Of a stretch of DNA of 53,298 nt, positions 1 through 53,298 are shown piece after piece. The DNA comes from a virus (Duplodnaviria > Caudoviricetes), in the IMG/VR virus record IMGVR_UViG_3300044675_003062, positions 1 to 53,298 of that record; one strand, written 5' to 3'. Below the pieces are notes generated by a model, which was not told where the DNA came from, ran no database searches, and was given only the letters and a program-made list of their open reading frames with translations. A program made the position numbers and the translations under genes. Within the stretch, counting starts at the first letter, position 1; every line of letters begins with the position of its first letter.

Positions 1-126
1 GCTCCAGCCCTGACGGATCGGAGCGCCCGTATAGGCGACGATCCTGAATTTCTTGCCAGCCGGTGCCGAATCGCCTTCGGCTGCTTGCAGAAACTCGACG
101 CCTGAATCCAACTTGATTGCGTTCAT
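1..126 (-). CDS. N-terminus of a probable prohead protease/major head protein (runs off the window edge)
   Basis: ATG at 126 overlaps the portal stop (ATGA). Translates MNAIKLDSGVEFLQAAEGDSAPAGKKFRIVAYTGAPIRQGWS; position directly after a lambda-type portal. Confidence 0.55.
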   Translation of the reverse strand, partial: MNAIKLDSGVEFLQAAEGDSAPAGKKFRIVAYTGAPIRQGWS

Positions 127-1571
127 TTGTCGAATACCTCATCAGCTTGTTCAGGTGTTGAGCCGGGATAGTTGCCATCCGGCTGGAGATCGACGAACAA
201 TCCGAGTTCTTTCATCAGCGCCACTTCAGCGGCACGCTGTCGCAGTTCGACATCCCACTGCTTGCCAGCCTTGGCGTACTCACTCGCCAGCGTCGTCGTG
301 TGCGTTCGCAGGCGTGTCTCTGCGGCGTTGGCTTCCTTTGCGGGATCGACGTGTTCCTTGCCGTCCCACTGCCACGACCAATCCCACTCTGAGAACGGCG
401 GGATGCCTTCGGGCAGAACACCGGCAAGCGTGGCTTCGTTGACCCATGCGGCAAGCACACGGTCGAGCATCACTCGCTCAAGATCGTCACGCATGACGCG
501 GCGATGAGCCTCGACCGTTTGACCGTCAAGCCGGGCTGACGAGTAGTTGTAGTCCTCGCTCGACAGCCGGGCGACGTTGCCAGGGCACTGCAAGCAGCGG
601 GCAATCTCGTTCAAGACTTCCTTCTTGAACTCGCGGTACGTGCTCGTCGGCTGCTCGGCCTTCAACTGCTCAAACGTCCAACCGTCTGGCAGCGTGACCA
701 TCGTTCTTTTTTCGATGGGCATCTCGGCAAACGCTTCGACTTCGTCCACCTCGGCGGCAGGCGAGTTCGTCCGCAGGAAGCCAGCAAAGTCGGCTGCACT
801 CTCAGCCGCAGCAATCACCGCTTCGGTGTACCGCCGCAGTTGTGCGAACAGCTTCAAAGCCGGTGCCACTTCCGGCAGGCCACGGTGTTGACCAGGCCGA
901 ATGGGCCGGAACCAGTGAATCATCTGGGCAGCAGGCACGCGCTGAAATTGCAGAGTGTTGACGCGGAAATTACTGCCAGGATGGAAGTTCAAAACTTGAT
1001 AGGCGACGACGTTGCCGACAGCGTCAAACTCCATGCCGTCAACCGTCGAGCCGTCAGGCGTAATCGTCTCGCTCATGAGTTCCGTAGGCGTGGCGACCAT
1101 CTCGGCTTCGACAAGCCGCAGGTCAAGCTGCACGCCCGGCAGGCGAGGGTTGGAAATCATCAGCGCGAACGCTTCGCCGTCCACGACGAGAGCCTCACGC
1201 ATCGTCCGCAGCTTCGCCGGCAAGTCGATCTGCCAGCCCCAATCGAAGAACGCACGCTCCACCAAGCGGGACGACTCGTCGTCGCCAAACTGCAACTGAA
1301 GGCGTGGACCCGTGCCAACTAGGTCGTTGGCAAGCGTTGCCGACATGCCAGCCAGATAGCTGTTGCTGGTCCGCTCGTAGCGAGCACGGTTCCGCATTGT
1401 GCGGCGTGCCATAGGCGAGAGCGACGCATCAGCCGAGAAGGCGTCGGCGTTCTGCCAGTGGCGGTAATCGTCGCCCCGCTCGGCAGCATCAAACTTGGCA
1501 CGGACACGCACTGGCACCGCCGCAGGCTGCGGCCTGTTCCCACGCGAAAACAGGTTGCCAAGCAGTCCCAC
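123..1571 (-). CDS. Phage portal protein, lambda family
   Basis: 482 aa with lambda gpB-like motifs: RNRARYE, VGTGPRLQ, VDGEAF, RPGQHRGLP, YNYSSARLD, HVDPAKEANA. Confidence 0.9.
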   Translation of the reverse strand: MGLLGNLFSRGNRPQPAAVPVRVRAKFDAAERGDDYRHWQNADAFSADASLSPMARRTMRNRARYERTSNSYLAGMSATLANDLVGTGPRLQLQFGDDESSRLVERAFFDWGWQIDLPAKLRTMREALVVDGEAFALMISNPRLPGVQLDLRLVEAEMVATPTELMSETITPDGSTVDGMEFDAVGNVVAYQVLNFHPGSNFRVNTLQFQRVPAAQMIHWFRPIRPGQHRGLPEVAPALKLFAQLRRYTEAVIAAAESAADFAGFLRTNSPAAEVDEVEAFAEMPIEKRTMVTLPDGWTFEQLKAEQPTSTYREFKKEVLNEIARCLQCPGNVARLSSEDYNYSSARLDGQTVEAHRRVMRDDLERVMLDRVLAAWVNEATLAGVLPEGIPPFSEWDWSWQWDGKEHVDPAKEANAAETRLRTHTTTLASEYAKAGKQWDVELRQRAAEVALMKELGLFVDLQPDGNYPGSTPEQADEVFDK

Positions 1572-1781
1572 TTAGATCGTCCCCGGAGGGATCAGCTTGT
1601 TGAACCGCAGTCCACGCCGCGTATTGCTGACGGTGCCCGTGGCGGCGTTCTTGCCAGCCAGGTACTTGTCAGCCTCAATCATTGAGGCGACATCCTGTGC
1701 CTCAACTTCGCCGGCGTCGGTACGCACCCTCTTCGGGCCGGATGCAACATCAGCGATCTTGTCGCGCAGTTCGTCGCTCAT
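1572..1781 (-). CDS. gpW-like head completion/head-tail joining protein
   Basis: 69 aa (MSDELRDK...GPKRVRTDAGEVE) immediately upstream of a lambda-type portal, the gpW position. Confidence 0.6.
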   Translation of the reverse strand: MSDELRDKIADVASGPKRVRTDAGEVEAQDVASMIEADKYLAGKNAATGTVSNTRRGLRFNKLIPPGTI

Positions 1782-1829
1782 GCGAGCAACGCTACGGGAG
1801 ATCACCCGCGAATCAGACCGGGTATGCCG

Positions 1830-2246
1830 TCAGACTTCCGCCCAATCCGCACCGCGACGCTCGAAGAGAACGACGTCGGTAAAGCCACGCTTGCGGGCTA
1901 TGCCTGCGGTGAACGGCGAGAACACGGCAAGCGGCTTGTCAGCGATGAGCACGCCCACGGACAACAGGAACGACGTGAGCGTTGTCGCCTTGCCAGTGTT
2001 GCGGTAGCGTTCCTCGACGTACTGCTCAAGAGTCTGCATCCCACGCCAGACGTGCGAGCACGCCCAGGCGATCATGGCACCGTCAGCGTGCCACACGGCG
2101 ACCGGCGTGCAGCTGCTTGCGTCACCCTCAAGCACCTGGGCAACCTCAAGCTGAAACTCGCTGCCCTGCTTCGTCAGCCGCGAGCGGATGGCAAGCATGT
2201 CCCGAGGCTCTAGACCGTCGATGGTTGCGAGGGTGATTTGATTCAT
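1830..2246 (-). CDS. GNAT-like acetyltransferase
   Basis: Motif-A-like YVEERYRNTGKAT; 138 aa from ATG 2246. Confidence 0.5.
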   Translation of the reverse strand: MNQITLATIDGLEPRDMLAIRSRLTKQGSEFQLEVAQVLEGDASSCTPVAVWHADGAMIAWACSHVWRGMQTLEQYVEERYRNTGKATTLTSFLLSVGVLIADKPLAVFSPFTAGIARKRGFTDVVLFERRGADWAEV

Positions 2247-2247
2247 T

Positions 2248-2967
2248 TCAGTTCCCGCAGTAGCCTTCGCACTCGTCCTGAAATCCGCTGAACAAGTGCC
2301 GCTGCCCACTCTTCTCGTCGGCTGGCCGCAGGTCTACTTGGTCAAGCGGGACGCACGCCTTGTGCAGATACCGATGAGAGTCCGGCCCTGTTCCAGTGCG
2401 GCACACCTTGTCGATATGCACGGCACGATCCCAGCCTGCGGAATCTTCATCCCGCAGACGCCTCCACTCAGCGTCAGACTTGAACGGGCAAAACACGCAC
2501 GCAGACCGTGGCACTTCGTAAGGCAGTCGCGCCTTGAGGTATGCAACGCATTCAGAGCGTGTCATCTCCATTTCCCAAAGCGGGAAGTGAACTCGCCAAT
2601 TTGATGGCTTGGCAAGAAACCGTTGCCTGACGCGAATCACCCGCTTCGGTTCGTCGTAAGACAGGCCCATGTACTGATGAACGATGGTTTCCTTGGGAAG
2701 CGGCCTGCCGAACTGCCCTCCGCACAGTTCTCTGATGAGACGCTCTATCGGCTTGACCTTGAAGTCTGCCGTGCATTGCCGCTGAATGATTCCCTTGTCT
2801 CCGGTCTGCGGGTTGAGCGTGTAGGCAGGGATGGAAATAAAGTGCCCGCCGTCCGTTCGCTTGTTGCCGTTCACGTCGCTTCCACGTTCCAAGGCGTCTC
2901 CGAGCCTGCCTGCCGTCGTGACGATTATCGGCGGGCCGCCAAGCGTCTTGAGGTACTCAAGGTGCTT
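2248..2967. repeat. Direct repeat copy 1 (matches 52579-53298, offset 50,331)
   Basis: 2302-2967 matches 52633-53298 with only two mismatches seen by eye (2384/52715, 2887/53218). The first 54 nt differ at 11 positions. Confidence 0.95.
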
Positions 2968-3123
2968 GTAGACTTCCTCTGGCTCTTCTTGAACGTCGGC
3001 GAAGATGGCCGCGTCAAACTTCGGCACCTCTGGCTCGTCGCCGTCGATGCTCATCAGGTACAGCGCCGTGGACTGAACGCCAGCACCGAGGTTAAGGAAA
3101 TGATGCTCAGGCATTGACTGCAT
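2248..3123 (-). CDS. PAPS-reductase/PP-loop-like protein, copy 1
   Basis: N-terminal NLGAGVQST PP-loop-like motif, IFAD, RQCTADFK, FPL, SACVFCPF and C-terminal CEGYCG. Confidence 0.7.
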   Translation of the reverse strand: MQSMPEHHFLNLGAGVQSTALYLMSIDGDEPEVPKFDAAIFADVQEEPEEVYKHLEYLKTLGGPPIIVTTAGRLGDALERGSDVNGNKRTDGGHFISIPAYTLNPQTGDKGIIQRQCTADFKVKPIERLIRELCGGQFGRPLPKETIVHQYMGLSYDEPKRVIRVRQRFLAKPSNWRVHFPLWEMEMTRSECVAYLKARLPYEVPRSACVFCPFKSDAEWRRLRDEDSAGWDRAVHIDKVCRTGTGPDSHRYLHKACVPLDQVDLRPADEKSGQRHLFSGFQDECEGYCGN

Positions 3124-3439
3124 TCCTTGCTTTCAGATATTCCGCAATCCGTTCGCGGAGAGTGTCGTTGTGAACCGCTAGGTGCTCCAGATACTTGCGG
3201 CCATTCGGCTGCGTGTCTGCCTCGGCCAGCGTCATGCCGACGAACCGCCCGAACTTGAATCGGAACTCGGTCGTGTCACGCTGCGTGGCTGGCTCTGCTG
3301 CCAGACGCTTTGGTGCCTTGCACCATTCCATCGCCCCGCAGAAGCAGCACTCGGCAAGCACTTCGCCCCTCCGTTCGTCGATAGCGTCGTGAACCGACGC
3401 CCCGCAGCGGTCGCACGTTAGGTGGCCGTTGAGTCTCAT
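3107..3439 (-). CDS. Zn-ribbon protein with a C-terminal FxFGR/K domain (DUF3820/ExoX C-terminal-like)
   Basis: CDRC...CCFC, then FKFGRFVGMTLAE...YLEHL; ATG 3439 overlaps the upstream stop. Confidence 0.55.
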   Translation of the reverse strand: MRLNGHLTCDRCGASVHDAIDERRGEVLAECCFCGAMEWCKAPKRLAAEPATQRDTTEFRFKFGRFVGMTLAEADTQPNGRKYLEHLAVHNDTLRERIAEYLKARNAVNA

Positions 3440-3789
3440 GCCAATGCCCGCAGGATGCTTGTGAGTTTCGCTTCGCTTTCTATGGCGAACGAAGCACATT
3501 GCCGCAGGCGAATCGCGTCGTCGCGTAACGTCTCGTCTGCTGCGAACCTTGTCCACCTGTCAATCGCCTCAACGTAGATCGGGCATCCCAACCGCTTCGC
3601 GTGTTCGATTGCTAGTTCGCGCTGCGGCAGTGGCCCTCCTGACCCGCTGGCAATGTCAACGTAGACGCCAAGCACACCGGCCCTATCTGCTTTAGCACGA
3701 TGCTGACAGGTCTCGATCTGACGCACGATGCCATGCCCCCAGGATTGCGTCCGCGAACTGACCCTTGCATAAATCACACACCTTGCCAT
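3436..3789 (-). CDS. Stand-alone serine recombinase (resolvase) catalytic domain
   Basis: VIYARVSS with the catalytic Ser, DIASGS and VEAIDRWTR; only 117 aa. Confidence 0.7.
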   Translation of the reverse strand: MARCVIYARVSSRTQSWGHGIVRQIETCQHRAKADRAGVLGVYVDIASGSGGPLPQRELAIEHAKRLGCPIYVEAIDRWTRFAADETLRDDAIRLRQCASFAIESEAKLTSILRALA

Positions 3790-5435
3790 CACAGCACCTC
3801 CATGCGTGGCGCACCCTGCCGCCCCTCGTTTATCACAAATAGATTCCGCCTCGTTCGCGTCACTGCGACGTAGGCAATACGGCATTCCTCGTCGTGCTGC
3901 ACGGCGTCCTCGTCAGCCTGCTCGACGCGGCGGCTCGTCGTCGTCAGCAGTGCCACGTTGTCAGCCTCCGCACCTTTCACCGAATGAATCGTGCCGACCC
4001 GTACCTTAGGCTCCGCTGCAAGCTCCGCTCCCCACTTGTCTGCCTGCCGTCGCCACTCCGCTCCGCGGTCAACCAAGGCAACCCACTGGCCGGAAGCGAT
4101 AGCGGCTTGCAGCATCTCGGTCGCACCGACGTCCTCAAGCTCGTTCGGAAAAATCAAATCCCACGCCGCCACCGTCTCGGGTTTCTTCCAAGCCGTCTTG
4201 GTGCCGCGTGCGATGACTGTCTCCTTCTCGCGGTTCTTCTGCGGGAGCAGCTCCAACGCCCGGCTCCACTGCACGCCCGTCACCGGCTCGCCTTTCTCCA
4301 AGGCGTAGAGAGCCTGCAGGCCAAGCGACCGGGATGTTGGCCCATCTGTGCTGCTCGTCCACTTAGCGGGCTTGCCTTGCAACGCCATCTCGGAGAACAG
4401 ACGGTTGGCTTGGTAGTTCGTGCGGGCGATCAGCAGCCAGTCCTCGCGAGGGTCAACGCGGTGAATGGCGTCCTCGATGGTGCCCAGTTCCGTGATGCTG
4501 CCCGCGTGGTCTGCCGGGGCGATCTTCCGGTCGAAGTATCCGGTGTGCATTCGCCGCAAGCACTTCTCGCCTAGCTCAAGGATCGGGGCAGGGCAGCGGT
4601 AGCTCTTTGGCATCGTCCGCTTCTTGACCGCGTCCCACGCAAGGAAGCACTCGCTGGTCGATCCAGCGAAGCCGTAGATAGCCTGGAACGGGTCGCCCAC
4701 GACGTAGCACCACTTGACTGTCGGTGCCGATGTGAGCCGCTTGCACGCCGCGTCGAGCAGCGGGCTGGCATCCTGCTGCTCGTCGAAAAGCCACGCCGAT
4801 ACCTCGGGCAAGTCGCCCTCTGGCGTGCGGTGGAACACGCCCTCGGTCGGGCTGACGCCCACCCCTGCAAACCTCATGAGCATGTCGGTGAAATCCATGC
4901 GGTCATCGAGACGCTTTTTCGTCTCAAAGCGTTCGGCTATCCGAACAATCGCCGCATAGTCTGGCACCGAGTCATCGACGCGGCGTGCCCGTCGCACCAC
5001 ATCGTCCAGCGGCTGAAGCGACGAGCGGCACAGCGACCAGCAATTCAATGCCGCCGCTACGGTGGGGTCGCCGATGTAGCTCTGCCGCCCTGAGTCGTCG
5101 TCCAGTTGCGTGCCCAGCTTCACACCGAGAGCCTCCGAAAGCCACTCGATGTCGGCCTGCTTCTCAGACAGCAACGCCCCTGCGGAAACGCCGAGGCAGC
5201 GGTACGCGGTGCTGTGAACGGTGCGGAACCAGCCCCGCACAGCCAGCAGGCTTTCGTCCACGCCCCACGCCTTCGCCGCCCGCGTCACGGCCTCGGCTCT
5301 CGCTGCCCGCGTGAAGGATGCGAAGCCCAGCTTGAGCGGGTCGCCGCCCAAAGACTCCAACGCGGCTTCCATGATCCGCAGCAACTCGGTCGTCTTGCCT
5401 GTCCCGGCACCGCCGATCAGTTGGGCAATTTGCAT
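3789..5435 (-). CDS. UvrD/Rep-like SF1 helicase
   Basis: GGAGTGKTT Walker A, FTRAA, RTVHS, FDEQQD, VGDPFQAIYGF, SYRCP, GTIHSVKGAEAD, AYVAVTRTR. Confidence 0.9.
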   Translation of the reverse strand: MQIAQLIGGAGTGKTTELLRIMEAALESLGGDPLKLGFASFTRAARAEAVTRAAKAWGVDESLLAVRGWFRTVHSTAYRCLGVSAGALLSEKQADIEWLSEALGVKLGTQLDDDSGRQSYIGDPTVAAALNCWSLCRSSLQPLDDVVRRARRVDDSVPDYAAIVRIAERFETKKRLDDRMDFTDMLMRFAGVGVSPTEGVFHRTPEGDLPEVSAWLFDEQQDASPLLDAACKRLTSAPTVKWCYVVGDPFQAIYGFAGSTSECFLAWDAVKKRTMPKSYRCPAPILELGEKCLRRMHTGYFDRKIAPADHAGSITELGTIEDAIHRVDPREDWLLIARTNYQANRLFSEMALQGKPAKWTSSTDGPTSRSLGLQALYALEKGEPVTGVQWSRALELLPQKNREKETVIARGTKTAWKKPETVAAWDLIFPNELEDVGATEMLQAAIASGQWVALVDRGAEWRRQADKWGAELAAEPKVRVGTIHSVKGAEADNVALLTTTSRRVEQADEDAVQHDEECRIAYVAVTRTRRNLFVINEGRQGAPRMEVL

Positions 5436-5651
5436 ATTATAGGGAGCCTTTTTTGAAGGTGCCGAACACAAAAAGGCGGGCCGACCCCCTGCCTTCGAAG
5501 GAACCAGATCGTATAAAACCATTCTCCAGCGGTTTTTCTCGGCAGCGTTTGCCCTTTGTTTCGTAGAGCGAAACGCTCCTTGCCGAGAAAACCGACCTCT
5601 TGCGAACCTCAAACGGGCACACTGTTTTTCGCCTATATAACAGGGAGGATT
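5436..5651. repeat. Non-coding ~200-bp element, copy A (candidate origin/regulatory element)
   Basis: Intergenic between prim-pol and helicase. Blocks AAAACCATT, TTTTCTCGG, CTTGCGAACCTCAAA and TTCGCCTATATA recur colinearly at 15054-15177. Confidence 0.75.
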
Positions 5652-7358
5652 TCAAGCCCGGTCGGACTCGTTCGCCAGACGGTCGAGGGCAGCGAACTCT
5701 GCCTTGCCCCAGACGACGTAGCTTTTCCGCGTTCCGCCGAGGTGCCGGAACTCGGAATGCGTGAAGTCTTTGACCTCGTCGCCAACCAAAGAGAGCAGCC
5801 GCCGCTTGAATGCCAGCCGCTCGCCCTCGTTGACCCTGTGCTGCCGTTCGATGTCCTCCCAGACTTTCCCCCACGCGAACCACAGCGTGCCGTCCTGACG
5901 CCACGCAGCGCGTCCTGTGGGGTCTGGGATGTCATCGTCGCTCGGCTGGGAAGCCTGGGCCAGCCGGTCATAGAGCCAACCGGCCAGAAGCACATACCGC
6001 AGGCTAGATGCTCCCGGCCATTCGTGCGTCACGTCGTCCAGCAGCTTGGCCTTCACGCCCCGTGCCGTCCGCTTCTTGGGGTTCTGGCTGCTCTTGTTGT
6101 CCTGCACTTTGTAGCCGCCGTCCCAGATTCGTTTCCAGCGGGCTGGCTCGTCGTCGAGCATGACTACCCCGGTCGCGGCCAGCACCGCCGCCGCCACCTT
6201 GGCTGCGGAGCGGTATTGGTCAACCGTCAGCGAGACGTTCCCGGTGCCGCTCGGCGTCCACTTCTTCCAAGCAGGAACGTGCAGCCGGTACTCAAGCGGG
6301 TCGCTGTGGACAACGGTGAGTTGCCATTCGCCCGGCCCCCACTCGGGATCGGAGTCGGAGTCTGGCACCAGCGGGGCGAAGCTCAAACCGATCTCGGTGA
6401 ACACCTTGGTGGCAGACGGTGCCTTGCTCGCCTTCTTGGCCTCGGCCACCGCCTGCGGCTGCTCGTCTGCCTGCTGGATGGCTGCGGCTTGATCCATGCC
6501 GCTGGCCCGCGTCTTGCGGACGAACGAAATGGCCGAGCGGAAGATCGCCACCACCTCGTCGTCAGCCATCGGCGGCTTGCACTGCAGAGTGTTGACCATC
6601 CTGACCTTCACCAAGAGGTCTTGCTGCTCTAGCTCGTCGTCGAGGTTCGGGCCGCTGCGGAACGCTTCGCGGATAGCAAACCGCCGCACCTCTTCGTTCC
6701 GCTCGCCAGACTTCACCGGCTGCTGGAGAACCAGCCGCGACGGCTTCCGCCCCGTGCCGACTCGCTGCCCGGTGCCGTCGTCGTTCCAGAGCAGATTGAC
6801 CAGCCGCTCGGGGAGAGGCTGTAGCTCCACGTCCTCGGGTGTCATGCCCGGCACCCACTCGTATAGCTTGCCCGTGTGGTGCGTGCTGGGCGGGATGACC
6901 GACTGCGCCGCGTTGCCGCCGTTGCCGATCCGCACCTCGATGCCCAGCACCTTTCGCACCGCGACGGCTGGCAGTTCTTCCGACCAGCGGAACAGCCGGT
7001 GCGGCCCGCGTCCTGCGGTGTAGGTTGGCGTCCAGATTTCTCCCAGCCCCAAGTCGTTCCACGCCTTGATCGCTTCAGGCCCGTCAAGCTCAACGTCAAC
7101 GACGCCGCTTCGCGGGCCAAGTAGCAGGCCGATATTGAGGGGCTTGCCAGCGTCGAACCACGACAGCACCTCGTCCTCGTCGCTCGTCGTGCGTAGCTGC
7201 CACTGATCGCCGACCGGGTGCTTACCCGGTGTCGCACAGTCGCGGCCCTTCCAGCAAGTGCAGACAGCCGGTTCGCTGACACCCCATAGCTTGACGATCT
7301 GCCAGCCGCGCGAGGCATACGCCGCAGCCAGTTGTCCAATACCTGTAGCCATTGCCAT
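5652..7358 (-). CDS. Bifunctional DNA primase/polymerase (Prim-Pol) with PriCT-like region
   Basis: CTCWKGRDCATPGKHP, NIGLLLG, VVDVELD, TAGRGPHRLF, SVIPPSTHHTGKLYEW, GERN...CKPPM. Confidence 0.85.
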   Translation of the reverse strand: MAMATGIGQLAAAYASRGWQIVKLWGVSEPAVCTCWKGRDCATPGKHPVGDQWQLRTTSDEDEVLSWFDAGKPLNIGLLLGPRSGVVDVELDGPEAIKAWNDLGLGEIWTPTYTAGRGPHRLFRWSEELPAVAVRKVLGIEVRIGNGGNAAQSVIPPSTHHTGKLYEWVPGMTPEDVELQPLPERLVNLLWNDDGTGQRVGTGRKPSRLVLQQPVKSGERNEEVRRFAIREAFRSGPNLDDELEQQDLLVKVRMVNTLQCKPPMADDEVVAIFRSAISFVRKTRASGMDQAAAIQQADEQPQAVAEAKKASKAPSATKVFTEIGLSFAPLVPDSDSDPEWGPGEWQLTVVHSDPLEYRLHVPAWKKWTPSGTGNVSLTVDQYRSAAKVAAAVLAATGVVMLDDEPARWKRIWDGGYKVQDNKSSQNPKKRTARGVKAKLLDDVTHEWPGASSLRYVLLAGWLYDRLAQASQPSDDDIPDPTGRAAWRQDGTLWFAWGKVWEDIERQHRVNEGERLAFKRRLLSLVGDEVKDFTHSEFRHLGGTRKSYVVWGKAEFAALDRLANESDRA

Positions 7359-7377
7359 CAGTCCTCCGTGTGCGGTG

Positions 7378-7421
7378 AAAAGAAAAGCCGGGGCGGTATG
7401 GTTCCACCGCACCGCCCCGGC
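7378..7421 (-). terminator. Intrinsic terminator (minus strand)
   Basis: 11-bp stem GCCGGGGCGGT/ACCGCCCCGGC followed on the minus strand by TTTTCTTTT. Confidence 0.6.
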
Positions 7422-7440
7422 GAAGAGCATCCCTGCCGTA

Positions 7441-8214
7441 CTAGGCATCCTGCCCAGCGTCAAACGTCGTCGCGATCCGCGTGAGCGGGTCGGTGTAGAG
7501 GCTCTTGATGACGAGTCCCTCTTCGCGGCTGATCGTGCCGATGAGTTCCGGCACGATCTGCGAGTAGTCGATGCCGCCCTTACTCGCCACCTTCTGCAGC
7601 GTCAGCGAGACGTTGACCCGAAAGTGTGCGACCTTCAGCCGCTTCACGAACGGGCAAACCGTCGCGAGCGATCCGGCCCCGACTGACAGCAGCACAGGCC
7701 ACGCTTCGCCCGGCTGGAGAATCGCAAGCGTGCGAGACTCCTTGATCCGCCGACCGACGCCGCCCTTGCCGCTGCCCCAGCCAAACGGCGAACCCTCCTT
7801 GCCCATCGCCTCCCAATCGTAGGTGCGGTCGCCGATGCGAAACGCAGCCAACTGCTCGGGGTCAATGTCGCCCAGCGAGTCGTTGGTGCGAATCGCCGTC
7901 TTGAGGTCATAGCTCGTCAGCACCGGACGCTGCCCCTTCGTGGGGTTGTCGCTGCCCCACAGTTGCCCGATAGGGGCGTAGTAGACAAGCAGGCCAGTGA
8001 TCGCCTTGCACTCCACTTCCACGCCGTCGCCGTTGACGTACTGCCACGTCCGACCGCCGCCCGCAGGGGTCTTAATGCGAATCAAGTCGCTGACTTGAAT
8101 CGTCTCGCCCGTCGCGAGATTGGCCTGCATCGCTTCCTTGAAATCACTGTCGCCGTGCAGGGCAAGAAATCCGGCTGCTGGCTCCAGCACTGCAATGTCA
8201 TTCTTCTTGGTCAT
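7441..8214 (-). CDS. Phage replication-module protein, possibly ssDNA-binding
   Basis: 257-aa ORF with RIKTPAGGG and a beta-rich C-terminus; lies between helicase and primase genes. Function inferred from position. Confidence 0.5.
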   Translation of the reverse strand: MTKKNDIAVLEPAAGFLALHGDSDFKEAMQANLATGETIQVSDLIRIKTPAGGGRTWQYVNGDGVEVECKAITGLLVYYAPIGQLWGSDNPTKGQRPVLTSYDLKTAIRTNDSLGDIDPEQLAAFRIGDRTYDWEAMGKEGSPFGWGSGKGGVGRRIKESRTLAILQPGEAWPVLLSVGAGSLATVCPFVKRLKVAHFRVNVSLTLQKVASKGGIDYSQIVPELIGTISREEGLVIKSLYTDPLTRIATTFDAGQDA

Positions 8215-8252
8215 GTCGATCCGTCCTTTCAGAAGTTCAGAATCCTAAACAA

Positions 8253-8693
8253 TCAAGCCACAGTTCGACTACGCAGCCGAACCTCCACAAATTGCCCAAC
8301 CAATCCTTCAAACCGCGTGCCCTTGACCGCATCCTCTAGCGGGCAGTCTTTCTCCTTTGCACGCTCGACCAACCACGCCTTCACCGTCGCCGGATTCAGC
8401 GTCACAGCGTCCTCAAGCTTTTCAGCTTTCGCGGCCTTGATGAGTTCCTCGCGGTTTGCACCGGCCAGGGACAACCTCAACGCCTCGTCGATCCACCACG
8501 TCTTGCCAGCAACTCGGCACCCGTCGAGGCCGCTCAGTCCAAGCTGCTCCGCAGCCTGCGACTCAAGTTCTTCAAGCTCCTTGTCCATCGCTTTCAACTT
8601 CCCCGCGACAACGTCGCGTGCAGTCTGCTGCTCGACCAGCCGTGCCAGCAGGGCGGAAAGCCCTTCCGGCGGGGCCAGTTCTTCGACACTCAT
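8253..8693 (-). CDS. Hypothetical coiled-coil phage protein
   Basis: 146 aa from ATG 8693, which overlaps the SNF2 stop; N-terminal coiled coil. Confidence 0.6.
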   Translation of the reverse strand: MSVEELAPPEGLSALLARLVEQQTARDVVAGKLKAMDKELEELESQAAEQLGLSGLDGCRVAGKTWWIDEALRLSLAGANREELIKAAKAEKLEDAVTLNPATVKAWLVERAKEKDCPLEDAVKGTRFEGLVGQFVEVRLRSRTVA

Positions 8694-10063
8694 GCCACCG
8701 CTCCTTTCCTTGGCGATAGTTTGATCAGCACCGCATCGACAACATTTCGACGCTCGCGAAGTGCCCCGTACACCTGTTCGTCCACCGTACCTTGCGTGAC
8801 AAGGTGGTAGTAACGGACGCAACGTGTCTGGCCCGGTCGCCGCAGCCGGGCCAAGGATTGTTCGTACTCGCCGAGTGAGAAGCCGAGCGAGTAGTAGAAG
8901 CAGTACGCGGAGCGACTCAGGTCGATGCCCGCCCCGCCGCTTTGAATCTGCACGCCGATGATCGTGGCGTTGCCAGCCTGCCATTCAGCAAGCTGATTGT
9001 GCTCGCCAGACAGCTCGGCGTAGGTTCTGCCCAGCCGCCTTGCCATCGCACCGACTTCGTTCAAGTCGGTTCTGAAGCGACAGAACACGACCACCGGCTC
9101 AAGCTCCGACAAGTCGCCAAGTCGATCCTCAAGCGTGGCTGCCTTGCTTGGCATCCCGTCGATCAGCACCGTGCCCGCCTCATCGGTGCGAGCGTAGCCG
9201 CCGGTCGCCTGCTGCAGCCGCAGCAGCTTGGTCAATGCGTTGCTGACCGTCACTGTGCCAGCGTCAATCTCGGCGGTCATGTCCCGCTCAAGGTCGCGGT
9301 AGTATCTCGCCGCCTTGCCGTCGAGCGGCACCGGCAGCACTTCGTGAATCGCCTCGGGGAGATCAAGCACGTCGTCGATGTTGACACGCCAGATGTACGG
9401 GTCGGTCTTGGCTGCAAGCTCGTCTTGCTTCAACCACTTCTTGACCTTGGAAGGGAACCGCTGGTCGCAGTCCGCATAGCGGCGGCGGTACGCGACGTAG
9501 CTCGGGCCGAACACCTCGGGCCTCAAGAATCGGAACTGCCCATAGAAGTCGAGCGGGCTGTGCGGGATTGGCGTGCCGGTGAGGCAAAGCCGCTTCGCCT
9601 GCGGTTGTGCCTGGGCGAACTTCCACAGCCATCTGCTCGCTCGCCCGGTCGGGCTTTTGATTCGGTGCGACTCGTCAATGATGATCGCGTCCCACTTGAT
9701 CCCGCCGATTGCCTTGGCAAGGTCGCCTCGCCAGACTGAATCGACGTTCACGATGGCACACAAGCCTCGGCTCGATGCACCGCTGCACCGCATCGCCTCG
9801 GCCTTGAGCCGCTTCGCTCTCGTCGCCGTGGAGCCGTCAACCAGCAGCACGGGGTGAAGCGGGCCGCAGCCCAACGCCAGCAGGCTTGTGATGCTCTTGC
9901 CCGTGCCCATGTCCATCGCCAGCATCGCGGCGTCCATCTCGCTGGCCCATCTGGCCGCCGCGGTTTGGTGCTGCCACGGGATGACCGAGCCAGTTTCTAG
10001 CAGGCCGATCTGCTTGACCCACGCCGGGCCAACCGCAATCGGGCACACAATCAGAATGTTCAT
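8690..10063 (-). CDS. SNF2-family helicase with permuted N-terminal motifs
   Basis: MDMGTGKS, IIDESHRIK, LTGTP, KLLRLQQ, VVFCRF, GAGIDL, QSLARLRRPGQ. Confidence 0.88.
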   Translation of the reverse strand: MNILIVCPIAVGPAWVKQIGLLETGSVIPWQHQTAAARWASEMDAAMLAMDMGTGKSITSLLALGCGPLHPVLLVDGSTATRAKRLKAEAMRCSGASSRGLCAIVNVDSVWRGDLAKAIGGIKWDAIIIDESHRIKSPTGRASRWLWKFAQAQPQAKRLCLTGTPIPHSPLDFYGQFRFLRPEVFGPSYVAYRRRYADCDQRFPSKVKKWLKQDELAAKTDPYIWRVNIDDVLDLPEAIHEVLPVPLDGKAARYYRDLERDMTAEIDAGTVTVSNALTKLLRLQQATGGYARTDEAGTVLIDGMPSKAATLEDRLGDLSELEPVVVFCRFRTDLNEVGAMARRLGRTYAELSGEHNQLAEWQAGNATIIGVQIQSGGAGIDLSRSAYCFYYSLGFSLGEYEQSLARLRRPGQTRCVRYYHLVTQGTVDEQVYGALRERRNVVDAVLIKLSPRKGAVA

Positions 10064-10311
10064 CCGCCACTCCTTTGCTCATCTCTGTCTGCCTCAGTGA
10101 TCTGATCCTCGGTCATGCGTCCGACCGGCGTGCCGGTCGGCGCGCGGTAGGGCGGAACGTCACTCAACCCCAGCCGCCGGAAAGACTCCGACAGCTTGGT
10201 TCCCCAGAGGGACGGCAGCGGCGTGTGCCGCACGCTGCCGTCCTCGTAGGTTTCGGTGATCGTCCCCGACGAGTCGGCGTGCCGCTCGTAGGTGGAACTG
10301 ATGACCTTCAT
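10060..10311 (-). CDS. Hypothetical protein
   Basis: 83-aa ORF with ATGA coupling at both ends. Confidence 0.6.
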   Translation of the reverse strand: MKVISSTYERHADSSGTITETYEDGSVRHTPLPSLWGTKLSESFRRLGLSDVPPYRAPTGTPVGRMTEDQITEADRDEQRSGG

Positions 10312-10595
10312 GCTGCCACCTCTTCAGTGGTAAGCGATTCGTGCAGCATCTCGTCGCGGAGCGTGTCGAGCTTCGCTTGCAGTTCACCGATCTGGCGGGC
10401 CAGCCCCGTGACAACGTCTGCCTTGGCACCGGCCTTCGTCGCGTGCCACCGGTCTGTCAGCGGGACGAGCGAGTCGAACCACCGCACAAGCGGCACGCCG
10501 TCCACAACGATCTCGCTGACTGTGCCCTCATCGAACCAGTAGTTGCCGGGCGTCGTCGCAACGTATGCCCGGTAGACCGTCGTTCCCTTGTCCAT
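10308..10595 (-). CDS. Hypothetical protein
   Basis: 95 aa with a strong AAGGAGG RBS upstream. Confidence 0.65.
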   Translation of the reverse strand: MDKGTTVYRAYVATTPGNYWFDEGTVSEIVVDGVPLVRWFDSLVPLTDRWHATKAGAKADVVTGLARQIGELQAKLDTLRDEMLHESLTTEEVAA

Positions 10596-10623
10596 GTTCA
10601 GTCCTCCTTGGTTCCGTTCATTG

Positions 10624-10674
10624 AAAAAAGAGAGCCGGGGTGAGCGGGGAACGGAGGAAACCGCCCACCCCGGC
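10624..10674 (-). terminator. Probable intrinsic terminator after the DUF932 gene
   Basis: Stem GCCGGGGTG/CACCCCGGC with a T-tract on the minus strand. Confidence 0.5.
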
Positions 10675-10705
10675 GACTGCCGCTTTCGCGGCGTCTGGCG
10701 GCGGA

Positions 10706-11719
10706 CTAGACCGCCAACTCAATCGCATTGGCCCACGCCCGCTCTTTGAAAGCGTGCGAGGAACCGAAAAGCACAGAGCGGAACTTCCGCTCGGCACGAA
10801 CGTCGCCCTTGCCGGTGACGCGGAGTTCGTGGTCAGCCCACTCGCTCGCCGCGTTGTAGGCCGTCCAGACGTTGGCCCCGTGGTTGCCCTCGTTGGTTGG
10901 CATGGCGAACCGATCCCAGAGGGCGGTCACCAGCTTGCCTCGGCTCTTGTCGCTACGGTTGCCGACCAGATCGCTGAAGTAGTCCGACACCTGCTGTGTC
11001 GAGACCGACTTCGCCATCATCTGCCGAGCCGCGAGGCCGAACCCCTCATGGCAGTTGTTGATGACGCCGAGGCACTCGCGAGCCTTCTCCACACGGCGGG
11101 ACAAGCCGCCCGCCGTGTGAAACAGCTTGAGTCCCAGCGGCAAGCCGTCCGCATTCTTGGCCTTGTCGGCCATCCCGATAGCGAGCCGCAGCGTGTTGGC
11201 ACAGACGACCCGCACGCTGGTCGGAAACAACCGCACCGCGCCGGTGCCGTCGTGGCTGTTGGTGATGAGAACGTACTTCTCCAGCACGTCGCGGTCGGTC
11301 ACCTCGACGTGGCCGGGGAGCTTGGCGAGCATCCAGACCTTGCGGCCCTGCCGCAGCGAGCCGCAGGTGTGCCACATTGCCATTGGATCATCGCCGCCCA
11401 CTACCTCATCCATCCATGCGAACGCTTCGCGGTTCTGAAGCGGCTGGTACCGCAGGCCGACAGCACCCAGAGCCATGCCGGTGTCGGCACGGTAGGTCGC
11501 CCGGTGCGTGCTGATCGGCAGATACCGCTGGTCAGCACCTTCGCCCATGTCAGCGGCGAGGTCGGTCAGTCGAACGTCCCAGTCCAGCCCGGCGATCCGC
11601 AAGGCGTCAGCCGAGGTCTGAGCCTCGCCAACCACCGTGCCAAACCCGTGCCAAGCTGGCTTGTAGGCGAACATCGCCGAGCCTTGGGCCTGCGTCGTGA
11701 AGTCAATTTCGTGAGCCAT
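10706..11719 (-). CDS. DUF932 / TIGR03299-like phage-plasmid protein
   Basis: MAHEI...PAWHGFG, AGLDWDV, YQPLQNREAF, GSLRQGRKVW, NSHDG, RVVCANTL, WTAYNA. Confidence 0.85.
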   Translation of the reverse strand: MAHEIDFTTQAQGSAMFAYKPAWHGFGTVVGEAQTSADALRIAGLDWDVRLTDLAADMGEGADQRYLPISTHRATYRADTGMALGAVGLRYQPLQNREAFAWMDEVVGGDDPMAMWHTCGSLRQGRKVWMLAKLPGHVEVTDRDVLEKYVLITNSHDGTGAVRLFPTSVRVVCANTLRLAIGMADKAKNADGLPLGLKLFHTAGGLSRRVEKARECLGVINNCHEGFGLAARQMMAKSVSTQQVSDYFSDLVGNRSDKSRGKLVTALWDRFAMPTNEGNHGANVWTAYNAASEWADHELRVTGKGDVRAERKFRSVLFGSSHAFKERAWANAIELAV

Positions 11720-11812
11720 TTTCGTAGTCCTCGTTTGTGTCCAAACCTAAACAATCAGTCCAGCGGCACGGTCAACGCGACCGGGCCGCAAGTCGGGTAT
11801 CCAAACAATCGG

Positions 11813-12064
11813 TCAGGCGTTCTCTTTGTCGGCGAGGTTGAACCAGCCCTCGACCGTGTCTTTGATCAGACCGTCACCGGCCCGCGTCAGCCGCGTGCCA
11901 AGCTCGTCCTCGCAGAAGTTGACTAGCGAATAGACCTCGTCCAGCATTGCAATCACGTCGTCGCTGGTCGTGCCGTTGTCCATCAGCCCGCCGTCGCCGC
12001 AGGCGAGATGCTCAAGGGCCTCGGTCACGTCGGCCAGCTTCGCGGTCAGTTGCTTGATCGTCAT
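11813..12064 (-). CDS. Hypothetical protein
   Basis: 83 aa with a GGAG RBS; first gene after the promoter cassette at 12062-12170. Confidence 0.65.
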   Translation of the reverse strand: MTIKQLTAKLADVTEALEHLACGDGGLMDNGTTSDDVIAMLDEVYSLVNFCEDELGTRLTRAGDGLIKDTVEGWFNLADKENA

Positions 12065-12170
12065 CGTTCGTTCTCCGTTTCGTTGTCCTGTCGCGGTGTC
12101 CGCCGCGTCATGGTTTCATTATAGCCTATCGGCTTTTGGCGTCAATAGGCTTTCCAAAAAATATTTTTGG
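12062..12170 (-). promoter_or_regulatory. Sigma70 promoter cassette copy 1: UP element, promoter/operator, stem-loop, RBS
   Basis: Minus-strand TTGACG (12145-12140), 16 nt, TATAAT (12123-12118). Inverted repeat AGCCTAT/ATAGGCT, AT palindrome AAAAATATTTTT and hairpin CGCGG...CCGCG. Confidence 0.8.
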
Positions 12171-12189
12171 GTCGTTTTCCCCGGTGTTT

Positions 12190-12321
12190 TCACCGGATCA
12201 GCCTCAGGACGGTGTCGATTGCCTCGGCTACGAGGGGGGCCAGCCGCCCCCCGGTGCCCAGCTCCTGGCCGAACCGAACCAGCGAGAGGGCCAGCACGGC
12301 GTTGTTCCAAGTCAGCTTCAT
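12190..12321 (-). CDS. Small hypothetical protein
   Basis: MKLTWNNAVLALS..., 43 aa, ATGA-coupled to the upstream gene. Confidence 0.5.
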   Translation of the reverse strand: MKLTWNNAVLALSLVRFGQELGTGGRLAPLVAEAIDTVLRLIR

Positions 12322-12602
12322 TGCTTCTGCTCCTTCGCGGCCTGCCTCGCAGCCTTGCGTGCCGCCGCCTTCGCCTGTCGGGCGAGCAACGTGTCGGCCT
12401 GCTGCGAGAGCCACGCTGCGAAGCCCTGCGCCTCATGCGGCGTCATGTAGATGGACGCTGGCTCGCTGTATTGCTCAGTCACAGAACGCGACGGGTGAAT
12501 CCTCACCGCGACCGTCTCGGAGCAGCGGTGTGCCTCGATAGCGGCGGGAATGCGAACCCACTTCGACTGCGGCTTGAAGAAATGCTTTGAAGTCCGTCTC
12601 AT
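12318..12602 (-). CDS. Hypothetical protein
   Basis: 94 aa, ATGA-coupled, GAGGTG RBS. Confidence 0.6.
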   Translation of the reverse strand: MRRTSKHFFKPQSKWVRIPAAIEAHRCSETVAVRIHPSRSVTEQYSEPASIYMTPHEAQGFAAWLSQQADTLLARQAKAAARKAARQAAKEQKQ

Positions 12603-13105
12603 GCCATCACCTCATTGTTGATCGGCCAGACATACGGAAGGTCATCTGGCTCGGCCCATCCGAATCGGCCATACCACGCCGCGTCTTTGCGGAGAAGGTT
12701 GCTGCGATGGCTGGCGTGGAAGCCATGCAAGCCGAGCCACGGCGGCGACGATACAGACGTGCCTTTCTTGCCGTACACGAACTCTTGAGCGTCGTCGTCA
12801 TATCGAAGGTCGTTCAGCCAATCGTAGACCGCAACGAATTGATCGAGCAGCGAGTCCTTGTAGCCTCTTGCTCGCCACTCTTTGCACACGATCTGACCGT
12901 AGACCGCGAGCGACATCTCATGCCCTTGCCATATCCTCGCCGCGGGGTGGTTGGCCCACGACGATTTCTTTGGCTGGTGCTGACCGACCGGCACGCCGAG
13001 AGCGAGTAGCAACTGCTTCGTCTCGACTCGCTGCTTGCCAAGCCGCTTTGTGTCGAGGCACGCTGCGGAGTTGCGGAACGATGGATAGGGGAGGAAGGTT
13101 TGAAT
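12599..13105 (-). CDS. Pyrimidine-dimer DNA glycosylase-like protein (MSMEG_6728/DenV-like), probable ATT start
   Basis: Frame reads IQTFLPYPSF...CLDTKRLGKQRVETKQLL...NHPAARIWQG...EWRARGY...PPWLG...HASHRSNLLRKD...YVWP. Confidence 0.8.
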   Translation of the reverse strand: MQTFLPYPSFRNSAACLDTKRLGKQRVETKQLLLALGVPVGQHQPKKSSWANHPAARIWQGHEMSLAVYGQIVCKEWRARGYKDSLLDQFVAVYDWLNDLRYDDDAQEFVYGKKGTSVSSPPWLGLHGFHASHRSNLLRKDAAWYGRFGWAEPDDLPYVWPINNEVMA

Positions 13106-13107
13106 GA

Positions 13108-13527
13108 TTATGTCTCCTTTGAAAGATGCCAGCGGATCGTGGAATGATCCAGACCTAGCGACTTGGCAATCCCGTACATTGATGAACCGCTCTTGCGCAT
13201 TGCGATCATTCGGCTTGCTAGCGGATGCCGTTTTGAAGGCCTGCCGACTGGCCTGCCTTTTGCGACTGCATCACGCATGTTGTCGACTTGTGTTCCAACA
13301 AAAAGGTGCGAGGGGTTGACGCACATTGGGTTGTCGCACTTGTGGCAAAGCATTTCGCCCTTAGAAAGGGCTCCGATAACTAACTCGTAGATGTATCGGT
13401 ACGCCGGTTTGTTTCTGAAGTACGGGCGTCGGTGCTTTTTGTTGCGGGACGTACCGCCCGCCCACAGCCAACACGCATCTGGTTTTGCTATCAGAACAAA
13501 CCGAGAGCATTCGTCTGGCAGTTGCAT
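13108..13527 (-). CDS. HNH homing endonuclease (HNH_3 type) with C-terminal HTH
   Basis: CWLWAG, CHKCDNPMCVNPSHLFVGTQVDNMRD, C-terminal IAKSLGLDHSTIR. Confidence 0.8.
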   Translation of the reverse strand: MQLPDECSRFVLIAKPDACWLWAGGTSRNKKHRRPYFRNKPAYRYIYELVIGALSKGEMLCHKCDNPMCVNPSHLFVGTQVDNMRDAVAKGRPVGRPSKRHPLASRMIAMRKSGSSMYGIAKSLGLDHSTIRWHLSKET

Positions 13528-13796
13528 CACTTGTCCCCCTTGTCGAAAGCCTCGGTGATCGTCTGCACCACATCGGCCACGGCATCCTCATGAGCGAGGC
13601 AATCCAGCCGCAAGTATTCACTGTCGCTCGTCGCGTGCTGTGCCAGCGTGGCTTCCAAGTCATCCATCGCACCAAGCAGATCGCAGTCAACGCAGCCTTG
13701 ATCGACTAGCCGCAAGGCGGCAAGCACCGCCTCGGCACGGTCGTTGTCTGGCGTCTGGTAGTTGCTGTTGCGAATCACGGGGTAGGGTTTGGTCAT
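13527..13796 (-). CDS. Hypothetical protein
   Basis: MTKPYPVIR..., GGAGGTG RBS, ATGA-coupled. Confidence 0.6.
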   Translation of the reverse strand: MTKPYPVIRNSNYQTPDNDRAEAVLAALRLVDQGCVDCDLLGAMDDLEATLAQHATSDSEYLRLDCLAHEDAVADVVQTITEAFDKGDK

Positions 13797-14032
13797 GCCG
13801 TCACCTCCGAATCGCTGCGAATCTGCTCGGCCCACGTTTCAATCTCAGCCGTCTTGCCATTGGCAACCCATCGCAGATGCTCGGCGTCGTCCGCGTAGCC
13901 GTCGCTCAAGATGATGTCAAGGTATTCTCGCAGCCGCCGCGAGTGCAGCACGCGGTGCTTTGCCTCTGCGTACAGACCGGCGCGGTCGAAGTGAATCAAG
14001 CCGCCGGGGTGAACTCGCCACATATCAGTCAT
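13793..14032 (-). CDS. Hypothetical protein
   Basis: MTDMWRVH..., GGAGG RBS. Confidence 0.6.
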   Translation of the reverse strand: MTDMWRVHPGGLIHFDRAGLYAEAKHRVLHSRRLREYLDIILSDGYADDAEHLRWVANGKTAEIETWAEQIRSDSEVTA

Positions 14033-14062
14033 CGTCAGTCCTCCGTTTGGGTTTCCGAACAA

Positions 14063-14254
14063 TCAGCCCCACGCTCCGTATAGCTCGTCGCAGAACGAGC
14101 AATACGCCTGCTCGTCGATCAGCTTGGCAAGCCTCGCCAGCCCTGCAATCGTGATCGTCGTCGCCTCGTCGCGAGTGTCTGTGGCGATGCCACGCAGCAC
14201 GTCGCGGAGTTGGTCAGCCGTGAGGCTGGCGATTCTAGTTTCGAGGTTGGTCAT
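14063..14254 (-). CDS. Hypothetical protein
   Basis: MTNLETRI..., GGAG RBS. Confidence 0.6.
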   Translation of the reverse strand: MTNLETRIASLTADQLRDVLRGIATDTRDEATTITIAGLARLAKLIDEQAYCSFCDELYGAWG

Positions 14255-14284
14255 CGTCGCGTCTCCGCTTGGGTGTTTGAACAA

Positions 14285-14533
14285 TCAGCTAGCCAGTATT
14301 TTTTCCGCCGCTTCCTTCGCGACCTTGACACTTCTGCAAGAACGCCCCCGCGACGTTGTGCCGTCAGCGTTTATGACGACAACGTCGTAGAAGCGAGTCT
14401 TACGCCAGCCTCGGAGGTTGTCGCCAATCGTGCCCCAGCTTCCGCTCACGGCAACCTTGCCGCTGGCGTGCCGATACCACGGGCCGCTGCCCGGTGTCCA
14501 CTCGTCGTGCTTCGTCCAAGCCTTGCTGGTCAT
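14285..14533 (-). CDS. Hypothetical protein
   Basis: MTSKAWTK..., AAGGG RBS; leader shares ACGAACGATG with the promoter cassettes. Confidence 0.6.
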   Translation of the reverse strand: MTSKAWTKHDEWTPGSGPWYRHASGKVAVSGSWGTIGDNLRGWRKTRFYDVVVINADGTTSRGRSCRSVKVAKEAAEKILAS

Positions 14534-14603
14534 CGTTCGTCCCTTGTGTCTTGAGTCGTGCAGCCCCGCCGCCCTGTGCGGCGGGGCTTGGGTATCCGAA
14601 CAA

Positions 14604-14867
14604 TCACCAGATGCGAACCGCTTGTGCCTGCTTCTGCGAAGCAGCGTGGGGGTCGCGGCTGATCGCTTCCAGCGTCGTCGCCAGCGTGTCGAGGATTGCA
14701 TTCAGCCGGGGCAGCACGTCGGTCTCGGCGTTGACCATGTTCGACTTGCTGCCGTCGCCGTAGGGGGCGGCAATCTTCCGCAGGATGGCCGCCCGCATTG
14801 CAATCAAGTCGCAGCCCGCATCCTCAATCGCCTCGACCAGCGTGTCGCGTTGTTCGTTGAGTCGCAT
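14604..14867 (-). CDS. Hypothetical protein
   Basis: 87 aa, first gene after promoter cassette copy 2. Confidence 0.65.
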   Translation of the reverse strand: MRLNEQRDTLVEAIEDAGCDLIAMRAAILRKIAAPYGDGSKSNMVNAETDVLPRLNAILDTLATTLEAISRDPHAASQKQAQAVRIW

Positions 14868-14971
14868 CGTTCGTTCTCCGTTTCAAGGCGTCTCGCGGTG
14901 TCCGCCGCGTTGACCCCTACATCATACCCTATCGGCTTTTGGAGTCCATAGGCTAAACCAAAAATATTTTT
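14865..14971 (-). promoter_or_regulatory. Sigma70 promoter cassette copy 2
   Basis: TGGACT (14948-14943), 16 nt, TATGAT (14926-14921); same leader, hairpin, CCTATCGGCTTTTGG core and AAAAATATTTTT as 12062-12170. Confidence 0.75.
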
Positions 14972-14974
14972 CCC

Positions 14975-15193
14975 CTATAAATAAGGGCTTTTTCGAGGCA
15001 GGGGAGGGCAAAAAGGGGGCGGACGCCCACCCCCTGCAAAACCGGGATCGGCAAAAACCATTGTCGCGGGGGTTTTCTCGGGTCGCCAAACCCCTGCCGC
15101 CAAACAGGTTAGGCACGCTGCCGCGAAAACCTATCCCTTGCGAACCTCAAATGGCCCCTCTGCGATTCGCCTATATACAAGAGGGATTTTCGC
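14975..15193. repeat. Non-coding ~200-bp element, copy B
   Basis: Colinear blocks shared with 5436-5651 at an offset of 9538-9539. Confidence 0.75.
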
Positions 15194-15439
15194 TCAGGCC
15201 CGCTTCTTTCGCCGCCGGGGCGTCTTGCCCGCCGCGATCCAGACCGGGTTGCCGCTGGTCTCATGGATGTGCGGCTTGAGCAGCGGTAGCTCATGCTCGG
15301 CCACCGCCACGATCCGCGTGCCGTCCGCGAGGATGCCGACGCCGTGAGCCTTCGCTACTCGTCGCACCGTTGGCGATGAGCAGCCAAGCCGCTTCGCCGC
15401 TACTGCCATTGAAAGGTACACCACGCTGCCGTCTCCCAT
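15194..15439 (-). CDS. Excisionase/MerR-like HTH protein
   Basis: YLSMAVAAKRLGCSSPTVRR; GGAGGTG RBS; basic tail. Confidence 0.65.
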   Translation of the reverse strand: MGDGSVVYLSMAVAAKRLGCSSPTVRRVAKAHGVGILADGTRIVAVAEHELPLLKPHIHETSGNPVWIAAGKTPRRRKKRA

Positions 15440-15486
15440 GCCGTTCACCTCCATTCGTAGCATCGCGTCAATAGGAAAGCAAGTCG

Positions 15487-15708
15487 TCAGCCGAGCTTCG
15501 ACCGCTTGCGTCCCGACAGGGTGGGGTCGCGTTCCAGATACTCCTTGAGATTCTTCGCAACCGACTTGCGGCTGACGGCCCAGGCTCGACCGTTCAAACG
15601 GAACCCCTCCAGCGTTCCGTTCTGGATCATTTTTATGCACCAAACATCCGTGCAGCCAAGCATTTCCGCTGCGACCGGAACCGAAATCCAATCGGGGGCA
15701 GTTTGCAT
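15487..15708 (-). CDS. Excisionase-like HTH (HTH_17) protein
   Basis: WISVPVAAEMLGC...IQNGTLEGFRLNGRAWAVSRKSV; divergent from the integrase. Confidence 0.7.
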   Translation of the reverse strand: MQTAPDWISVPVAAEMLGCTDVWCIKMIQNGTLEGFRLNGRAWAVSRKSVAKNLKEYLERDPTLSGRKRSKLG

Positions 15709-15742
15709 TGTTCTGATTCCCGTGCTATCGACACGTACAGAC

Positions 15743-15794
15743 TGCCCGCCCCTCACAATGAAGGGCGGGCATCTGAATGGCGGGGACAGGATTC
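15743..15794 (-). other. Candidate attP: tRNA 3'-end fragment followed by a hairpin
   Basis: Minus strand 15794-15778 reads GAATCCTGTCCCCGCCA (T-loop/T-stem/acceptor-like), followed by a 9-bp stem TGCCCGCCC/GGGCGGGCA; lies just upstream of the integrase. Confidence 0.6.
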
Positions 15795-15871
15795 CGCGCC
15801 GGGAGGGTTGCTTACGCACGAAGCGTGTCCTACTTCTGGGGTACACCTCAGAGAAAGAAACTGGATTCGCC

Positions 15872-16729
15872 ATGCTTCTCACTGACCTGTTCGCCAATTA
15901 CTACCGCCCGCTCCGATTGCGAGGACGTTCAGACCAAACGTGCCGACTTTACTTCTGCACAATCCGCACATTCGGCAAGTGGCTGCAGTACCCACCGACT
16001 GTGGATGACCTGTCCGATCTTATGCTCAGTCGCTTCTTGGAAGAGCGAGCCGCGACTCGCAGCCCCTACACCGCTGAGAAGGAACGCACGCAGCTTGTAT
16101 CGCTCGCACGGTTTGCGCGGGATCGTGGGATTATCCAGACGATGCCGGAAGTACCGCCCGCTCCGCTGCCCGAGCGGGTGCCGCGTGCGTTCACACTGCC
16201 CGAGCTGCAAGGCATCATGCGTGCCGCTGCAGCGACTCGCGGAACGGTAGGACACGTCGCGGCTGGCGTCTGGTTCACCGCGTTGGTCAGTGTCCTTTGG
16301 GAGACGGCAGAGCGGATCGGTGCGGTGCTTGAGTGCGTGCCGGGAGACTTCACCGAGCCGCATCTTCTCGTCCGTGCCGAGGTGCGGAAGGGCGGGAAGC
16401 GGGACAAGGCGTACAGATTGTCCGAACGCACCGCTGCCTTGGTGCGTCAGGCGTCTGGCGAGCGGCGTATCTTTGAGTGGCCGCAGGCCCGCACCTACCT
16501 GTGGGCCAAGTACGCCGACATCGTGGCCCGTGCTGGGCTAGGGAAGGGCAGGCACCTGTCGTTCCATGCCCTACGCCGCTCGGCGGCATCTCACTTCCAG
16601 AGTCTCGGCGGCGATGCCGTAGCCCTGCTTGATCATTCCAACCCGCGCATCACGCACCGCTGGTATCTCGACCGTCGCATGACTGATCGAGGCCCGCAGC
16701 CGTGCGACTTGCTGCCTGACATATGGTGA
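15872..16729 (+). CDS. int: Tyrosine recombinase / integrase
   Basis: Catalytic residues R (TAERIG), K (RKGGK), HxxR (FHALRR), H (LLDHS), Y (HRWY); 285 aa from ATG 15872. Confidence 0.9.
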   Translation: MLLTDLFANYYRPLRLRGRSDQTCRLYFCTIRTFGKWLQYPPTVDDLSDLMLSRFLEERAATRSPYTAEKERTQLVSLARFARDRGIIQTMPEVPPAPLPERVPRAFTLPELQGIMRAAAATRGTVGHVAAGVWFTALVSVLWETAERIGAVLECVPGDFTEPHLLVRAEVRKGGKRDKAYRLSERTAALVRQASGERRIFEWPQARTYLWAKYADIVARAGLGKGRHLSFHALRRSAASHFQSLGGDAVALLDHSNPRITHRWYLDRRMTDRGPQPCDLLPDIW

Positions 16730-16845
16730 GGCGTTCCATATTCGCGAATCTGGAAAAAGGATGTGTCGCCCATGAGCGAAAATCGCAACACGTCGCTGGG
16801 TCGTGTCGATCTCCGCGACACTTTCGCCGCTGCGCGAGCGAAAGT

Positions 16846-16875
16846 TTGCAGCAGACAGCTGCGAAACGGTACAGT
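16846..16875 (+). promoter_or_regulatory. Possible promoter for the tRNA-like RNA
   Basis: TTGCAG, 18 nt, TACAGT, ending 10 nt before the RNA 5' end. Confidence 0.4.
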
Positions 16876-16885
16876 ACAACGCATC

Positions 16886-16989
16886 GGTGGGTGTGGCCGA
16901 GATGGACTCGGTGGCTGATCGTAAATCAGTCGCTACTCCTAGAGCGTGCGCACGCTCCTGTAGCCAGCCGTTCGATTCGGCCCCCACCA
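16886..16989 (+). tRNA. Non-canonical tRNA-like RNA, anticodon GTA (Tyr), tRNA-Sec/allo-tRNA-like geometry
   Basis: Acceptor GGTGGG(T)G/CCCCACC+A; D arm GCCGAG-ATGGA-CTCGGT; anticodon arm GGCTGA-TCGTAAA-TCAGTC; 33-nt variable arm; T arm GCCG-TTCGATT-CGGC. Confidence 0.7.
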
Positions 16990-17138
16990 CTAAAGTCTGC
17001 CCGCACGTTTGCGGCACCGTTGCGCGGCACTGCAGTTTGAACTTCATGCTCCGCTCGCTGCTGGCTCGCCTCGCCTGACTCGGCACACGGGGGCGGCAAG
17101 GGTGAAAGGTAGAAGCCCCTCGCCGCCGCACCCGTGGC

Positions 17139-17336
17139 CTAGTCGTGCGGCTTGTACCAATACAGCCCCGCCTTCTCGGCGTTGCGTGCCAGTTCAGCCA
17201 GGAGTCTTTGCCGCTCTTTGAGCAGCCGTATCACGTCCGCTGCGAGCGTGCCAGACGTGCCGGTGTACGCACCGGAGAATCGGCGTGCCCGGTGTTCCAT
17301 CTGTGCGAGGTCGTCCTCGGCGAGCGGCTGCGTCAC
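17139..17336 (-). CDS. Hypothetical protein
   Basis: 65 aa, GTGA-coupled; last gene of the leftward operon. Confidence 0.6.
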   Translation of the reverse strand: MTQPLAEDDLAQMEHRARRFSGAYTGTSGTLAADVIRLLKERQRLLAELARNAEKAGLYWYKPHD

Positions 17337-17788
17337 TTGCTTTGTTCCTCCCTGTACAGCACCAGTGCCAGCAGCGAGTACGAAGCGAGGTCGAGTAGCG
17401 TGTCCTCGACTCCTTCAAAGTGCAGCTTGCCGGTCGCGTTGAATGTAGCGAGGCGCGTGACCTTGTCGCTGAGTCTCACCATCGCCGCCTTGAACGCTGG
17501 GATGCCGACAAACTTTGCCCCGTTGCGGATGTTGGCGAGCGGGTCAGTGCCAGAGGGGCACCCGTAGTCGCTTGATTTGCTGAGATGCAACTCGCGAATC
17601 GTGTCGAGCAAGTCGATGAACGCTTGCGACGTCGGATGAATGTCCGACGCGGTGAGCAGGCTGTCACCCGTCAACCGCTCGGCGTGATACTTCGCCGCGC
17701 TGGCCTGCGTGATTTCACGCCACGCAGTCCCAATCTCGTCGGGCGTGGTTTGACACTCGCCGCCGTCTACGCATCTGCACAGCTTCAT
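17333..17788 (-). CDS. DUF1599 / nucleotide-modification-associated domain 1 protein
   Basis: LHLSKSSDYG...DPLANIR...VRLSDKVTRL...EGVEDTLLDLASYSLL. Confidence 0.75.
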   Translation of the reverse strand: MKLCRCVDGGECQTTPDEIGTAWREITQASAAKYHAERLTGDSLLTASDIHPTSQAFIDLLDTIRELHLSKSSDYGCPSGTDPLANIRNGAKFVGIPAFKAAMVRLSDKVTRLATFNATGKLHFEGVEDTLLDLASYSLLALVLYREEQSK

Positions 17789-18861
17789 TTGTTTCCCTTT
17801 CGTAGGTCTCTATCGCAGTAGATTGGCATGGCTTTCGTGACTTCATTCCGCCCGTGGTCGATCACGATTGCGGCTTGGCAAGGCGGCTCGAAACTCGCCT
17901 TGATCCTCACAGCGTATGCCGAGTGTCCAATCACCGAGCCGTTGGAAACGTAGCGGCCAGCACGGCCCCAACTGAACTGGTGCCAGTGCCCGAGGCACGT
18001 CAAGTCAGCACGCTCCGTCGCATCCCACGCTGCGATACTCTTGTTGAGCGGTACGTGTATGCCGCCGATGCCACCCTGGTATCGAACGGCATGGCCGTGG
18101 TGAAACCGAATGCGAAAGCCATCGACATTCACATAGTTCAAGTAGCCGCTGCCAACTTGCCACTGCACATTGTCGCGTCGTTCCTCGGCCTGCATGACCA
18201 AGTACAGGTCTTGCTCAAACGAGTGCTCCATCTCGGTGCCGATGCGGAGCTTGTCCGTGCTGCGACCGTGGTTGCCGCTGTTCGTTGCTACGATGACCGA
18301 CTGCGCCGCATCGGATACGGAGTCGATGAACGCTCGCAGCCTCTCGCCGATCCACCGCTTCGCCGCCAGCGGAGCAAGCTGTGCAAGCTCTGCTGTGTCG
18401 TCGTGGATATGCCCCGAGATAAAATCGCCGCCAAGCCAGATGACGACGCGGTCGATGTCGGCAAGCTGCCGCTCATGCTCAAGCAGTCTGAAGAAACGCT
18501 CTTGCAACTCGTCAAGCCGTGCTTGGCACACGTCGAGCGAGTAGTCGTTCAAGCCGTTGACCGTCCTAGGGTCAACACGCTCTTCGCAGTGCACATCGGA
18601 GAGCAGCACGACCATCGTGGCGGCGTGCCTTTTCCCTTTGACAGACTTGGGCAAAGGCCGCTTGGCAGCCTTGATCCCCTGCAACTGCAGCAGCGAGTCG
18701 CCACGCTCACGCTCCCGGTCGATTTGGGCCAAGGCAGCCTTGTACCGGCTGCGGTATGTCGCCAGTTCTGACCGCAGCCGTGCGAGTTCAGCGTCGGCAG
18801 CCAACTGCTGCGAGTGGCTTACGTCCTCAACGACCTCGTCTTTCAAGCTGCGTCGAGCCAT
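17785..18861 (-). CDS. Calcineurin-like metallophosphoesterase with N-terminal coiled coil
   Basis: LSDVH, GGDFISG, SGNHG, FHHGH and LGHWH motifs; start MARRSLK. Confidence 0.8.
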   Translation of the reverse strand: MARRSLKDEVVEDVSHSQQLAADAELARLRSELATYRSRYKAALAQIDRERERGDSLLQLQGIKAAKRPLPKSVKGKRHAATMVVLLSDVHCEERVDPRTVNGLNDYSLDVCQARLDELQERFFRLLEHERQLADIDRVVIWLGGDFISGHIHDDTAELAQLAPLAAKRWIGERLRAFIDSVSDAAQSVIVATNSGNHGRSTDKLRIGTEMEHSFEQDLYLVMQAEERRDNVQWQVGSGYLNYVNVDGFRIRFHHGHAVRYQGGIGGIHVPLNKSIAAWDATERADLTCLGHWHQFSWGRAGRYVSNGSVIGHSAYAVRIKASFEPPCQAAIVIDHGRNEVTKAMPIYCDRDLRKGNK

Positions 18862-19115
18862 GCGATAACCCCCTGTTCGCCAACGTCGGAGATGCCACGC
18901 TCTTTTAGCCGTGCTGAGATTGTGCGGGCCAAAGTCTTTCTGCGTGTGCCGAGTTCCCCGGCCAGCCAAGCGGCTTTGATCGCAGCAAGCTCGGCTTGGT
19001 GCTCGGCGTCAACCTTCTCGTACCATCGTTTGCTACCGAGGCGGACGTTTGCCATCGCCTCGCGAACGTCGTCGAGCAGGCCGCTTTGGCTTTTCTTCGC
19101 CTTCACGCTTGGCAT
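18843..19115 (-). CDS. Hypothetical protein
   Basis: MPSVKAKK...VIAWLDAA, 90 aa; start uncertain. Confidence 0.55.
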   Translation of the reverse strand: MPSVKAKKSQSGLLDDVREAMANVRLGSKRWYEKVDAEHQAELAAIKAAWLAGELGTRRKTLARTISARLKERGISDVGEQGVIAWLDAA

Positions 19116-19242
19116 CCTTTTCTTGGAGATGAATCCAGCCGTCGTCGTCGGGGATTCCGCCACCAGCGTGCTCCTCGTCGTCGTCCAACTCGGGCGGCAG
19201 GATGACCGCCTCGGGCTGTGGCTTGGATTTGGCGCGTCCCAT
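19033..19242 (-). CDS. Small acidic/basic hypothetical protein
   Basis: 69-aa ORF filling the gap; overlaps the downstream gene. Confidence 0.45.
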   Translation of the reverse strand: MGRAKSKPQPEAVILPPELDDDEEHAGGGIPDDDGWIHLQEKDAKREGEEKPKRPARRRSRGDGKRPPR

Positions 19243-19263
19243 GCCAACAGGGTGGCAGGGCTG

Positions 19264-19719
19264 TCAAGCGGATGGAGCCTTGCCCCACTTCCCGGCAGGG
19301 CATTCCTGATCCGCCCAACTGAGTTTGCTCACGTACCCAGCCGCCCGCGACACGGGGCATCCGCAGAGGTTGCAGGCGTCGTTGACGAGATGCTCGCACG
19401 TCAGGCAGATGTCGTGCCTGCGGATGATCTCGGCGTCGTCGCACATAGGCATCCCGGCGGCGACGTGCGAAACGGCTGCGGACGCGAAGTTTTTGACCTT
19501 GGTCAGGAACGATGGGGCGTCGGTGCGGGCGAGGTCGGGCTGCGTTGCGGTCGGCTGCGGCTCATGGCCAGCCTTTGGCGTGCGAGGATACGCCGGATGC
19601 TCCACGTCAATCGTCCACTCGTCGCCGTCCTGCGCGACAACGCACGGCATCACCTCGTCGAGCGTGTAGCCACGCTCAGTGCATCGCTGCGCGAGGTCTG
19701 ACCTCTGGCATTGAATCAT
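19264..19719 (-). CDS. Cys-rich protein (DUF6171-like C-terminus)
   Basis: RHDICLTCEHL...CNLCGCP...KLSWADQECPAGKW; ATGA-coupled. Confidence 0.6.
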   Translation of the reverse strand: MIQCQRSDLAQRCTERGYTLDEVMPCVVAQDGDEWTIDVEHPAYPRTPKAGHEPQPTATQPDLARTDAPSFLTKVKNFASAAVSHVAAGMPMCDDAEIIRRHDICLTCEHLVNDACNLCGCPVSRAAGYVSKLSWADQECPAGKWGKAPSA

Positions 19720-20417
19720 GGCAGCGGGTTCTCGCACACGTCCCTGCAATCGTTTATGTTCTGGTATGGGCCGCTGACGGCAGGGAAGCCCCGCTGATCA
19801 AATGCTGTAGCTCCAAAGCCACTTAGGCACTTCGTCCCTCGTCCAGTCTGGACAAGAGAGAGATTTGGCTGCTCTAGCCTTAAAGCGTCCAGTCCTTCAA
19901 TGAAATCATTGCAAGTGTTGGGAAGAGGCCCAAGCCCAATGTTGGGTTCAAGGATATTCGTATAAGTGTCGCTTGCCTTTGCTATCGTAGAGGTCGTCTT
20001 TGTAATCGTGTAATTCCACGGCACATAGAAGCCACCATAAAAACCGCTGCCCGGCCCCATTAGCGCATACGAAATCGCCACGGTAATCGTGCCCGACACT
20101 GAGAAATCATCCGCTACGGTTAGGCTTTCTGTGCATACAGGATTAAATGCGAGCCGGGAATCACTAAGGCCGACAACGGGACGACCGATCATCAGCGTGA
20201 TCCTCGCACCGTACATGCCGGTGTATATGATTCCATTGAGGTTCCCAGGCGGAAATGTGCAGCTCGTGTCGTCCCTAGTAAAAAACCAATCAGTCAAGCC
20301 GGGCCGTCGCGATACTGGGCGGGTGACCGAAAAATCAGCCCACTCCACTTTTAGTAGCTCATACTTCGAGCATGGATCGTGGTAGCAGTAATAAAAAGTG
20401 CAACACGGACAGGCCAT
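19716..20417 (-). CDS. Variable tail-tip/receptor-binding candidate
   Basis: MACPCC N-terminus, beta-rich, visibly more AT-rich than its flanks; end of the tail operon. Confidence 0.55.
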   Translation of the reverse strand: MACPCCTFYYCYHDPCSKYELLKVEWADFSVTRPVSRRPGLTDWFFTRDDTSCTFPPGNLNGIIYTGMYGARITLMIGRPVVGLSDSRLAFNPVCTESLTVADDFSVSGTITVAISYALMGPGSGFYGGFYVPWNYTITKTTSTIAKASDTYTNILEPNIGLGPLPNTCNDFIEGLDALRLEQPNLSLVQTGRGTKCLSGFGATAFDQRGFPAVSGPYQNINDCRDVCENPLP

Positions 20418-20428
20418 GCGTGACGTCC

Positions 20429-21190
20429 TTACTGCATTTCAAGAGTCATAAAGCTCGACGTGTATGTGCTTGTGAGCATCGTCAGCGTGACAGTCCCAGC
20501 CAGCGACACTATGGTAGCCGTCTGCGTACCAGCGAGCGACACTATGGTAGCCGTCTGCGTACCAGCGAGCGACACCGACGCCGCAGTGACGGTCTGCGAC
20601 TTGACGGCTACTACCACAGACTTGGATTGAGTGTTAGCGGTAACTGTGATTGAGCAGTTTGAGGTGTTGAGGACAGCGGAGACGCTTGTAAGAAATGTGA
20701 TTGTCTCGCTCTCAGGAGTCACGCTGCCTATGTAGTTGAGCGTGGACGTACTGCCAGAGGGTATGAACGTGATGCTTTTCGTGCTTGCAGATGGTATGTA
20801 GGTGATGGTAGACGTGCTGCCCGCGCCGAATACAGTCTCCGTCGCCGTCTTTCCCGCAAACACAGCCGTCCGTTCGTTGAACGGAACGTCGATCAAGTGC
20901 CATGCCGTCCCGATTTTGGCAACGGCACACTCGCGGGTATGCGTGCCGGGCACGGGGAAAAACAAGTTGTACGAAATAGCAGTACGGTCAGTGCCCCTGA
21001 AGGTGATGACGTTCTCGGTGTTTTTCGGCCACGGGCCAAGGAACGACGCGAGCTTGACCGCTCGCGTGTTGTCCATCACCTGTCGGCGGAATCCGAGCGG
21101 CCCGCCCGCTGGCCGCGCGTTCTCAACGGCCCGCACGACTCGCGCTATCCGCTCGACGGCAGGGCGTGTGAATGAGATACGGTCAGCCAT
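20429..21190 (-). CDS. Minor tail protein
   Basis: 253 aa with a Thr/Ser-rich beta-repeat C-terminus; tail operon. Confidence 0.6.
   Translation of the reverse strand: MADRISFTRPAVERIARVVRAVENARPAGGPLGFRRQVMDNTRAVKLASFLGPWPKNTENVITFRGTDRTAISYNLFFPVPGTHTRECAVAKIGTAWHLIDVPFNERTAVFAGKTATETVFGAGSTSTITYIPSASTKSITFIPSGSTSTLNYIGSVTPESETITFLTSVSAVLNTSNCSITVTANTQSKSVVVAVKSQTVTAASVSLAGTQTATIVSLAGTQTATIVSLAGTVTLTMLTSTYTSSFMTLEMQ
20502..20575. repeat. 33-bp perfect tandem repeat (about 2.2 copies)
   Basis: AGCGACACTATGGTAGCCGTCTGCGTACCAGCG twice plus 8 nt; encodes SLAGTQTATIV. Confidence 0.9.
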
Positions 21191-21193
21191 CGC

Positions 21194-21355
21194 TCACTCC
21201 GGTTCGCCTATCGCGTCGATCTCTCGCCGTCTCTCAACCGCCATCCGCACAACCGCTTGAGCCTCTGCAATAACGCGGGGCATCAGAACCGCGCACCGCA
21301 GAACGCAGTAGGTGCCGATACAGCCGCAGACGAGGAACTCGATGAGGTGTTTCAT
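21194..21355 (-). CDS. Small membrane protein
   Basis: MKHLIEFLVCGCIGTYCVLRCAVLM...; 53 aa, ATGA-coupled. Confidence 0.45.
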   Translation of the reverse strand: MKHLIEFLVCGCIGTYCVLRCAVLMPRVIAEAQAVVRMAVERRREIDAIGEPE

Positions 21356-22419
21356 GACGTTGGGAACGCCGCCGTGGGGACGGTGATGGTGCGGGCCACG
21401 CCCTTTGTGATTCTGATGTCGTCGATGTAGCCGTATGTGTTCTCGGCGGATGTCAACACGTTTGAGCCGATTGTCAGACCGCATGACGACCCCGCATCAC
21501 CGCCGTTTGTGAACGTGATCACGCTTGAACCGTTCAGGTACAGCGTGTTCGCGCCGCCACTACGCACCCACGCAATATGATTCCATGCGTTCAAGTTCAT
21601 TGATCCGCCAGTGCGGACGCTTGAGCCGTCGTAGCACCGCACAGCACCAGAAGAGGATTTGCCAAGCACCAGCCACGCCGAACTGTCGGAAGGTCGCGTG
21701 TCAATGTGCGTTTCATTGCCAGTGTTCTGAAGAGGGTAATGCCAGTATTCAATTGTGAAATCGCCCGTGCCGAAACCAAACGCAGAGCTTGATGGAACTG
21801 TCAGATAGTCACCGCTGCCATCGAAGTACGCGCTTTTGCCACCCCACCTGCTTTCAGCCGTGCTCTGCGTAGCCCCCACGGCCGCTACTTCTTTTGGCGT
21901 TCCCGAAGAATCGACGAACGTGCTGCCGGCGCCATCCATGTGGAGCAGCAGGGCGACGTTGCTGAAGAACGGGTCTGGGATTACTGCCGTTGGCGTCAAC
22001 GCACTGCTCGCGGCCGTTGGCGTGCCGGTGCCAACGGCATTCACCGCTGCCACGCGGAACACATACGGCGTGCCGTTGGTCAGCCCAGTCACGATTGCAT
22101 TCGTCGCGGTGGATGCCGCACGGCTAAATGGCCCCCAATCCGCCGCCGCCGCAGTTTTGAACTGCACCGTGTAATCTGTGATTGGTGCCTGCGCGATCAC
22201 GCCAGTCGGTGCCGTCCACGACAGCGACACCTGCGCGTTGCCCACAGTTGCCGTGAGTCCGGTTGGCGCAGACGGCACAAAGATCGAGCGGAGCAGTGCG
22301 TCCTCGCCAGAGCCGCTCGCGGCGACGAGTTCCCATGCGTAGCCAGTCCAAGCGTACTGCCGCCCGTTCTGCGTGCTCGTTGCGCCGACTGCCGGTGATC
22401 CTGGAAATGAGAGTGGCAT
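21352..22419 (-). CDS. Fibronectin type III + LamG/concanavalin-like virion adhesin
   Basis: PSAPTGLTAT...LSWTAP...DYTVQF...VTGLTNGTPYVFRVAAVN (FN3); LLLHMDG, FDGSGDYL, GDFTIEYW, WNHIAWVR, GYIDDIRITKG (LamG). Confidence 0.85.
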   Translation of the reverse strand: MPLSFPGSPAVGATSTQNGRQYAWTGYAWELVAASGSGEDALLRSIFVPSAPTGLTATVGNAQVSLSWTAPTGVIAQAPITDYTVQFKTAAAADWGPFSRAASTATNAIVTGLTNGTPYVFRVAAVNAVGTGTPTAASSALTPTAVIPDPFFSNVALLLHMDGAGSTFVDSSGTPKEVAAVGATQSTAESRWGGKSAYFDGSGDYLTVPSSSAFGFGTGDFTIEYWHYPLQNTGNETHIDTRPSDSSAWLVLGKSSSGAVRCYDGSSVRTGGSMNLNAWNHIAWVRSGGANTLYLNGSSVITFTNGGDAGSSCGLTIGSNVLTSAENTYGYIDDIRITKGVARTITVPTAAFPTS

Positions 22420-22432
22420 TATCTACCTCTAT

Positions 22433-24151
22433 TTACTGCGGCCCGAGTTCGACGTAGACGCTTCCCGACCACCGATACACCCGGCTCACGTCGGTGGCGA
22501 TGTAAATCGTTTGGCTGCCACCCGTCGCGGGGAAGCCTGCCGCGGTCGCGGCCTCGACGATTCCACTCGCACCCGCGGCAATCGTGATCGTGCTGCTGGC
22601 GGTCGAGACCGTCACGTTAGCACCAGCGGCAATCGTGATGCCCCCGGTGAGTGCATTGAGGGCCGATACCGTAGCTGGCAGACGCGCGGGGTCGATGGTG
22701 CCAGATGCAATCGCTGCGGCATCGTGGGTGTGCGTGGCTGCCGCTGCCGTGATGTCGGCGACGGTGGGCAACTTGTGGACGTGATCCTCACGGCTAGCGT
22801 TTCCAGACGAGCCAGCGGATGCAACGCCCAGAGCCAGCGGTGTCAGCGACCCAACTGCTAGGCCAGACGTGCCGCCCGCAAATGCAATCGTGATTTGCCC
22901 CGCCGCCGTGTCACGGCTGAACGACATCCCAGCGCCCTGCACAAGCACCGGGTTGACGATTGAATACCGATTCGTCCATGTCGCGTTCGTGCCGTCAGTC
23001 ACCAGCGGCCCAGCGTAGCCAGCCTGGGCAGGCAACCCTTGGTAGCCAATGATGTCGCCTGTAAAGTGCGTGTGCCCCGGCTGGCTGAATGCCGCCGTCA
23101 GTCCGACCACCTCGGTTGTCGAGTGGGTATGGGCACTCGGAGCAAACGTCGCCGGCACGTTACTCAGACTCGTATAGCTGCCACTGGTGGCAACGCCTGC
23201 CAGCCCGGCCACGTCAGCGGCTGCGAGGCTGATCGCCCCCGTGCGGCCTGCTACCGACTGTACCGGAGCCGCCGCCGCCGCGGCATCGGTGAACGCCACA
23301 ACGTCAGTGGTCGAGTGGGTATGGGCAGACGGTGCGAATGTGGCAGGCACGCCAGACAGAGCCGTGTAGCCAATCGTCGGGATGCGTGCGACGTCGAGCG
23401 TGCCGCTGGTCAATGCTGCGGCGTCGTGTGTATGGCCGACTTGGCTGAACGCAGCCGTAAGCCCGACGACATCGGCGGTCGAGTGGGTATGCACCTCGGC
23501 CGCTGCCGTCAGGTCAGTCCGCGTCAGCACGACCGCCCCCGTCCTCGATTGCACCGACTGCACCGGAGCCGCCGCAGACGCAGCGGCAGTGAATGCTACA
23601 ACGTCTGTAGTGGAGTGGGTGTGGGCAGACGGGGTGAACGTCGCAGGCGTGTTGCTGAGAGCGGTGTACGAGATGGTCGGGATGCGAGCAATCGACAGCG
23701 TGCCCGAGGCTACTGCGCTGGCGTCGTGGGTGTGGCTCGCGGGCGTGAACGCCGTTGGCACTCCAGACAAGGCGGTGTAGCCAATGGTCGGAATCCGACC
23801 GATGGCGAACGTGCCCGCCGTCACGTCGCTTGCCTGGAGCACGACCGTGCCAGTACGACCGGCCACACTCTGCACCGGGGCGAGACTCGAAACCGTGGTG
23901 CTCGGGTAGGACGAGATGAGGAACTGCCCATCGGCGGTGCTCACCGTGATGCCGTCGCCGGGCGCGATCTGGAACGTGCCGAAAGCCTGCGTCGATGTCC
24001 CCGGCACCGTGATGAATCCGGCCGGGCCGATGCCACCAGACGCGACGACGCTGGCTCCAGTGGATGCCGCAACGCTGACGCTGGCTCCAGTCGATGCCGC
24101 AACGCTGACGCTGACGGCAGTCTGGCCGACGACATTTACTGTGACGGACAT
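22433..24151 (-). CDS. Tail fibre with His-x-His repeats
   Basis: Repeated AHTH/HTHD and PVQSVAGRTG units; 572 aa. Confidence 0.75.
   Translation of the reverse strand: MSVTVNVVGQTAVSVSVAASTGASVSVAASTGASVVASGGIGPAGFITVPGTSTQAFGTFQIAPGDGITVSTADGQFLISSYPSTTVSSLAPVQSVAGRTGTVVLQASDVTAGTFAIGRIPTIGYTALSGVPTAFTPASHTHDASAVASGTLSIARIPTISYTALSNTPATFTPSAHTHSTTDVVAFTAAASAAAPVQSVQSRTGAVVLTRTDLTAAAEVHTHSTADVVGLTAAFSQVGHTHDAAALTSGTLDVARIPTIGYTALSGVPATFAPSAHTHSTTDVVAFTDAAAAAAPVQSVAGRTGAISLAAADVAGLAGVATSGSYTSLSNVPATFAPSAHTHSTTEVVGLTAAFSQPGHTHFTGDIIGYQGLPAQAGYAGPLVTDGTNATWTNRYSIVNPVLVQGAGMSFSRDTAAGQITIAFAGGTSGLAVGSLTPLALGVASAGSSGNASREDHVHKLPTVADITAAAATHTHDAAAIASGTIDPARLPATVSALNALTGGITIAAGANVTVSTASSTITIAAGASGIVEAATAAGFPATGGSQTIYIATDVSRVYRWSGSVYVELGPQ
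24047..24113. repeat. 30-bp tandem repeat (about 2.2 copies)
   Basis: GACGCTGGCTCCAGT(G/C)GATGCCGCAACGCT twice; encodes SVSVAASTGA. Confidence 0.85.
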
Positions 24152-24531
24152 CAGGGCACCTTCACGCTGACGTCACCGGCCAAGATCGTTCGCGTCACGT
24201 TACCGGGGGTAATTGTCTTGAACCACCAGCGGTACTCCGCTCCAGCAGTCAGCGTGTTTGTCTGCGTCTCTGTCAGAGACAAATTGACCTGCCCCGAGGT
24301 AAGGTTGACGGGCGTTACGGTGAACGCCACGACCGTCTCACCAGCGGCCGAGGCCACGCCCGCACCAAGGCCGCCGCCAACTTCGACGGTAGTTAGGCTG
24401 TAGATTTTCGTGTCGTAGGCGTAGCCGGTCAGGTCGGTTGCATCGACTGACAGCACCATCCCAAACTCGTCGCCCTTGATGAACGCGAGGTCGAGCTCGG
24501 CGGGCAGGATTTCATACGTTGGGTCAGCCAT
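24151..24531 (-). CDS. Beta-sandwich fibre adaptor (BppU/LtfC-like)
   Basis: LPAELDLAFIKGDEF...VNLSLTETQT...RTILAGDVSV; paralog of 45067-45393. Confidence 0.6.
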   Translation of the reverse strand: MADPTYEILPAELDLAFIKGDEFGMVLSVDATDLTGYAYDTKIYSLTTVEVGGGLGAGVASAAGETVVAFTVTPVNLTSGQVNLSLTETQTNTLTAGAEYRWWFKTITPGNVTRTILAGDVSVKVP

Positions 24532-24570
24532 GTTTTCACTCTACGTTTTTGATGCGGTGCTCTGGCAGAA

Positions 24571-25443
24571 TCAGACTGGAGGACTGCCAAACAAGCTCGA
24601 AAAAGATACTTCTGGAAGCACTCGCCGACTCAAGATGGCAGGGTAGCCGCCGGTCAAGCCTCCACTGCCATCAAGCCCTAGCGGCCCGGCACTCGGAATC
24701 CATTCGGCGTTCTCAAAATCGAACACCATAGCGCGACGCTTTTCGCCGCCTGATATGTAATTGAAGCCCACGTCGGGCAGTTGTAGGTTCCAGCCGCTCG
24801 GGCGGAACAGCACCTGAGACTCCGCGCGCCAGTAGCTGTATCGCACGTTCCCCCATAACTCTTCGACCTTCTCGACTTTGGAGCCTTCGTGCTTGCAGTG
24901 GTGAACCGCCGCGCCGCTGAAGGCATCGCTGTTGAGAAAGCCAAAAGAGTTGATGATCCCAGTAGGTCGGCTCGCGAAGTTTCGCTTGATCGTCACTCGG
25001 GTCAGCGACTCGGGAACGGTCAGCCCCTCGAAATAGTCGTAGGCTGAGTTAGTCAGTGGCCGCCTAGTTGCGCCGTCGTAGAAAAACAGTGCCGGTAATT
25101 GATCACCGGGCACTGCTTCGTACACCCACTCGGCAGGCCGGAAGAGTGGGCCAAGAAGAAGGCTCGACGCGATCACGCCGTACTCAAGCGTGACCTCAAC
25201 GTGGTACGGGTTGTCGCCAAAAGTTTCGGCCATCGTCGCCTTGCGAAGGCGAAGGAACGAAAACTCAGGGTGTGCTACGCCCCAGGTGCCACCGCCAACA
25301 GCATCTATGACTTGAAGATTCGCAGTCGGTGTGACCGTTGCGTTGTCGTCGAGGATCACAACAAACCGTCGCTTGGCGACAGTCGTCCCGCCGACCTCGC
25401 CTTCCAGGGTTCTGCCGAGTTCGCGAAACGACGAAACAGCCAT
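24571..25443 (-). CDS. Distal tail/baseplate protein
   Basis: 290 aa directly after the tape measure; call from position. Confidence 0.55.
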   Translation of the reverse strand: MAVSSFRELGRTLEGEVGGTTVAKRRFVVILDDNATVTPTANLQVIDAVGGGTWGVAHPEFSFLRLRKATMAETFGDNPYHVEVTLEYGVIASSLLLGPLFRPAEWVYEAVPGDQLPALFFYDGATRRPLTNSAYDYFEGLTVPESLTRVTIKRNFASRPTGIINSFGFLNSDAFSGAAVHHCKHEGSKVEKVEELWGNVRYSYWRAESQVLFRPSGWNLQLPDVGFNYISGGEKRRAMVFDFENAEWIPSAGPLGLDGSGGLTGGYPAILSRRVLPEVSFSSLFGSPPV

Positions 25444-28400
25444 CAGAAAATCTCCGCAACGGTGCCAGTAAAGCCAGACACGGCATTGGTAATCGCCGTG
25501 CGAATGCCAGACAGTTGCTTCGTCTGGAGCCGTGCCTCGACCAGATTCGGGTCTTGTGCCGCAGCCCCGAGGCCCAGCACCAGCGCAGCACCTTCTGCCG
25601 TGCGGACGTCAGCCGTCGAGACCGTTCCCGCCACAGGGCGGTTTAGTGCCTGCTGCCGGGCAAGCTCGGCAGCGACGGCGTTGGCTTGGTTGAGTGACGC
25701 ACTCGCTGCGGTATATGTTCCCGAAAACGCTCGCAGGAAGTTGTCGTTTGTTTGGGCAATGCGACTTTGAAACTGCTCGGCCTGACGGAGTCCGCCAGCA
25801 AGGCCGGATGCTTGGCTGCGTGCGGCGTTGGTGCGGCCGTCAGCGATGCGTTGCTCGGCAACTTGAGCCTGCTTGAGCGTCTTTAGCTCACCGGCTCTGG
25901 CTCTAGCAGACTTTAAGTCGCCAGCGTCTCTCGCTGCCTGCACGGACTGTTCTTGAACGGCAATTCTTTGCTCGATGGCTGCGACGTTTTCAAGTGCCCT
26001 TTGCCTTCGGTTCGCAGCTTCCTCTTGGCGAGCGATCTCAAACTTCGTTCGCTCATCAATCTTGCCTCTGAGAAACTCTTCGACGCGAACATTCGCCGCC
26101 TGCTTTGCCTCTGCAATTCGACGCTGGTTCTCTTGCTCTCGCTTTATTGCTTCGTCAAAAAAGCCTTGCTGCCGGGCAAGCTCCTTGTCGTATTCAGCCT
26201 TGCTTAGAAATCCTGCACGGGCACGCTCCTGCAAAACGGCAACGGCTTGAGCTAGTTCAAGCTGGGCACGCACGCCAACCTTGCCAAACTCTGCCGCCTT
26301 GGCCCGTGCTGCATCAATCGACTTTGCTGTTTCGTCGAACTGCTTTGTGAAACCGTCCAAAAATCCTTGGCTCGCAGCCTGCCGTGTTTCCTTGAGCTTC
26401 GCCTCAATCTGGTCAAGGCTGGCGAGGCTTGCCGCAGCGGCGTCCGCTTGTGCCTGTGACGCCCTGCGATCAGACTCTGACAGCGACAGCGACGATGCCT
26501 CGCGGGCGGCTTGCAACTGCTCCCGAACGCGGGCCTGCTCCCGCTCGATGACGGCGATGTCCTCGGCAAGTTTCGTTTGAGCGTCACTCGCTTTTGTCAA
26601 TTCAGCGATTCGCTTCGTGTCGGATTCGGCCTGAGCGATAGCGGCATCTGCAATCTGCCTTCGTGCCCCCAGTTCTTGATCCATCGCACGGTTGACCTTC
26701 TCCTGCTCTGCGTTGATGCGAGCAATCTCGTCCGCCGTGATATTGAGCGGGTCAATAACAGCCGCCGCAGCCGCCTCGAAACCACGCATCGCTTGGGTAA
26801 CGGCACTGCTTTGATCGACGACGCCACTGAAGAACGAGTCGAATCGCTCGCGGGTCTGCTCAATGTCGGTCTCGATCTTGAACTGCGGCGACCGCTCTTG
26901 CTCGATCTGTGCCCGCAAGCCTTCCAGATACGTCGTTGCCGCACTCGTCGCGGCAGACTGTTGCTCGGCGGCGTTGCCAAAAACAGCCTGCGTCGTGCCG
27001 TTGATAATCTGCTGGCCCGCAGCCTCAAGCTCGGCAAGGTTCTGCTGTAGCTGCGAACTTGCGTTCAACTGCAAGTCACGCCCGAACGCTTCTAGGTCGG
27101 TGCTGACGTAGCTGCCAATCGCTTCCAGAGCCTTGCCGAGTGCTACCGCGATGCCGTTGCCGATAATCTCAAACGTGTTGAAGATGCTTCTGAACACGCC
27201 GCTAAGAACGTCCAGCGTGCCGGAAATCTGGTTGAAGGTCTCACCGGCTGTGTTCAAGGCACCAGTAAAGCCACCAAAGTATTCGACGTACTCGTCAAAG
27301 ATGCCAGCGAAATACTCCGCCCCTCGCAGCAGCGTGTCGGTGATCGCGCTGGCGATGCCAGTGCCTCCCTGCCCATCGACCCCAGCGAACTCTTCCACGA
27401 ACCGCAAGAACTGATTCGTGACATCAGTGACCGCCGGGGCAAGGTTGCCAATCACTTGCCCGGTGATGCCTTGCACCGTAGCGGCAACGAGATCGAAGGC
27501 GTCGTTCATGCTCGTGACGTTGTTGACCTGCGTCTCGTCAACAATCACTCCAAGCCTTTCGGCACGGGCTTGCAGTTCCTCGATGCTGGCCGCGCCCTGA
27601 CGAAACAGCGGCGCGAGTGCAGCACCCTGCTTACCGAATATCTCGACGGCAGCGGCAGCACGATCCGCAACGGTCGGCAGCGTCGAGATAGCATTACCGA
27701 TGGCTGAGAACTGCTGCTCTGGTGCTAATGCACGCAGCTCAACGACGGACAGATTGATCGCTCGCAGCGACTTGTCGAGTGCGTCACCGGGTGCGGCCTT
27801 GCCAATGTTCACCGCGAGCTTCTGGACGGCCGTTCCGAATTGCTCCGTATCGACGCCAGCTAGTTTCGCGGCGAGCGAGTACCCCTGCAAAGACTCTACG
27901 CCGATGCCTGTACGCTGGGCAAAATCGTCAAGCTGGTTGATCGAAGCGTTGGCAGACGTCACCAGCCCAGCGATCTGATTCTGCACGCTCGCGAAAGCAT
28001 TGCCGAGGGCACGCACGCCGTCGAACACCAGCCTGCCGATTTCGACATTCTTCAAGAAGTTGACGTTTTTGTTGAGTTGCTCAATGTTTTTGTCGGCCTT
28101 GCCTGCTTCCTTGCCGATCCCGTCGAGGTCAGTCTTTGCCTTCTGGGCGGCACGGTTGAACTGATCCTGCGACAGCCGTCCCGCATCAAGGTGCCCTGTC
28201 AACTCCTGCATCTGCTGCGAGTATCGCTCTTGCGGTGTCAGGTTCGCGGCGATGATACGAGCCGCCGACGCGGCGGCATCGGCACGCTCCTTCTCGACGC
28301 CCGTCGCCTTCTCAGAAGCACGAACGAACGTCTCCTGCGAAATCGCCCCTTGCGACAGCAGCCCCTCCAGCTTCGCTAGCTCAGTCACCCGCCGCTCTTC

Positions 28401-28736
28401 GACGGTGCGGAGTTGCTCGGTGATGCGGAGTCCTTCCTCGAAAGCAGCAGCCGACGCCTTGGCTTCCTCGGTCAACCGACCGAACGCAGCCGCGTATTCC
28501 TGCGGCCCGATGACGTTGTCCCGCAACTGATCGGCGAGCGTGGAAAACTTCGCGGCAAACTCTTCCTGTGCCCGCCCAGCCTCTGCCGTCTTTTCGGCGA
28601 ACGGCGTAAAGACGTTCGTCGCCTTCTCGGCCTGGGCAGCGAGCTTGTCGAGCGCACGATCGACCGGCGTGAGCGACTTTGCCAAGCCGCTCGCATCGCC
28701 CGTGACCTTCAGTGCTAGCCCGAGAATGTTCGCCAT
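25443..28736 (-). CDS. Tape measure protein
   Basis: 1097 aa, Ala-rich and helical; LALKVTGDAS N-terminus; follows the tail chaperones. Confidence 0.9.
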   Translation of the reverse strand: MANILGLALKVTGDASGLAKSLTPVDRALDKLAAQAEKATNVFTPFAEKTAEAGRAQEEFAAKFSTLADQLRDNVIGPQEYAAAFGRLTEEAKASAAAFEEGLRITEQLRTVEERRVTELAKLEGLLSQGAISQETFVRASEKATGVEKERADAAASAARIIAANLTPQERYSQQMQELTGHLDAGRLSQDQFNRAAQKAKTDLDGIGKEAGKADKNIEQLNKNVNFLKNVEIGRLVFDGVRALGNAFASVQNQIAGLVTSANASINQLDDFAQRTGIGVESLQGYSLAAKLAGVDTEQFGTAVQKLAVNIGKAAPGDALDKSLRAINLSVVELRALAPEQQFSAIGNAISTLPTVADRAAAAVEIFGKQGAALAPLFRQGAASIEELQARAERLGVIVDETQVNNVTSMNDAFDLVAATVQGITGQVIGNLAPAVTDVTNQFLRFVEEFAGVDGQGGTGIASAITDTLLRGAEYFAGIFDEYVEYFGGFTGALNTAGETFNQISGTLDVLSGVFRSIFNTFEIIGNGIAVALGKALEAIGSYVSTDLEAFGRDLQLNASSQLQQNLAELEAAGQQIINGTTQAVFGNAAEQQSAATSAATTYLEGLRAQIEQERSPQFKIETDIEQTRERFDSFFSGVVDQSSAVTQAMRGFEAAAAAVIDPLNITADEIARINAEQEKVNRAMDQELGARRQIADAAIAQAESDTKRIAELTKASDAQTKLAEDIAVIEREQARVREQLQAAREASSLSLSESDRRASQAQADAAAASLASLDQIEAKLKETRQAASQGFLDGFTKQFDETAKSIDAARAKAAEFGKVGVRAQLELAQAVAVLQERARAGFLSKAEYDKELARQQGFFDEAIKREQENQRRIAEAKQAANVRVEEFLRGKIDERTKFEIARQEEAANRRQRALENVAAIEQRIAVQEQSVQAARDAGDLKSARARAGELKTLKQAQVAEQRIADGRTNAARSQASGLAGGLRQAEQFQSRIAQTNDNFLRAFSGTYTAASASLNQANAVAAELARQQALNRPVAGTVSTADVRTAEGAALVLGLGAAAQDPNLVEARLQTKQLSGIRTAITNAVSGFTGTVAEIF

Positions 28737-29056
28737 TACTGACCACCTAGTGCTGCTTGCAAGGCCCGTATCTGTGTCAGCATCTGATCGCCATGCTGCG
28801 GAGCTTTTTCGATTGGGTTGAAGTCATCGGCACTCGGGCACTTGCCTCGCGGCGAGTGCGGCGCGAGCATCGCACTCACCTCAAGACCTGTCTGCCGCCA
28901 CGGATCGGGGAGAGCTTGGTAGTAGCGTGTGTACGCCATCCACTCGGTCAACTCCCGCGAATCCATGCGGCGAGACAGTTCGCCAACCGTCATGCCAAGG
29001 TGCCCCGCTAACGCGAACATAAACCGTCGCGTCGGCGAGACGCCTAGGCTTTTCCC
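28736..29056 (-). CDS. Tail assembly chaperone, frameshifted (gpT-like) portion
   Basis: The -1 frame after GGGAAAA reads SLGVSPTRRFMFALAGHLGMTVGELSRRMDSRELTEWMAY. Confidence 0.75.
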   Translation of the reverse strand, partial: GKSLGVSPTRRFMFALAGHLGMTVGELSRRMDSRELTEWMAYTRYYQALPDPWRQTGLEVSAMLAPHSPRGKCPSADDFNPIEKAPQHGDQMLTQIRALQAALGGQ

Positions 29057-29388
29057 AACTGCTCGACATCCGCCTCCGTCATGTTGTTATGCGCGAGAGC
29101 CTCATCGAAGAGTCGCCCCATCACCGCGCCAGACTTGTTTGCCAACGCTGAAATCTGTTCACGGGTGAAAAGCAGCTCGCCCTTCTCGTTGCACAAGACG
29201 CGGGCGAGGTACTCCGTGCGGAAGTTATCGACGCCGGTTTCTCGCTTGCCGATCCAAAGACGCTCATACGCATCCCGCTCGCCGACGCTCATCATGCGGA
29301 TGAACACTTCGCCGTTCCATTCGCGAACCGGTACTTGCTTCAGCCCAAGATCGTCAGCCGCCAAAATCTGATCTGCCGTCAGTGCCAT
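29044..29388 (-). CDS. Tail assembly chaperone (gpG-like)
   Basis: MALTADQILAADD...VPVREWNGEVFIRMMS; ends at slippery G GGA AAA (29056-29050). Confidence 0.8.
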   Translation of the reverse strand: MALTADQILAADDLGLKQVPVREWNGEVFIRMMSVGERDAYERLWIGKRETGVDNFRTEYLARVLCNEKGELLFTREQISALANKSGAVMGRLFDEALAHNNMTEADVEQLGKA

Positions 29389-29398
29389 AAAGAAACTC

Positions 29399-29728
29399 CT
29401 ACGATGGTGAGAAGCGGAGCGTCACGGTGTGTCGCTGCACATCGTTGACCTTCTTCTCGACCGCAAGTCGCTGGAAGATCGCCTTGTGCGTAAACACGAC
29501 GCCCGGCCCGGCCACTTGAAACGTGGCACGCTTGCCGTAGTTGGTCAGCGTGCAGTTCGCAGTGCCCAGGCACACTACATCTATAGTGCCGAGGTCAAGC
29601 GCAAACGGCGATCCGTTGCCACCGCGAGAGATTGGCAGGTCACCGCCGTGCAGCACCTTCAAGTCAACGACCTCTTGGAACGCAACGCTGTTCCAAGAGA
29701 CGGTGACACCGGCAGCATAAGTTGCCAT
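29399..29728 (-). CDS. Tail-tube-like protein 2
   Basis: 109 aa, beta-rich; C-terminal VNDVQRHTVTLRF resembles LNDVVKGTAVFKV of its neighbour. Confidence 0.55.
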   Translation of the reverse strand: MATYAAGVTVSWNSVAFQEVVDLKVLHGGDLPISRGGNGSPFALDLGTIDVVCLGTANCTLTNYGKRATFQVAGPGVVFTHKAIFQRLAVEKKVNDVQRHTVTLRFSPS

Positions 29729-29751
29729 GACGGGATGCCTCCGTCACGCTA

Positions 29752-30132
29752 TCAGCGAGCGACCTTGAAAACTGCGGTGCCCTTGACCACATCGTTCAAC
29801 GCGAACGTCACAGACGAGCTAACGACGGTCGACGGCTTCGACAAGAACGCCGCACCGGCGTGAGTGATGACCAGCGTGCCAGTCGCAGCGTCGGCGATGA
29901 TGTCCTTGCCGAGATACTCAATCGTGACCTGTCGCCCCGTATCCGTTGCGTTGCCGGTCAGCGGGCGATCCTGAGTCAGCACCGAGTTGCCAGCAGTCAG
30001 CCCGAGGTGCGATACGTCGATGGTGTTATCGGTCGCCGGATCAGCGAGGTTGTAGACGATGTTCGTGACCGTGTAACCGCTGCTCGCGAACGTGAACACT
30101 GTGCCGGTCGAATCATGGGGCGTAATCGCCAT
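29752..30132 (-). CDS. Major tail (tube) protein
   Basis: MAITPHDSTG...IDVSHL; AGGAG RBS; follows the tail terminator. Confidence 0.65.
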   Translation of the reverse strand: MAITPHDSTGTVFTFASSGYTVTNIVYNLADPATDNTIDVSHLGLTAGNSVLTQDRPLTGNATDTGRQVTIEYLGKDIIADAATGTLVITHAGAAFLSKPSTVVSSSVTFALNDVVKGTAVFKVAR

Positions 30133-30134
30133 CT

Positions 30135-30551
30135 TTAACTCTCCTGCCAGAGGATGCCGTAAAGCTGCTGAACGGTGTAGACCGGCGGGAGGTCGCCACC
30201 GGCAAGCTGTGCGAACCCGTCGCTCTCGTTGTCGAGCGACACGTTGCTCACCGTTGTATTGTCGAAAGTGCCTCCCCACCCATCCAGAGACGCACGGCAC
30301 TGGTCAGCAATATCGCGGGCAGATTCGTAGGTCTCCGCAAAAATATCGACCGACAAGTTTACTGTCGGCACACCGACCGGCCCGGCAAGCGACTGCTGCC
30401 GCGTCACGCCCAGCCTCCGCCACGTGATGAATGGCAGGGCTGCAGTGGCAGGGGCGATGACGGGGTAGATTCTTGTCGAGACCAGTGCCGTCACGGCGGC
30501 TGTCGTTATGAGCCGGTTGCGGACAACGGCCTCTGGCGACTTGAAAGCCAT
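30135..30551 (-). CDS. Tail terminator (DUF3168-like)
   Basis: VTALVSTRIYPVIAP...LPFITW...VDIFAETYESA. Confidence 0.75.
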   Translation of the reverse strand: MAFKSPEAVVRNRLITTAAVTALVSTRIYPVIAPATAALPFITWRRLGVTRQQSLAGPVGVPTVNLSVDIFAETYESARDIADQCRASLDGWGGTFDNTTVSNVSLDNESDGFAQLAGGDLPPVYTVQQLYGILWQES

Positions 30552-30554
30552 GCG

Positions 30555-31355
30555 TCATTCTCCCGAGATCGTGCCCGTGGCACGGTAGGTGAGGGCGGAC
30601 AGGGCACGCTCCAGCGAAATGCGAAGCTCTTGCTGCAGGATCGCAGCCACCTGGGCCTGCGTTTGCTGAAACGCCGTGCGGATTGGCGGCTGGCCAGCCA
30701 CGCCACCCTCGGGCGTAGGCGGGATCACGATTGGGCTGGCTGACTTCTTGAAGTACGCACCCGGTGTTGGTGGGTCAGTGGCAAAGCCGCCGCCACGGAG
30801 CTTGACCATCTGGAACGGGCCGAGCGATTTGTAGCTCGATGCGATGTAGGCGTTCTGCCCTTTGACGGTGTGAACGACGCCCTTGCCGCGAACCACTTCT
30901 TGCTTTCCCATTCGCGTCCGCACGAACGGCACTGAGGGGCTTTTCCGCTGGTAAGGCGTGTTGCTGAACTTGCTGACGACACGTGCTCGCGTGCCGTATT
31001 CGATCAGCCACTGGTGATACGCCCGATCTCCCACCTTGCCCGACGAGACTCGCACCCTGCCGCCAGCGGCGTCCTCCGAGCCACGATTGCCGCTGCGCCG
31101 GTAGCCGATCAGCCCGACCGCGTTGCCGTTCTTCGTGTACGCCTTCGCCAGCGACATCACAGCGGCCCGCAGATTGCCCGTAGGGCCGATGGGCGTCAGT
31201 TCCCGTAGCCGCGTTTCGGCAGGCACTATCGCCTTCTGGAGGGCATCCTTGAGGGCCACGGCAGTGAAACGCTTGTCGCCGAGGTTGCGAATTGCATCGC
31301 CAACCTCCTTGAGGTCTGGGAAGTCCGCCGTGATGACGATGCCTGCCGTAGCCAT
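30555..31355 (-). CDS. HK97 gp10-like neck protein (with an insertion)
   Basis: TPIGPTGNLR, WLIEYGT, QPPIRTAF. Confidence 0.7.
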   Translation of the reverse strand: MATAGIVITADFPDLKEVGDAIRNLGDKRFTAVALKDALQKAIVPAETRLRELTPIGPTGNLRAAVMSLAKAYTKNGNAVGLIGYRRSGNRGSEDAAGGRVRVSSGKVGDRAYHQWLIEYGTRARVVSKFSNTPYQRKSPSVPFVRTRMGKQEVVRGKGVVHTVKGQNAYIASSYKSLGPFQMVKLRGGGFATDPPTPGAYFKKSASPIVIPPTPEGGVAGQPPIRTAFQQTQAQVAAILQQELRISLERALSALTYRATGTISGE

Positions 31356-31672
31356 CAGACGTTCTCCTGGCAGATGACTTCATGCTCGCTGCGGTTGTTG
31401 TGCTCTAGCAGGCTGACAATCTCCAGCGTGCGAGACCGCCACGAAAGCCGGTGCGACTGCGTGAGGCCCGGCAGATACCGCATCCGCACACGGTGACTAA
31501 TTGCCACTTGGCTCTGCCCAGAGAGCAGTTGCTCGCGGGCCGAAACGCCATCGACGCTGGCCCACACAGCAGATGAGTCAGCCCACGTCATCACCAGTTC
31601 GCCAACGGAGTTTGTGACGCCGCTGGCGACTTGCACCGTTACCCGCTCACGCAGTTTGCCGGGGTCGATCAT
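31355..31672 (-). CDS. Head closure protein (SPP1 gp16-like)
   Basis: PGKLRERVTVQ...VWASV...HRVRMRY. Confidence 0.8.
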   Translation of the reverse strand: MIDPGKLRERVTVQVASGVTNSVGELVMTWADSSAVWASVDGVSAREQLLSGQSQVAISHRVRMRYLPGLTQSHRLSWRSRTLEIVSLLEHNNRSEHEVICQENV

Positions 31673-32307
31673 CAGTACGATCCCCAGCGGTGTGCATCGA
31701 GCAACGCTTTGACGCCGTAAGGGGTGTCGTTCAGCGAGCCGCTATCAGCCGCGAGTCGCCTCTCGTAGTAATGCCCGACGAGCATCAAGATCGCGTTGCG
31801 GACGCCTTGCGGCACGCTCGATCCAGACTCACCACGGCCCGCCCACCATGTCACGGTCACGGAGTTGTAGTCGGTCAAGTGCCCCGGCCACGCCCCGCCG
31901 TAGGTGTTGCGGATCACGCCCGGCTTCGTGTCGCGGTCAACACGATAAGTCGATGACGACAAGGCAGCGGTCGCCCCCGATACATCAGACGTAAACGTGA
32001 CGCTGACAGCCGTCGCCGTGCCAGACGTCGCCATCGGGGGCCGCGGCAGTTCAATCTCGGCTGGGAATCCATCGAGCCGCATCACAAGCTGCTGGTGAAT
32101 CAAAGCCTCGTCCATGTAGGCCTCGACCCACTCGCGAGCCGCCGTGATGAGCGAGACGATGTAGAAGTCGTCAGCGTCGGAATCAATGCGGCAGTGGGCC
32201 TTCGCCTCTGCCAGAGACACAGGCTCCACGACCGGCTGCGTCAGCGTCCGCAGGCTGCGGTACCGCATCGGCTTGCCGTCATACACCGGGCGAGGATAGT
32301 CCATCAC
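31672..32307 (-). CDS. Head-tail connector (gp6/gp15-like)
   Basis: EPVSLAEAKAHCRID...LITAAREWVE...AILMLVGHYYERR. Confidence 0.85.
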   Translation of the reverse strand: MMDYPRPVYDGKPMRYRSLRTLTQPVVEPVSLAEAKAHCRIDSDADDFYIVSLITAAREWVEAYMDEALIHQQLVMRLDGFPAEIELPRPPMATSGTATAVSVTFTSDVSGATAALSSSTYRVDRDTKPGVIRNTYGGAWPGHLTDYNSVTVTWWAGRGESGSSVPQGVRNAILMLVGHYYERRLAADSGSLNDTPYGVKALLDAHRWGSY

Positions 32308-32507
32308 ATCCCTCTTGGTGAGCGGCGGCGTGGCGTGAGGTCGGCAGACTCGCCGCCTAGCTCAACGCTTGCCGTCTCGATCAAGTCAATCTGTTTCTCT
32401 GGGATCGCACGCCCCTCGGCAATCAGCCGCTGGGCTACATCGCTGTCACACTCGGTCACGTCGCCGGGGCGATAGGTCGAGTAGTTGGCGGTGAACTTGA
32501 TTTTCAT
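32304..32507 (-). CDS. Small head-region protein
   Basis: MKIKFTANYSTYRPGDV...AQRLIAEGRA; ATGA-coupled. Confidence 0.6.
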   Translation of the reverse strand: MKIKFTANYSTYRPGDVTECDSDVAQRLIAEGRAIPEKQIDLIETASVELGGESADLTPRRRSPRGM

Positions 32508-33241
32508 GATTGGGGCACACTCCATGCAGTGTCGGGGCGGGTGAGCTTGGTCGTGAAGTCAGTCGTCCACTGGAACACGGGTGCTTGCAGATTCTTCCCC
32601 GGCCATGTGACGACGTACTCGCCGTGGCCGAGAACGACACGCGGTGAGATGAACACGCGATTGCCGCTCTCTCGCCAGTTGCGCCAGAAGAAAATATCGT
32701 CATCGACGCGGCCCTCGTTCCACGAATCATCGGGGCCGGGCTTGCTCCAAAACCAAGGCTTCTTGCATCGCTTCAACGCAGCCGTGGAAATGACCGTCAG
32801 CCCAAAGTGAGCCGAATCAACTTCCTGCACCGGCTCGGCAAACCAATCGGCAGGCACCGTCGAACTGCCACTAGCAGGCGGATCGTCAAGCGTGCCCTTG
32901 AGCGTCAGCATCGGGCGACCGTCCTCACGCTTCGTCTGCAGTCCCGTGATCGCATCGCACTGGAACGTCAACGCCATCGCGAACAGATGCTCGACGTCGG
33001 CCTTCGTGAAGAATGTGTCGTAGTCGATGGTGAGTAGGTACTCGCACTTGTCGATGAACTGCTCGAAAATACGGGTATTCACCTGTGACCAGAACGCACC
33101 CGTGCCCATCGTCGGCCGGATACCCAGCGGCATCAGAGCCTGCGCCCACGCGAAGTGGTTGGACGTGAACGACAGTCGCGGCATCGAAAGCACGGCCTCG
33201 ACGCGAATGTCAACCTCTGTACCGCCGACTTTGACAATCAC
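32504..33241 (-). CDS. GT-A fold glycosyltransferase-like protein inside the head-tail operon
   Basis: LLTIDYD (DxD), AHFGLTVI, KPWFW, DDDIFFW, VVLGH. Confidence 0.7.
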   Translation of the reverse strand: MIVKVGGTEVDIRVEAVLSMPRLSFTSNHFAWAQALMPLGIRPTMGTGAFWSQVNTRIFEQFIDKCEYLLTIDYDTFFTKADVEHLFAMALTFQCDAITGLQTKREDGRPMLTLKGTLDDPPASGSSTVPADWFAEPVQEVDSAHFGLTVISTAALKRCKKPWFWSKPGPDDSWNEGRVDDDIFFWRNWRESGNRVFISPRVVLGHGEYVVTWPGKNLQAPVFQWTTDFTTKLTRPDTAWSVPQS

Positions 33242-33253
33242 TAGAGCTACTCC

Positions 33254-33293
33254 AAAAGGAAACGGCTGGCGGGGATCGCTTCCCGCCAGCCGT
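33254..33293 (-). terminator. Intrinsic terminator after the capsid genes
   Basis: 12-bp stem ACGGCTGGCGGG/CCCGCCAGCCGT followed by TTCCTTTT on the minus strand. Confidence 0.7.
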
Positions 33294-33318
33294 CCATGAT
33301 TGTCTGCGTGTCAAGCGA

Positions 33319-33768
33319 TTAGGCGTTGACCACGACCTGCACGCCCGAACTCGATGCGTCCGATGCACCGGCTTCGCCACGGCCCAGCCGGGCAACGCTC
33401 GCCACAACGCTCGCCGCAACCGGCGTGGCGTTGACCCGCAAGTACCGCTTGCGGCCCCGCGTGTCGAGGTTGATCCGCACGACGTTAGAGCCGCTGGTGC
33501 GGGAACCGCTCGACGGGATGGCGAACCCACCGACACCACCGCCAACGAGGGCCGTGACGTCAGCGAAGCCGCTGCCCGAGGCATCGGACTCTTCGATCTT
33601 CAGAGCACGGCAGATCGCGTCCGAGGTGGACGCAGCCGCCTCAAACACAACGTCGATGGACGCATAGGAAAACCCCAGCGTGTCGATGGTGTGCTGCGCA
33701 GTCTGAGCCGTGGTCGTGTCGGCCACGCCGATCATCGCGTCGGTCTTGGAATTGGCAAGGTGAAGCAT
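33319..33768 (-). CDS. Capsid decoration/cement-like protein
   Basis: Follows the MCP; IDTLGF, KIEESD, RKRYLRV jelly-roll-like pattern. Confidence 0.6.
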   Translation of the reverse strand: MLHLANSKTDAMIGVADTTTAQTAQHTIDTLGFSYASIDVVFEAAASTSDAICRALKIEESDASGSGFADVTALVGGGVGGFAIPSSGSRTSGSNVVRINLDTRGRKRYLRVNATPVAASVVASVARLGRGEAGASDASSSGVQVVVNA

Positions 33769-33795
33769 TAGCAGGGTACTCCTGAGTATTTGAAA

Positions 33796-35148
33796 TCAGC
33801 CGAACTTGAGGGCACACACCGGGCCTGCCTTGGCAGCACTGCCGAGATCGTGAGCAACCATCGCAACGCGAGCGGTGGCGAAGGTGAGAGTCTGGTCGTA
33901 CTCGATGAACCGGCTGGCGTCGGTCTTGATCGTCACGCCACGCCGCTCGCCGTAGGTCGCCGCTTGGCTCATGTCGCCGAACAGGCAGGCCACGGTGCCC
34001 GTGGTGCCGGTAAGGGCCGACTGGAGCGGATGGCACAGCACCACCGGGAAGCCGAGGAACTGAAGGTTCGCACCGCCAGCGATGTCGGCAGCGTTGTTGC
34101 CCGCGTGGGAAACCATCAGCCGCAGCATCGAGGAACCGTAGCCAGCAGGCGAGATGAAAAACTTCGCATTCCGGCGGGCGAACAGCGGTGCCCTCGCAAC
34201 GAGCGAGGTGAAGTCGGTCAGCGTCAGAGCGTCGAACGTCTGGCGGCCGGTCGCCGTCACCACGCTAGCCGCGTGCGTGCCATCGACCACCGAGGTGGCA
34301 ACACCGACCGTGCCGTGGTACGCCGCGCCGCCGTCGCCGATCAGGCCCGCGTTGTCGAACGCTTCCGCGAACGACTGAGCCACTTCGACTGCCATCGCGT
34401 CGGCGAGGTCGATGACCGAATCTTCCAGCAGGCTGTTGGGCACGCGGTTGTCGATGCCCCACAGCTTCGCGATCAGGTTGACGTTGTCGAAGGTCACGTC
34501 GCTCGTCGAGGGAGCAGCGTTCTCGCCAATCGGCCGAGCCGACAGGCCCGACGTCCTGCGAGCCACCAGCATCGAGTCGGTGTTCATGCTCACCCGGCGA
34601 AACTCGCTAGGCACCACGCCGAACTCTTCGACGAGGCGGATGATCTCAGACGACAGCTCGTCGCTGACGAGCACGCCACCGAGCGAGTTGATCGAGCCAG
34701 CCTGGGCACGGCTCTCGACGCCGTGATCGACGCACCACCGGCGAGCCTCGGCATCGCCAAGCTGGTAGCCCTTGAGGTGCATACCGGCACGGTACGCACG
34801 CTCTTCGGCGTTCGGCCCCTTGAAAGCCTTGAGGCGACCGCTGGCACGGGGGACGGCGTAGCTGCGATTTTCCACGGCGGGGGTCTCCTTGACCTCGGGG
34901 GCTTCGACGGCCTTGGCGGGAGCAGCCCGCTCAATGACGGCACGCAGTTCGGTCTGCTTGGCTTCGATCCGCTGGAGCAGTTCGATCTGCTCACGCAGCT
35001 TGGCGGCTCGGGTTTCGAGCGAGCGGAGGGACGCCTCTTGCTCTTCGCTCATCGCGGGGGCATCGCCCTCGGCGGGCGTCTCGGAGGTCGCTTCCATTTC
35101 AGCGACCACGGCGGCGAGTTCGTCGAGCAGCTTCTTGAGCTTGTCCAC
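33796..35148 (-). CDS. Major capsid protein, HK97 fold with delta domain
   Basis: GTG start with AGGAG RBS; coiled-coil N-terminus, GGVLV, VPNSLLEDS, FLGFPV, LFGDMS. Confidence 0.9.
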   Translation of the reverse strand: MDKLKKLLDELAAVVAEMEATSETPAEGDAPAMSEEQEASLRSLETRAAKLREQIELLQRIEAKQTELRAVIERAAPAKAVEAPEVKETPAVENRSYAVPRASGRLKAFKGPNAEERAYRAGMHLKGYQLGDAEARRWCVDHGVESRAQAGSINSLGGVLVSDELSSEIIRLVEEFGVVPSEFRRVSMNTDSMLVARRTSGLSARPIGENAAPSTSDVTFDNVNLIAKLWGIDNRVPNSLLEDSVIDLADAMAVEVAQSFAEAFDNAGLIGDGGAAYHGTVGVATSVVDGTHAASVVTATGRQTFDALTLTDFTSLVARAPLFARRNAKFFISPAGYGSSMLRLMVSHAGNNAADIAGGANLQFLGFPVVLCHPLQSALTGTTGTVACLFGDMSQAATYGERRGVTIKTDASRFIEYDQTLTFATARVAMVAHDLGSAAKAGPVCALKFG

Positions 35149-35244
35149 TTGTAGACTCCTGTGTGCGGGACGCGGGCGGCCAACGCTGCCCACACACTGA
35201 AGCTACGAGCCGCAGCCCACACCCATCCAGACGAGAGTAAAGAA

Positions 35245-35415
35245 CTAGCCCCGCATCCGCCGCACCTCGACGGCATTCAGAACGTGCTTGCCAGTGCAGC
35301 CGCATGAGTCGCAACGCAAGTACCGAATTTGGTACTCGCCCTGCCGCTGGCTGCTCGCGACTTGCAGCCGCCCGCCTCGGCACCTTGTGCACGAATCGCC
35401 TGTCTTAGCGGCCAT
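35245..35415 (-). CDS. Small CxxC...CxxC zinc-finger protein (Ogr/Delta-like)
   Basis: MAAKTGDSCTRC...RYLRCDSCG; 56 aa. Confidence 0.55.
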   Translation of the reverse strand: MAAKTGDSCTRCRGGRLQVASSQRQGEYQIRYLRCDSCGCTGKHVLNAVEVRRMRG

Positions 35416-36409
35416 GCTTGCGGAGGTACTCGCGGAGGGCTGTGGTTTTCTTTGCCATCTCAATCCATGCCGTCGTCGACACTGCTGTCTGCTGACGGTA
35501 CGAATCGAACGAACGCTTCGCCACGCTCACATCAGCATCGGGGTAGGCAGGAAAGGTCACTGGCCCGACGTCGATCAGGCTGTCAATCTTCGTCACGGTG
35601 CGGATGCTGCGGCCATCTTCCACGCTCCACGACTCGCCGCCGGGGGCGATCTGGAAGCTGAACGAACTACCACGCACGATGCCCGCGTCGATGTTGCTGG
35701 CAAGGTCGCGGCCGTAGGTTGTGTCGGGCACCTTGAACTCGTACCGCAGGCCGATCTCGTCCACGTTCATCCGCAGCGTGCCGGGGTAGCGGGCGAGCGG
35801 ATAGTTTGCGTCGTGATTGAACAGTGCCCGCGTCTCTAGCGGTCGCTTGCGGCCACGCCGCTCGGCAACGATGCCGAATGCGTCGGGGGCAATTCGCTCC
35901 GTGAACTCACCCAGGTCGAGCGAATTGACGCCGAACTTGGCAGCGTAGCCGACGATCCACCGGCTCTCGCCCGCGTCGCCTTCCTCGCTGCGAGACTCCA
36001 CATGGAGCAGCGGTAGGGAGTCCGAACCCTCTTCGTACAAGCTGCGTCGTTCAATCATGCTACGGTTTTCCTCATCTGCGGCGTTTAGTTGCTCAACTAG
36101 TTTTCGTGCCCATGCGTAGCCGGGGTCTGATCCCCACAACGCCCACGCAATGCGGCCGTTGCTCGGGAAGCCTTCGTCGCCGGGCGACCATCCCTTGCCC
36201 TGCTTGTCTACTTCGTGGCGGTCGAAATACGCTTTCATCCTTCGTGCGGTATCGGGCGAAATGTTTGTGCCGTTGCTCAGGTCGCGTGCCCGTGCGATGC
36301 CGACCGCCGTGCCACCGCGACCATACTCGCTGCGCCAGTCAAGCCCCTTCTGGGCCTCGCTTCGCACGCCAGCCGGGGGCGTGAAGTCGATGTGGTCATA
36401 CTTCGCCAT
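35405..36409 (-). CDS. HK97-family prohead protease with an extra N-terminal domain
   Basis: GYAAKF, ERIAPDAF, ALFNHD, GSSFSF, DVGPVTFPAY; ~115-aa N-terminal domain with IAWALWG. Confidence 0.85.
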   Translation of the reverse strand: MAKYDHIDFTPPAGVRSEAQKGLDWRSEYGRGGTAVGIARARDLSNGTNISPDTARRMKAYFDRHEVDKQGKGWSPGDEGFPSNGRIAWALWGSDPGYAWARKLVEQLNAADEENRSMIERRSLYEEGSDSLPLLHVESRSEEGDAGESRWIVGYAAKFGVNSLDLGEFTERIAPDAFGIVAERRGRKRPLETRALFNHDANYPLARYPGTLRMNVDEIGLRYEFKVPDTTYGRDLASNIDAGIVRGSSFSFQIAPGGESWSVEDGRSIRTVTKIDSLIDVGPVTFPAYPDADVSVAKRSFDSYRQQTAVSTTAWIEMAKKTTALREYLRKHGR

Positions 36410-37889
36410 CGTCAGCCTTTCGCTCTGTCAGCGGGTCGATTGCCGCCGGAGCCGACTCGCTCACTCCTGCGAGAATCGACGCAACCTGTGCGGCAGTGAT
36501 GCTTGGGAACGACGCGGCGATCAGTGCTGCCGCCCCGTCCTTCGTGATGAGGCCCGCAGGCACTTGCTGCAGGATTGCGATAAGCCCCGTGATCTGTGCC
36601 CCATTGAGCGAAACGTCGGCAACCTGCGCAGCAACAGGCTCGCCTTGCTCTGCCGCTGCCACTCCACCCTCGACCGCTTGGCCGTCGATGCCGCTGCCCG
36701 GCTGCTGCTGGGCCAGCACGTCATCGACCGATGGCATCGCACCCAGCGTGCCCATGTTGAGCGGGCGGTACCGCTCGTCGCCACCGTCCACCGGGTCAAG
36801 GTTCTCGCTGGCTCTGATGTCGTTGGTGCTGACCACGCCGATGTCCCACATGGCACGGTAGTAGGCCGACCGGCTCGCGGCATCGCCGCGCAGCAAGCCC
36901 CGCACGTCAAACTCGGCGAGGTACTTCTCGTCGTCAACAATCAAGTCTCGCAGGAACGCCGACTCGAAACGACGAAGCCACGGCATGATCGTGTGCGTGA
37001 CGAATTGAATCTCGCTCTGTGGCGATCCCTGCTCAAGGCCGAGCAGATAGCCGGGAATGCGGAACAGCCTTGCGATCTCGCGAAGCTGATGCTCGCGTAG
37101 CTCTAGGTACTGCGAGTCGGAGTTGCTGGCGTAGGGTACCTCGTAAGGCTTCAGGCCGCCCGTGAGTACCGCCGTTTCGTGAGCGTTGTGCGGGCCGCGA
37201 TGCTTGCGGTTCCAGTTCTCGGCCAACTCGCGGCGAGCCTCGGCGTTCAACTGGTTCTCGGTGGACAGGATGAATCCCGGCCGGGCACCGGCACCAAAGA
37301 ATCTGGCCCCGTGAACCTCGCACGCCCGAGCCAACGCAATCGCCTCGCGGCACTCTTCCACAATCGAGATGCCGTGAACGCCGTCGTCGCTCGGCCCACG
37401 CATGTGCAGAATCTGCTCGTCGGAGTAGACCGTCTGGCGCCCACCTGCCTCGCGGTACGAATACCGCAGCCTACTGTTCTCCAGCGTCTCGACCTTCATC
37501 CGACTCGGGTGCAGCGGCACGATCTGGTCGATGGCACCAGACGCCCCAGGCACGAGCTCAGAGTAGGCATCGCCCCACAGTCCGACGTGCATCACTGCCT
37601 GCTCACGCCACTCAAAGCTCGTCTGCCAGTTGTTTGGCTGGCTGTGCAGCCTGCGGTAGAGCGGCAGTTCACGGGCGAGCCGCTTGCCGCCGCTCGCTGT
37701 CCGCTCAAGCAGATGCAGCGGCAGACCGGCCACCGTCTCGGCAAGGATTCGCAGGCATGAAAACACAGCCGCCACCGACGTCGCATTCTCGGGGGTGATC
37801 CGCACGCCTGCGGGTGACCGGCCACCACCGTCGTCGCCCCACGAACGCTCTTCGCCGGGGAGCCACAGAATGCGATTTTCGGCAATCAT
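36396..37889 (-). CDS. Portal protein, HK97 family
   Basis: AVFSCLRILAETVAGLP, PNNWQT, GDAY, ILHMR, GARP, EIARLFRIP, NDIRASENL. Confidence 0.92.
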   Translation of the reverse strand: MIAENRILWLPGEERSWGDDGGGRSPAGVRITPENATSVAAVFSCLRILAETVAGLPLHLLERTASGGKRLARELPLYRRLHSQPNNWQTSFEWREQAVMHVGLWGDAYSELVPGASGAIDQIVPLHPSRMKVETLENSRLRYSYREAGGRQTVYSDEQILHMRGPSDDGVHGISIVEECREAIALARACEVHGARFFGAGARPGFILSTENQLNAEARRELAENWNRKHRGPHNAHETAVLTGGLKPYEVPYASNSDSQYLELREHQLREIARLFRIPGYLLGLEQGSPQSEIQFVTHTIMPWLRRFESAFLRDLIVDDEKYLAEFDVRGLLRGDAASRSAYYRAMWDIGVVSTNDIRASENLDPVDGGDERYRPLNMGTLGAMPSVDDVLAQQQPGSGIDGQAVEGGVAAAEQGEPVAAQVADVSLNGAQITGLIAILQQVPAGLITKDGAAALIAASFPSITAAQVASILAGVSESAPAAIDPLTERKADDGEV

Positions 37890-39493
37890 ATGAAAAAGAT
37901 TTCGGAGGTTGAGGCGGGCGACTGCTCGCTGCCGATCCAAGTTCCTATTCCCTGGCACAAAGCGACAACGCCGTCGATCCGCTCCGTAGACTTTGACTTG
38001 CTCGGGTAGATGTTTCCGTACCGATCCTCATGAACGGCCGCGTTGCCAGCACACCATGACAAGACCGGATGCCCGTTGTGTCTGACTTTCGAGTTCGCAA
38101 GTAGGTTCTCAAGTGCTTTCGCGGGGCCGCTCATGGCCCGGCCGCCTTGCGGGTATCCTCTCACCTCAATGCCGTCCCCTTGCAGCATGTTTGCCAGCAT
38201 CTGCCCGTTGAACTTCAAGTCAACGCCGACCAGCCGAACGGAATACTGCTCGCAGATTTGCGTGATGTCCCGATGCAAAACCGTGTAGTCAGTCACGTTT
38301 CCCTCGGTCGTGCGGATATGTCCGTCGCGAATCCAGCCGAGGTAGTCCACCTTGTCTCGCTGCGTTCGCTCCACGGCGTTCGCCTCGGGAATCCAGAAGA
38401 ACGGCAGCACGTCCACGCTGCCGTCGCTCGGGTCTGGGCAGACCAGCACTAGGGCCGAAAGGTCGTAAGTGGTCGCAAGGTCAAGCCCGGCGTATACGGG
38501 CCGGTCGCCAAAGTCGCGAAGCGGCACAGACCCCTGCTGCCAAGTTTCCGGCGACAACCAGCGAACGTCGGAGGTCGTCCATGTGTTGAGCCGGTATCGC
38601 AAAAAAGAGTTGAGCTTCGTTGGCGACTGCTCGGCCTCTTTGGCGTCGAGAGCGAAGTCGTCTGGCTTGATCGTGACACCCCAGGACGGGTTCGCCTGCG
38701 GCCACACGTCGGGGTCTTTCCAATCGCCGTCCTGCTCCATTTCGTAAATGCAGGAAAAGAACGTCGGGTCGTATTGCCAGTTCGCCGCAACAGCCTTGGC
38801 GTATTGGTACTGCTCGTAGCAGATGCCCTTGCGGTCATAGCCAGCCGTCGTGATCGAACACAGTAGCGGCTGCTCGCGGGCCGCACCGCCGTAGCGAAGG
38901 GCATCCCAGAGGCGGCGGTCTTTCTGGGCATGTAGCTCATCGAAAAGCAGCCCGTGAATATTCAAGCCTTCTGCTCGAAACGCATCAGCGGACAGGACGC
39001 GATAGAACGACGCCTCTTTGCGATACGCAATCGTGCGACGGGAGTCGATCACCTCAAGCTGCTGCGAGAGCAGGGGGGAGGCTCGCACCATGCTTGCCGC
39101 TTCGCGGAACACGACCGACGCCTGTTCGCGATCCGCAGCCGCGCCATAGACTTCCGCCCCGTTCTCGCCGTCCATGACGAGCAGATACAAGCCGATGCCT
39201 GCAAGGATCGTCGACTTGCCAGACTTCTTGGCCGTCGAGATATAGGCCACGCGGTAGCGGCGTAGGTCGTCGGCAACACGCACCCAGCCGAATAGCTCCG
39301 CGATCATTTCCTTCTGCCAATCAAGCAGCAGGAAAGGCTGCTTGGCGAACTTGCCCTTGCTATGCCGCAGCCAGTTTTCAAAAAACTCTATGGCATGAAC
39401 GGCCCGCTCGGGGTCGAACCAGTAGTCAAGCCCCTGTTTTTGAGCCTCGCTTTTGGACAAAGGCTGCAATCTGATCTGATTCTGCATTGCCAT
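37886..39493 (-). CDS. terL: Terminase large subunit
   Basis: AKKSGKS Walker A, FDELH Walker B, ITTAG, GLDLA, RIDGVVA; start approximate. Confidence 0.92.
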   Translation of the reverse strand: MAMQNQIRLQPLSKSEAQKQGLDYWFDPERAVHAIEFFENWLRHSKGKFAKQPFLLLDWQKEMIAELFGWVRVADDLRRYRVAYISTAKKSGKSTILAGIGLYLLVMDGENGAEVYGAAADREQASVVFREAASMVRASPLLSQQLEVIDSRRTIAYRKEASFYRVLSADAFRAEGLNIHGLLFDELHAQKDRRLWDALRYGGAAREQPLLCSITTAGYDRKGICYEQYQYAKAVAANWQYDPTFFSCIYEMEQDGDWKDPDVWPQANPSWGVTIKPDDFALDAKEAEQSPTKLNSFLRYRLNTWTTSDVRWLSPETWQQGSVPLRDFGDRPVYAGLDLATTYDLSALVLVCPDPSDGSVDVLPFFWIPEANAVERTQRDKVDYLGWIRDGHIRTTEGNVTDYTVLHRDITQICEQYSVRLVGVDLKFNGQMLANMLQGDGIEVRGYPQGGRAMSGPAKALENLLANSKVRHNGHPVLSWCAGNAAVHEDRYGNIYPSKSKSTERIDGVVALCQGIGTWIGSEQSPASTSEIFFI

Positions 39494-39953
39494 TGGTCGT
39501 GCTTACCTGTGACCTACTGCTCGGCGTCATGCCGAACTCCTGCTCTATCCGCAGCATCGCAGCGTGATGCCGGTGCATCTGCGTAGCCCACGGCGCGACC
39601 TGGGTGTATTTGATTCGCAGCCGCCCGTCAGTTCGGTTTGGGTCTGGCTCCCAGTGCGTGTATTCCTCGCCGCCTACTTTCACTTTCTCATAGCAGGCAA
39701 GGTAAAGAGCCGATTCGATGCAGTACCGCGTCAGCGTCGGCACGTCGGCCTCGGTCAGCACTCGCATCCGTGCGAGCTTCGGTACCATGTCGTTCCAGAC
39801 CTCGATGCCCTTGGCGTCAAGCGTCTTGGGCGGCGGGAAGTCTTGCTGGACGAGTGCCGGTGTCGGCTCGCTCGACGGCAGCGACTCTTTCGACGGGTTG
39901 CCGCGAATGTACTTCAGAATCGAAGGCTCGGGGGCGGGGCCGCGTTTTCCCAT
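39426..39953 (-). CDS. terS: Terminase small subunit, P27 family
   Basis: MGKRGPAPEP...GNP...PPK...W...EFGMTPSSRS. Confidence 0.88.
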   Translation of the reverse strand: MGKRGPAPEPSILKYIRGNPSKESLPSSEPTPALVQQDFPPPKTLDAKGIEVWNDMVPKLARMRVLTEADVPTLTRYCIESALYLACYEKVKVGGEEYTHWEPDPNRTDGRLRIKYTQVAPWATQMHRHHAAMLRIEQEFGMTPSSRSQVSTTNGNAESDQIAAFVQKRGSKTGA

Positions 39954-39957
39954 TGGG

Positions 39958-41025
39958 TCACTCCTTCGACTTGAGCCATTGGTCAATCACTGCTCGTGCC
40001 ACTACTTCTGTCATTCGCGGCGGCACGCTCATGCCGATCATGTATTTTCCGATGCCGTCAGTTTTTGCTTCGTAATCGTCTGGAAAAGATCCAAGCCGCT
40101 TCCATTCCCTGAACGTCAGCTTTCGCGGCTGAACCCAATGCGAAAACATTTGATGATGTGCGGCCATCGTAGGGGCGGGAGAAGTAGCCGAAAGCCTGTA
40201 CCAATTAAAGCAACTGTTTTTTCCGGTGTGTTGAAAGCACGCTTTTGAGTAGTTGCTCCCGGGACTCGTTCGATGCCACCATTTCTTGTCGACGCCCGTA
40301 TGACGAGTGTCTGCGAGTTCGCTTTTCGTAATTTCAGACAAGTCTCGCGTTGCTTCGCTTGCGGTAATCCAGCGATGCTTCGGCTCAAGCTCTAGCTTCG
40401 TACTGCTAACGTCTTCTCGTACAGCGCAGAAAAACACTCGCTCTCGACGCTGCGGGACACCGCAATCAGCGGCGTTCACAAGAAACAGTTGCGCGCGGTA
40501 TCCGAGCTCTTTAAATCGCTGCATCACCAACTTCGTATAGCCTTTAGCGTTTCCGAGGATCATGCCTTTGACGTTTTCGGCAATCGCCACTTTGGGACGC
40601 AGCCTGCCAACGAGGTCGAGATAATCGAAAAACAAGTCGGACAGCACTTGCTTCGCCTGCCCTTCTCGGAAATGCTTGTCTTTCCCCCAGGCGTCTTCGC
40701 GACTTCCCGCCATGCTAAACGTCGAGCAAGGCGGCGAGCCGTCAAGGATGTCCAGCGAAAACAACTCGTCTGGCAAGTTTGCCGTAAGCAAGTCTCGTAT
40801 CGGGCAAAGGTAGTATCGCGGCGGCTTGATGTTTTGCTGGTAGTGCCACGCCATCTCCGGGTCAATGTCGTTCGCGGCAACAACGGTGCAGCCAGCCCGC
40901 TTGTATCCCATTGACGAGCCGCCGCCGCACGCAAACGTAGACATGACCTTGACGCCGTTCTGGGGAACGTACTTGAGATCAGTCAAGTTCCACGCGCACT
41001 CAGGCCGCTTCGCCGTTGAATTCAA
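39958..41025 (-). CDS. C5 cytosine DNA methyltransferase
   Basis: FACGGG, GSPPC, ENV, PQRRERVF, GMSVPP; start uncertain (TTG 41025 or nearby). Confidence 0.88.
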   Translation of the reverse strand: MNSTAKRPECAWNLTDLKYVPQNGVKVMSTFACGGGSSMGYKRAGCTVVAANDIDPEMAWHYQQNIKPPRYYLCPIRDLLTANLPDELFSLDILDGSPPCSTFSMAGSREDAWGKDKHFREGQAKQVLSDLFFDYLDLVGRLRPKVAIAENVKGMILGNAKGYTKLVMQRFKELGYRAQLFLVNAADCGVPQRRERVFFCAVREDVSSTKLELEPKHRWITASEATRDLSEITKSELADTRHTGVDKKWWHRTSPGSNYSKACFQHTGKNSCFNWYRLSATSPAPTMAAHHQMFSHWVQPRKLTFREWKRLGSFPDDYEAKTDGIGKYMIGMSVPPRMTEVVARAVIDQWLKSKE

Positions 41026-41542
41026 AGCCACACTTCGGGCATTTGTGCTGCAAGTCGAAGTTGTCAATGTCGATCTCCTCTGTGCTTGATTCTGGCTCTT
41101 CTGCCGTCGGCCCGTCGATAGCTTCGTACAGCCCAGCCTCCGAGGCCGTCGAGGCGGCGAGTTGCTGCAGGGCTTCGCTGCTGCTGTTGAACGTCCGCAG
41201 CAGTTCGTCGAGTTTGCCAGCGTCCGTCTCGGCCATCGCCGCCAGCGGGTCGAGCGTAGCGAGCAGCTTGTCGGCCTCGGCTTCGTTCACATCGAGGACA
41301 AGAACCGGCACGTCGCCGTCGCCAAGCGTCTCAGCTCGGAGATGCCCGTCGATCAGCATGAGGGAGCCGTCAGGTAGCTCGCGGGCCAGCACCGCGTCAG
41401 CCATGCCTACCTCGGCCAGAATGCCCCGTAGGGCGTCCCGCTGGGCCGCAGGATGCGTCCTCCAGTTCTTTGGGTTAGGACGCAAGTCAGACGCCGGGAC
41501 GTGGCGCAGCTCCTTTACGCGGTTGCGGATGTTCACGGTCAA
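41000..41542 (-). CDS. ParB N-terminal domain protein with C-terminal CPKC
   Basis: LRPNPKNWRTH, LIDGHLR, VPVLVLD, CPKCGFEF. Confidence 0.8.
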   Translation of the reverse strand: MTVNIRNRVKELRHVPASDLRPNPKNWRTHPAAQRDALRGILAEVGMADAVLARELPDGSLMLIDGHLRAETLGDGDVPVLVLDVNEAEADKLLATLDPLAAMAETDAGKLDELLRTFNSSSEALQQLAASTASEAGLYEAIDGPTAEEPESSTEEIDIDNFDLQHKCPKCGFEFNGEAA

Positions 41543-41550
41543 AAACTCCT

Positions 41551-41700
41551 TATTATATAGGGCTTTTTTTCAGGAGGGCTAAAACAAAAGGCCGGGCCGA
41601 CCCCACCCCCCGAAAACCTCCGGCCACGCTTACACAAGGGGAACATATGGTTTTCCTCGTTGCCCAAAATCGTAGCACACCCCCCTAGGGGGTCGGCCTT
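41551..41700. other. Probable packaging (cos) region, with a partial third copy of the non-coding element
   Basis: Mostly non-coding gap downstream of the HNH gene; palindrome CCCCCTAGGGGG, inverted GGCCGACCCC/GGGGTCGGCC, and TATAGGG...TTTTTT...AAAAGGC.GGGCCGACCCC as at 5438-5489. Confidence 0.45.
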
Positions 41701-42011
41701 TCTGAACGCTGCTCCGAAACCGTCTTGCGTGAATGGCACGACGCACAAAGGCACTGGCCGTTCGCTATGTCGTATCGCAAGTCTGGCCTCGCCACGACCG
41801 CGATGATGTGGTCAGCATGGGCCTCACGCCGCTTGGCACACACGCGACCGCAGGCACGGCACTGCCAGTTGTCACGCTCCAGCACAGCCAGCCGCCACGC
41901 CTTGTGTTGCGGCGAGCAGTAGCCACGCTGGTGAGCGTTTGGCCCCGTGGCTCGCCTAACGATCTTGTAGTTCGCCCTGGCCGGTCGCAGCATCTCTACT
42001 CGCTGTGGCAT
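41685..42011 (-). CDS. HNH endonuclease (HK97 gp74-like packaging cofactor)
   Basis: RDNWQCRAC, ADHII, NGQCLCASCHSRKT. Confidence 0.85.
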   Translation of the reverse strand: MPQRVEMLRPARANYKIVRRATGPNAHQRGYCSPQHKAWRLAVLERDNWQCRACGRVCAKRREAHADHIIAVVARPDLRYDIANGQCLCASCHSRKTVSEQRSERPTP

Positions 42012-42364
42012 CAGATCACCGCCGCCTCAACAAACGCCTGATCGACTTGCTGCTCAGTCAGTCCCAGAGCCGCCGCGAGAGGCACTAGCATGGGGTGCGA
42101 CCGCTCCACATAAGGGGCGTAGTCCCACTCGACCCGCACGGAGTCTCGCTGCAACTGCTCTGGGATCGCGTCGATAGCAGCATCGACCGCCGCAAGCGAG
42201 ACGCCGTTTCGCACAAGCCAGAGGCGTATCTGACGAGCAGAGACGCTTTCTGGCACGGGAGGAGTGAGGTCGGCTGTTTGATTAATTCCGACCAGTTCCC
42301 CCGCCTCGTCACGAACCTCGTAGGTGTGCAATCCGCCGATCACCCCGATGTAGGTTGTATTCAC
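42011..42364 (-). CDS. Fibre-associated chaperone-like protein
   Basis: VSARQIRLWL...EWDYA...LGLTEQQVDQAF; follows a fibre gene. Confidence 0.6.
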   Translation of the reverse strand: MNTTYIGVIGGLHTYEVRDEAGELVGINQTADLTPPVPESVSARQIRLWLVRNGVSLAAVDAAIDAIPEQLQRDSVRVEWDYAPYVERSHPMLVPLAAALGLTEQQVDQAFVEAAVI

Positions 42365-44073
42365 GACAGCCTCGCGAATGGGTGCGCGGAAGTGATTTGC
42401 AACGCCGTAGACGATGACGGCAGCGACGTTTGCCCGTTAATAGTCATGGCTGTTTTCGGCGTAAGCCCCAGCATCCCGGCGGGGACGCCCTTGCCAGAAA
42501 GCACGGGCATCGTCGTGCCTGCTAGAAGCACCGCCACTCCATAGCGGGTACCGGCCTGCAATGTATACGTTGCAGGGAAGCCCCCAGTCGTGTTGAACGA
42601 CCTCGTGTAGGTTGTATTGATAGCCGTGAATAGCGTGGTGTCAGACGCGCACCTCGCCACAAGGGTCGCTGTTGTTTCGTCATACGAGTAAAGGCCCATC
42701 TGCGCAAACGTCAGGCCAGACGCCGCCACCGTGTTGCCCGTGACCATAGTGATCTGCGAAACAGTGATAGTCTGGAGCGGTGTGAAAAAAACTAAAAACA
42801 CGTTGCCGTTAGTGACGCTGACCGTGCCGCCTGTTACCTCAGTTCGCGGATAAACGTCGGCGGCTGATGTTAGACCGCCAAGATGCGGCAGCAATGATGC
42901 CACTGTGGCGACGTTGCTGCCGCCAATGGTAACCGCCCCAGTTGCATCTACCCGCAGCCTCTCCGTGCCGCCAGTCGCAAGTGCGAGCGTGTCCGCAGAC
43001 GGGAAAAACAGGCCCGTGTTTGCGTCGGACAAAAGGCTGATGGATGGAGACGCGGCAGAGCCGCTCACGCCCACTGAGAACCCCCTACTGTCAATGCGAG
43101 CGACATCGCTAGCGCTGGTGTAGAAGCGAAATGATCCAGAGCCTAAGAGGTTGTAGATGATCTGCGAGTCTGGAACGTAGTTGGTGATGTAGAGAAAGCC
43201 GCCCGCAGCCTGCGCAACCTGCGCCGTGCCGCCCGTCGCGGTCAGGTTCAGCGCGGCTCCGGCCGCAGCGGAGATCGTCGTCGCGCCCGTGAGCGTGCCT
43301 CCGCCAATAGGCAGATAGTCGCCCGACGCAGCGGTGGCAATCGTTCCGATGCCTAGCGTTGTGCGAGCCGCAGACGCAGAAGCGTCATCGAGCAGAGCGC
43401 GGCCAAATGCCGTGCAAGTGATCTCCTCCACCACGCCCTCGCCAGCCGACGAACGCCCCAGCAGCCGGTCGGTGGCTGAGACATTCTGAATCTTGGCGTA
43501 AGTGACGGCAGAGCTTGCGATGTCCGCCGTCACAACGGCGTTTGCATTGATCGTCCACGTTGCCCCGCTGGCCGACACTGTGATATCGCCCTTGCTGCCA
43601 TCTGCCACGACAGGAACCGTCACCGCGCCCGTGAGTCCGTTGACGCTGGCGACTGGGCCATACTTCGCCGCTTCCGTGGCGAAGTCCGTGATCGTTGCCG
43701 CCGCTTGCGTATGGGAGAGAGACGCCGCACCGATAGACTCAGGAGTGATGGCATCGCTGCCGCCAGTGGCGTGGGTGCTGGCGTGTGCTGCACCACCACC
43801 ACCCGAGACACCGACCTCAACGTAGACGCCGCTGGCGAACTGATAGGCCCGCGAGCTATCGACACTCAGGTACAAGACGTTCGCCAGACCAGTCAGGGGG
43901 AAGCTCGCAGTAGTCGCGTAGCTGGCGATCGATGAGAACGAAGTTACTACGCCCGCCGAGTTGCGATAAAACAGCTTCCCGTCCGCCTGCTGAACGGCGA
44001 TCTGGCCGTTCCCCAGCGACGCTGGCGTATTGCCAGCGACATTGCTGTACGGGTTGCGAAGGACGTTTGCCAC
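42361..44073 (-). CDS. Fibre / receptor-binding protein
   Basis: Mtd-N/hyaluronidase-N-like start (PASLGNGQIAV...DGKLFY), HASTH, VASVNGLTG, GGTLTG, TGGTERLRVD. Confidence 0.75.
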   Translation of the reverse strand: MANVLRNPYSNVAGNTPASLGNGQIAVQQADGKLFYRNSAGVVTSFSSIASYATTASFPLTGLANVLYLSVDSSRAYQFASGVYVEVGVSGGGGAAHASTHATGGSDAITPESIGAASLSHTQAAATITDFATEAAKYGPVASVNGLTGAVTVPVVADGSKGDITVSASGATWTINANAVVTADIASSAVTYAKIQNVSATDRLLGRSSAGEGVVEEITCTAFGRALLDDASASAARTTLGIGTIATAASGDYLPIGGGTLTGATTISAAAGAALNLTATGGTAQVAQAAGGFLYITNYVPDSQIIYNLLGSGSFRFYTSASDVARIDSRGFSVGVSGSAASPSISLLSDANTGLFFPSADTLALATGGTERLRVDATGAVTIGGSNVATVASLLPHLGGLTSAADVYPRTEVTGGTVSVTNGNVFLVFFTPLQTITVSQITMVTGNTVAASGLTFAQMGLYSYDETTATLVARCASDTTLFTAINTTYTRSFNTTGGFPATYTLQAGTRYGVAVLLAGTTMPVLSGKGVPAGMLGLTPKTAMTINGQTSLPSSSTALQITSAHPFARLS

Positions 44074-44074
44074 T

Positions 44075-44782
44075 TCAGAAGGTTCCTGAGTCGATCGTGA
44101 TATTGTCGATGGAACCGCCCGTGATGCTCACGTTGTCCGATGCCTGCAAAGCCATCGACCCGAGGCCGAGGTTCGTGCGGGCCGTGGTCGCGTCAGTCAG
44201 ATCACTGAGGTTCGACGCCTTGGCGAGCTTGCCGCCGATGCTGTTGCTGATCGTCGTGGAGAAGCTGGCGTCGTTCCCCAAGGCAGTCGCAAGCTCATTG
44301 AGCGTGTTGAGTGCTTCAGGGGCACTTGCCACCAGATTCGCCACAGCCGTCATGACGAACGAGGTGTTCGCGATCTTGGTGCTGGAGTCGCCCGCCGTGA
44401 CATTTGGCGAGGTCGGCGACCCCGTCAGTGCAGGCGATGCCAGAGGTGCATAGGTGCTGCTTGCAGACGACTGCGAGAGGTAGGTGCTGCTCGCAGACGA
44501 GATCGTCAGGTAAGTCGTCGCCGCATTCGCCGTGGTCAGGTAGTTGGCGAGTTGCGAGGACACGTCAACGGCAGCGACCGCCGAGGTGACATAGGACTTC
44601 GTAGCGAACACGCCGTCGCCGCCGATGGCGATCACGCTCGTTGCGTTGCCATCTTGGCCCAGCCCCTTGCCGTACCAGACGACGTTGTCGATTTCATTGA
44701 CGGCGACTTCACCGTTCAGCAGCGTTGCAGGGGCACCAGCATTCCCCGAAACTCGTCTTTTCAGTCTGACACGATTTGCCAT
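44075..44782 (-). CDS. Short fibre protein
   Basis: RLKRR...APATLLNGEVAVNE, PLASPALTG, APEALNTLNELATALGND, ARTNLGLGS, IDSGTF. Confidence 0.75.
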   Translation of the reverse strand: MANRVRLKRRVSGNAGAPATLLNGEVAVNEIDNVVWYGKGLGQDGNATSVIAIGGDGVFATKSYVTSAVAAVDVSSQLANYLTTANAATTYLTISSASSTYLSQSSASSTYAPLASPALTGSPTSPNVTAGDSSTKIANTSFVMTAVANLVASAPEALNTLNELATALGNDASFSTTISNSIGGKLAKASNLSDLTDATTARTNLGLGSMALQASDNVSITGGSIDNITIDSGTF

Positions 44783-44791
44783 GATTCACTC

Positions 44792-45070
44792 CTAGAAGTT
44801 TTGCCCGTCGATAACGATGTCGCTCTCGGGGTAGTTGCGCCATTTGCTTGACGAGTACCGCAGCACGTCGCCGTTCTGCACCGAGACGATCTGCACGTCG
44901 GCAAGCTGCCCAAGGTTCCCGCCGGTCGCCCCAGACGGCCCTTGCGGCCCGATACCGCCGCCTGCGTGTGCCGTGACGACTGATGAGCCAACGCTCGCCG
45001 TGATGGCCCCAGCCGCGCTGATGCTCGCCGTGATCGGCTGCGAGTTGACCGTCGCTGTGATCTGCGTCAT
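44792..45070 (-). CDS. Small fibre-connector protein
   Basis: MTQITATV...GGGIGPQG...LADVQI...GDVLRYSSSKWRN...DGQNF. Confidence 0.6.
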   Translation of the reverse strand: MTQITATVNSQPITASISAAGAITASVGSSVVTAHAGGGIGPQGPSGATGGNLGQLADVQIVSVQNGDVLRYSSSKWRNYPESDIVIDGQNF

Positions 45071-45393
45071 GCGTAGACCTCGACAACGCCTTGCAACGCC
45101 GTTCGCTGCACGCCACCGGGGGCAATCCAATCAAGCCGCCAACCGTAGGTGCCCGCAGCCAGCGATGCCGTCTGCGTGTCTGTGAGACTGACAGCCACCA
45201 CCGCAGCGGCAGCGTCGGTGACGCTGGTCGTGATCGGCGACACCGTGCTGCCGGTGACGAGACTAGTGAGCGTGCTCGTCACCGTATAGCCGACAAGCGA
45301 CACGCCGCCGAAGTCGATGCTGGTGGCGAAGTCATCGCCACGCCGAAAGGCAAGGCTCATCGTGCCTGGAAGCTGCGTATAGGTCGTGCTCAC
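45067..45393 (-). CDS. Beta-sandwich fibre adaptor, paralog of 24151-24531
   Basis: YTQLPGTMSLAFRRGDDF...VSLTDTQT...RTALQGVVEV; GTG start overlaps the upstream stop. Confidence 0.6.
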   Translation of the reverse strand: MSTTYTQLPGTMSLAFRRGDDFATSIDFGGVSLVGYTVTSTLTSLVTGSTVSPITTSVTDAAAAVVAVSLTDTQTASLAAGTYGWRLDWIAPGGVQRTALQGVVEVYA

Positions 45394-45662
45394 TTGGTCG
45401 CTCCTGTCTTGCACTTGCACGACGGCGGGCAGGGGCACGCCGTGCGGTGGCCGTCGCCATGAACGATGTAGCCACGCCCGCCGCACTCGGTGCAGCAGCC
45501 CGGCTTGGGCGGTGCTGGCTCTGGCGTGGGCACCGGAGCCTTTTCCTGTGCCGTGGTGGCGTATGCCGCCGAGACAGCCGCCGAGGCTCTAGGTGCCTCT
45601 ACGTCTATTTGCGTTTGGTCAGCCGAGAGGCTAGCCAAGATTGCGAGTAGCCATTGCCACAT
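45390..45662 (-). CDS. Exported Pro/Cys-rich small protein
   Basis: Hydrophobic N-terminus, PEPAPP linker, CTECGGRG...CPC..CKC. Confidence 0.55.
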   Translation of the reverse strand: MWQWLLAILASLSADQTQIDVEAPRASAAVSAAYATTAQEKAPVPTPEPAPPKPGCCTECGGRGYIVHGDGHRTACPCPPSCKCKTGATK

Positions 45663-45665
45663 AGT

Positions 45666-45926
45666 TCACCATCCTTGCCCGTGGTTCAGAATCCTGTGCC
45701 CGTCGGCATCAACGCGAGCGTGTACCACATACTCCTGCTCGGCGGGCGGTTGCTCCGCGAACATCATCGCCCACAAGCCAAGCCGGGCTAGCCGCTGAAC
45801 GAATCGCAGCACGGGCCGCTGCGGCTCGGGCTTCACTGGGCTGTAGTCCGACGTCGCCGCCCACCAAGTCAGCATGACGGTCACCAAGCCGACGACGACG
45901 GCCGTCTGGATTTCTCTCTTGCTCAT
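45666..45926 (-). CDS. Small membrane protein
   Basis: N-terminal hydrophobic segment; 86 aa. Confidence 0.55.
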   Translation of the reverse strand: MSKREIQTAVVVGLVTVMLTWWAATSDYSPVKPEPQRPVLRFVQRLARLGLWAMMFAEQPPAEQEYVVHARVDADGHRILNHGQGW

Positions 45927-46150
45927 CGGTCGTCACTCCACAGCGAGTAGGCGAACATCACAGCCACGGCACCGATCACGCTGCCGATCAGCCCGGCGGG
46001 AGCGTCACCAAACGGCAGGCCGCCAGCGAGCGAACCGATGACGCCGAGTCCGATTGTCGGCACCCAGCCATCGGGGCACTTGCCGGGGTACAGCCATTTC
46101 GCAATGCCGCCAGCAACGGCACCGAATACGAGCCACGTGAGAAGCGACAT
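45923..46150 (-). CDS. GlsB/YeaQ/YmgE (transglycosylase-associated) membrane protein
   Basis: WLVFGAVAGGIAKWLYPG...TIGLGVIGSLAGG...LIGSVIGAV. Confidence 0.75.
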   Translation of the reverse strand: MSLLTWLVFGAVAGGIAKWLYPGKCPDGWVPTIGLGVIGSLAGGLPFGDAPAGLIGSVIGAVAVMFAYSLWSDDR

Positions 46151-46159
46151 GGAGCACTC

Positions 46160-47299
46160 CTAGAGTCCGAGGGAATAGACGTCAGCGATGAGTCGAGCGG
46201 GCGACGGCGTGCGAGTCTGCGTCTCAGGCGGTGCGGGCTGGAGCCATCCACCGTGATCGAGGTTGCGGTACCGGAAATTGACCCCTGAGATGCTGAACGA
46301 GTCTTGCCCAGCGAGCATCGCGTCAACGGTCTCGCGAGATACCCAGAACGATCCGTCTGGCTGGTCAGACGGCCACTTCGGGCCTGCGTTGAACACGCCC
46401 CAGGAGTTGAGGCACAGCAGCCCGTCCCGCTTGCCTTCGCCCTTGGCGTAACGCACAGCGATGAAACACATGCAGTGCGCCCAAGAGCCAGACCTCGGTG
46501 CGAAGCCATCAGCGTCACGCTGCGACGAGAAGCCAACACCAGAACAGACCGGCACGGGGTAGCCCGACTCGATGCTTGCCGCAGCCTCGTCGAATGTGCG
46601 GACAAGTGCGACGTTCTTTGCTGTGTGTTTGTTGGCGAGCTTCGCCAGTGCGATGCCATTAGCACCACCACCGCACAACACGTTGCCCCACTCTTTTGCA
46701 CGACTCGGGTTGTACGTCGTCAAGTCAGCACCGGGATACTGCTGGCGAAACAGGATGCCGCCGACCGTGTTGTCCTTGCACTTCCCTGCCACCCAGCGTG
46801 CAGCCGCACCACCGTAGGAGCCGTCCGAGTAGCCAGCCTGAGTGACCGGCGGCAGCCTGCCAGCGGTGCGTGATCCCGAGTACAGCGGCTCGGTCGCGAC
46901 GAGCTTGGGCGGCTCGGGCAATTCACCTTCTGCCCAATCCACACACTGCCCAACATACGAACCCATGGCCCAGCCAAACGACACGCAGTCGCCGATTCCC
47001 TGCCGCCACGGGCCGAACGGCTTGCCGTAGACCTGACGGTGTGCCCGGTCAGCGTGGCGATATAGAAACGTGTCCTTCTGCTGCGACTTCTGCATGACTT
47101 CTTTGCCAGCGTCAGAGAAAAGCGGCTGGTCGAGTTCCGCAAGGAACCGCCGCGTCCCCTCTGGGTCTGGCGTATAGCCGAACTGTCCGTCAATCCGCGT
47201 GACGACCTTGTTCGTGGCTCTCTCAACGAGTGCCCCCAAGATCGCCATAACGACGACGAACGTAACGGCACCGATAGACCATTGATTACTTCGCGACAT
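46160..47299 (-). CDS. Papain-like (C1) cysteine peptidase with N-terminal membrane anchor
   Basis: Q-x-x-G-D-C (RQGIGDCVSFG), His (WAHCMCF), Asn (LNSWG), DGSFWV. Confidence 0.75.
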   Translation of the reverse strand: MSRSNQWSIGAVTFVVVMAILGALVERATNKVVTRIDGQFGYTPDPEGTRRFLAELDQPLFSDAGKEVMQKSQQKDTFLYRHADRAHRQVYGKPFGPWRQGIGDCVSFGWAMGSYVGQCVDWAEGELPEPPKLVATEPLYSGSRTAGRLPPVTQAGYSDGSYGGAAARWVAGKCKDNTVGGILFRQQYPGADLTTYNPSRAKEWGNVLCGGGANGIALAKLANKHTAKNVALVRTFDEAAASIESGYPVPVCSGVGFSSQRDADGFAPRSGSWAHCMCFIAVRYAKGEGKRDGLLCLNSWGVFNAGPKWPSDQPDGSFWVSRETVDAMLAGQDSFSISGVNFRYRNLDHGGWLQPAPPETQTRTPSPARLIADVYSLGL

Positions 47300-47840
47300 C
47301 GGCAGCAGCCCTCGCAAGGTCACGCAGTGCAGCCACCCACGCCGCCCGGCTCTCAGGCGTCACAGGCCCACCAGACGAGCCGACAGCATCGTCGAGAAAC
47401 TTGTGCACGGCGTCCCGCACTTGCGGTTGCCGGGCACCGATACTCTCGCCACGGCATCGCATCTCGCGGGCTGCGATCCGTAGCTCATCAAACGCCACGC
47501 CGGTTCGCAGCCTCTGGTCATGCTGCCCGTCGTACTCGATGCAGTCCGCAAGCTCTGCACACAAGGCAGATAGGGTCGCGGCGTCCGAGGCGGCTGACGG
47601 GCCGATGAACTTGCCCCGTAGCGTGAACGCATCCGGTGGCACGGGCACGGGCTGCGGCGTCGGTGCAGCCTTGCTTGGCATGAACGCAATCGCAGCAGCG
47701 ACGAGCAAGGCAACCGCCGCGAGGTGCTTGCCGTCGATGCTTGGCTTGCTTGCTGTGGCATACCACGCCTGCACCCGCTCGGTGATCTGCTGACCGGCGA
47801 GAGCGTACAACGCAAACGCCAGAAGGATCGCTGTAATCAT
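47286..47840 (-). CDS. Membrane-anchored hypothetical protein
   Basis: Two hydrophobic segments, then a PTPQPVPVPP linker and a helical domain. Confidence 0.6.
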   Translation of the reverse strand: MITAILLAFALYALAGQQITERVQAWYATASKPSIDGKHLAAVALLVAAAIAFMPSKAAPTPQPVPVPPDAFTLRGKFIGPSAASDAATLSALCAELADCIEYDGQHDQRLRTGVAFDELRIAAREMRCRGESIGARQPQVRDAVHKFLDDAVGSSGGPVTPESRAAWVAALRDLARAAADVAK

Positions 47841-48193
47841 TGTGCTCTCACAAGTGGAAGGATGGTTTCGATGGTTCCCGCAGCAATAGCCACGACCAAC
47901 GCCCGAGCCGGTGGCCGCACAATGAACCAGAACGGGTAGACGCTCATGGGCACGCACGCGATCGCCAGCGTGTCGAACAGCACACCCACAGACTCAAGCA
48001 CGATGTCTCGCTTTTGCGGCCCGGTCAGCGTCTGCACGGCGTCGAGCATTTCGACCGCAAGCCTGACAAGTGACGCAACCAGCGACCCAAACTCAGCCCA
48101 CGTCAGCCCGTCGCGTGCCTGCTCGCGGGCCGAGTCAAGGAACCGCTGGGCCGCGACGACGAACGCCGGTAGTGTGTTTTCGGCTGACGCCAT
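47837..48193 (-). CDS. Hypothetical, possibly holin-like protein
   Basis: DGLTWAE...LTGPQKR...hydrophobic C-terminus. Confidence 0.5.
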   Translation of the reverse strand: MASAENTLPAFVVAAQRFLDSAREQARDGLTWAEFGSLVASLVRLAVEMLDAVQTLTGPQKRDIVLESVGVLFDTLAIACVPMSVYPFWFIVRPPARALVVAIAAGTIETILPLVRAQ

Positions 48194-48218
48194 GGGGCAC
48201 CTCGGGGAGCGGAACGAC

Positions 48219-48476
48219 TCACTTCGATTCTGGCGAATCACCCTGGCTGTCTGGCAGAGGCCAGACGATCACGTCTAGCAGCCACTGGTACACGTCCTGC
48301 CAGCAGTCATCGGCCTCCTGGCACGCCTCTTTGCGTTCAAGCAGGAACGGCTGCGTGAACACTTCCTCCCGCCCGCCAATGATCTTTCCGTCAACGTCTT
48401 GAAGGGTCAGATAGACGTACCGTCGTCCGTATTCGACGACGATCCGCCGCTCGATACCGTCGGGCCGCTCACTCAT
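48219..48476 (-). CDS. Hypothetical protein
   Basis: 85-aa ORF overlapping the upstream stop. Confidence 0.55.
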   Translation of the reverse strand: MSERPDGIERRIVVEYGRRYVYLTLQDVDGKIIGGREEVFTQPFLLERKEACQEADDCWQDVYQWLLDVIVWPLPDSQGDSPESK

Positions 48477-48828
48477 CGGCGAACCCTTCCATCGCCTCGC
48501 GGGCTTCGTTGGTGAGTTCGATCCGTTTCAGTACGAACTGCCGGGGCTTGACCACTTGCCGCTCGCCTCGCGTCCGGTCATCCCACCGCGACTGAATCTC
48601 TAGGCAAGCCTTGCGAATCTCGCTGGGAGTGGGGTCAACCGACTCGCCGCGAGCAGGCTTGAATCGCAGCCGCCTGTCGTTTCGCAGCGGCAGATTCCAC
48701 ACGTCGCGAAGTCTCAGTACCTGATCCTTCGTGATGGTGAAGCGGGTGCAGAGGTCGGCAATCGGCATGTGCGTAGCCCAGTCGGCTGCGAACGACTCAA
48801 TGCTGATCGTTGCGGTGACGCCTGCCAT
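48469..48828 (-). CDS. HTH-like protein with DPTP motif (paralog of 50724-50975)
   Basis: LRDVWNLPLR...DPTPSEI. Confidence 0.5.
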   Translation of the reverse strand: MAGVTATISIESFAADWATHMPIADLCTRFTITKDQVLRLRDVWNLPLRNDRRLRFKPARGESVDPTPSEIRKACLEIQSRWDDRTRGERQVVKPRQFVLKRIELTNEAREAMEGFADE

Positions 48829-48832
48829 AGGT

Positions 48833-49660
48833 TCACTCCAGCCAATACATCACAGACCGCATCGCTGGGTCGAGGTACAGCCGATGCCCTGTCCTCTGGG
48901 CAATGGTCGCATGAAAGCCAACGTGCTCGCAGTCCGCACCGTCGTACGTTCCCGCGAGGTATGCCTGCGTCTCGTAGATAGCCAGCCCACCGAACGCGGA
49001 GCAGACCGGGATCGGCGGCGAGCCAACCGGCGGCACCCATGAATGTTTCCAGCCACCGAGGCCAGCGGTGTAGTCATCGAAGGTCGAGTTGAGTCTCAGT
49101 GCCCATGCGTCATAGTGCAGCCATGACTTTGTCCTCGCATGCTCCATGATCGACACGCTCGCCACGCCGTAGGCATCTTCAGTCGCTGCCAGCGACCCCA
49201 CGCCGTGCATCACGCCAACGTGGCTCCAGCCTCCCCACGCATCCCAATCAATGACGAGCGTGTAGGTCGAGTCTGGGCAGTGCTGCCGCACCCACTCCTG
49301 GCACGCGGTGCGGTACTCGGCTAGGGCAACCGTTCGCGGGCCTGCGAACTCTGCCGAGAACTGCTGACGGTTGAGCGTCTGAGTGTGAAACGTCGCCTGC
49401 GGGTGGGCATCGCAGAAGCTCGCCAGCACCGTTTCGGTGTCGTCCGTGTTGTCGTTCGTCTCGATGTGCAGCCGCCACGACCGGCAGTCGCCGACAAGCT
49501 GCAAGAGTCGCATCAGATTGGCGTCGAGCGATCGCCCGCAGTTCCTCGCCAGCCCGACGATAGCCACGTCGGCATCGGCCCATGCTTCGACGCCGACGGA
49601 ATGCACTCGCGCGAAGTCCGCTGCGAAGTGATCGAGCGGGTAAATCAGTTCGTCAGGCAC
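48833..49660 (-). CDS. Glycosyltransferase-like protein (CAP59/mannosyltransferase-like)
   Basis: GLARNC, ETNDNTDDT, LAEYRT, VIDWD, YDAWALR, VCSAFGGLAIY, DCEHV; start uncertain. Confidence 0.7.
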   Translation of the reverse strand: MPDELIYPLDHFAADFARVHSVGVEAWADADVAIVGLARNCGRSLDANLMRLLQLVGDCRSWRLHIETNDNTDDTETVLASFCDAHPQATFHTQTLNRQQFSAEFAGPRTVALAEYRTACQEWVRQHCPDSTYTLVIDWDAWGGWSHVGVMHGVGSLAATEDAYGVASVSIMEHARTKSWLHYDAWALRLNSTFDDYTAGLGGWKHSWVPPVGSPPIPVCSAFGGLAIYETQAYLAGTYDGADCEHVGFHATIAQRTGHRLYLDPAMRSVMYWLE

Positions 49661-50288
49661 CCGCTGCGATTTTGGCGAGCTTGGCAATGAGGCTGAGTCG
49701 GTCATCGTATTGCGTGACGTGGACGAAGTAGGGCTTGTCTGGCTTGTTGATGTCGCCGGGGTGGTGATTCCAGACCGGCGGCAAAAACGTCGTCTGCCCG
49801 TAGAGTCTGGTGGGGCTGTCAAGTTTCCCGTGCGGCCCCGGCTCGACCACGTAGCCCATCAATCGCATGATGGCCGCTTGCTCCCACCACGGGTGGTGAA
49901 CGAACTCCGAGCCGTCCATCCAAGCCTGCTGCAGCGTCGGCCTCATCTCCTTTGACACGACCCACACGCCGCAGTTCGGGACGCGGCCGCACTCGGTAAG
50001 GTGCTCAACGACCGCTTGGCACTTCCCCGGCTGTAGTTCGGCAATGATGTCTGCACCCGGCCATGCGATCACGACATCAGCGTCGAGCCACGCCACCACG
50101 TCATACCGATTCAGGGCGGCATACATTGCTGGCAGTTTCTGCCATGACGCTGGCCGCTCGCCAATAAGACTCACGGCAATGAAGTCGTGGCCGTGCCGCT
50201 CGGCATACGCTTCCATCAGTGGTGCGGTGTGCTTTGCCATCGCGGCGTGCGTGGCACCGCTCCAGCCGGTGAGGATCAGAGACTGCAT
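49653..50288 (-). CDS. Glycosyltransferase-like protein (GT34/GMA12-MNN10-like)
   Basis: YAERHGHDF, SWQKL, WLDADVVI, NCGVWVV, WEQAAI, FVHV. Confidence 0.75.
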   Translation of the reverse strand: MQSLILTGWSGATHAAMAKHTAPLMEAYAERHGHDFIAVSLIGERPASWQKLPAMYAALNRYDVVAWLDADVVIAWPGADIIAELQPGKCQAVVEHLTECGRVPNCGVWVVSKEMRPTLQQAWMDGSEFVHHPWWEQAAIMRLMGYVVEPGPHGKLDSPTRLYGQTTFLPPVWNHHPGDINKPDKPYFVHVTQYDDRLSLIAKLAKIAAGA

Positions 50289-50349
50289 GCGATGCTCCTG
50301 CCGCTGCCCGCCCCGCCGCTTGGGCAACGGGGGCGGGCAACGGGGCTTC

Positions 50350-50664
50350 TCAGTCGGCGTAGCGAATGACGGCGAACCAGACCCGCTTCGCAGGCGACCA
50401 TGCAACGCCCTTCTCGGCGATGCGGTACCGCCCGTAGTAGCAGCAGTTTTTCAACGCTGCGTCTGGGCCAGCCGATGACATGCCGATGCCCTCTCGCCGC
50501 CCGCCAGCACGGCCGCAATGCCGCAAGATTCCGGTGCGAGCCATGTGGTCTGCGTCGTCCTGTGCCGTGGTGATGTTCACCGTGTTGGCATGGATGACGT
50601 AGCCGTCGGCTTGAGCCGTGGCAGCACCGCAGCAGATCGCCAGAGTCAGGAAGAAACTTCGCAT
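50350..50664 (-). CDS. Secreted minimal CAP/SCP-like protein
   Basis: Signal peptide; AQDDADHMA...LRH...EGIG...GVA...WFAVIRY. Confidence 0.5.
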   Translation of the reverse strand: MRSFFLTLAICCGAATAQADGYVIHANTVNITTAQDDADHMARTGILRHCGRAGGRREGIGMSSAGPDAALKNCCYYGRYRIAEKGVAWSPAKRVWFAVIRYAD

Positions 50665-50723
50665 ATGAATCCTTTCGCAACGGGGTTTCGATCCAATCAA
50701 CTCCACAAACACTAGAGAAGCTG

Positions 50724-50975
50724 TCAACCCAACGCCCGCATCTCGGCGAAGTGCTTTTCGCGTAGCTCCTTCTTCAGCCGCTCAAGCTCGTCTGGCGACG
50801 GGTCGCGGATGGATGGCGGGCGGTACTTCTGCCGCCGCATCGGGAGGTTGTGTCGCACTCGTAGCTGTGCGACATAGACCACCGGGCACCCAAGAGCGGA
50901 CGCAATCTGTGCGTGCGTCCGCCCTTGGCTCCACAGCTTCTTGAGCTTCTCAACGTCGTAAACAACCTCGCTCAT
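50724..50975 (-). CDS. GcrA-like HTH protein
   Basis: VEKLKKLWSQGRTHAQIASALG...RHNLPMR...DPSPDEL. Confidence 0.6.
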   Translation of the reverse strand: MSEVVYDVEKLKKLWSQGRTHAQIASALGCPVVYVAQLRVRHNLPMRRQKYRPPSIRDPSPDELERLKKELREKHFAEMRALG

Positions 50976-50976
50976 C

Positions 50977-52113
50977 TCAATCCTTTGCAAGCGGCATGAT
51001 GACAGTGAACGCATCGTCGCAGCGAAGCAGCAGGGCGGCGGTGCCGCTCTCCGCTTCGATGTCTACCATCGCCGCACGGTCGAGCGACTCAAGCCACTCA
51101 ATCGCGAAGCCGGGGTTGATTTCCAATTCGCACTTCTGGCCCACCTCGACCAATTCGCACGAGGCCGACGACTCGCCGTACTCCGACGACTTGCCCGCCA
51201 GCTTCAGCCCTTTGTCGGTGAACGCCAACCGCGTCCCACGGCTGCTCTCGCTAGTGCAGATCGCCGCCATCTGGCAGGCATGGAGCAACGGCCCCACGCC
51301 CGCTACGGACTGCGTCACGTCGCGGTCTGGTAGCACCTTCCGCCATGCGGGAAAGTCACCCGCGACGAGCCGAGCCTGCACCACGACGCCGTCGATGTTG
51401 GCGATCAACTCCGTTCCCGCCGTTTCAAGCTGGATGGCGTCTCGACCGCCGCACAGCTTGCAGATCACGTCCACGGCCCGCCGGGGCACGAGCGTCTTGG
51501 AGGCGTCGAGGTCTTGATCCACCTCGCACTGCGCCCAGCACATTCGCCGACCATCAGACGCGACGAATGTCAGCTTGCCGTACTCGCTGTCCTTCTCGTT
51601 GGTGAACTCAATCAGCACACCCGTGTACGCTGGCCTGCCTGCCTTCGCGTCTGTGGCGAACTTCACGCTGCCCATCATGGACACGAACTGGTCTGCCGGA
51701 AGCCGGGAGATCGGACGCCCGACGCCTTCATGGGCATCGGGGAACTCGCTCACCGCCTCGGTCGGCAGTGACCATCGACCGCCAGCACAAGCCACCTTGC
51801 AGACTGAGCCGTCTACCGCAAGCGTCACCTCGGCGTCGTCGCTGCATGAGTTGAGAATCTGCAGCATCCTCGCGTGCGGCAGCAACACGGCTGGGCCGGT
51901 CGCACCGGGCAGCGGATACGTCACGCGTATCTCCAAGTCGGTCGCGGAGAGCGTGCCGTCCGAGCCGATCAACACGTTGCCCAGCACCGGGCGAGGCGAG
52001 CGAGCAGGCACCACGTCCTTCACCGCCGAGAACGCTGCCCGCAGTTCAGCGACGCTGAACTTGAGGGCGGTGCCACCACGTTGGGTCTTTGCGATCTTCT
52101 CTGCCGTAGTCAT
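50977..52113 (-). CDS. dnaN: DNA polymerase III beta sliding clamp
   Basis: PVLGNVLI, SATDLE, FVASDGRR, RLVAGDFP, INPGF, VIMPL; 378 aa. Confidence 0.85.
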   Translation of the reverse strand: MTTAEKIAKTQRGGTALKFSVAELRAAFSAVKDVVPARSPRPVLGNVLIGSDGTLSATDLEIRVTYPLPGATGPAVLLPHARMLQILNSCSDDAEVTLAVDGSVCKVACAGGRWSLPTEAVSEFPDAHEGVGRPISRLPADQFVSMMGSVKFATDAKAGRPAYTGVLIEFTNEKDSEYGKLTFVASDGRRMCWAQCEVDQDLDASKTLVPRRAVDVICKLCGGRDAIQLETAGTELIANIDGVVVQARLVAGDFPAWRKVLPDRDVTQSVAGVGPLLHACQMAAICTSESSRGTRLAFTDKGLKLAGKSSEYGESSASCELVEVGQKCELEINPGFAIEWLESLDRAAMVDIEAESGTAALLLRCDDAFTVIMPLAKD

Positions 52114-52210
52114 GTGATTCCTTTCGCTTGACCAAACCGACCATCACGCCCACCGTGAACGTCACGACGTTGGCGAGAAGTCCGAGTGCGATGAGTGCAA
52201 TGCTCGTCAT
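52046..52210 (-). CDS. Small single-TM protein
   Basis: MTSIALIALGLLANVVTFTVGVMVGLV; ATGA-coupled. Confidence 0.45.
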   Translation of the reverse strand: MTSIALIALGLLANVVTFTVGVMVGLVKRKESHDYGREDRKDPTWWHRPQVQRR

Positions 52211-52494
52211 TCGACGGCCTCCAAGAGTTCGCGTGCCTGTTCCTTGCTGGTCACGACGTGGCACGCCGCGCCGCCTTCCCGTTCGATTTCCGCCATGCGT
52301 CTTGCCTGCAGCGGGGTAGGTTTCTTCCCCGGCTGCTTCACCTCCATGAACATGGCGTTGCCGTTCTTCAGCAGCAGGAGGTCGGGGACACCGGCCAACT
52401 GGTACGGCCCGCCGTGAATCTTCATGACCCACCAGCCGTCTGCTTTGGCTACCCGAACAATGGCGGCGACGATGCTGGATTCAAGCTGTGGCAT
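52207..52494 (-). CDS. VRR-NUC nuclease
   Basis: ESSI...KIHG...GVPDLL...FMEVK...TPLQ. Confidence 0.8.
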   Translation of the reverse strand: MPQLESSIVAAIVRVAKADGWWVMKIHGGPYQLAGVPDLLLLKNGNAMFMEVKQPGKKPTPLQARRMAEIEREGGAACHVVTSKEQARELLEAVE

Positions 52495-52578
52495 TCCTTT
52501 GCCCCGCTGAAAAGTGGTGTATCCAAACAATCAAAGCGGCATGATACACGCCTCAAAAAAAACCGCCAAGCCGGTTGG

Positions 52579-53298
52579 CTAGTTCCCACAATACCCTTCG
52601 CACTCGTCTTGAAACCCGCCGAACAGGTGCTTCTGCCCACTCTTCTCGTCGGCTGGCCGCAGGTCTACTTGGTCAAGCGGGACGCACGCCTTGTGCAGAT
52701 ACCGATGAGAGTCCAGCCCTGTTCCAGTGCGGCACACCTTGTCGATATGCACGGCACGATCCCAGCCTGCGGAATCTTCATCCCGCAGACGCCTCCACTC
52801 AGCGTCAGACTTGAACGGGCAAAACACGCACGCAGACCGTGGCACTTCGTAAGGCAGTCGCGCCTTGAGGTATGCAACGCATTCAGAGCGTGTCATCTCC
52901 ATTTCCCAAAGCGGGAAGTGAACTCGCCAATTTGATGGCTTGGCAAGAAACCGTTGCCTGACGCGAATCACCCGCTTCGGTTCGTCGTAAGACAGGCCCA
53001 TGTACTGATGAACGATGGTTTCCTTGGGAAGCGGCCTGCCGAACTGCCCTCCGCACAGTTCTCTGATGAGACGCTCTATCGGCTTGACCTTGAAGTCTGC
53101 CGTGCATTGCCGCTGAATGATTCCCTTGTCTCCGGTCTGCGGGTTGAGCGTGTAGGCAGGGATGGAAATAAAGTGCCCGCCGTCCGTTCGCTTGTTGCCG
53201 TTCACGTCGCTTCCACGGTCCAAGGCGTCTCCGAGCCTGCCTGCCGTCGTGACGATTATCGGCGGGCCGCCAAGCGTCTTGAGGTACTCAAGGTGCTT
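52579..53298 (-). CDS. PAPS-reductase/PP-loop-like protein, copy 2 (5' part beyond the window)
   Basis: Near-identical to 2248-2967; ends KHLFGGFQDECEGYCGN. Confidence 0.75.
   Translation of the reverse strand, partial: KHLEYLKTLGGPPIIVTTAGRLGDALDRGSDVNGNKRTDGGHFISIPAYTLNPQTGDKGIIQRQCTADFKVKPIERLIRELCGGQFGRPLPKETIVHQYMGLSYDEPKRVIRVRQRFLAKPSNWRVHFPLWEMEMTRSECVAYLKARLPYEVPRSACVFCPFKSDAEWRRLRDEDSAGWDRAVHIDKVCRTGTGLDSHRYLHKACVPLDQVDLRPADEKSGQKHLFGGFQDECEGYCGN

What the first reader, a model, noticed from the sequence alone, without database searches (positions are those of the whole stretch)
16846..16992. Non-canonical tRNA-like gene (GTA anticodon, Sec/allo-tRNA geometry) behind the integrase
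Seen: a 104-nt cloverleaf with 8 nt before the U8-equivalent (7 bp plus a bulged U against CCCCACC), a 6-bp D stem with 5-nt loop, and a 6-bp anticodon stem with loop UCGUAAA (C instead of the usual U33). It also has a two-helix 33-nt variable arm, a 4-bp T stem with UUCGAUU loop, discriminator A and no separate encoded CCA. It has a plausible promoter and is, with int, the only plus-strand gene called here, so it could be expressed in lysogens. Established: long D/anticodon stems and long V arms mark tRNA-Sec and 8/4 allo-tRNAs, and phage tRNA-Tyr can counter tRNA-cleaving defences such as retron PtuAB. Inference: a mis-acylated (e.g. Ser) Tyr-codon reader, a nuclease-resistant substitute or decoy, or a regulatory tRNA mimic. 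This is my best candidate for an undescribed system.
Basis: partly seen in the sequence, partly recalled or inferred. Interest (0 to 1): 0.85.

Follow-up and report, generated by a model that had tools for sequence, protein, structure and literature searches.

The report
tRNA-Tyr look-alike inside a phage gene
A lake phage carries a conserved, oddly shaped tRNA-Tyr look-alike that standard tRNA finders miss and that sits, in reading frame, as an insert inside a small protein-coding gene, so one stretch of DNA appears to serve as both folded RNA and protein linker.

Summary
The cloverleaf is real. 265 of 272 pair cells are paired, and 7 of 34 pairs show compensatory double changes. ARAGORN and Rfam do not call it a tRNA.

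It is not a free-standing gene tied to the integrase. It is a 123-126-nt insert in a conserved site (..ETV|CPHVRG..) of a widespread small phage gene. 108 of 120 listed relatives have that site without the insert. In 7 of 7 other DNA contexts it lies in phase in an unbroken ORF. Substitutions inside it follow RNA pairing, not codon position. Each phage has one copy and no ordinary tRNA. No copy turned up in 185,579 species genomes. In this window the host gene is broken but the element is intact.

Best reading (inferred, about 0.4): a tRNA-Tyr mimic released from the mRNA, acting as a nuclease-resistant substitute or decoy. Expression, processing and charging are untested.

The parts
15872..16729 (+). 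Tyrosine integrase gene, directly upstream of the module
   Evidence: PHROG phrog_1 integrase, E 5.9e-20. 14 related loci were found.
16730..17078 (+). Accessory module between the integrase stop and the hairpin: a decayed small gene carrying the tRNA-like insert
   Evidence: The module is absent from L002, whose integrase is 94% identical. There the integrase stop is followed directly by the hairpin.
16773..16918 (+). N-terminal remnant of the host gene (MSENRNTS..VDLRDTFAAA..). It is out of frame with the rest and ends at a TGA inside the anticodon stem.
   Evidence: tblastn of P0083 residues 7-27 lands on 16781-16843, in a different frame from the main match at 16830-17051. Frame listing.
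16830..17078 (+). Main open frame of the host gene, running through the element (LRERKFAADSCETVQYNAS-[element]-KVCPHVCGTVARHCSLNFM-LRSLLARLA*). It has an internal deletion of the TLTDEER..AT segment.
   Evidence: P0006 residues 59-132 match at 76% identity, E 2.7e-40. Comparison with intact relatives.
16872..16885 (+). 14-nt 5' flank of the insert, absent from uninserted relatives
   Evidence: Junction comparison with L033, L035, L036, L037 and L051.
16886..16989 (+). tRNA-like element, G1 to discriminator A (104 nt). Acceptor 5' strand 16886-16893, D arm 16896-16912, anticodon arm 16913-16931, variable arm 16932-16964, T arm 16967-16981, acceptor 3' strand 16982-16988.
   Evidence: Pair tables, RNAalifold, covariance model R1 at 128.9 bits.
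16921..16923 (+). Anticodon GUA, in the 7-nt loop UCGUAAA with C at position 33
   Evidence: Read from the sequence. The loop is invariant in all 8 distinct copies.
16990..16997 (+). 3' trailer of the insert (C + UAAAGUC). No CCA is encoded.
16998..17051 (+). Conserved coding motif of the host gene (CPHV.GTV..HCSLNF), which follows ..ETV directly in uninserted relatives
   Evidence: Its variable sites fall 3/2/11 on codon positions 1/2/3.
17075..17146 (.). Long GC-rich hairpin between the plus-strand module and the convergent minus-strand genes. It is shared with L002.
   Evidence: Hairpin-type weak matches; the same sequence in L002. No T-run terminator was called.

Best explanation
Shown (confidence about 0.9 for this part):
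- Window 16886-16989 is a tRNA-Tyr-derived RNA fold kept by selection on base pairing.
- It is carried as a 123-126-nt in-frame insert inside a small, modular phage gene.
- It is present once per phage and is the only tRNA-like gene there.

Inferred mechanism:
- The element is transcribed as part of that mRNA and folds into a tRNA-like L-shape. GG in the D loop and the UUCGAUU T loop are kept.
- It is cut out by the host tRNA-processing enzymes (RNase P at G1, RNase Z after A73) and then receives CCA.
- The released RNA of about 104 nt keeps the bacterial tyrosine identity set: G1-C72, A73, GUA and a long variable arm.
- Its variable arm is remodelled to 30-33 nt, it has C33, and its D and T arms are altered.
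- It would therefore act as a substitute or decoy that host tRNA-Tyr-directed defence nucleases cannot cut or are soaked up by.
- The open frame is kept only because the host protein must still be made from unprocessed mRNA.
For: Fold under selection:
- 265 of 272 cells are paired over 8 distinct copies, and 7 of 34 pairs change on both sides.
- The tool count gives 97.6% paired, against 30-54% in slid controls. Five both-side pairs compare with 0 in the slid controls, and 0 of 500 shuffles reach the covariation score.
- RNAalifold finds the cloverleaf unaided.
- G.U pairs fit the plus strand only. The minus strand scores 17 bits against 123 bits.

RNA constraint rather than protein constraint:
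- Variable sites fall 5/3/4 and 2/2/2 on codon positions 1/2/3 inside the element.
- They fall 3/2/11 in the adjoining 45 coding bases.

tRNA-specific parts are the most constant. The anticodon loop is 0 of 7 variable, the T stem 0 of 4 pairs variable, and G1-C72 and A73 are the same in 8 of 8 copies.

Insert status.

Copy number and other tRNAs:
- One copy in each of 5 other phage records, two of them complete.
- No ordinary tRNA in the window or in those two complete relatives.

In the window the host ORF is frameshifted and deleted, while the element is intact.

Precedent from papers:
- Septu and retron-Eco7 PtuAB cut the variable arm of tRNA-Tyr. T5 tRNA-Tyr is reported resistant through its distinctive variable loop (PMC13096335, passages).
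- Phage tRNA-Tyr rescues infection (PMC11555353, passages).
- Phage tRNAs carry anticodon-loop changes (PMC10264068, passages).
Against: - No expression, processing or charging data exist.
- The acceptor/T branch has 10-11 pairs (6-7 plus 4) rather than 12. C33 replaces the near-universal U33. Both should weaken use by EF-Tu and the ribosome, which favours a decoy over a decoder.
- The single-sequence minimum-energy fold is not the cloverleaf (-50.7 against -45.9 kcal/mol).
- The family is narrow: 8 distinct copies, 80-100% alike. Constant loops could therefore partly reflect recent common descent.
- Host and host defences are unknown.
- Among 20 of 62 window ORFs tested against Pfam, none is a tRNA-related enzyme.
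- Being embedded in a translated ORF is unusual for a tRNA gene.
Confidence: 0.4

Rival explanations
1. Selfish or neutral in-frame cassette, comparable to Rickettsia palindromic elements. The structured, tRNA-derived DNA/RNA spreads among modular phage genes by recombination. It is tolerated only where it keeps the frame, and its fold serves its own spread or nothing.
For: - Presence/absence polymorphism: 12 of 120 listed family proteins carry it and 108 have the site without it.
- Many different 5' and 3' junctions.
- 18 protein clusters at 50% identity hold it internally.
- It always sits in the same frame, with 0 proteins carrying the frame-2 reading.
- RPEs are a precedent for in-frame structured inserts (PMC10969869, passages).
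Against: - One copy per phage genome.
- No terminal inverted repeats or clear target duplication at the junctions.
- The tRNA-specific loops and identity positions are the most constant parts.
- The element is intact where the host gene has decayed.
Confidence: 0.25
2. Cis-acting mRNA element. The tRNA-like fold inside the coding region is a cleavage site for RNase P/Z or a ribosome obstacle. It sets the level of the host protein or uncouples its N- and C-terminal modules. The released RNA has no role of its own.
For: - It sits exactly at module boundaries of the host protein. The upstream modules end where stand-alone PHROG families end. L025 residues 4-49 match positions 21-70 of 71 in phrog_20565, and the element starts at residue 52.
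- The frame stays open through it in 7 of 7 other contexts.
- A TGA lies in the anticodon stem in one alternative frame.
Against: - Most family members work without it (108 of 120).
- An invariant anticodon loop and the tyrosine identity positions are not needed for a mere cleavage site.
- It persists in the window although the host ORF is broken.
Confidence: 0.15
3. Working decoder of the allo-tRNA type: a mis-acylated (for example Ser) or suppressor tRNA that reads Tyr or near-cognate codons.
For: - Long D and anticodon stems and a long variable arm resemble tRNA-Sec and allo-tRNAs (PMC5389517, sections 13, 14 and 16).
- Allo-tRNAs carry many anticodons, and some occur in phages.
Against: - The branch is not 8/4 or 9/3 with 12 pairs.
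- The discriminator is A73, not the G73/U73 of most allo-tRNAs.
- No tRNA-Sec or tRNA model hit at E up to 10.
- C33 is present.
- The D loop has 5 nt rather than 4.
Confidence: 0.08
4. Phage attachment site: a copy of a host tRNA gene used by the neighbouring integrase. Its position inside a gene would resemble integration-dependent immunity (recalled).
For: It lies right behind the integrase in the window and in L003, and tyrosine integrases often target tRNA genes.
Against: - L002, with a 94% identical integrase, lacks it entirely.
- 12 further integrase relatives also lack it.
- In the 5 other contexts no homologue of this integrase is adjacent (ORF lists for L016, L017, L020 and L023).
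- The exact-pattern scan of 185,579 species genomes gave 3 hits, all chance.
- A full-length copy with a non-canonical shape is not what an attP core looks like.
Confidence: 0.04
5. Decayed tRNA-Tyr pseudogene or chance fold.
For: ARAGORN and Rfam do not recognise it. The host gene around it is decayed in the window.
Against: Compensatory changes in five of the six helices, and only 7 of 272 cells unpaired. Folding z-score is -4.47.
Confidence: 0.03

Closest known systems
allo-tRNAs and tRNA-Sec-like tRNAs (Mukai et al. 2017, PMC5389517; sections 13, 14 and 16 read)
   Same: Long variable arm, 6-bp D stem, 6-bp anticodon stem, shortened 4-bp T stem, occurrence in phages and metagenomes, and being missed or mis-scored by standard tRNA finders.
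   Different: - The acceptor branch is 6-7 + 4 pairs, not a 12-bp 8/4 or 9/3.
- The D loop has 5 nt, not 4.
- The discriminator is A73, not G73/U73.
- C33 is present.
- The variable arm has two helices and 30-33 nt.
- There is no tRNA-Sec model hit.
- It lies inside an ORF.
Phage tRNA-Tyr genes that counter Septu / retron-Eco7 PtuAB (PMC11555353 and PMC13096335; passages read)
   Same: Phage-borne, GUA anticodon, and a changed variable arm, which is the arm those nucleases cut.
   Different: Those are canonical tRNAs in tRNA clusters of virulent coliphages, and they act by decoding. This one is non-canonical, single, embedded in a protein gene, of unknown host, and untested.
Rickettsia palindromic elements and other intragenic MITEs (PMC10969869; passages read)
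   Same: A structured insert of about 100-150 nt that enters protein-coding genes in frame and is read through as extra peptide.
   Different: - RPEs are multi-copy palindromes with no tRNA features.
- This element is single-copy, cloverleaf-shaped and keeps tRNA loop motifs.
- No inverted-repeat ends were found.
tRNA-like structures within longer transcripts that are cut by RNase P/Z (for example MALAT1 mascRNA and viral 3' tRNA-like structures; recalled, plus the search listing)
   Same: A tRNA-shaped module inside a larger RNA that tRNA enzymes could recognise.
   Different: Those lie in non-coding or 3'-terminal regions of eukaryotic or RNA-virus transcripts. None known to me sits in frame in a bacteriophage ORF.

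Membership tests
Canonical bacterial tRNA | Detected by ARAGORN, or by the Rfam tRNA model at its gathering score | tested here: not met
   0 tRNAs in the window. 0 Rfam families at gathering score. No tRNA hit at E up to 10 on 16700-17150. The homologous loci behave the same way.
Canonical bacterial tRNA | 7-bp acceptor stem plus 5-bp T stem (12-bp branch), and U33 | tested here: not met
   6 certain pairs (plus a possible G8-C97) and a 4-bp T stem. C is at position 33 in 8 of 8 copies.
Canonical bacterial tRNA | T loop UUCRANN closed by G53-C61, and GG in the D loop | tested here: met
   The T loop is UUCGAUU or UUCGACU after GCCG/CGGC. The D loop is AUGGA or UUGGA, in 8 of 8 copies.
Bacterial tRNA-Tyr identity set (recalled: G1-C72, A73, G34 U35, long variable arm) | All four sequence elements present | tested here: met
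   G1-C, A73 and GUA are invariant in 8 of 8 copies. The variable arm is 30-33 nt.
Bacterial tRNA-Tyr identity set | Charged by TyrRS | not testable with these tools
   Needs an aminoacylation assay.
allo-tRNA (Mukai 2017) | 12-bp acceptor branch in 8/4 or 9/3 form | tested here: not met
   Only 7 nt are available on the 3' strand between the T stem and A73. The total is 10-11 pairs.
allo-tRNA (Mukai 2017) | Long variable arm, with long D and anticodon stems | tested here: met
   6-bp D stem with 2 covarying pairs, 6-bp anticodon stem, and a two-helix variable arm.
allo-tRNA (Mukai 2017) | [quoted passage not shown] | tested here: not met
   The D loop has 5 nt, the discriminator is A73, and there is no tRNA-Sec hit at E up to 10.
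attP copy of a host tRNA gene | Travels with the integrase, and an identical stretch exists in a host genome | tested here: not met
   It is absent from L002 (94% identical integrase) and from 12 other relatives. In genome contigs, 0 of 3 hits are true.
MITE / RPE-type intragenic repeat | In-frame insertion into ORFs with read-through | tested here: met
   7 of 7 other DNA contexts. 18 protein clusters hold it internally.
MITE / RPE-type intragenic repeat | Many copies per genome, terminal inverted repeats and target-site duplication | tested here: not met
   One copy per record. No clear duplication or inverted ends at the junctions.

The most novel reading that the evidence does not exclude
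The same ~105 bases form a dual-use gene. Read by ribosomes, they are a linker in a small phage protein. Folded and cut out by RNase P/Z, they yield a tyrosine-tRNA mimic with a rebuilt variable arm and C33. That mimic would defeat or soak up host nucleases that kill infected cells by cutting tRNA-Tyr. This would be a tRNA-type anti-defence RNA hidden inside a protein-coding gene, and invisible to tRNA finders.
Probability: 0.3. Interest if true: 0.85.

Novelty: new variant of a known kind. Interest (0 to 1): 0.68.

Why it matters
- It shows that a covarying tRNA-shaped RNA can live in frame inside phage protein genes, where neither tRNA finders nor gene callers flag it. Phage tRNA-like inventories are therefore probably incomplete.
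- If the RNA is released and acts on tRNA-Tyr-directed defences, it adds a compact, non-canonical type of counter-defence.
- It would also be a natural example of one sequence under both RNA-fold and reading-frame constraint.
- It offers a new tRNA scaffold (short branch, 6-bp D stem, two-helix variable arm, C33) for testing what RNase P, RNase Z, CCA-adding enzyme and TyrRS will accept.

Tried and rejected
- Standard detectors: ARAGORN and Rfam find nothing.
- INPHARED phages, distant blastn: no match.
- Promoter and terminator scan: nothing at the element.
- Expression: no RNA holder is listed. The one run guessed to be RNA is probably DNA and covers only 17048-17227. All four runs laid were contigs, so they cannot show ends.
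- attP reading: rejected (see rivals).
- 'Excised and exons rejoined' idea: I first noted element lengths of 102 and 105 nt. L020 and L023 are 104 nt, so the element alone is not always a multiple of three. No RNA ligase or tRNA enzyme appeared among the 20 of 62 window ORFs I sent to Pfam.
- Start codon in the D loop (AUG or UUG) as the start of the downstream module: considered, but no convincing ribosome-binding site precedes it (sequence).
- Variants with another anticodon: a scan that left the anticodon free returned the same 6 viral loci.
- Paralogues: the covariance model found none in 367 kb of loci or in 5 whole records.
- Host: the search for relatives of the virus record was not available, and the host stays unknown.
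- Earlier notes of this scan: nothing relevant.
- Print precedent for an in-frame tRNA-like insert in a phage ORF: none found in the listings. Only those two full-text searches were made. Supplements of the allo-tRNA paper, which hold its sequence sets, could not be seen.

Full report
**What the window is.** The window is a whole IMG/VR virus record of 53,298 bp that CheckV rates 100% complete. G+C is 61%. It carries portal, capsid, protease, terminase, helicase and primase genes, almost all on the minus strand. DNA runs that hold it are lake and freshwater metagenomes. A tyrosine integrase lies at 15872-16729 on the plus strand.

**The observation.**
- The acceptor 5' strand GGUGGGUG faces 3' CCCCACC.
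- The D stem has 6 bp with loop AUGGA.
- The anticodon stem has 6 bp with loop UCGUAAA. C is at position 33 and the anticodon GUA is at 16921-16923.
- The variable arm is 33 nt in two helices.
- The T stem has 4 bp with loop UUCGAUU.
- The discriminator is A, and no CCA is encoded.

ARAGORN finds no tRNA in the window. Rfam finds nothing at gathering score. On 16700-17150 at E up to 10, Rfam gives four weak hits, none of them a tRNA or tRNA-Sec hit. The stretch folds better than all 200 shuffles, with z = -4.47. The minimum-energy fold of the single sequence is an alternative one, at -50.7 kcal/mol against -45.9 for the cloverleaf.

**Relatives.**
- A search with the integrase gave 14 viral loci. 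Only one of them, L003, holds the element.
- Exact-pattern scans gave 4 of 4 and 6 of 6 true copies in viral contigs.
- The metagenome scan gave 4 true copies out of 8 hits; the other 4 were chance matches.
- The scan of 185,579 species genomes gave 0 true copies out of 3 hits.
- A scan that left the anticodon free returned the same six viral loci.
- INPHARED phages gave no match.

After removing duplicates there are 8 distinct copies, 80-100% alike and 102-105 nt long. They are the window, L003, L016, L019, L020, L021, L023 and L026.

**Is the fold selected?**
- I segmented the eight copies by hand in a script. 265 of 272 pair cells form standard pairs.
- Seven of the 34 pairs change on both sides: acceptor pairs 3 and 4, D pairs 1 and 5, variable-arm outer pair 3, and inner pairs 2 and 4.
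- The independent tool count used six sequences and 28 pairs. It gives 97.6% of cells paired, against 30-54% when partners are slid.
- That count finds five both-side pairs, against none in any slid control. Of 500 shuffles, 0 reach the covariation score and 2 reach the both-side pair count.
- RNAalifold predicts the same five-arm cloverleaf unaided. It leaves G8-C97 open, so the acceptor stem is 6 certain pairs.
- The many G.U pairs fit only the plus strand. The covariance model scores 96-129 bits on the plus strand and 17 bits on the minus strand.
- The anticodon loop, the T stem, G1-C72 and A73 never vary.

The element is a real, non-canonical tRNA-like RNA.

**The unexpected context.**
- In all 7 other distinct DNA contexts the element lies inside one unbroken open frame of 133-343 codons. 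It is always in the same phase (..VGV.EMDS.ADRKS.AT..QPFDSAP.T..).
- Protein-like sequence lies on both sides. An ATG start is present, and 5 of 7 have a GGAG-type motif upstream.
- The upstream parts belong to unrelated small phage families, and they end where those families end. L025 residues 4-49 match positions 21-70 of 71 in phrog_20565, and the element starts at residue 52. L017 residues 4-81 match phrog_13182, and the element starts at residue 80.
- The downstream end is a conserved module (..TLTDEER.AI....TLRSLLERL.).

A protein search showed the whole picture. Of the 120 listed relatives, 115 have the motif CPHVRGTVTQHC. In 108 of these it stands without the element, in most directly behind ..ETV. 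Only 12 of the 120 carry the element-coded peptide.

DNA of uninserted relatives reads ..GCGAAACGGTG|TGCCCGCAC... The window has 14 + 105 + 7 = 126 extra bases at that point, and L003 has 123.

Substitutions in the adjoining 45 coding bases fall 3/2/11 on codon positions 1/2/3. Inside the element they fall 5/3/4 and 2/2/2. The flanks therefore evolve as protein and the insert as RNA.

In a library of 1.84 billion cluster representatives, 18 clusters hold the peptide, all at internal positions of proteins of 90-295 aa. A control search with the other open frame of the element found no protein.

L020 and L023 have a 2-nt longer linker (104 nt) and still keep the phase. The simplest reason for the kept frame is purifying selection on the downstream part of the host protein, helped by recombination within the shared element. 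It does not by itself show that the peptide matters.

**Not an attachment site, not a multi-copy repeat.**
- L002 has a 94% identical integrase and goes from the integrase stop straight to the hairpin that lies at window 17075-17146. It lacks the roughly 350-nt module.
- The other integrase relatives also lack the element.
- In the five contexts other than L003, the element has no homologue of this integrase beside it. In the four I mapped (L016, L017, L020, L023) it sits among small genes on the same strand.
- The covariance model finds exactly one copy in each of five other phage records, two of them complete with terminal repeats.
- Those two complete relatives, like the window, have no ordinary tRNA gene.

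**State in this window.** The host gene is decayed here.
- Its N-terminal piece (16781-16843) is in a different frame from the rest (16830-17051). That upstream frame ends at a TGA in the anticodon stem.
- The TLTDEER..AT segment is deleted.
- The element itself is intact. This lineage thus keeps the RNA after losing the protein, which speaks for a role of the RNA itself, unless the decay is very recent.

**Mechanism.** What is shown is a selected tRNA-like fold with tyrosine identity marks, present once per phage, as an accessory insert in a translated gene.

What is inferred is release from the mRNA by RNase P and RNase Z, addition of CCA, and action as a tRNA-Tyr substitute or decoy.

The link to defence rests on published work. 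Septu and retron-Eco7 PtuAB cut the variable arm of tRNA-Tyr. T5 tRNA-Tyr is reported resistant through a distinctive variable loop (PMC13096335, passages; PMC11555353, passages). Phage tRNAs also carry anticodon-loop changes (PMC10264068, passages). Here the variable arm is the most rebuilt part and position 33 is changed.

Against a decoding role stand the short 10-11-pair branch and C33, so a decoy or mimic seems likelier than a working tRNA.

Rivals are a selfish in-frame cassette like the Rickettsia palindromic elements (PMC10969869, passages), a cis-acting processing or pausing signal, an allo-tRNA-type decoder, an attachment site, and a pseudogene. Their weights are given in the Rival explanations section.

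**Comparison with known kinds.**
- It resembles allo-tRNAs and tRNA-Sec in its long D and anticodon stems, long variable arm and 4-bp T stem (PMC5389517, sections 13, 14 and 16). It fails their defining 12-bp 8/4 or 9/3 branch, has A73, and gets no tRNA-Sec hit.
- It resembles phage anti-defence tRNA-Tyr genes in anticodon and in the altered variable arm, but it is non-canonical and sits within a gene.
- It resembles RPEs in being an in-frame structured insert, but it is single-copy and tRNA-shaped.
- Two full-text searches listed no report of a tRNA-like insert in frame in a phage ORF. I could not see supplements, including the allo-tRNA sequence sets.

**Verdict.** I rate it a new variant of known kinds, with a context that appears undescribed. 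Function is unproven, and expression data are the missing piece.

Noticed in passing
L019:532-604 (identical in L017, L029, L037-L040, L059, L060, L081): A second odd tRNA-like sequence. ARAGORN calls it 'tRNA-???' with a 6-nt anticodon loop. It has a good T arm and lies about 25-45 nt after the stop of the same host gene, including in relatives without the insert. All 10 copies held are identical, so there is no covariation to test. Rfam does not match it, and its folding z-score is -1.6. It is not present in the window.
   Followed up: partly
window 16998-17078 and proteins P0009-P0121: The host gene belongs to a large family of small modular phage proteins with a near-invariant CPHVRGTVTQHCSLNFTLTDEER..TLRSLLERL core and swapped N-terminal modules. 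It has no Pfam or PHROG family, and its function is unknown.
   Followed up: partly
L025:269-1297, L026:245-1021(-), proteins P0122-P0134: Several element-bearing ORFs string together three or more small modules without stop codons. The modules are joined by low-complexity linkers that repeatedly contain a ..GTG(N/D)T.. motif just before the next module.
   Followed up: no
L002:3823-3920 versus window 16700-17146: A phage with a 94% identical integrase lacks the whole ~350-nt module. The long GC-rich hairpin (window 17075-17146) follows the integrase stop directly there. No T-run terminator was called.
   Followed up: partly
L023:3667-3987: An ORF that looks like an HNH-type endonuclease, judged by eye from its sequence, ends right where the element-bearing ORF starts (3980).
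   Followed up: no
window 50977-52113, 10706-11719, 12599-13012 (all minus strand): The phage encodes a DNA polymerase III beta-clamp homologue, a DUF932 protein and a pyrimidine-dimer glycosylase-like protein.
   Followed up: no
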